Positions 1 through 20,000 of a stretch of 20,000 bases of DNA are shown here, in pieces. The notes beneath the pieces were generated by a model that was not told where the DNA came from, made no database searches, and saw only the letters and a list, made by a program, of their open reading frames with translations. Numbering within the stretch: position 1 is the first letter of the stretch; each line of letters opens with the position of its first letter. The stretch is from an uncultured virus (IMG/VR IMGVR_UViG_3300043571_000407). Its lineage: Duplodnaviria > Heunggongvirae > Uroviricota > Caudoviricetes. A program made the position numbers and the translations under genes. Where the stretch lies: the IMG/VR virus record IMGVR_UViG_3300043571_000407; one strand, written 5' to 3'.

Positions 1-882
1 CCGTGCGGCTTCTAGCTTCCGGTTCTCCCGACTCGTAGTATCAAACCGTGTAACAAGCGAATCGTGGCGTTCCTTTAATTCTTTCAATTCACGGAATCGA
101 GTACCGCTAATGGAAGCGAAAGATTCAGGGATTCCTGAATACTCAACTCCATCGCATCTAACTATTGCCATACGCTGTTCATTATCTCCATTATCATTGG
201 TTTTGTTAGGGTTGCTAGGGTTTTCGATGACTTGCCCTGCGACAGCTTGCCCTGCGACAGCTTGCCCTGCGACAGCTTGCCCTGCGACAGCTTGCCCTGC
301 GACAGCTTGCCCTGCGACAGCTTGCCCTGCGACAGCTTGCCCAATCCCCGCAGCACTATCTAATCGGAGGCGAACATCTCCCCCTGCCCTTCCTCGGCTC
401 GTCAAAGCCAAATGGTTGGCACGGACATTAATCTGTTCCCTGTCATAGTGTTGCCCATTCCACACCCCTTCCCCTTGCTTGATGTCGCAGGTATATCCAG
501 CAGATAGTTGTTCCTTTTCCCTTGCATCAATTAGGGCGATCGCCTTAGCATCAAAAAACGACACCAAGCCTTTGATCACCCCTTCAGTCTTGTCATAATA
601 AGCAGAAGAATCAGTCATCCCTACCGTGTAATCCTTGTAGCTTTCGCTATTAAGAAGTCCAACATAGGGATGTTCTATCACCAGGGGGAGGAGTTTGAAA
701 CTCTCTACTGTGGCCAGTTCTGCATTGGTTTCCGGTCTCCTGAGTTCGTGGACTATGGAGCCATCAGGCTGACGATACTCCAACACCCCGTCACAACAAA
801 AAGACCCCTCACAATGGAGACGACCATCCTCAGTTCTTATTACCCTAAATTTAGTTGGAGCATCGAGCCTGATTTCAACCAT
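1..882 (-). CDS. DUF2213-family phage head maturation protein (putative prohead protease + scaffold), 3' end beyond window
   Basis: Manual translation from ATG at 882: MVEIRLDAPTKFRVIRTEDGRLHCEGSFCCDGVLEYRQPDG...LPLVIEHP...EKEQLSAGYTCDI...GVWNGQHYDREQINVRANHLALTSRGRAGGDVRLRLDSAA. The ELSxGY and NHLAxxxxGRAG-like motifs are typical of DUF2213. Open to position 1 and absent from the ORF track. Confidence 0.88.
   Translation of the reverse strand, partial: MVEIRLDAPTKFRVIRTEDGRLHCEGSFCCDGVLEYRQPDGSIVHELRRPETNAELATVESFKLLPLVIEHPYVGLLNSESYKDYTVGMTDSSAYYDKTEGVIKGLVSFFDAKAIALIDAREKEQLSAGYTCDIKQGEGVWNGQHYDREQINVRANHLALTSRGRAGGDVRLRLDSAAGIGQAVAGQAVAGQAVAGQAVAGQAVAGQAVAGQAVAGQVIENPSNPNKTNDNGDNEQRMAIVRCDGVEYSGIPESFASISGTRFRELKELKERHDSLVTRFDTTSRENRKLEAAR
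231..342. repeat. 15-bp tandem repeat CTTGCCCTGCGACAG, 7 full copies plus a partial, encoding (GQAVA)7 in the DUF2213 protein
   Basis: Perfect copies start at 231, 246, 261, 276, 291, 306 and 321; in frame on the minus strand. Confidence 0.97.
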
Positions 883-955
883 TTCTCAATACAAAAAACA
901 AATAATTCTTTTTAAAGAATAACGCACCCTATCAGTCATTTAAAGAGGGTGCAAA

Positions 956-979
956 AAAATAATTTCTATACAAGAAAAT
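956..979. promoter_or_regulatory. 24-bp box AAAATAATTTCTATACAAGAAAAT, copy 1 (putative operator or late-promoter element)
   Basis: Exact second copy at 8630-8653; internal dyad TTTCT-N5-AGAAA; lies between the divergent DUF2213 and XRE genes. Confidence 0.6.
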
Positions 980-1014
980 AGACTAAAATTAAATCAATGA
1001 TTTAGATATAAATA

Positions 1015-1389
1015 ATGACTATTACAAAAAGAGAGTACCCTTCTAAGAAAACGTTAGGATCTGGTGCATTGGCTCCCTATCGCGCTCTCGGTCGGTCAAT
1101 TCGACGGGATCTTATAAATGCAAATCTTGGGATGATGGAATTTAGCGAGAAAAGTGGGTGGGATTGGCAGACAATTCGACGGATTTTAATGGGGGAGCGG
1201 CGGACGGATTTTATAGAACTGTTGATTATCGCTTCGTTAATTTCTGAGGATCAATCGGAAACGGAAAGACTGATCCTCACCTGGACGAAGGAAACTTTGA
1301 AAATCATCGAGGAAGGAATCCCCCAAGAAATTAACCCAGGTCTTGTTGATAATCTTGTCGAGATTAACGAAGAGATCCCTTTAGAATAG
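1015..1389 (+). CDS. XRE/Cro-C1-type helix-turn-helix transcriptional regulator
   Basis: LGRSIRRDLINANLGMMEFSEKSGWDWQTIRRILMGERRTDFIELLIIASLI fits the XRE HTH pattern. Confidence 0.78.
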   Translation: MTITKREYPSKKTLGSGALAPYRALGRSIRRDLINANLGMMEFSEKSGWDWQTIRRILMGERRTDFIELLIIASLISEDQSETERLILTWTKETLKIIEEGIPQEINPGLVDNLVEINEEIPLE

Positions 1390-1810
1390 CAATAATCTCC
1401 TGACGATTCCGTTGGCTTACTCCTAAAAATTGACGTTTAGGCATTTTCTTAGTGCCTTTTTGTAAATAGGAGCCATAGGGCAATGGAGTCCCTACCTCAA
1501 CCCTTCCTTTTTCAATCCGATATCGAATAGAAGATCGCAACAATCCTTGGCGTTGTAGTATTTGCATAATAAAACCCCGACTAGCCTTGTATTTAAGGGT
1601 TGATGGGGCTAGGTGTTCCCATTTCTCCCCGTAAGGACTCTGTTCCTTTTGAAAGTTCTCGTCGGTTGATGCCACCATAAACTGCCCGACTTTATGCAGT
1701 TCAGGTGTGAGGTTCTGAAACTTTCTGATTAATTTATTTAGATAATTTTGGACTTGGTTGGCAACGAATTTCAGGGATAGCATGGGGTTAAAAGTAAAAT
1801 ATATCCCCAT
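1364..1810 (-). CDS. Phage virion morphogenesis / tail completion protein (Mu gpG, P2 gpS family); start may be ATG 1783
   Basis: Motifs ENFQKEQSPYGEKWEHLAPST, ILQRQGLLRSSI, VGTPLPYGSYLQKG and MPKRQFLG. Confidence 0.85.
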   Translation of the reverse strand: MGIYFTFNPMLSLKFVANQVQNYLNKLIRKFQNLTPELHKVGQFMVASTDENFQKEQSPYGEKWEHLAPSTLKYKASRGFIMQILQRQGLLRSSIRYRIEKGRVEVGTPLPYGSYLQKGTKKMPKRQFLGVSQRNRQEIIAILKGSLR

Positions 1811-1836
1811 ACTAACCTGTTAAACAAATTTGATGT

Positions 1837-2364
1837 TTAGCCCTCTAACAGAAACTGCTCTTGTTCTCTGATTACTCTCCAATCATCGTTATTTGCGTCC
1901 AGGGCTTCTTGTAAATCTTCCATAGTCCATTTGCTATAGTGGACTATTTTTTCCAACAGAAAGTCCAACGATTGCCGTGTGAAGACTTTTTCTAATATGT
2001 CATCCAACCCCGTCTCGGCAAACGCAGCCAACAAAATAATGGAATCTTGATTATTGTTAACTACTGCATCCCATGTGATTAACTTCGTAAAGTCTCTGGA
2101 TGAGATGGTCTTGCTTCGGGTTGTCCCTCTAGCTTTCTTTATTTCAGAGTCCTGAGTCGTACCAGAAAAACCAAGCCCTAGCAAAGACTTAAGAACTTCT
2201 GATTCACTTTTTAATAAACGCCCCAAGAAATCTTTCCCCCGACCGATTGCAATTCCGGCCCCAACAATTCCGATCCGTTTCTCTCCATTCGGGAACAGAT
2301 AACAGTCAATAGTTCTATTCCCTAGAGTTAATTCAGCACGGACTGATCGTATAATGTCTGACAT
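1837..2364 (-). CDS. Phage antirepressor-like DNA-binding protein (resembles the N-terminal region of P63C-domain proteins)
   Basis: RAELTLGNRTIDCYLFPNGEKRIG...AIG and LKSLLGLGFSG resemble this phage/prophage regulator family; assigned by pattern recognition only. Confidence 0.55.
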   Translation of the reverse strand: MSDIIRSVRAELTLGNRTIDCYLFPNGEKRIGIVGAGIAIGRGKDFLGRLLKSESEVLKSLLGLGFSGTTQDSEIKKARGTTRSKTISSRDFTKLITWDAVVNNNQDSIILLAAFAETGLDDILEKVFTRQSLDFLLEKIVHYSKWTMEDLQEALDANNDDWRVIREQEQFLLEG

Positions 2365-2435
2365 GGTGAACCTTTTGTTTAATAGATGGAGGTTTACAGA
2401 TCCTTGGGTGTTGATAGCACCGCGAAGGATATTAT
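2361..2435 (+). ncRNA. Candidate cis-antisense RNA to the antirepressor-like gene, copy 1
   Basis: Plus-strand TATAAT at 2350-2355 inside the first codons, followed by hairpins GTGAACC..GGTTTAC and ATCCTT..AAGGAT; same layout at 2732-2820. Confidence 0.4.
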
Positions 2436-2466
2436 TCTGCGGGTTTCTTGATTGTCTTTCTTTTGG

Positions 2467-2583
2467 TTGTGCGAACTGTAGAAACCCTTACACAGTAGGC
2501 ATTCTAGCCTTTTAGAGTCCTGTTTTTCTGCTTTTGTGCGAACTGTAGAAACCCTTACACAGTAGGCATTCTAGCCTTTTAGA
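2467..2583. repeat. 50-bp direct repeat x2 (2467-2516 and 2534-2583) with imperfect palindromic core GAAACCCTTACACAGTAGGCATTC
   Basis: TTGTGCGAACTGTAGAAACCCTTACACAGTAGGCATTCTAGCCTTTTAGA occurs twice, period 67 bp. Confidence 0.93.
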
Positions 2584-2626
2584 AAGTTTAGCTTTTCTGA
2601 TAAAAAATCAGCCTAAACTCAATTAA

Positions 2627-2746
2627 TTATATCACGCACACTAAACCAATTCCGATCCGTTTCTCCCCATCTGGGAACAAATAGCAATCAATACTTCTGT
2701 TGCCTAATACCATTTCGGCACGAATTGATCGTATAATGTCTGACAT
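2627..2746 (-). pseudogene. Truncated paralog of the 1837-2364 gene
   Basis: MSDIIRSIRAEMVLGNRSIDCYLFPDGEKRIGIGLVCVI* versus MSDIIRSVRAELTLGNRTIDCYLFPNGEKRIGIVG; similarity stops after about 33 codons. Confidence 0.85.
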
Positions 2747-2820
2747 AGTGAACCATCTCCTTGAAAGTGTTGGTTTACAAGCCTCTCGTAGTGCGTAAAC
2801 ACCGCGAGAGGCAATTATTA
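2743..2820 (+). ncRNA. Candidate cis-antisense RNA, copy 2
   Basis: TATAAT at 2732-2737, followed by hairpins GTGAACC..GGTTTAC and GCCTCTCG..CGAGAGGC. Confidence 0.38.
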
Positions 2821-2824
2821 TTAA

Positions 2825-2833
2825 ATTATATCA
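2825..2833 (-). promoter_or_regulatory. Extended -10 promoter TGATATAAT upstream of the truncated paralog (identical 9-mer at 2626-2634, minus)
   Basis: Matches TGnTATAAT and lies just upstream of the structured leader. Confidence 0.5.
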
Positions 2834-2873
2834 TTTTTGCTTTGGACAAAACAGAGGATAAATTTGTCCTTGA

Positions 2874-5800
2874 TTAAATTTCTTCGGTTTCTATTATAGT
2901 AAGATCACCTTCTTTTCTTACACTTTTAATTTTATGTCTCGTATTTTTTGATACGACAACCTCGTCCTCTCTCTGTCCAAATGTACTTAAATTTCTAATA
3001 GACACACCCGATTTATTCGGTGCTTTAACGATAACAGGATAGGTTTTCTTGACAGAAGATAGGTTCATGCCAGCAAAATCCTTGGCTTTCTCATAATTAG
3101 AAGTCCAAGAAGCGTGGGCGTTTTGGTTCCCCAGAATTCCATCTTCGCCTTTCACAAACTTATTAAGTTCTTCTTCAGAATCAAAATTCAATCCCCTAGA
3201 TATTTCTCCTGGGAATGGAGTGGATTGCTTTATAAATAAATCAAGGTTATCAGCATCTTTGCTGCTTCTGCCATTTTTCTGATCTTCTCTGATTTCGTAA
3301 GCATTCTCAGACCACTCTTTTACCGATTCAATAACACCCTCAGCGTCTTGAATACCAATTTTCTGCCCCTTTTTAGCCATCATATCCGAATACTCCTGGG
3401 CGTTTTTGGGAGTACCTTCATGGGTTCCATCGCCTAGTGTTCTGGGTGCGGTAAATTCCTGAACTGCGGTTGGTGCTATCTTTTTGTCTGCGTCCGAATT
3501 GGTTATTTCTTCAGTTTGTACATAGAATATGCCATCTTTCTCTGTAACACTTTTGACTTTGTGCTTGGCATCTTTTGAAACAATAACTTCCGATTCTTGA
3601 GGCTTTAGTCCTACATCCTTAATTGATACCCCCGTCTTGTTTTTTGCCTTAATAATAACAGGATAAGCTCCTTCTACATATTGAGACAAAGATGGATTTT
3701 CTTTGTAACTAGCTTTTGAAAAATCATAAGCTACTTTGTCATCAGAAGTCCATGAAGCATGAGCTTTTTGGTTGTCTAAAACGCCGTTTTCATCCCCTTT
3801 TAACCACGTCTCAACTTCTTCTCTACTATAGAAAAGAATCCCTCTACTTACATCCCCATCATAGGGTGTCATGCTTTTCATGAACCTATTGATATTTTCC
3901 TCGTTTTTATTTGGCCTCCCATCTTTTTGATCGTCTCTGACCTCATCGGAGTCTGTGATCCATCTTTTGACTGATTTAATGATTTTCTCAGCCTCCTCTA
4001 TAGTAATGTTTTCCCCTTTTTTAACCATCGCCTCGTAGTATTCTTGTGCGTTTTTAGGGGTTCCTTTGTGGGTTCCATTTCCAATAGTAATTAGTGGGGA
4101 TTCAGACTTTTTTGCTTGTACTTCAGTATCAGTTACTTCCTCAGTTTCTACATATATTATGCCATCTTTTTTCGTAATGTTCTTAACTTTGTGTTTTGCC
4201 TCTTTTGGTACAATAACCTCGTTCTGCAAAATATACTCAGTAGGCCCCATCTTTTTAATTGACACTCCTGTTTTGTTTATGGTTTTGATCATGACAGGCT
4301 GCCCTTCTCTACCGAATCCCCTCCTCTTCGCATAGTCCTCGGCATAGTCCTCCCTGGAAGTCCACGAAGCATGAGCCCCTTGATTATCCAGTATTCCATC
4401 TTTATCACCCTTTAACCAGTTCATTGCTTCTTTCTCTGAAGCAAAGTTTATGCCTCTATGTATTTCCCCTTTGATACCTTCAAATCTCTCGTCATTATAT
4501 GGAGTTGTATTTGCAATGTATTTAGAAATTAAATTTGCGTCTTCGTTAGGTTTATTTTCTTTTTGTGAATTTCTAACTGGGTCGGAATCTTGAGTCCATC
4601 GCCTGATTGCTTCATGTGTCGCCTTGGCCTCGTCTTCCGTTATCTCAATTCCGGCTTTAGTCGCCATATCATAATACTCCTGTGCATTCGTAGGAGCATC
4701 TCTATGAGTTCCATCTCCAATTCGTTTAGGAGTATCTTTAACTATTTCCTCTTTCGGGACTAAAGGCGATTCTTGTTCTTGCGATCGCTCCCCTTGAACT
4801 TTTACTGACTTTTGTTTTACTGCTTCAACGGATTTAACCCTCTTATCCGACTCGATAACTGTGTCTATTATCGTTTTAACCTTCTTCATTTTGCCTTGAG
4901 CATTTGACATGGCTTTTAGCCCATCTCTGTCCAAGCTCCAATCAACATCCGATTTGCCTAAATCAACAATTGCTTTTTTAGCCTGACTCTCGTCATCGAA
5001 ACTCCCTAAAGCCATGCCACTTTTAACATGAGTGACATTATATTTTGCCGTGGGACTCTTGCTATCTCTGTTTACACCAAGGTTTCCATAGATTTGACCA
5101 TCAACTGTTTCGCTTCCAGTTTTGGTTTCGATTTTATATGTTCCGTTTCTTCCCTCTAATTTTTTAGACTCGGATTCTAGCCAATTGTCATACAATTCAT
5201 TTACTGAGTTATCCTTGGATTTTAGCTTGGGTCTAGGGGGAGAATTATCCTCGACTTTTATCGCCTTCTGCTTTGGAGTTTTGGCGACCTTAGCCTTTGG
5301 AGTCTTGGGTGCTTTAGTTGTTAACGGGATAGGTTTAGTTGTCGAATCAGAATCACTGGGACTAACTACGGGAACCGTTATCTTAACATCGGGAGAAAGA
5401 ACATAAGTTTCCGATTCTTTGCTCCCGTCAGGAAGGATCTCTTTTGCAAAAGCATCCCTGGTATATTCATATTTTTGTTTAATATGATCACCAGTCCTGT
5501 CCATTTTTAGGTATAGATAGAAAGTATCACCTTTTTTGAGATCATCTTTGGTGATCACTCTTTCGGTTCCAGAGTCTACAGCAGATTTAATGGCACTATC
5601 AACGGAATCAACCGACTGTTTTGACAGTTTTTCAGCTTTAATTTCTTCTGCTTTCTTTTCAGCTAAGTTTTTATCTATATCCTTTTGTTTTTGAGGATCA
5701 TCTTCAACTGTCCATGCACCAGTCGGGACAGTCATCTTACTGGGCTTACCTGCTTTTGTCTTTTCCCAACCTTTCTCTATAACCATCGTGTTCCCGTCGG

Positions 5801-6500
5801 GATTAACCTTGAGAACTTTGGCTTTCCATTTTTTCGATCCAATAAGTGATCCCGTGACGGAATAAACGGAATCACCCGCTATGGGTACTAAATAGCCATT
5901 CGGTCTTTTGGCTCTATCTGATCCAGTTGCTTCCTTCTTGACTTCTGAAACAAGCGGCTCCGGTGGCTTTGGAGTTAATTTATTATCTTCTTGCTTCTTG
6001 GTTGGGTCATCCTGAACAGCTTTAAATTTCCCTGCTGCGGCTCTGAGTTTATCGACTTTTTCTTGGGAGGGTTTATCCGGTAAATCTGATTTGCAATTCT
6101 TATTCAACCCAATACAGGCTTTGCCGCAGTTATAGGAGGTATTGCCACACTTAGGTTTTTCCTTCCTCTTGGTTTTAACTGCGTCATACCGATAGGTGTA
6201 CCCTTTAGAAAATTCTTCCCACACCACTGGATCGATATCCGCGCTGTCTATTCTTTTCCAGGTAAACGGTTTGAAGGTAATGGAATCCCCAATCTCAAAC
6301 TCAAAAACACGGGATCTAATGGCGTCCTTAAACCGTCCTTTGATGATGTTTTTGTTGCCTACTTCAAAATCCAGAACGATAACCGGAGAGTTGTAGGCAA
6401 ATGGCATCGACAAGACTTGAGAAATACCAAGTTTCATCTGCACTTCTGTTGGGGCAGCATCAAGGCGGAGGGGTGTTTGATAACTTGAAATTGTGATCAT
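2874..6500 (-). CDS. Large multidomain (polyvalent-type) phage protein: shared leader + 4-Cys motif, several small domains, three tandem R-S-E class ADP-ribosyltransferase domains
   Basis: Three ~190-aa repeats (about 4724-4134, 4088-3504, 3440-2877), each with [HS]RG, AHASWTS and [QE]xEV (QNE, ESE, EDE). ATG 6500 preferred to TTG 6515. Confidence 0.85.
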   Translation of the reverse strand: MITISSYQTPLRLDAAPTEVQMKLGISQVLSMPFAYNSPVIVLDFEVGNKNIIKGRFKDAIRSRVFEFEIGDSITFKPFTWKRIDSADIDPVVWEEFSKGYTYRYDAVKTKRKEKPKCGNTSYNCGKACIGLNKNCKSDLPDKPSQEKVDKLRAAAGKFKAVQDDPTKKQEDNKLTPKPPEPLVSEVKKEATGSDRAKRPNGYLVPIAGDSVYSVTGSLIGSKKWKAKVLKVNPDGNTMVIEKGWEKTKAGKPSKMTVPTGAWTVEDDPQKQKDIDKNLAEKKAEEIKAEKLSKQSVDSVDSAIKSAVDSGTERVITKDDLKKGDTFYLYLKMDRTGDHIKQKYEYTRDAFAKEILPDGSKESETYVLSPDVKITVPVVSPSDSDSTTKPIPLTTKAPKTPKAKVAKTPKQKAIKVEDNSPPRPKLKSKDNSVNELYDNWLESESKKLEGRNGTYKIETKTGSETVDGQIYGNLGVNRDSKSPTAKYNVTHVKSGMALGSFDDESQAKKAIVDLGKSDVDWSLDRDGLKAMSNAQGKMKKVKTIIDTVIESDKRVKSVEAVKQKSVKVQGERSQEQESPLVPKEEIVKDTPKRIGDGTHRDAPTNAQEYYDMATKAGIEITEDEAKATHEAIRRWTQDSDPVRNSQKENKPNEDANLISKYIANTTPYNDERFEGIKGEIHRGINFASEKEAMNWLKGDKDGILDNQGAHASWTSREDYAEDYAKRRGFGREGQPVMIKTINKTGVSIKKMGPTEYILQNEVIVPKEAKHKVKNITKKDGIIYVETEEVTDTEVQAKKSESPLITIGNGTHKGTPKNAQEYYEAMVKKGENITIEEAEKIIKSVKRWITDSDEVRDDQKDGRPNKNEENINRFMKSMTPYDGDVSRGILFYSREEVETWLKGDENGVLDNQKAHASWTSDDKVAYDFSKASYKENPSLSQYVEGAYPVIIKAKNKTGVSIKDVGLKPQESEVIVSKDAKHKVKSVTEKDGIFYVQTEEITNSDADKKIAPTAVQEFTAPRTLGDGTHEGTPKNAQEYSDMMAKKGQKIGIQDAEGVIESVKEWSENAYEIREDQKNGRSSKDADNLDLFIKQSTPFPGEISRGLNFDSEEELNKFVKGEDGILGNQNAHASWTSNYEKAKDFAGMNLSSVKKTYPVIVKAPNKSGVSIRNLSTFGQREDEVVVSKNTRHKIKSVRKEGDLTIIETEEI

Positions 6501-6570
6501 GTTTTTAAAAATCAATTAATTCTAGTTTTTTTTGATTGGATCTGTTTTAGTTTACTTTTAAAATATTAAT

Positions 6571-7659
6571 CTAGTTCCACTGAAACAACTCCTCCCCTTT
6601 CTCTTTGACAGAAAATATCTTACTATTGGTTTTAAGATTTTCAAAATGACTATCTAATTGCTGTCGAGAAATTCCATTTTTTTTGGCATAATCATCTAAC
6701 AACTTATTACGTTTAATTGCTACAACCCCCTGTAGTTCCTGTTTTCTTTTTTCTTCGTTATAAAATTCTTTAAAATCTTTCTCGAATTTAGTATAAGATA
6801 TCTGTTTTTCTTTGATCGCTTTTTGTCCTGCACCCAGGTCTTTTGTTTTAGAGGATTTGGGTGCAGGTTGTTTTTTCTGCTCTTTGGGTGTCTGTCCTCC
6901 AGCCCAAGATAATAATTCTTCTCCTTTCTCCATTACTGAGAATATTTTTTTATTATCTTTTAATTTCTCGAAATAATCCTCTAACTGTTCACGGGGAACA
7001 TTGTACTTCCTTTCGGCAATATCTAACATCTGCCTGCGTTTAATTGCTACAACACCTTTTAATTCTTGCTTCCTTTGCTCCTCAAAATAAAGGTCTTCAA
7101 AGTCGCTCTCAAAATTAGAGTAAGAAAGTTTCTTGTCCTTTGATTCAGAAACTTTTGTTTTCTTCTGTTTTTCTCCCCCTTCTTGCCCCTCTTTAAAATT
7201 CTTCGCCAGAGACTTTAGTTTATCTATTCTATCTTTTGAGTTAGCATCATCGGGGTTGCACCTGCAATTTTTCTTAATATTTATACAAGATTTACCACAA
7301 TTATAAGATGTGGGCTTCACGCACTGCGGCTTTTTTTTAGCCCCTCCGGGTGTATCAAAGCGAAAGCTATAACCAAGGGAAAAATCCTCCCATTCCTCCT
7401 CATTGTCCAGTCGCCCAATCTTAAAAGGGCTAAAACGGATATCGTCCAAAATCTCGAAGCTAAACACACGAGGACGATCAGCATCCTTAAACCGTCCCGT
7501 AATTTTACCATCATCACCCACCTCAAAGTCCAAAACAATAACCGGAGAATTATAAATTAACGGGAGGGATAGTGTTTGGGTGATCGCTAACCGCATCTGT
7601 TCCTTGGTAGGAGCAGCATCAAGGCGAGGGGGATTTTGACGGTTTAAGGTAGTGACCAT
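6571..7659 (-). CDS. Paralog with the same leader + 4-Cys motif and two tandem ~77-aa repeats (winged-helix-like)
   Basis: N-terminus aligns with the ART protein (RLDAAPT..YNSPVIVLDFEVG..GRFKDA..WEDFS..SYNCGKSCI). Repeats SYxxFExDF..RKQELxGVVAIKR..KIFSVxEKGEELxxW at about 7134-6904 and 6807-6574. Confidence 0.8.
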   Translation of the reverse strand: MVTTLNRQNPPRLDAAPTKEQMRLAITQTLSLPLIYNSPVIVLDFEVGDDGKITGRFKDADRPRVFSFEILDDIRFSPFKIGRLDNEEEWEDFSLGYSFRFDTPGGAKKKPQCVKPTSYNCGKSCINIKKNCRCNPDDANSKDRIDKLKSLAKNFKEGQEGGEKQKKTKVSESKDKKLSYSNFESDFEDLYFEEQRKQELKGVVAIKRRQMLDIAERKYNVPREQLEDYFEKLKDNKKIFSVMEKGEELLSWAGGQTPKEQKKQPAPKSSKTKDLGAGQKAIKEKQISYTKFEKDFKEFYNEEKRKQELQGVVAIKRNKLLDDYAKKNGISRQQLDSHFENLKTNSKIFSVKEKGEELFQWN

Positions 7660-7711
7660 TGTTTTTGAGAATAGATTTACCGAGTCTTTCTGTACGGGTG
7701 CAGGTCGGGGT

Positions 7712-7936
7712 TTACCAGTCTTCCGGCCCTTGAGCTACAAAACGCTTGGCACGTTCTCGTTTTTCCTCTTCTGTCAAATCGTCATAGCTTTTTTTTGGAT
7801 ATTTCTTAGCCATTCTTTCATCAAATTCCTGCAATGTCTCCCCTTCCCCTAAAGCATCCTCATCTTCGGATACAACAGCAGGAGGAACGGTTTTAATTTT
7901 CTTTTGTCCTTCAACAGCAGTTTTTTTGGCTTTCAT
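7712..7936 (-). CDS. Small highly charged hypothetical protein (74 aa)
   Basis: ATG start, co-oriented with its neighbours, fills the gap between leader-family copies. Confidence 0.55.
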   Translation of the reverse strand: MKAKKTAVEGQKKIKTVPPAVVSEDEDALGEGETLQEFDERMAKKYPKKSYDDLTEEEKRERAKRFVAQGPEDW

Positions 7937-7986
7937 AATTGATTTTCGTTTTTAATGCTAATAGGTCTATTATACTTTGTTTTTGC

Positions 7987-8102
7987 TTAATTAAGTTTAC
8001 TTCTACCAATATCAAAATGTGCTTGGGCGATCGCTAACTTCACCTGGATTTCTGTTGGCGGAGCATCGAATCTTAATTTTGTCCATAAAGTACAGATGTC
8101 AT
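7987..8102 (-). pseudogene. Frameshifted, truncated third copy of the shared leader
   Basis: ATG 8102 gives MTSVLYGQN*; a 1-nt shift gives LRFDAPPTEIQVKLAIAQ, matching LRLDAAPTEVQMKLGISQ and PRLDAAPTKEQMRLAITQ. Confidence 0.75.
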
Positions 8103-8163
8103 CTTTTATACATAAATCTTAGGGGTTACTACCTAAGCCTTGATTGACTTAGATAGTATAAAA

Positions 8164-8556
8164 TTAAATGTAAACACGGGAAGCAAACTCTAGCTCAATC
8201 GTGTCAAACAAGGTTTTCCCTGACACGGTAATTGGGGCAGTGGGTGTCACTTTTCGCAAGTAAGCACTATAAATAATATAGTTTGCAAAAGCCATGTTCG
8301 CACCGACTGGCTGATTGTCGATTAATTTTTGGACGTTTTGGGTTCTTTCGGATTCAAACGTATCAAGATCATCGTCAACAGCACCCTGAATTGTTAGCGT
8401 CACGGATTTCTTTACAAGAGGGATAACCGCTATATCTCCCCCTTGATTTAATTTAACCTCAAGAGTTTCGTCGTCCCCGAACGAGATGTCTTCAGGCTTG
8501 AAGGCGTAATCCTTCCCGGCTCTTGTAATCTTGAAAAAACTAACAGGAATTGGCAT
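8164..8556 (-). CDS. Hypothetical protein, probably virion structural (tail tube or distal-tail-like); ATG 8556 preferred to 8586
   Basis: 130 aa, beta-rich appearance (SVTLTIQG, IELEF near the C-terminus), phage morphogenesis context; product is an inference. Confidence 0.55.
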   Translation of the reverse strand: MPIPVSFFKITRAGKDYAFKPEDISFGDDETLEVKLNQGGDIAVIPLVKKSVTLTIQGAVDDDLDTFESERTQNVQKLIDNQPVGANMAFANYIIYSAYLRKVTPTAPITVSGKTLFDTIELEFASRVYI

Positions 8557-8629
8557 GATAAAACCCTTCTGATCAGAAGTTATCACTATAATTTTAAGGT
8601 TGGATTCTTATAGATCAACGGGACTTTGT

Positions 8630-8653
8630 AAAATAATTTCTATACAAGAAAAT
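8630..8653. promoter_or_regulatory. 24-bp box, copy 2
   Basis: Identical to 956-979 and the same 73-nt distance from a minus-strand ATG. Confidence 0.6.
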
Positions 8654-8961
8654 CACACCTTTTTTATTTCATTGATTTCTTAGTGAATAGAAGGGAGGCA
8701 GCCCGTTTCAGTGGGCCTGGGTATCATTATGCCAAATCCTTACACATCAAGCCATTGTGAGGCTATTGTATCGTTCTGCATTGGATACTGAGTCATCCAT
8801 ATAAAAGGACGGGGTTTTAAAGAAATATTCCAGGGATTCTCAAAAAGGGAGATGCAAATAGTCTGGTTTTACCATTCCCGACTACCTGATCTTTATTCAA
8901 AATCTGTCCAAATTTACCCTGAGCTACCTTCGCCCGATCTCACTTCTCCCTCAAGGTTGAC

Positions 8962-9319
8962 TCTATTTTTTTTTGGTGTGACAGGTCATATCAAAATAAA
9001 TTGTTTGGTGATGTGAGATTTTTTTGCCCTTAAAAATTCAGTGTGATCGGACACAACAGTTGCTATATACCCATACCCCAATACAACTCAGTAACTACAT
9101 AGCGTTATAACCATATAGCTACTTGGTTATTTAGTAAAACATTCAAAAAATTGCTGTAATCTTTATGGGGGGCTTTATCTAGCCATTATAAAGGAATTCT
9201 TAAAATGGTATCAAGCTATGATACAAACAACGAGATAATGGCTGTCACACCAAAACATAATAGAAGATTAATACAAAACACTGTGATCAAAATTCAGTGT
9301 GATCAAATTCAGTGTGATC
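8962..9319. repeat. Non-coding repeat cluster: 23-bp inverted repeat, 15-bp direct repeats and internal palindromes
   Basis: Inverted repeat 8962-8984/9242-9264 (21/23 match); AAATTCAGTGTGATC at 9034, 9290 and 9305; palindromes at 9107-9130 and 9208-9224. Confidence 0.8.
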
Positions 9320-9517
9320 ACAGGTTAAGGTTATATTTTGGAAAGACAAATATACAGGGTCACTAAAATGAGTGTGTAGCCTTTAAAGAAGAACACTCTC
9401 CTCCAGTAGATATAATGGCGGATTTTTTTTTGAGGGAGGGAGGGGCCGGATTTTGCTATAATGAAAACCCAGAGAGAAAGAATCTTTCCGGGGTGTCCCA
9501 CAATCAAAAATAAAATC

Positions 9518-9871
9518 ATGCCCCCGTCTCTAATCTCATCAAATCCACCGTGTCCGCATTGTGGATCTCTAAACCTGGAAGAGCAGAAAACCAAACCCCC
9601 TTATTACAAGAAACTGGTCTGCTTGGATTGTGACCAATTTGTGCGGTGGATACCTCGTCCACAGGGAGTTGAGAAAACCCAGGAGGTACTCAACCAACTA
9701 GAATCAATTGAGAGGGCAAAACTAAGCCCGTGGCAGCGTGAGTTTGTAGAGAAGATGGTAGAAGTATGCAACGAAGCATTAGAGGCGGAGAAAGCCGTAA
9801 AATTGACCCCTCGACAAATTGATCAAATTGCCGAGTTATCCTTCCGAGTGGATTCTATGTTGAGAAGATAG
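9518..9871 (+). CDS. Small zinc-ribbon protein (CPHC...CLDC) with helical C-terminus
   Basis: Two CxxC pairs. Extended -10 TGCTATAAT at 9454-9462 overlaps the track's ATG 9461, favouring ATG 9518. Confidence 0.7.
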   Translation: MPPSLISSNPPCPHCGSLNLEEQKTKPPYYKKLVCLDCDQFVRWIPRPQGVEKTQEVLNQLESIERAKLSPWQREFVEKMVEVCNEALEAEKAVKLTPRQIDQIAELSFRVDSMLRR

Positions 9872-9994
9872 CTACTAAGTCGCAAATCTTGATAAGTGGC
9901 GATCGCTAAATCTATTTAAAAACACGGGACAACGATTAGTTTTGGTAGTGTCATCCAAGTGCCAATTGTTACCGAGTTACCTTAACTCATACAT

Positions 9995-10017
9995 AGATTT
10001 ACGTAGCCCGTAAATCT
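9995..10017. terminator. Hairpin between convergent genes (possible terminator)
   Basis: AGATTTACG-tagcc-CGTAAATCT forms a 9-bp perfect stem; no clear U tract. Confidence 0.3.
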
Positions 10018-10119
10018 GGAACTGACAAAGATTTCTTGTGACGGTTTAGACAACTTAGTCAACCCTAGTAAAATAAAATAGGTTGGCTAATTTGTATTCA
10101 GAAACTAATTAATTTTAAA

Positions 10120-12114
10120 CTAATCTAATTGAGCTTGGACATTGATTCTATTTGCTATATCTGTTAATATCTTTCCTTGATAAACTTCGTCAACTTCCTC
10201 TGAGTCTTCTACATCTTGGCGATATTGGTTTAACTCCGTAGGATCGCACTTCTCTACTCCCCCAAAACGATCTAATCCGGCATGGTAGTAATAGCAATCG
10301 CGCACTTCTTTTGGGGAATCAAAACCCAAAAAATACTTTGTTTCGTCAATCTCCCCTGTTGCTGTGTTAAGTTGCCGAACCTTCCAGAGACTTGGTGAGT
10401 TCGGGTTTTTGATGTAAACGTCGATTGCTTTCGCGTCCTCCGCGTGTCCGTAGCTGCGTCTAATATGCCCATACCCTGCCTTCATTGTTTTGTTATAGCG
10501 AAGATCCCCTTTGTCGTGAGTGACCCCAATAGATAGCCCGTGCCAATTAAGAACCCGTTTTATTGGGGTGTAAGCAGCACTGTCCATTTGAGTTATAGGT
10601 TCTTCTTCAACAGGAGCAGGTTCTTCGGTGGGTGGGGCAGCTTCCTCTCCTCCTAACGCCCCCATATCAAAACCACCGAGGGAGTTTGCTTGTTCTTCTG
10701 CTTTCTTCCTGGCTTCTTCCCATGCTTTTTGATCAATGTTAAATTCTGGCCACCAATCGGAGTTAGAAGGTACTGTCCGAGCTTCGTTGGGCGTAATAAA
10801 TCCGGCTTGAATCCCTGAAGCTAAGGCTTGAATATCAGATAAGCGTCCAGAGCGAAGATCCTCAATGGTCATTCTCAAAATTGAGGGATACTGCCTTTGA
10901 TAGTCGTCGGGGATTTTGCCTTTTGTGGGGCCGTCTTTGGCCAAGAAGATATAGCGATCAAGAATAGCCGCACTAGGATCTAAATTCTCTCCCTGGTACT
11001 CTGCTACCGAGTTAGCGTAGTTTATTTGGGTTTCCTTGCCATCACGCCCTAACCCCCCAGGGCTTTCCCCCCAAACTATCGTGTGAGGCATTCCAGAGGC
11101 CCCCGTAACCCCATCCTTTTGTACTTGCACAAGTGAATCCATCCCGGCGAGGGGACGGGCGTTCCAGTTGAATTGTTCACGGGAGTCATGGAGAACCATG
11201 CCATATAAATCAAACATTAATCGAATTGATTTCATGGTTTGCTTAATAGCTGCAATACTTTCTTCATCAGATGCCATCATCAGTTCCCGTAGTCCTTCAA
11301 AAGAATGCTGTAAAACCGATTGGGTTTTAATCAATTCGCCTACTGCATTGAGTCCATTTGTATAGTTTTTGTAATACTTCCAAACCTCGTCAAAGACACT
11401 CAACCCCCATCCATTATTGTAAGAAATCATCCAATCATCAGGCATTAATGCCCCATTAAACCGAAGGATTCGAGACCGATGAATAAGGCGATCATCTTGC
11501 TTAGAGTTTGTTTCGTTAAACAGTAATTTTTGTTTTATTTGTTGGTCAATTGTTAGGATTTCATAATGTTCAATATCATCAAGGTCAAATATACTCGCAG
11601 CCGTTCTCACCGAAGGAGCAACTTGCCATCGGTGACGAACAATTAACCCAGAAATTGATTTAATCTTGCCTTCGTTAACAGGTTCGGAATAATGTCTCCC
11701 GTCATTAATCTTGAGAATAATAACTGTCCCGCCGTGAGAACGAGAGAACTGTAAGGCTTTTCTAAATTGTGATCTAGTTTTTAGTCTTTCGTGATAAGCA
11801 TAGTAATCGCGGACTAATTTAGAACCCACCTTACTAGAGAAATCATCCCCCAAGGATAACTGCCACATCTTTTGGGTTGACGAAGATGGAAGGCTCCACG
11901 CTATCCGCTTTAAGATCGCGTCCGCCAAGCAATTCTCGACCTGTTGCTGGGAGAAAGGTTGGATTCTTCCCGTTACAGGGAGAGGATTTCGCATCGAATT
12001 TGCGTCGGCACTCTCCGCCAACGCTTGCATCATGACGCGAGAGTCTTCCCGATAACGGTTCGCAATCTCTGTGGTGGTTTCTTTTTTTGTTGTCTCGGAT
12101 GATTGGGCGGTCAT
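10120..12114 (-). CDS. Portal protein (DUF1073 family) fused to a C-terminal inorganic-pyrophosphatase-like (InPase) domain
   Basis: Portal motifs SRSHGGTVI, IHRSRILRFNG, GWGLSV, GASGMPHTIVWGESPGGL and ITPNEAR. After an acidic/Pro linker: WHGLSIGV..GDLR..YGHI..DAKAIDVYI..VRQL..DETKYFLGFDS. Confidence 0.85.
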   Translation of the reverse strand: MTAQSSETTKKETTTEIANRYREDSRVMMQALAESADANSMRNPLPVTGRIQPFSQQQVENCLADAILKRIAWSLPSSSTQKMWQLSLGDDFSSKVGSKLVRDYYAYHERLKTRSQFRKALQFSRSHGGTVIILKINDGRHYSEPVNEGKIKSISGLIVRHRWQVAPSVRTAASIFDLDDIEHYEILTIDQQIKQKLLFNETNSKQDDRLIHRSRILRFNGALMPDDWMISYNNGWGLSVFDEVWKYYKNYTNGLNAVGELIKTQSVLQHSFEGLRELMMASDEESIAAIKQTMKSIRLMFDLYGMVLHDSREQFNWNARPLAGMDSLVQVQKDGVTGASGMPHTIVWGESPGGLGRDGKETQINYANSVAEYQGENLDPSAAILDRYIFLAKDGPTKGKIPDDYQRQYPSILRMTIEDLRSGRLSDIQALASGIQAGFITPNEARTVPSNSDWWPEFNIDQKAWEEARKKAEEQANSLGGFDMGALGGEEAAPPTEEPAPVEEEPITQMDSAAYTPIKRVLNWHGLSIGVTHDKGDLRYNKTMKAGYGHIRRSYGHAEDAKAIDVYIKNPNSPSLWKVRQLNTATGEIDETKYFLGFDSPKEVRDCYYYHAGLDRFGGVEKCDPTELNQYRQDVEDSEEVDEVYQGKILTDIANRINVQAQLD

Positions 12115-12208
12115 TTTATATTAAAGTTATTGGTATTTTTTCTTGCAGAATTATCTTCAATTTTAAGGCATAATTATAATATTGTTAATTTATATTTAAT
12201 CTCAAAAC

Positions 12209-12865
12209 ATGACTTCTTCAATTGGCTCAATCAGCTATCCCGCTTCCCAACCCGACCTGACAGTGACAATCCCCTTCAAAAAGGTGCGGAAACAAATTAC
12301 CGAAGGGGGAGTAGTAAAAGATGTGTTAGAAGCCTGGGCAGATTTTGGTGGTGCGGTATCTCAAGTGAATACCATCACCATCACAGCCGGGAGTACGGGA
12401 GATGATTACTTGATAGGCATCAGTGATGGGACAAACGACGCTATTGTCTCCTATGTTCAACAATCGGGAGATACTGCCACCGTAATTGCAGCAAGACTTT
12501 TAGAGGAGATTAATGGGGTTCCTTCCGCATCTGCTTTGGTTTCGGGAACGGCATCGGCCAACGTTTTAACCCTTACCTCTGACTTACCTGGGGTAACAAT
12601 TACTTACGATGTAAGTGGGTCTACCACACCCGGAAATATTGTTGTGGCTCAAACTACAGCAGCTTCGGGAACCGCAAAAATGCGAAAAATAGGAGAGATA
12701 AAAACGTACTTTATTCTCCCTGTTGGTGGGCGGAATATTGCCGTGGTTTCACAAGTCGTTTTTTATGATGGTGCGAATCCTCCTGTTATTGTACGAACAG
12801 GCGCCGAAGCCAGCGCAAATCACCCCACAAGCATGGAGGCGATCTCCGCTTCTGTTAATGGGTAA
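12209..12865 (+). CDS. Probable virion structural protein with an Ig-like insertion domain
   Basis: T/S/A/G/V-rich; QVNTITIT...SGDTATVIAARLLEEIN...VLTLTS resembles accessory domains of sheath and decoration proteins. Confidence 0.55.
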   Translation: MTSSIGSISYPASQPDLTVTIPFKKVRKQITEGGVVKDVLEAWADFGGAVSQVNTITITAGSTGDDYLIGISDGTNDAIVSYVQQSGDTATVIAARLLEEINGVPSASALVSGTASANVLTLTSDLPGVTITYDVSGSTTPGNIVVAQTTAASGTAKMRKIGEIKTYFILPVGGRNIAVVSQVVFYDGANPPVIVRTGAEASANHPTSMEAISASVNG

Positions 12866-13499
12866 AGTTTGCCGAGCTTGGGTAAAAGAATCGGGAGGCG
12901 AGTTGTACACCCCTCCTGATTTGGTGCTACCTTCTTCCATCAAGGTTGACGAAGAAAAAATCGAATTAAAATTAGCTGGTCATCCATTAGTTGCGGCATT
13001 GTGCAGAAAAAAACGATGGGCAATTACTCCCGAATTTCCAGACTTTACGCTCTTAGAGGCGAGGCTATCGGGGAATAGTGGGCAATTATCCCTCTCTGGT
13101 AATGCTTCAAAATACGATATTAAAATCCCTAAGCCAGATAGCGAGGCGATCGCTTATTACTTCCCAAACGCCGATAATAAATCGCCTCTAACAGTAGAAT
13201 TAGTGGACAGGATTACGGGTCAATCTCAAATCGTGGTTGAAGAAGGTGGGAAAATCTATGCTTCTCCTAATCTTTCTGGGCAAACTGTAAAAATTAGAAC
13301 GCAGGTGATTTACCATGAAGCGACACAAGAGCTACAGGAACCCATAGAAAAGTTAGATGCTCATCTTGTCTTCAAAGAAGGGGAATCCTTAGATCGAAGA
13401 TGGCGATATTTGGAGTTAAAACAATGTGAATTCGAGCCATTGTTTGGCAATAGAATCAAGTTAGTTAATTGGCAAGGTAGTCGGGAGGAGTGGCTTTAA
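12858..13499 (+). CDS. Hypothetical protein, likely tail-related; start ATG 12858 overlaps the upstream stop
   Basis: Long ORF translationally coupled to both neighbours. Confidence 0.65.
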   Translation: MGKVCRAWVKESGGELYTPPDLVLPSSIKVDEEKIELKLAGHPLVAALCRKKRWAITPEFPDFTLLEARLSGNSGQLSLSGNASKYDIKIPKPDSEAIAYYFPNADNKSPLTVELVDRITGQSQIVVEEGGKIYASPNLSGQTVKIRTQVIYHEATQELQEPIEKLDAHLVFKEGESLDRRWRYLELKQCEFEPLFGNRIKLVNWQGSREEWL

Positions 13500-14149
13500 T
13501 GTTACACTTCCGATTAAATTATCAGACTGGGGATTTCGTCTTGGTTTTCCCTGTGCCTATTAGAGAGTCTAGGAAACTATCTGCATATCTTTTAGACTTA
13601 CGAAAGTCCATTGCAGGGCTTCACATTTACCCAGAGGAAATGGATGATTACCTTTTCCCTCGGTTTCGTTATCATTATTTAAAAATAGCCCATTTTTTTG
13701 AATTTGATCCTGACCAATTAACTCAAGAATCACGCCATCATTTTTTTATAGCAACGGAGCCAATCACCTATCGTGGGCAGCTAATCCCAGGTTTAAGTTT
13801 ACTAGAACAATTATTAGGTTATAAATATCCCGAAGAGGGAACAGACCCCAAGGTACTTCCCCAGGAACCCATTACAACGGGAGATTTAGCACTTGATATT
13901 ATCGCGGATGCTATCTTAATATTTAAAGTGGGAGGACTTGAGAATCATTACTCTTTAGACGATCTGGCAAAGCTGTGTAAACAAGCAAATGATAGACTAA
14001 AACAGGCGGAGGAGTTAGCAAAAGGGGAAACAACGGGTGGGGATGAGAACTTGGAAAACGAACCACTAGAGGATGATTTTGTTAAGGATAGGTCTAGGTT
14101 GTATAACTGGTTAATTAATTTAGGGGTAACTGTTCCTATGGAGTTTTAG
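13499..14149 (+). CDS. Hypothetical protein (possibly a tail assembly chaperone)
   Basis: TAATG stop/start overlap at 13497-13501; helical, acidic C-terminus; function is a guess. Confidence 0.62.
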   Translation: MLHFRLNYQTGDFVLVFPVPIRESRKLSAYLLDLRKSIAGLHIYPEEMDDYLFPRFRYHYLKIAHFFEFDPDQLTQESRHHFFIATEPITYRGQLIPGLSLLEQLLGYKYPEEGTDPKVLPQEPITTGDLALDIIADAILIFKVGGLENHYSLDDLAKLCKQANDRLKQAEELAKGETTGGDENLENEPLEDDFVKDRSRLYNWLINLGVTVPMEF

Positions 14150-14255
14150 GTACGGAGTTTTAAAATGGAAAGAATTGTTATATATCGTGAAACCAGACCA
14201 TCTCCAAAGGGACGTATAAAAATTAAAATCACAATTGGTTACACAGGGAGGATGG

Positions 14256-15863
14256 GTGACAAAACAAAGACAACATAGTGGCTATCCTTCGATCTTGGAT
14301 AAGTTAGGATTTGTGGGGCAAAGTATCGCAAACTGGAACCCCTGGGAACCCAAGAGTGAACCGCAAAAAATGGCTCTGTCTTCTCCTGCTGACATTATCG
14401 GGTTTGGAGGGAGTGCAGGTGGGGGGAAAACCGCAATTATTCAGATTATGGCGGTGACACAACACCGGAAATCAATTGTTTTCCGACGAGAGTATCCTCG
14501 ATTGCTGGATATTATCGAAAAATCACGACTACTGTTGCGGGGTAGTGGCGCTACTTACAACAGTAACGAAAAGCTATGGAGGAAGATACCAGGAGGGAGA
14601 ACTCTAAAGTTTGGCGCGGCACAGCATGAAAGTGATATTGAAAATTGGCGAGGGATTGAGCATGATCTCAAGGCAATAGACGAGGTGACAGAGTTCTCCC
14701 TTGAGCAATTCCTCTTTTTAACGGGTTGGTGCAGAAGTCCAGATCCCCATCAGAAATGTAGGGTAATCTTTACTTTTAACCCACCTAGCCAGGTAAGTGG
14801 GCGATGGATTATCGGGTATCTTGCTCCCTGGCTTGATCCAAAATACGAATCTCAAACAGGGAGACACCTTGCCGAACCGGGTGAGTTACGTTGGTTCGTG
14901 GGGGTGAATGGGAAAGACCAAGAAGTAGATGTTGATAGCTTTTATCTCACGATTGGCAAGGAAATCCACGAGGTTTCTTCTCTTGATCCTGTAAAAGTTG
15001 AAGGGAAACTCTATTATCCCAAACCCAAGAAGATCAGAATCGGAGATGAAGACTTAGAACCTCGTTCCCGCACATTTATTCGCGCGACACTAGACGATAA
15101 TCCCTTCCTGAGAGATTCAGGGTATAGAGGGGTACTACAATCTCTCCCTGAACCTTTGCGATCGCAACTTCTCTATGGTGATATGGCTATCGAGCCAGAG
15201 TCAGACCCCTATCAAGTTATTCCTGGGGATTGGGTCACTTTGGCAATGCAACGATGGGTTGACTATCCTCAAGTCTTAAAAATGTCCCATATTGGCGTGG
15301 ATGTGGCACGGGGTGGGATAGATAAGACGGTATTGGCTTTACGATGGGATAACTGGCTAGATAAACTCAGGGAATTTGATGGAAGCCAGACCCCAGACAG
15401 CAATATTGTCGCGCAGCAAATTGCCTCCTGTATGGCAAATACAGGGATAAAGGTACAAATTGACGTAATTGGTGTGGGTGCTGCGGTTCACGATACCTGC
15501 CGGGGGATGAAAATGCACGTTATTCCCTTGAAAGGAAGTGAAGCCGCGAAGGATGGAAACGGCGAGTATTTAAAGGACAAAAGTGGGCTCTTAACCTTTG
15601 CCAATATGCGGACTTATTGGTATTGGAATCTGCGAGACTTATTAGATCCCAAGAATCAAATCCCGATCTCCTTACCTCCCGACGATCAATTAAAAGAAGA
15701 ACTCTGTGCCTTCCGGTGGTGGGAAAGCGGGAAAACAATCATGATTACCAAAAAAGATGATATTAAAAGCATTATCGGGCGATCGCCTAACTTAGCCGAT
15801 GCGGTATGCTATGCGTTCGCCAAAACTTACCGAGAAGGATTAGCCGATTGGATGAAAAAATAG
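14256..15863 (+). CDS. terL: Terminase large subunit
   Basis: Walker A GGSAGGGKT, Walker B AIDE, coupling motif TFNP, nuclease IGVDVARGGIDKT and RSPNLADA; GTG 14256 follows GGAGG. Confidence 0.93.
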   Translation: MTKQRQHSGYPSILDKLGFVGQSIANWNPWEPKSEPQKMALSSPADIIGFGGSAGGGKTAIIQIMAVTQHRKSIVFRREYPRLLDIIEKSRLLLRGSGATYNSNEKLWRKIPGGRTLKFGAAQHESDIENWRGIEHDLKAIDEVTEFSLEQFLFLTGWCRSPDPHQKCRVIFTFNPPSQVSGRWIIGYLAPWLDPKYESQTGRHLAEPGELRWFVGVNGKDQEVDVDSFYLTIGKEIHEVSSLDPVKVEGKLYYPKPKKIRIGDEDLEPRSRTFIRATLDDNPFLRDSGYRGVLQSLPEPLRSQLLYGDMAIEPESDPYQVIPGDWVTLAMQRWVDYPQVLKMSHIGVDVARGGIDKTVLALRWDNWLDKLREFDGSQTPDSNIVAQQIASCMANTGIKVQIDVIGVGAAVHDTCRGMKMHVIPLKGSEAAKDGNGEYLKDKSGLLTFANMRTYWYWNLRDLLDPKNQIPISLPPDDQLKEELCAFRWWESGKTIMITKKDDIKSIIGRSPNLADAVCYAFAKTYREGLADWMKK

Positions 15864-15865
15864 GT

Positions 15866-16282
15866 TCATAACCCAATAAAACAGTCAATTTGAAACGTGG
15901 AGATTGCTACCCAAAGCCGAGAAGAAGTCTGTTGCACCGTTGTAGCGTTAACTTCCCCTTTTAGCTGTACCTTTGCAGTTGAAAGCTCTAGCGCTCTAAC
16001 AACCTCCTCGTTAATGGAGAATATCCCGTGTCTGGCATAGATAGCCTCGGTTGCCTTTTCGATCTCCGCATTTAAACGGGAGCTACAACCCATCGAAATC
16101 ATCACGTTCCCCGTGAGAGATCCTAGATCGGATGTGTACCAATCTATCGCACCCGTCCGTTCCCCTACCATTAAGTCCCGCCCAAAGTCGAGGTCTTTTA
16201 AATAGAATGCTTTAAGAAATGCTTGCTCAACTTGAGGGACAAACAATTCTATGGTCTGTTTTAATTCTTGGCGATAATTCAT
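15866..16282 (-). CDS. Hypothetical protein, possibly tail terminator / tail completion
   Basis: 138-aa ORF that abuts terL tail-to-tail; size and C-terminal strand (LWVAISTFQI) are compatible; weak inference. Confidence 0.55.
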   Translation of the reverse strand: MNYRQELKQTIELFVPQVEQAFLKAFYLKDLDFGRDLMVGERTGAIDWYTSDLGSLTGNVMISMGCSSRLNAEIEKATEAIYARHGIFSINEEVVRALELSTAKVQLKGEVNATTVQQTSSRLWVAISTFQIDCFIGL

Positions 16283-16312
16283 GCAATAATATTGTTATTA
16301 GTCTTTAATTTT

Positions 16313-17032
16313 ATGTTCACCCTCTCTAATTCTAACCTACCTGAAACAATCCTGAGTCCATTCAATCTATCGGCTCCTATTTTGTCTGCACAAGGAAGTC
16401 AGGTATTAGCTCCTTTGTTTCAAACTAAAACATTTCATAAATATCCTGGCGTTAACCCTTCCCCAATAGAGCTAACAACCCCTGATGCCATCTTTACCCT
16501 CTATAAAATAGACCTGCCTTTTTTAGCCGTTTTGCGAGTCGGGATAAACAATTTCATTCAAACTACTAACCCAGATAGATTGACTGGGCAAAGATTCTAT
16601 TTAGAGAATACCACCGTCTATTTTGCGACCAATACCGTCCCCGATAGTATTAATTTAACCGTACAATTTAACGCGCCTATCCCCAGGGTAATATGTGAGT
16701 TGATAGTATCTGTTCCCTTGGGAATGATTGTATCTCAAGTTTTAAATAGAGGTGTCCCTCTTAGTTTTGGACAAGTAGGAGAGCGAATTGTGATCGATTG
16801 CTCTGATTCCTGCTGCCGGATTAGAGGAGGGGAAACTTTAGAGATGACAGGGCAATATACCGCACCCCAGAAGTTAATTGGTCAACTCAACGTCTTTGAT
16901 ATTGGGGAGGACTTAGGGTTTATCGACTATGTAGAATGGAGAGGTAGACGGTTTGTTGAACCGCAGGGGGAATTTGCTCCTGGTCAGTTTTTCTGGGATG
17001 AGGCCATTCAATCTTTGAAATTAATCACTTGA
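16313..17032 (+). CDS. Hypothetical protein, likely tail/baseplate component; ATG 16313 preferred to TTG 16268
   Basis: 239-aa beta-rich ORF directly upstream of the hub-like gene. Confidence 0.62.
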   Translation: MFTLSNSNLPETILSPFNLSAPILSAQGSQVLAPLFQTKTFHKYPGVNPSPIELTTPDAIFTLYKIDLPFLAVLRVGINNFIQTTNPDRLTGQRFYLENTTVYFATNTVPDSINLTVQFNAPIPRVICELIVSVPLGMIVSQVLNRGVPLSFGQVGERIVIDCSDSCCRIRGGETLEMTGQYTAPQKLIGQLNVFDIGEDLGFIDYVEWRGRRFVEPQGEFAPGQFFWDEAIQSLKLIT

Positions 17033-17036
17033 TACC

Positions 17037-19499
17037 ATGCCTATTGTTTCCCGTCGATTGTTTAAAAATAACATTGTCAAAAACCCTCCTAGCCTTCCAG
17101 TTCCGATAAAACTGGGATCATTAACTGTTACAAAGAGCTTCCAAGATCATCCCAGTGCCTCAATTACCTATGAAGGGATTTTAGAAGAGGATATTAGCAG
17201 TTACGAACAGGTTTATGAACCTTCTAGGAGTACAAGAATCAGTATAGACGGGATTCCATTTAGGGTCGCTCCCGATGGAGGCTATAGCTATGAAAGAACT
17301 GGATATTTATATAAAGGAACCAAAAAAATAAATGTTTATACTGTTTCAATTAACCTAGAAGGATGGTGGAAGGTTTATTGTTCACGGTCGGTGAAAATTA
17401 AGCCTTTGGTTAATAGGGCTACAGGGACATTATCAGCAAGTCGGTTGGCATCCAAAGTAGGTGTCAATCTGTCTGGCGGGTTTGACATCTTCCTCGATGA
17501 AGTTGGTGAAGACTCCGTGATGTCTCTGGATGATGTATTGGAGGAATATGCCTTAGTAAAGGGCTGTTACGTCCATTATGGGCAGTTTGTTGCGTTAAAA
17601 GACATCAATTCCGGATCTTCTTATAGTTTTAGTTGGGAAGAACAACTAGCGGACGGTTCTAACCAGCTAGGAGTTGCACCCTATTACAATGGAGCCGCGT
17701 TAACCTGGACTCCAAGGGAAAGCAACAAAGAGCAAGTTGACCCGAATGCACCCCCCGAATTCAAGGAAAAAGAACCCGAACTTAAAACTGAATACGAATA
17801 TGACCAAGACGTAACAAACCCACCAAAAGGAACATCCATTCTAAGGAGTTTAGATAGCAACTTAGACCAATCTGGCCCCAAGAAAGTTAAGAGGACAACC
17901 TACTCAATTGACGGACAAATAGACAGAGAGGTTGTTGAAACATGGGGGTTTGCTTATTACTTAAAAGATTTTGTGGAAACGCCCGATGGATTGATGATTT
18001 TAAATCCAGCAAACTTCTGGAAACTAATCGAATTTCAGGAAACTCGTTATTATTATCAGGAGGTGGTTTCACCGATTTACACACTTGCTAAACCTCAAAA
18101 CACACAAGAAATAAAGTATGAATTAGTTGTGCATCCAGATTATGAAGATTATGTAGAAAGTGTGGGGTTTGATGGGATTAAGTTTAAGGCTTCAAAGGCT
18201 AAATATTTAACAAGTATTGTCACGTCTGGATGGAAATTAAGCCGATTTCAACAAGAAGAAATAGGAGGAGACACCGATACCCGTGAGATGATTTTTGTTG
18301 ATGGGGGGGAGGAGGCATTGTTAGAAGAAATGGAACCGGGATGGGTTTATGTTGGCCCACCAGGTCAAGAAAGAATAGAGTGGGGGCTGGTCAAGACAGG
18401 AAGGCTAATCCTTGCTCCTTGGTGGAAAGTAGTTAAATTTCAAAAAATAAACAGGCAAGATGTAACCAACTTTTATATCAAATCAATGCGCGCAGACTAT
18501 GAACAGGACGCAGTTCCCTACAGCATTGAGTGGGTTTTTTGGGATGAAATGGATGAGCAGATGCAGCGAATGATGTTCTCAAAAGTTACACCCCCAAGAG
18601 AGGGTTCTAATCAAAGGTTGAAAGTGGGCTTAATTACTGCCGACATGGATTTTGTAGAGCCAATGCTGGCGTGGACAGAATCTAGGCAAGCGTCTTCGAT
18701 TGCAACAATGGCTCACCCTGACTCAACCGAAGAAGATCCCCTCCCCGCTTTGGTAACGGGAGAAGAAAGCTATTATCAATCAATTTGGACTAAAAAGAAC
18801 GACGAATATTCAACCGAGAAGATAGTGGAATTAACCGCATCGGGAGCAGGGTTTGTTGATGGGGTTGAGAATATTCGATATCGAGAGATTCAAGGGAGGC
18901 CACCAGAAGCTCAATACAGGAAAACAACATGGGAGCAACAACAACCAAAAGCGACAATAACCCTGTCAGCAAGTAGGGTTATAACAAGTAGGGTTACAAA
19001 ACGATACTTTGTCTACTCTGATTCAATCCCTGAGTGGGCATCAGAAGGGGGAGAAAGTCTAAGTTTTGGGGCTGCCTCTACATTTAGTCAAGCAGAAAAA
19101 GCCGCCAAAACTCAACTTACAATTAACACCCTTCAAAGTACCCAAGAAACCCGGACAGTTAGCTGGCACTTCCCGAACATTGAAGGGGGAGATTTTTGCA
19201 CTTTCAGTGGGGATAGATTTCGGGGGAGATTTAGAGTCTTATCGGCTTCCTATACCCTGGAATACGATGGAAGCCAGAATGCTTATGGATTAGATCCAAT
19301 CTGTAAAACGGACGGCACGAAGTTGACACTGGGATTGTGGGACAGTCGCTCTATTCGTGTTGAGACAAGAGAAGATCCCATTCCATCTAACGAAGGTTCA
19401 GATAACAACCAAGGAGAAGATCCAAAAGTAGACAATAATGCCACTATAATTACTTTAGGAGGGGTTTTGCCCTCAACTGTCCCCGGTCGGAGAAATTAA
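17037..19499 (+). CDS. Putative tail tip / baseplate hub protein
   Basis: N-terminal GSLTVTKSFQDHPSASITY and C-terminal NIEGGDFCTF...FRVLSASYTLE...TKLTLG resemble the ends of gp27/gpD/Tal-type hub proteins. Confidence 0.6.
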   Translation: MPIVSRRLFKNNIVKNPPSLPVPIKLGSLTVTKSFQDHPSASITYEGILEEDISSYEQVYEPSRSTRISIDGIPFRVAPDGGYSYERTGYLYKGTKKINVYTVSINLEGWWKVYCSRSVKIKPLVNRATGTLSASRLASKVGVNLSGGFDIFLDEVGEDSVMSLDDVLEEYALVKGCYVHYGQFVALKDINSGSSYSFSWEEQLADGSNQLGVAPYYNGAALTWTPRESNKEQVDPNAPPEFKEKEPELKTEYEYDQDVTNPPKGTSILRSLDSNLDQSGPKKVKRTTYSIDGQIDREVVETWGFAYYLKDFVETPDGLMILNPANFWKLIEFQETRYYYQEVVSPIYTLAKPQNTQEIKYELVVHPDYEDYVESVGFDGIKFKASKAKYLTSIVTSGWKLSRFQQEEIGGDTDTREMIFVDGGEEALLEEMEPGWVYVGPPGQERIEWGLVKTGRLILAPWWKVVKFQKINRQDVTNFYIKSMRADYEQDAVPYSIEWVFWDEMDEQMQRMMFSKVTPPREGSNQRLKVGLITADMDFVEPMLAWTESRQASSIATMAHPDSTEEDPLPALVTGEESYYQSIWTKKNDEYSTEKIVELTASGAGFVDGVENIRYREIQGRPPEAQYRKTTWEQQQPKATITLSASRVITSRVTKRYFVYSDSIPEWASEGGESLSFGAASTFSQAEKAAKTQLTINTLQSTQETRTVSWHFPNIEGGDFCTFSGDRFRGRFRVLSASYTLEYDGSQNAYGLDPICKTDGTKLTLGLWDSRSIRVETREDPIPSNEGSDNNQGEDPKVDNNATIITLGGVLPSTVPGRRN

Positions 19500-19501
19500 G
19501 A

Positions 19502-19675
19502 ATGTCATCCCCAAAAGAAAGAGAATTAGCAGCTAAATTACTTAAAATATTATCTGATGGACAACCAACTTGGAATGTTTCAGGAAGTTCCATTACGGGC
19601 AGATATAGAGGGAAAACAGTAACAGCAACAAACCAAACCAGAACATTAAGGGAATCAGTAGCATGGCGACGGTAA
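19502..19675 (+). CDS. Small hypothetical protein (57 aa), not in the ORF track
   Basis: MSSPKERELAAKLLKILSDGQPTWNVSGSSITGRYRGKTVTATNQTRTLRESVAWRR*; starts 2 nt after the upstream stop and overlaps the next ATG. Confidence 0.55.
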   Translation: MSSPKERELAAKLLKILSDGQPTWNVSGSSITGRYRGKTVTATNQTRTLRESVAWRR

Positions 19676-19869
19676 ATCAAATCGCATCTCAGACTTTAAG
19701 TAGATTAAATGGTCTTAACAAGTCAGTGTTAATTGGCAAGGCTTACCCCCTAGGGAATAGTGGATCTGTATTCTCTGGGATGGGTAAAAGTTTTGTAGCT
19801 AAAGGGGTGGTTACTGGTAATGCGATCGCCTTTAAACACAATGGAAAATGGCAAGTTGTACAAGGTTAA
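19663..19869 (+). CDS. Small hypothetical protein (68 aa)
   Basis: Coupled to the upstream ORF; its stop lies in the first unit of the 16-bp repeat. Confidence 0.6.
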   Translation: MATVNQIASQTLSRLNGLNKSVLIGKAYPLGNSGSVFSGMGKSFVAKGVVTGNAIAFKHNGKWQVVQG

Positions 19870-20000
19870 ATGAGTACAAGGTTAAATGAGTACAAGGTTA
19901 AATGAGTACAAGGTTAAATGAGTACAAGGTTAAATGAGTACAAGGTTAAATGAGTACAAGGTTAAATGAGTACAAGGTTAAATGAGTACAAGGTTAAATG
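19858..20000. repeat. 16-bp perfect tandem repeat GTACAAGGTTAAATGA, at least 8.9 copies, runs off the window
   Basis: Seen directly; no spacers. Confidence 0.97.

Follow-up and report, generated by a model that had tools for sequence, protein, structure and literature searches.

The window, a 20,000-nucleotide stretch of DNA from an uncultured virus (IMG/VR IMGVR_UViG_3300043571_000407), shares ~89% identity with the Planktothrix phage PaV-LD. The ORF listing places two intact, co-oriented leader genes on its minus strand (6571-7659 and 2874-6500/6515), in an array with a portal gene on one side (10120-12114) and a DUF2213 protease gene on the other (1-882). The features are as follows.

1..882, minus strand: DUF2213 head maturation protease-scaffold, first 294 aa (context gene)
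37-48, 355-366 and 859-870 (N-terminal RLDA), minus strand: R-phi-D sites of the DUF2213 fragment
2874..6515, minus strand: leader-cargo gene A, with leader, ~420-aa middle and three ART-like domains
2877..3443, minus strand: ART-like domain 3, C-terminal end of gene A, with R ... HASWTS ... E-D-E-V
3504..4088, minus strand: ART-like domain 2, with R ... HASWTS ... E-S-E-V
4134..4730, minus strand: ART-like domain 1, with R ... HASWTS ... Q-N-E-V
4731..5987, minus strand: variable middle of gene A, with parts in common with PaV-LD ORF065R and other contigs
5988..6500, minus strand: leader of gene A, four-cysteine knuckle at 6093-6149
6456-6467 (RLDA), 6243-6254 (RIDS) and 6180-6191 (RYDA), minus strand: R-phi-D sites of the gene A leader
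6571..7659, minus strand: leader-cargo gene B, 362 aa, with leader and two 75-aa repeats
6577..7128, minus strand: two tandem 75-aa repeats of the gene B cargo (6904-7128 and 6577-6801), 59% identical to each other
7150..7659, minus strand: leader of gene B, four-cysteine knuckle at 7258-7323
7615-7626 (RLDA) and 7351-7362 (RFDT), minus strand: R-phi-D sites of the gene B leader
7712..7936, minus strand: gene of 74 aa, flanked by the relic and gene B, with a C-terminal RFVAQGPEDW motif
7989..8102, minus strand: relic consisting of the leader alone; frame 7989-8100 keeps 28 leader-like codons
10120..12114, minus strand: portal (Phage_portal_3/DUF1073) with a C-terminally fused InPase domain, by Pfam

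Gene A encodes 1213 aa from TTG 6515 and 1208 aa, the database form (P0038), from ATG 6500, which is the probable true start. It matches phrog_16619, 'minor head protein' (E 6.9e-207). Gene B has a database relative that is 91% identical (P0002), and the 74-aa gene is kept in 21 of 30 mapped loci.

The first ~170 residues of genes A and B align at 49-53% identity, passing through YNSPVIVLDFEVG, GRFKDA, WE[ED]FS.GY and R[YF]D to four cysteines spaced C-x6/7-C-x3-C-x6-C (CGNTSYNCGKACIGLNKNC at aa 123-141 and CVKPTSYNCGKSCINIKKNC at aa 113-132 of the two intact proteins); past about residue 175 the genes have no relatedness. This agrees with the sequence-only reading, which had described three co-oriented loci sharing one leader, past which the two intact genes diverge completely. 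The third locus was taken there for a leader-only remnant. Its frame at 7989-8100 (minus strand) reads ...LRFDAPPTEIQVKLAIAQAHFDIGRSKLN and then a stop, and the ATG at 8102 lies in a different frame that stops after 9 codons. PaV-LD has an intact 38-aa ORF (ORF059R) at this position, and the window copy is therefore a frame-broken relic. The description as a remnant is further borne out by three contigs (L010, L013, L020) in which a full leader gene occupies the relic position, and by an 879-aa protein (P0044, leader + ART + GNAT) whose N-terminus matches that of the relic.

The leader (~160 aa) consists of a helix and four-strand domain followed by a disordered R-phi-D-[AST] linker, a basic stretch, the C-x6/7-C-x3-C-x6-C knuckle and a long helix. 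In the gene B model these are helix 19-30, strands 40-78, helix 87-95, a disordered segment at 99-106, the knuckle at 118-134 and helix 139-164; the R-phi-D motif sits in the sole low-confidence stretch (99-106, pLDDT <50), flanked by confident parts. The four-cysteine knuckle probably binds zinc, and metal or DNA binding may be its role. Some PaV-LD genes carry the beta half alone and others the knuckle half alone; judged from this gene content, the leader is two separable modules and not a single tag. The leader had not been recognised as MuF or another named domain, and it matched neither a Pfam or NCBIfam model nor any solved fold. The beta half has weak fold resemblances, at best Z 4.5, to VirB8/cystatin-like arrangements. 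MuF membership was also tried with Phage_Mu_F (Pfam) and the SPP1 gp7 family model (NCBIfam), which we take to be the MuF-domain profiles; the leader proteins gave no MuF profile match (Pfam E<=0.01; NCBIfam E<=1; ART repeats alone E<=10).

The cargo of gene A ends in three repeats of ~190 aa with pairwise identities of 41-50%. The ART catalytic motifs (Arg, Ser-x-Ser/Thr, [QE]-x-E) occur in order, with R83, S112, S115 and E161 invariant among 11 aligned domains, and the third motif reads QNE, ESE and EDE in the three gene A repeats. The corresponding motifs of the Vis ART 4xzj align with those of the repeats (E 0.08). The match of domain 2 to Pfam ART PF01129 (E 0.0036, 17.1 bits) falls under the 22.3-bit cut-off; relatives exceed it (P0004, 25.5 bits; P0013, 26.4; P0081, 28.1 and 26.9; a gene of L031, 27.8). 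The three C-terminal ART domains proposed earlier are thus present as ART-like repeats with catalytic motifs, yet below the Pfam cut-off, and the cargo of gene A is predicted to comprise three R-S-E type ADP-ribosyltransferase domains of putative activity. The middle region (4731..5987) had no family or PDB match and is 47% identical to PaV-LD ORF065R over q210-411. For gene B, the two repeats stand, and the winged-helix-like label they had been given is not supported: the AlphaFold model is all-helical with a poor pLDDT of 58.5, no usable match was found in the Atlas or PDB, and the only Pfam hit (DUF7774, E 0.0056) is under the cut-off.

Database relatives of the leader comprise 46 proteins of 362-1357 aa. 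All 46 have the Cys motif at the same place, so the shared leader is not a product of chance. One to three ART domains occur in 25 of the 46, at the C-terminal end in 24; the ART being recurrent and mostly terminal, the most variable part is often the middle of the protein. We mapped 29 loci (28 viral contigs and PaV-LD). The slot bounded by portal-p140 and tailS-DUF2213 holds 1-3 leader genes whose content differs among these loci, and a second leader site lies 3' of the head genes. The varied tails of the 46 relatives, and the differing leader genes in this slot of the 28 contigs, uphold the claim of a constant N-terminus with interchangeable C-terminal parts.

A profile of 12 leaders was compared with 1.84 billion representatives. 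At E<=1e-3 it matched 224 cluster representatives, of which 108 also reached <=1e-10; their lengths span 45-1975 aa. Detailed counts cover the 140 new representatives among 150 matches listed, of the 224. Among these 140, the full domain is N-terminal in 92 and internal in 20, and the knuckle stands alone in 13; knuckles number none in 23 proteins, one in 95, two in 16 and three in 6. Most of the 140 have no Pfam match whatsoever. The Pfam partners found among them are InPase (10), ADPrib_exo_Tox/ART (4), ParB_N (3), DUF676/lipase-like (3), Pkinase (2), LRAT (2), LPD1 (2; P0098 and P0160), DnaJ (2), GNAT (1) and pentapeptide (1). Members with several effectors include P0092 (InPase + leader + ADPrib_exo_Tox) and P0160 (LPD1 + DnaJ), along with esterase and LRAT types. 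A search and cargo tabulation of this kind had been proposed with the sequence-only reading; the homologues have differing C-termini. With its 224 representatives, and with partners such as occur in phage polyvalent proteins, the leader is a widespread hub domain. Linkage to structural genes extends to distant phages: two contigs (L030 and L031) each combine three leader genes with DUF2213, a cement protein, a portal and a major capsid protein (MCP, PF09950); their portal lacks InPase, and the adjoining gene is InPase + leader, whereas in the window InPase is on the portal instead.

A conserved N-terminus, a variable C-terminus, a relic and toxin-like R-S-E ART domains are also what would be expected of a polymorphic toxin system of the MuF kind, equipped with immunity genes for competition between bacteria and leaving orphan cassettes such as the relic. 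We regard this as very improbable. Besides the absence of a MuF domain, the gene downstream of the 25 terminal ART domains does not track their six subtypes: a 175-aa neighbour follows 16 of the 25, spanning four subtypes, and subtype A2 alone is followed by p175, another leader gene or a Bro-like gene. The earlier analogy with polymorphic toxins therefore fails on the immunity-gene comparison. Furthermore, the relic is a constant N-terminus and not a displaced toxin tip, and the relatives found are phage contigs, with genome matches limited to 3 loci in metagenome bins.

The R-phi-D motif is common to the leaders and to head genes. The capsid protein and the DUF2213 protease each have R-phi-D-[ASG] at the N-terminus, and the protease-scaffold contains it 6-7 times. 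Of the 9 motif matches in the window, 8 belong to the DUF2213 fragment or to the leaders of genes A and B. The strict form, R[LFIVMY]D[AST], has 16 matches in the 137 ORFs of PaV-LD (28,564 aa), against 4.3+-2.1 in shuffles. Fifteen of the 16 lie in six motif-bearing leader-family proteins, the protease-scaffold and the MCP, where 0.71 are expected and 0 of 1000 shuffles place 15, the groups for this test having been picked after the motif was noticed. The other 129 ORFs have 1 (3.6 expected). The leader sites belong to a conserved domain, and the paralogues are therefore not independent counts; the protease-scaffold alone has 6 strict motifs against 0.2 expected (0 of 5000 shuffles). Only 2 of the 137 ORFs carry the motif in their first 25 residues, and these are the protease and the MCP. 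N-terminal motifs recur in the CL131 MCP (EIRMDA) and protease (AIRFDS) and in the L030 and L031 MCPs (VRMDG, IRMDG), although the MCP motif may be conserved by descent. We infer that R-phi-D-[ASG] is the cleavage signal of the head protease.

Upstream of the knuckle, R-phi-[DN] is found within 24 aa in 142 of 205 instances, a count that includes internal knuckle copies reading [LI]E[AE]R[LIM]DA..[KR]3-C. The R..D is kept also in copies whose fourth residue is other than A, S or G (e.g., RLDR, RIDG), and this conservation would also fit a binding motif. Its reach beyond plausible cleavage contexts, together with the weak fold resemblances of the beta half, is compatible with a leader that serves regulation or folding in late cytoplasmic enzymes, which would act within the infected cell and never be packaged, the leader's likeness to the MCP and protease being coincidental or a shared binding motif. 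We consider this improbable, given that leader genes are consistently inside structural modules in several phage lineages, that knuckle proteins are present in virions of the cyanophage CL131, and that the cargo is of kinds characteristic of injected polyvalent proteins as described in PMC5512222.

The CL131 proteins gp044, gp045, gp047 and gp048 are among the 23 virion proteins identified by LC-MS/MS (Table S5, PMC6293099). All four contain the knuckle, gp048 in four copies. Their matches to the leader profiles are distant (per-stretch E 1e-11 to 1e-2), and it is mainly the knuckle half that is in common. Among the BFVD fold matches obtained with the leader model are entries 453 aa long, the size of gp045, and 906 aa long (half of 1811), corresponding to the size of gp048. 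Because leader genes are always in the structural module and CL131 knuckle proteins are in the virion proteome, loading of the window's leader proteins into virions is plausible. The proposal that the leader loads effectors into the capsid is supported to this extent for the particle, within which the site may be the capsid or the tail lumen; the single tag it assumed gives way to two modules.

The CL131 knuckle genes adjoin the tape-measure gene, and their products are therefore possibly tail-lumen rather than head proteins. The leader proteins could then belong to the tail or neck, with a structural role or one in ejection (e.g., in the tail lumen with the tape measure), with a structural or oligomerising knuckle and enzymes that enter the host through the tail. 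In PaV-LD, a second leader/knuckle cluster (ORF078R-085R) is flanked by the head-tail connector genes on one side and the tape measure on the other, as is gp044-048 in CL131; the annotation of gp047 notes similarity to a tape-measure-domain protein, a single R-phi-D-S site occurs in the PaV-LD tape measure, and the CL131 paper reports that the major tail protein could not be identified. A tail or neck role is nevertheless rather unlikely: the portal and head protease flank the window array, a position usual for genes of head-internal proteins, the motif is common to the MCP and protease-scaffold and not to tail genes in general, and InPase alternates between the portal and a leader protein.

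On balance, we think it probable that this PaV-LD-like cyanophage has here a variable array of genes for effectors delivered by the virion, and that their constant module links the cargo to assembly of the particle. In this scheme the leader-cargo proteins would be made late and co-assembled into the procapsid with the protease-scaffold. The DUF2213 protease would cut after R-phi-D-[ASG] in its own scaffold part, at the capsid protein N-terminus and in the leaders, and the basic knuckle with its cargo would be retained in the particle and exit with the DNA at infection. We infer packaging and injection for the particular proteins of the window.

Such an array resembles the MuF/SPP1 gp7 minor head proteins with fused C-terminal effectors (the MuF domain is described in PMC5512222 and PMC9503650). 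There, too, a gene just past the portal has a constant N-terminal part and diverse C-terminal enzymes, including ARTs, and head packaging and delivery with the DNA are likewise presumed. The array differs in its constant part, which is made up of two modules and includes a Cys knuckle, and in having several paralogues per genome (8 leader-related genes in PaV-LD) with no immunity pairing among the 25 terminal ART domains. The T4 capsid targeting system, as presented in PMC9026906, also has an N-terminal element that recurs on packaged proteins otherwise unrelated to each other, the ART Alt among them, and a packaged set that differs among related phages. Its gp21 protease motif is common to the scaffold, with many sites, the capsid protein, the packaged proteins and the protease N-terminus; the scaffold is cut repeatedly, virion proteins shed short N-terminal propeptides, and the protease has a near-N-terminal site (PMC9026906). 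The distribution of R-phi-D-[ASG] here, over protease-scaffold, capsid protein, leader proteins and protease N-terminus, follows that pattern. The T4 motif is L/I-x-E and its protease gp21-type, whereas here they are R-phi-D-[ASG] and DUF2213-type; the T4 element is a 10-residue peptide, unlike the folded ~160-aa module here, for which cleavage is proposed. The phiKZ-like inner-body proteins, which gp175 processes, are in the account of PMC9026906 similarly numerous large head-internal proteins cut at a short motif, and the resulting pieces remain with the DNA. They belong to another phage group, with another motif and protease, and no inner body is known here.

In domain content there is a parallel with polyvalent proteins (Iyer et al. 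2017, PMC5512222), described there as multidomain proteins in virion context with ART/InPase/ParB/GNAT/LPD combinations, InPase fused to portals, and large repeat-module proteins (here up to 1975 aa). Leader-family genes are likewise encoded amid phage virion and packaging genes, and members such as P0092, P0044 and P0160 have two or more disparate effector-type domains per polypeptide. Unlike in polyvalent proteins, no zincin metallopeptidase is listed among the Pfam matches of the 140 representatives, and processing by the head protease is proposed instead. The hub domain is absent from Pfam, LPD families included, and the main text of PMC5512222 does not contain 'cysteine', 'knuckle' or 'ribbon'. 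The suggestion of an undescribed effector-delivery family accordingly holds for the domain but not for the strategy, which fits the polyvalent and packaged-effector theme as set out in PMC5512222: the leader would be a new domain inside a known strategy, not a new strategy.

Planktothrix phage PaV-LD matches 58% of the window at 89% identity by megablast. The two leader genes and the genes that flank them are as follows:

1-882, minus strand: DUF2213 head maturation protease, first 294 codons
1364-1810, minus strand: Mu-G-type virion morphogenesis gene
1837-2364, minus strand: 175-aa gene
2874-6515, minus strand: long leader gene, 1213 aa, probable start ATG 6500
6571-7659, minus strand: short leader gene, 362 aa
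8164-8586, minus strand: 140-aa gene (p140)
10120-12114, minus strand: portal (Phage_portal_3) fused to an InPase domain

Because portal, morphogenesis and DUF2213 genes stand on both sides, the array lies, judged by gene content, within the head-assembly module of a tailed cyanophage. Several small features occur in the same region. Between portal and p140, the plus strand encodes a 136-aa protein with a weak match to a Lar-like zinc ribbon (9461-9871); contigs L008, L011, L012, L015 and L016 also have this gene, which PaV-LD and several others lack at that position. The 175-aa gene (phrog_32599, without a Pfam match) has its first 33 codons duplicated with 85% identity at 2648-2746 (minus), between the ART gene and the full copy, and the same duplicate occurs in L002, L016, L017, L018 and L023; in the wider family, the 175-aa gene follows 16 of 25 terminal ART domains. 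A 74-aa protein (7712-7936, minus) and the 44-aa PaV-LD ORF067R (20617-20751 of L001, the PaV-LD genome) have the C-terminal motif RFVA[QN]GPEDW in common, and each adjoins leader or ART genes.

The sequence-only reading proposed that the two intact genes share a leader and diverge completely after it, and both observations hold. The first ~170 residues of the 362-aa and 1213-aa proteins are ~50% identical, the motifs listed for the leader and its C-x6/7-C-x3-C-x6-C knuckle are found in both, and the proteins are unrelated beyond this point. The three ART domains assigned to the long protein were likewise recovered, as C-terminal repeats of ~190 aa with the ordered R, S-W-T-S and [QE]-x-E motifs of R-S-E ADP-ribosyltransferases. 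These motifs align with those of the Vis ART by profile comparison (E 0.08); the Pfam ART model gives the long window protein 17.1 bits against a cut-off of 22.3, which its relatives exceed. An ART repeat alone as query retrieved only one protein, and the middle region of the long protein had no PDB match. At the end of the short protein, the two repeats described earlier stand (75 aa each, 59% identical), but their winged-helix label is unsupported: the AlphaFold model is poor, Atlas scores reach at most 0.79, and PDB matches (E 0.01-0.04) appear compositional. The third locus is a leader remnant, as suggested, consisting of a 28-codon leader fragment with a terminal stop (7989-8100) whose former ATG at 8102 is out of frame. 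PaV-LD has a 38-codon ORF in its place.

A word-indexed search returned 46 relatives of the leader (362-1357 aa, E 1e-98 to 1e-31), all of which (46/46) contain the Cys motif, at residues 87-119. Window-based single-linkage clustering of their tails chained everything via repeats, and domain calls by HMM were used instead. Full ART-like domains were found in 25 of 46 (one copy in 17, two in 7, three in 1), and the last copy forms the protein end in 24 of these 25. The other 21 have non-ART ends, including a 544/545-aa class, ParB-like according to one source, and the GNAT-bearing relative P0044, in keeping with the claim of variable C-termini.

Scanning viral contigs yielded 28 loci, which were mapped by local profiles. 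Between portal-p140 and the morphogenesis gene-DUF2213 pair, they carry one to three leader genes that differ in length and content. Eleven loci retain the short relic; since L010, L013 and L020 have a complete leader gene at its position, and the N-terminus of P0044 is the N-terminal sequence of the relic, it is what is left of a third gene. L008, L010, L015 and L021 have further leader genes, as a second set located some kilobases downstream of the head genes; in PaV-LD this set is ORF078R-085R. PaV-LD has eight leader-related genes, with the whole leader in four, the N-terminal beta half alone in one (103 aa) and a start at the knuckle half in three; the two halves of the leader are therefore separable modules. 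In PaV-LD the ART domain behind each leader gene has an ORF of its own in the annotation, in a different frame or past a stop (ORF061R/062R, L001 13492-16489; ORF065R/066R, L001 17678-20604), and related contigs encode leader and ART in one ORF (e.g., L009 752-3166). A frameshift, an error in sequencing or a genuine split could account for the difference.

The leader is real, and it is more widespread than could be seen from one sequence. A profile built from 12 leaders and searched against 1.84 billion representatives matched 224 proteins at E<=1e-3 (108 at <=1e-10, 36 at <=1e-30). In the listed set of 140 new representatives, the complete domain lies N-terminally in 92 and internally in 20, the knuckle part occurs alone in 13, and 15 are partial; 22 have two or three knuckles. 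Pfam names few partner domains, and those named in the same 140 are InPase (10), ADPrib_exo_Tox/ART (4), ParB_N (3), DUF676/lipase-like (3), protein kinase (2), LRAT (2), LPD1 (2), DnaJ (2), GNAT (1) and pentapeptide (1). The phage "polyvalent proteins", as treated in the accessible part of PMC5512222, have the same domain repertoire. A search of genome contigs found only three loci (L036-L038), all on phage-like contigs inside metagenome bins with non-cyanobacterial labels (Gammaproteobacteria, Acetobacteraceae), which probably represent cyanophage contigs assigned to the wrong bin.

Two distant phage contigs, L030 and L031, each have three leader genes amid DUF2213, cement protein, major capsid protein (MCP) and portal genes. 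Their portal is without InPase, and the next gene encodes InPase, leader and cargo (L030 17203-20546; L031 9441-14121), whereas in the window InPase forms the portal's own C-terminus. This alternation of InPase between portal and leader protein suggests, at the level of domain architecture, that both bring cargo to the same compartment. A complex prediction for portal residues 1-500 with the leader (score 0.01) weighs neither for nor against binding.

The AlphaFold model of the leader (pLDDT 76.8, 33-row alignment) has two confident parts. Residues 19-95 form a helix, four strands and a helix, with blocks above 90, and residues 118-164 form a small beta knuckle with the cysteines followed by a long helix; residues 99-106, which include an R-F-D-T site, fall below pLDDT 50. 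Foldseek against the PDB gave no match at E<=1e-3, a wide VIA-align search peaked at Z 4.5, within noise, the Atlas gave no usable match, and the PDB sequence profile search returned 7cay_A alone (E 0.1). Among viral predicted structures, matches were five PaV-LD proteins, a further two with lengths of 906 and 453 aa, and three from Nodularia phages, of which one is annotated as ParB-like and another as DUF3626.

Experimental evidence on the particle comes from cyanophage CL131, for which Table S5 of PMC6293099 lists 23 virion proteins identified by LC-MS/MS. Our scan of the genome record found the knuckle in gp044, gp045, gp047 and gp048, four times in gp048 (residues 18, 627, 957 and 1291), with R-L/F-D-A immediately upstream of a knuckle in gp047 and gp048. 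In the same table these proteins are represented by 9, 33, 14 and 105 peptides, respectively (PMC6293099). Proteins with the knuckle are thus built into the particles of a related cyanophage, be it in the head or in the tail; the four genes adjoin the tape measure gene. PMC9096620, in the text available, gives nothing on virion proteins. The CL131 portal gp012 (3801-7982 of L035, the CL131 genome) is 1393 aa, about twice the usual size, with two R-phi-D-A sites (residues 21 and 206), and is probably another portal-cargo fusion.

The motif arginine-hydrophobic-aspartate (R-phi-D) recurs outside the leaders. R-[LFIVMY]-D-[AST] is found in both window leaders at residues 12-20 and again directly before the knuckle, and three times in the DUF2213 fragment (first at residues 5-8), compared with one occurrence across 14 other window proteins. 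The whole PaV-LD genome (137 ORFs, 28,564 aa) has 16 occurrences against 4.3±2.1 in shuffles. Fifteen of these fall within six motif-carrying leader-family proteins, the protease-scaffold (six sites) and the capsid protein (residues 9-12), where 0.71 are expected and 15 were reached in 0 of 1000 shuffles, counts to be read with the protein groups having been defined after the motif was seen and with paralogues and orthologues being non-independent. The protease-scaffold alone has 6 sites against 0.2 expected (0 of 5000 shuffles), and the remaining 129 ORFs have 1 against 3.6. When G is also permitted at the fourth position, the motif lies within the first 25 residues of no more than two of 137 ORFs, namely those of protease and capsid protein. 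N-terminal motifs also occur in MCP and protease of CL131 (EIRMDA; AIRFDS) and of L030/L031 (MCP VRMDG and IRMDG; protease YRADS). In a phage collection, MCP homologues (817 records, most of them T1-like) can be aligned no earlier than residue 21-37 and are therefore silent on this motif. R-phi-[DN] precedes 142 of 205 knuckles, including internal ones of giant proteins, typically as [LI]-E-[AE]-R-[LIM]-D-A, two to ten K/R-rich residues and the first Cys. In the protease-scaffold, the R-L-D-S site is directly followed by (AGQAV)n, encoded by a perfect 15-nt tandem repeat of 7.5 copies (231-342); PaV-LD has about two copies and L023 a similarly long run with A/I changes, and the stretch looks like a length-variable linker.

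According to the accessible text of PMC9026906, T4 gp21 cleaves after L/I-x-E, with many sites in the scaffold, one each near the N-termini of capsid protein and protease, and one per packaged protein. The distribution of R-phi-D-[ASG] over scaffold, capsid protein, protease and leader proteins follows this pattern (PMC9026906), and for that reason we put it forward, at somewhat less than even odds, as a candidate cleavage signal of the DUF2213 protease. A docking motif would produce an identical R-phi-D picture. Titles and abstracts of the DUF2213 literature gave no account of the protease's cleavage specificity.

We rate the leader as an unnamed two-part module marking virion-delivered modular effectors in a large group of phages with a DUF1073 portal and a DUF2213 protease. 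Packaging and delivery is its favored function, held with moderate to good confidence. A bolder reading, which we consider rather unlikely, is a reusable cut-and-anchor cassette of R-phi-D-A, basic stretch and four-Cys knuckle, cut by the DUF2213 head protease. Cleavage would fall immediately upstream of every knuckle; single leader proteins would shed a beta-domain propeptide, and giant proteins carrying as many as four knuckles (CL131 gp048 and database relatives P0088, P0095 and P0098) would be split into several effectors. A basic zinc knuckle would form the start of each fragment and anchor it on packaged DNA until ejection.

The leader matches no Pfam or NCBIfam family and, as first supposed, is no member of the MuF family. 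PHROGs places it under phrog_16619 ("minor head protein") and phrog_33618 (unknown). No published description was found, either in general, where the supplementary domain lists of PMC5512222 could hold one, or in the titles and abstracts of the cyanophage ART, virion, portal and Nodularia literature. The earlier suggestion of an undescribed effector-delivery family holds for the unnamed module and fails for a wholly new strategy: the arrangement works similarly to MuF-effector fusions and T4 targeting-sequence proteins, and belongs to the known polyvalent-protein theme. The analogy with polymorphic toxins did not extend to immunity; across 25 terminal ART domains, ART subtype and downstream gene do not co-vary, which speaks against a toxin-immunity system.

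Delivered effectors are one of the chief means by which phages take over hosts and counter their defences; so far they have been recognised mostly via MuF, portal fusions and T4-type targeting peptides. A constant module that is absent from Pfam and NCBIfam, and that marks more than 200 protein clusters, could let annotators spot packaged effectors in the cyanophages of bloom-forming cyanobacteria (Planktothrix, Aphanizomenon, Nodularia) and in numerous uncultured phages, and would account for the hypervariable slot of PaV-LD-like genomes. If R-phi-D-[ASG] is the DUF2213 site, the mature termini of capsid, scaffold and cargo proteins would be predictable from sequence, and the module could serve to load particles with foreign proteins, in the manner of the T4 targeting sequence. 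The cut-and-anchor cassette, if true, would be a second, independent solution beside the T4 targeting peptide and gp21, and a general grammar for effector polyproteins across a large group of DUF1073/DUF2213 phages.

Follow-up and report, generated by a model that had tools for sequence, protein, structure and literature searches.

Alt of phage T4 and the capsid targeting sequence (CTS) borne by internal proteins of that phage, as described in PMC9026906, provide one point of comparison for a protein with three tandem ADP-ribosyltransferase (ART) domains that is encoded by an uncultured lake virus related to the Planktothrix phage PaV-LD. The two systems have in common an R-S-E ART and a varied cargo carrying a common N-terminal extension, which in the triple-ART protein is a putative propeptide; processing by a head protease at a short motif, ejection and host takeover would likewise be shared. 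The T4 CTS, however, spans 7-19 residues, whereas in the leader of the triple-ART protein about 110 aa include a folded subdomain, to which a Cys4 module is added; and where T4 uses gp21 and x-x-E, a DUF2213 protease and R-x-D are proposed here. Unlike T4 Alt, as far as the cited part of PMC9026906 describes it, the present system has ARTs in tandem and a genome total of seven ART domains, with packaging and targets that are putative.

MuF toxins, a second point of comparison, resemble the triple-ART protein in being products of head-module genes in which a constant N-terminus is joined to C-terminal enzymes that vary, ART and metallopeptidase domains among them (PMC5576092, in the part cited). 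The trait of a C-terminal toxin domain in a head-module gene between portal and head protease is indeed present. The MuF domain (PF04233), however, was absent from the triple-ART protein, from its own contig (80% complete) and from 5/5 related records, in searches whose controls were matched in 5/14; and no small cognate immunity ORF was found downstream of the ART gene at 17 loci, where the next ORF was the same 175-290-aa gene in 12 cases, irrespective of ART type, with a further paralog in two, a different ORF of 249 aa in two, and the contig end in one. A search for ADP-ribosylglycohydrolase (ARH) or Macro domains was likewise negative in 5/5 records. Because it lacks both a MuF domain (6/6 genomes searched) and an immunity ORF, the triple-ART protein is not a member of the MuF toxins, from which it further differs in the many paralogs found per genome.

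Polyvalent proteins also correspond in part, being multi-domain effectors encoded near virion genes and containing ART, GNAT, metallopeptidase and InPase domains (PMC5512222 and PMC9503650, in the parts cited); the triple-ART protein, too, is a single chain that joins several effector domains and has its gene among those of the virion. Tandem ARTs are by themselves not new, and phage polyvalent proteins are described with up to 12 ART copies per chain; those ARTs belong to the H-Y-D clade, as opposed to the R-S-E triad of the triple-ART protein (PMC5512222, section 9). The head paralogs of SPN3US and phiKZ display propeptides of more than 100 aa with several cut sites, and a paralog number that depends on the phage, but these jumbo phages use a different protease and a different motif, and their paralogs, in the cited portion of PMC5694885, are not a common leader with swapped toxin-type enzymes. 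The search of literature listings, whose scope stopped short of the original PaV-LD paper (which may bear on the matter), returned no report that describes, for PaV-LD-like phages, either ARTs or a family of paralogs with a common leader; the word 'Planktothrix' is absent from the main texts of PMC5512222 and PMC9503650, whose supplements lay outside that scope and may also bear.

The reading favored here, to which a probability of roughly 0.6 is assigned, is that shuffled ART cassettes behind a common leader represent virion cargo that is processed by a protease and delivered at infection, with repeats 2 and 3 likely modifying arginine and repeat 1 probably using another acceptor or hydrolyzing NAD.

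Gene context and fold of the three repeats

The window (the whole analyzed stretch of DNA, 20,000 nucleotides in length) belongs to a 78-kb virus record that is 80% complete (IMGVR_UViG_3300043571_000407). Its capsid protein is 98% and its portal 94% identical to those of PaV-LD, and because of that closeness the host is likely Planktothrix. The stretch in which three tandem ART-like repeats had been noted during first-pass annotation (positions 2877-4724) corresponds to the 3' half of a 1213-codon minus-strand ORF (6515..2874), which is counted from a TTG; the recorded protein begins at Met6, and the probable start is an ATG at 6500. The gene sits between the portal and the DUF2213 head protease, that is, in the head module (Table 1). 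Family searches returned no match for its middle region (aa 161-596).

Table 1. Coordinates of the triple-ART gene, its parts and its neighbors within the window
Feature	Position	Strand	Details
Leader + three middle segments + three ART repeats	2874..6515	-	One ORF, 1213 aa; phrog_16619 minor head protein, E 7e-207
Leader subdomain A (helix + beta sheet)	6183..6455	-	R-x-D flanks at aa 17, 88, 109 (6467, 6254, 6191); core pLDDT about 88
Leader subdomain B, Cys4 module C-x5/6-YxCGxxC-x6-C	6036..6158	-	Directly behind last R-x-D; pLDDT 81-86
Variable Lys-rich middle region	4728..6035	-	aa 161-596, three segments; swapped wholesale in relatives
ART repeat 1 (predicted)	4131..4727	-	aa 597-795; R687, S717, Y-x-x-Q764-x-E766; 99.5% twin in R1+R3 alleles
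ART repeat 2 (predicted)	3501..4091	-	aa 809-1005; R891, S921, E974-x-E976; 97-98% twins as sole ART of related proteins
ART repeat 3 (predicted)	2877..3443	-	aa 1025-1213; R1107, S1136, E1183-x-E1185; 98-99% twins as lone ART or following QNE or EAE
Neighboring paralog	6571..7659	-	Leader + two copies of a ~80-aa domain of no assigned family
Portal protein with fused InPase domain	10120..12114	-	PF06381 E 2e-46, PF18823 E 3e-26; polyvalent-type cargo domain
DUF2213 head maturation protease-scaffold	1..882	-	541 aa, 13 R-x-D; extends past window; candidate processing enzyme

Several smaller features surround the gene. Downstream of it, a 50-bp perfect direct repeat occupies intergenic positions 2467-2516 and 2534-2583, and positions 2647-2767 form a partial copy, 79% identical, of the start of ORF 2364..1837 (phrog_32599; aligned at 2265-2385), relatives possessing one or the other version as an intact gene. 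On the upstream side, 7990-8075 (minus strand) contains a short remnant of a leader start (an R-x-D followed by the first helix) that is terminated by a stop, after which a 74-aa ORF (7712-7936, minus strand) resembles the C-terminal tail of the ART-bearing homolog P0048.

Each repeat is about 195 aa in length, and the motifs read by the first-pass annotation were found exactly as claimed: the Arg lies in HRG, SRG and SRG in repeats 1, 2 and 3, respectively, ASWTS occurs in all three, and the catalytic Glu stands in QNE, ESE and EDE. The loop behind ASWTS, described there as variable, comprises 20, 28 and 21 residues. All three repeats occur unchanged (0 differences) on single contigs in two of eight public runs (X2 and X3, the latter being a possible source); in a third run (X8) one contig spans both repeat junctions with six differences, and in another (X6) the junctions are tiled with short overlaps. 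An assembly chimera is ruled out by the contigs of X2 and X3 and by the bridging contig of X8. An RNA library (X15) contains pieces of all three repeat types; it is without a silent control, so expression is not claimed.

Structure prediction and Foldseek agree with the ART fold that had been proposed. The model was made for repeat 1 alone (folded with 80 relatives; pLDDT 95, pTM 0.90) and displays the ARTC fold, with Foldseek in agreement at E 5e-9; repeats 2 and 3 were assigned the fold by homology. Against solved structures, the model shares its fold and triad with Vis (Z 15.4, rmsd 3.4, 167 aligned), Tre1 (6drh, Z 14.1), C3bot2 (13.7) and HopU1 (13.3), but identity to these is 13-16%, they are bacterial secreted effectors (some with immunity partners), and an acceptor cannot be deduced from the fold. 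Of the QxE enzymes to which repeat 1 had been likened, C3 is thus close in structure, whereas pertussis S1 (Z 3.3) and pierisin (3.1) rank low, at about 3 versus 13-15, as does Scabin (4.5), these weak matches leaving shared chemistry possible. A sequence profile search returned Vis first at E 2.7e-22, with R, S and E in register, and C3 at 0.006; phmmer with the three repeats against PDB sequences gave 0 matches, so that the profile search was required. Single repeats fall below Pfam thresholds and the whole protein matches PF01129 at E 0.0036, under the cut-off, although among 80 aligned relatives PF03496 is matched by 45 and PF01129 by 36. Collectively, the three repeats are predicted to be cholera-toxin-class (R-S-E, ARTC) ADP-ribosyltransferase domains.

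A role of the repeats as structural filler of the head, devoid of catalysis, would fit both their sub-threshold Pfam scores and the dispensability of ART cargo described below, but is highly improbable: the catalytic Glu is conserved in 191/191 and the Arg in 190/191 aligned domains (a redundant set, in which the window's own are counted twice), and pN is 0.30-0.36 versus a pS of 0.73-0.83 between repeats, and 0.02 versus 0.087 among repeat 2 alleles. Alleles of repeats 1 and 3, with 3-4 changes, are uninformative on selection at that level. Over 28 ART types (144 domains clustered at 80%), R is found in 28/28, S in 27/28 and E in 28/28; a 'KAE' in L008, considered as a further ART domain, proved to be a truncated remnant and was excluded from the 28.

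Probable origin of the repeats in exchangeable cassettes

The first-pass annotation had explained the tandem array by internal triplication followed by diversification toward different substrates. Such a history would account for tandem, in-register repeats with similarity at the DNA level (63, 62 and 65%; protein 52, 41 and 51%; longest exact run 12 nt), and all of the cassettes do stem from some older duplication. As an account of this gene, however, it is largely refuted and now seems a very long shot, since the three do not group together as nearest relatives: a constraint placing repeats 1, 2 and 3 in one clade was rejected with a p-AU of 3.17e-10 in a quick tree of the 28 types, in which repeat 1 grouped instead as the sister of a VSE type with support of 96. 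The repeats are, moreover, as distant from their own neighbors (41-52% identity) as from the ARTs of other paralogs (43-53%), and each is found nearly unchanged in other architectures, the closest twins elsewhere being 99.5% (repeat 1), 97.9% (repeat 2) and 98.9% (repeat 3) identical and residing in proteins with repeats 1 and 3, repeat 2 alone, repeat 3 alone, or an EAE type ahead of repeat 3. Given the lack of a common clade and these near-identical twins, the repeats were likely joined by recombination between pre-existing cassettes.

The variation among relatives is extensive. Among 41 homologs (self not counted), three repeats occur in three, two in nine, one plus a fragment in one, and a single repeat in 28. 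One related locus (L018) crosses from the end of repeat 1 into the linker between repeats 2 and 3 inside a shared stretch. Lake metagenomes also contain in-frame joints: within a single run (X9) one omitting 630 nt (repeat 2) coexists with one omitting 636 nt (repeat 1), the latter being seen also in runs X14 and X15. In a set of 52 proteins whose leaders are identical at 80% or more, the ART content was none in 25, EAE in eight, ESE in eight, MEE in three, EAE-EDE in two and EDE in two, while EAE-MEE, QNE-EDE, ENE and the triple of the window occurred once each; because 25/52 have no ART, the ART cargo on a near-identical leader is dispensable. The number and identity of cassettes would, under the proposed mechanism, grow and shrink within the population; as to direction, the triple may have been assembled stepwise, or the pairs may have descended from it.

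Leader, its proposed processing and evidence from virions

The first ~150 residues of the triple-ART protein are common to seven ORFs of the contig, at E 1e-34 or better. Behind this leader the seven paralogs contain, respectively, the three ARTs; two ARTs (EDE, EDE); two ARTs (QDE, EKE) and a GNAT; a GNAT; a likely peptidase with a HEXXH motif (read from the sequence, with no Pfam match); and, in two proteins, doubled segments of no assigned family, for totals of seven ART domains, two GNATs and one likely Zn peptidase. Five of these paralogs lie outside the window, between head-completion and tape measure genes (G000:C1:44643-54282, L003), with cargo of two ARTs, two ARTs and a GNAT, a GNAT, the HEXXH peptidase-like domain, and one without an assigned family. 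By comparison with the seven ART domains of this contig, four related records contain 3, 3, 4 and 5, and in PaV-LD eight ORFs among 19 tested have a whole or partial leader.

Other arrangements of the leader and of its ARTs were observed in related genomes. In PaV-LD (L004:18492-21489 and 22711-25604; ORF061/062 and ORF065/066), two ARTs are annotated apart from a leader gene just upstream, and ORF061 terminates in the same linker that stands ahead of repeat 1 in the triple-ART protein. ParB-like domains follow the leader in P0183, P0188 and P0208; and, by eye, P0056 is a portal-like protein with two ARTs of the triple-ART family and P0111 has an InPase-like domain ahead of leader and ART. Leader matches in two non-cyanobacterial MAGs (4/5 loci) are inferred to be misbinned phage contigs.

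In the model of the leader, subdomain A is predicted with confidence, residues 83-115 (model numbering) form a linker of low confidence, and subdomain B is the Cys4 module, whose four Cys are invariant in 38/38 aligned rows. The R-x-D-bearing segments lie at or next to stretches with pLDDT under 50, and the invariant D85 and R104-x-D106 fall in the low-confidence linker (model numbering). The leader matched no Pfam or NCBIfam family and gave no usable Atlas match, blanks that are not proof of novelty, and subdomain A had no clear match among solved folds (best Z 5.0).

R-x-D is found 17 times in the leaders, against an expectation of 3.4 (the three leader sites are homologous across paralogs, so that these are not 17 independent events), and 13 times in the protease-scaffold against 3.7, whereas it is near chance in the cargo (11 versus 8.7) and in other ORFs (38 versus 44); the capsid protein has an R-x-D at residue 9. 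The protease-scaffold (1-882, minus strand) also harbors eight tandem AGQAV units behind an R-x-D site. In the proposed mechanism, the leader would target the triple-ART protein to the prohead and so load it into the virion, and the DUF2213 protease would cut the leader at R-x-D. The cleavage product would be a single chain of Cys4 module, middle region and three ARTs, since R-x-D-[A/S/G] is absent between the three repeats, and this processed chain would be ejected with the DNA into the cyanobacterial host at infection.

Evidence from virions is available for relatives of both leader and ART. Foldseek with the leader returned PaV-LD proteins, Nodularia phage proteins, and two entries that fit ORF048 and ORF045 of the Aphanizomenon phage CL131 (an assignment inferred from protein length), and a profile search of 28 CL131 ORFs located R-x-D and Cys4 in ORF044, ORF045, ORF047 and ORF048, four times in the last. 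Whole-leader profile scores in CL131 were 7-19 bits, against at most 3.5-4.5 for shuffled controls, with ORF048 reaching E 8e-6 by blastp, and the leader-bearing ORFs are found at the equivalent position, flanked by head-completion and tape measure genes. In ORF048 (L052:37705-43140) and ORF047 (L052:36716-37708), R-x-D and Cys4 stand ahead of a repeated GHSAG serine-hydrolase-like cargo. LC-MS/MS of purified CL131 particles, as tabulated in PMC6293099 (SI Table 5), gave 9, 33, 14 and 105 peptides for ORF044, ORF045, ORF047 and ORF048, respectively, and 123 spectra for ORF045 and 175 for ORF048, above the 86 of the capsid protein; 23/28 searched ORFs are on that proteome list, so that presence there is no measure of enrichment, and the four are distant homologs with non-ART cargo in a proteome that cannot separate the inside from the outside of the particle. 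For the ART itself, P-SS2 gp030, annotated as a head morphogenesis protein, contains a domain of the same family as the triple-ART protein (64 bits) and was represented by 96.5 peptides in virions (PMC2784084, in the part cited), and the structural neighbors are portal and minor-capsid fusions. The GenBank labels of PaV-LD ORF085R ('minor virion protein') and ORF081R ('virion structural protein') were not traced to proteomics and are not counted.

These observations bear on an alternative without virion delivery, in which the protein acts in the producing cell (in late shut-off or competitor exclusion, like T4 ModA/ModB) or decorates the particle surface. One paralog cluster is flanked by head-completion genes on one side and the tape measure gene on the other, which, together with the missing MuF domain, would accord with it. 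We nevertheless regard this alternative as improbable, in view of the R-x-D that the leader has in common with the capsid N-terminus and scaffold, the abundance of leader-bearing CL131 proteins in purified particles, and the fusion of ART relatives to portal or head morphogenesis proteins.

Predicted acceptors and the possible meaning of a shuffled arsenal

The rule invoked by the first-pass annotation, that ExE indicates arginine specificity, finds support as a lead in the cited part of PMC3102197, where the partners of QxE are given as Cys, Asn or DNA modification, or only hydrolysis of NAD, as for rat ART2. The R-S-ExE signature of arginine-specific ARTs is present in repeats 2 (ESE) and 3 (EDE) and absent from repeat 1 (QNE); because ExE marks that specificity (PMC3102197), repeats 2 and 3 likely modify arginine, and repeat 1 likely uses a non-arginine acceptor or hydrolyzes NAD. 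Within the host, repeats 2 and 3 would transfer ADP-ribose to arginine residues in host proteins, serving takeover or anti-defense as with T4 Alt, and repeat 1 would perform no arginine transfer, acting on another acceptor or hydrolyzing NAD.

Across the 191 aligned domains, the position two before the Glu holds E in 168, Q in 14, M in five, A in two, V in one and D in one; given the dominance of E, the family is of ExE type, with Q likely derived. An aromatic residue stands three before the Gln in 4/4 QxE types versus 4/19 ExE types, the QxE set amounting to at most three lineages, and this spacing is one we take to be that of C3; the aromatic speaks for a new acceptor, whereas the V, A, M and D that also occupy the position of the Gln speak for relaxed specificity or NAD hydrolysis. 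In the type that is sister to the QNE repeat, Val stands two before the Glu; this is as compatible with lost arginine transfer or with NAD hydrolysis as it is with a new acceptor. Among the parts measured, conservation is lowest in the ARTT loop (0.35) and in the segment behind SWTS (0.36), compared with 0.68-0.89 at the NAD-binding motifs; loop variability is common to any enzyme family.

The same position informs a further alternative, in which the protein is packaged and delivered alike but its repeats are redundant, serving one target class or mainly hydrolyzing NAD, with their diversity reflecting escape from host inhibitors or hydrolases, or drift. ExE is found in two of the three repeats and 19/28 types, any single cassette can occupy the ART slot alone, V, A, M and D also occur two before the Glu among the 28 types, and the QxE enzyme rat ART2 only hydrolyzes NAD, all of which would suit redundancy. 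Against this stand the aromatic at constant spacing in every QxE type, the retention of divergent types side by side in many proteins, and target-contact loops that differ in length by up to eight residues among the repeats, and redundancy is accordingly judged unlikely, if a little less so than action without delivery.

Returning to delivered cargo with differing acceptors, a broader interpretation can be offered only tentatively, with the odds somewhat against it: that these phages of filamentous cyanobacteria possess a MuF-independent, polymorphic virion-effector system, in which a portable tag of ~150 aa loads an arsenal of enzymes and ART cassettes are reshuffled inside lake populations to match host defenses. 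In such a system the tag would comprise subdomain A between R-x-D sites, the Cys4 module staying on the cargo, and the arsenal would hold, alongside seven ARTs of two or more chemistries, a pair of GNATs and a Zn peptidase.

To our knowledge, head-delivered ARTs have been tested almost exclusively in T4. PaV-LD, growing on the bloom former Planktothrix agardhii, is a cultured model with an unusually large and naturally shuffled ART set, and the 28 ART types, on one scaffold, vary naturally at the residue to which arginine specificity is attributed. Three ideas become testable: (i) the ExE/QxE rule as a predictor of acceptor within one family; (ii) the common leader and R-x-D as a code for packaging and processing in DUF2213 phages; and (iii) the relation of cassette shuffling to host range in bloom-controlling cyanophages. 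The part worth testing is thus not tandem ARTs per se, but a leader-tagged, shuffled arsenal in a cultured group of cyanophages.
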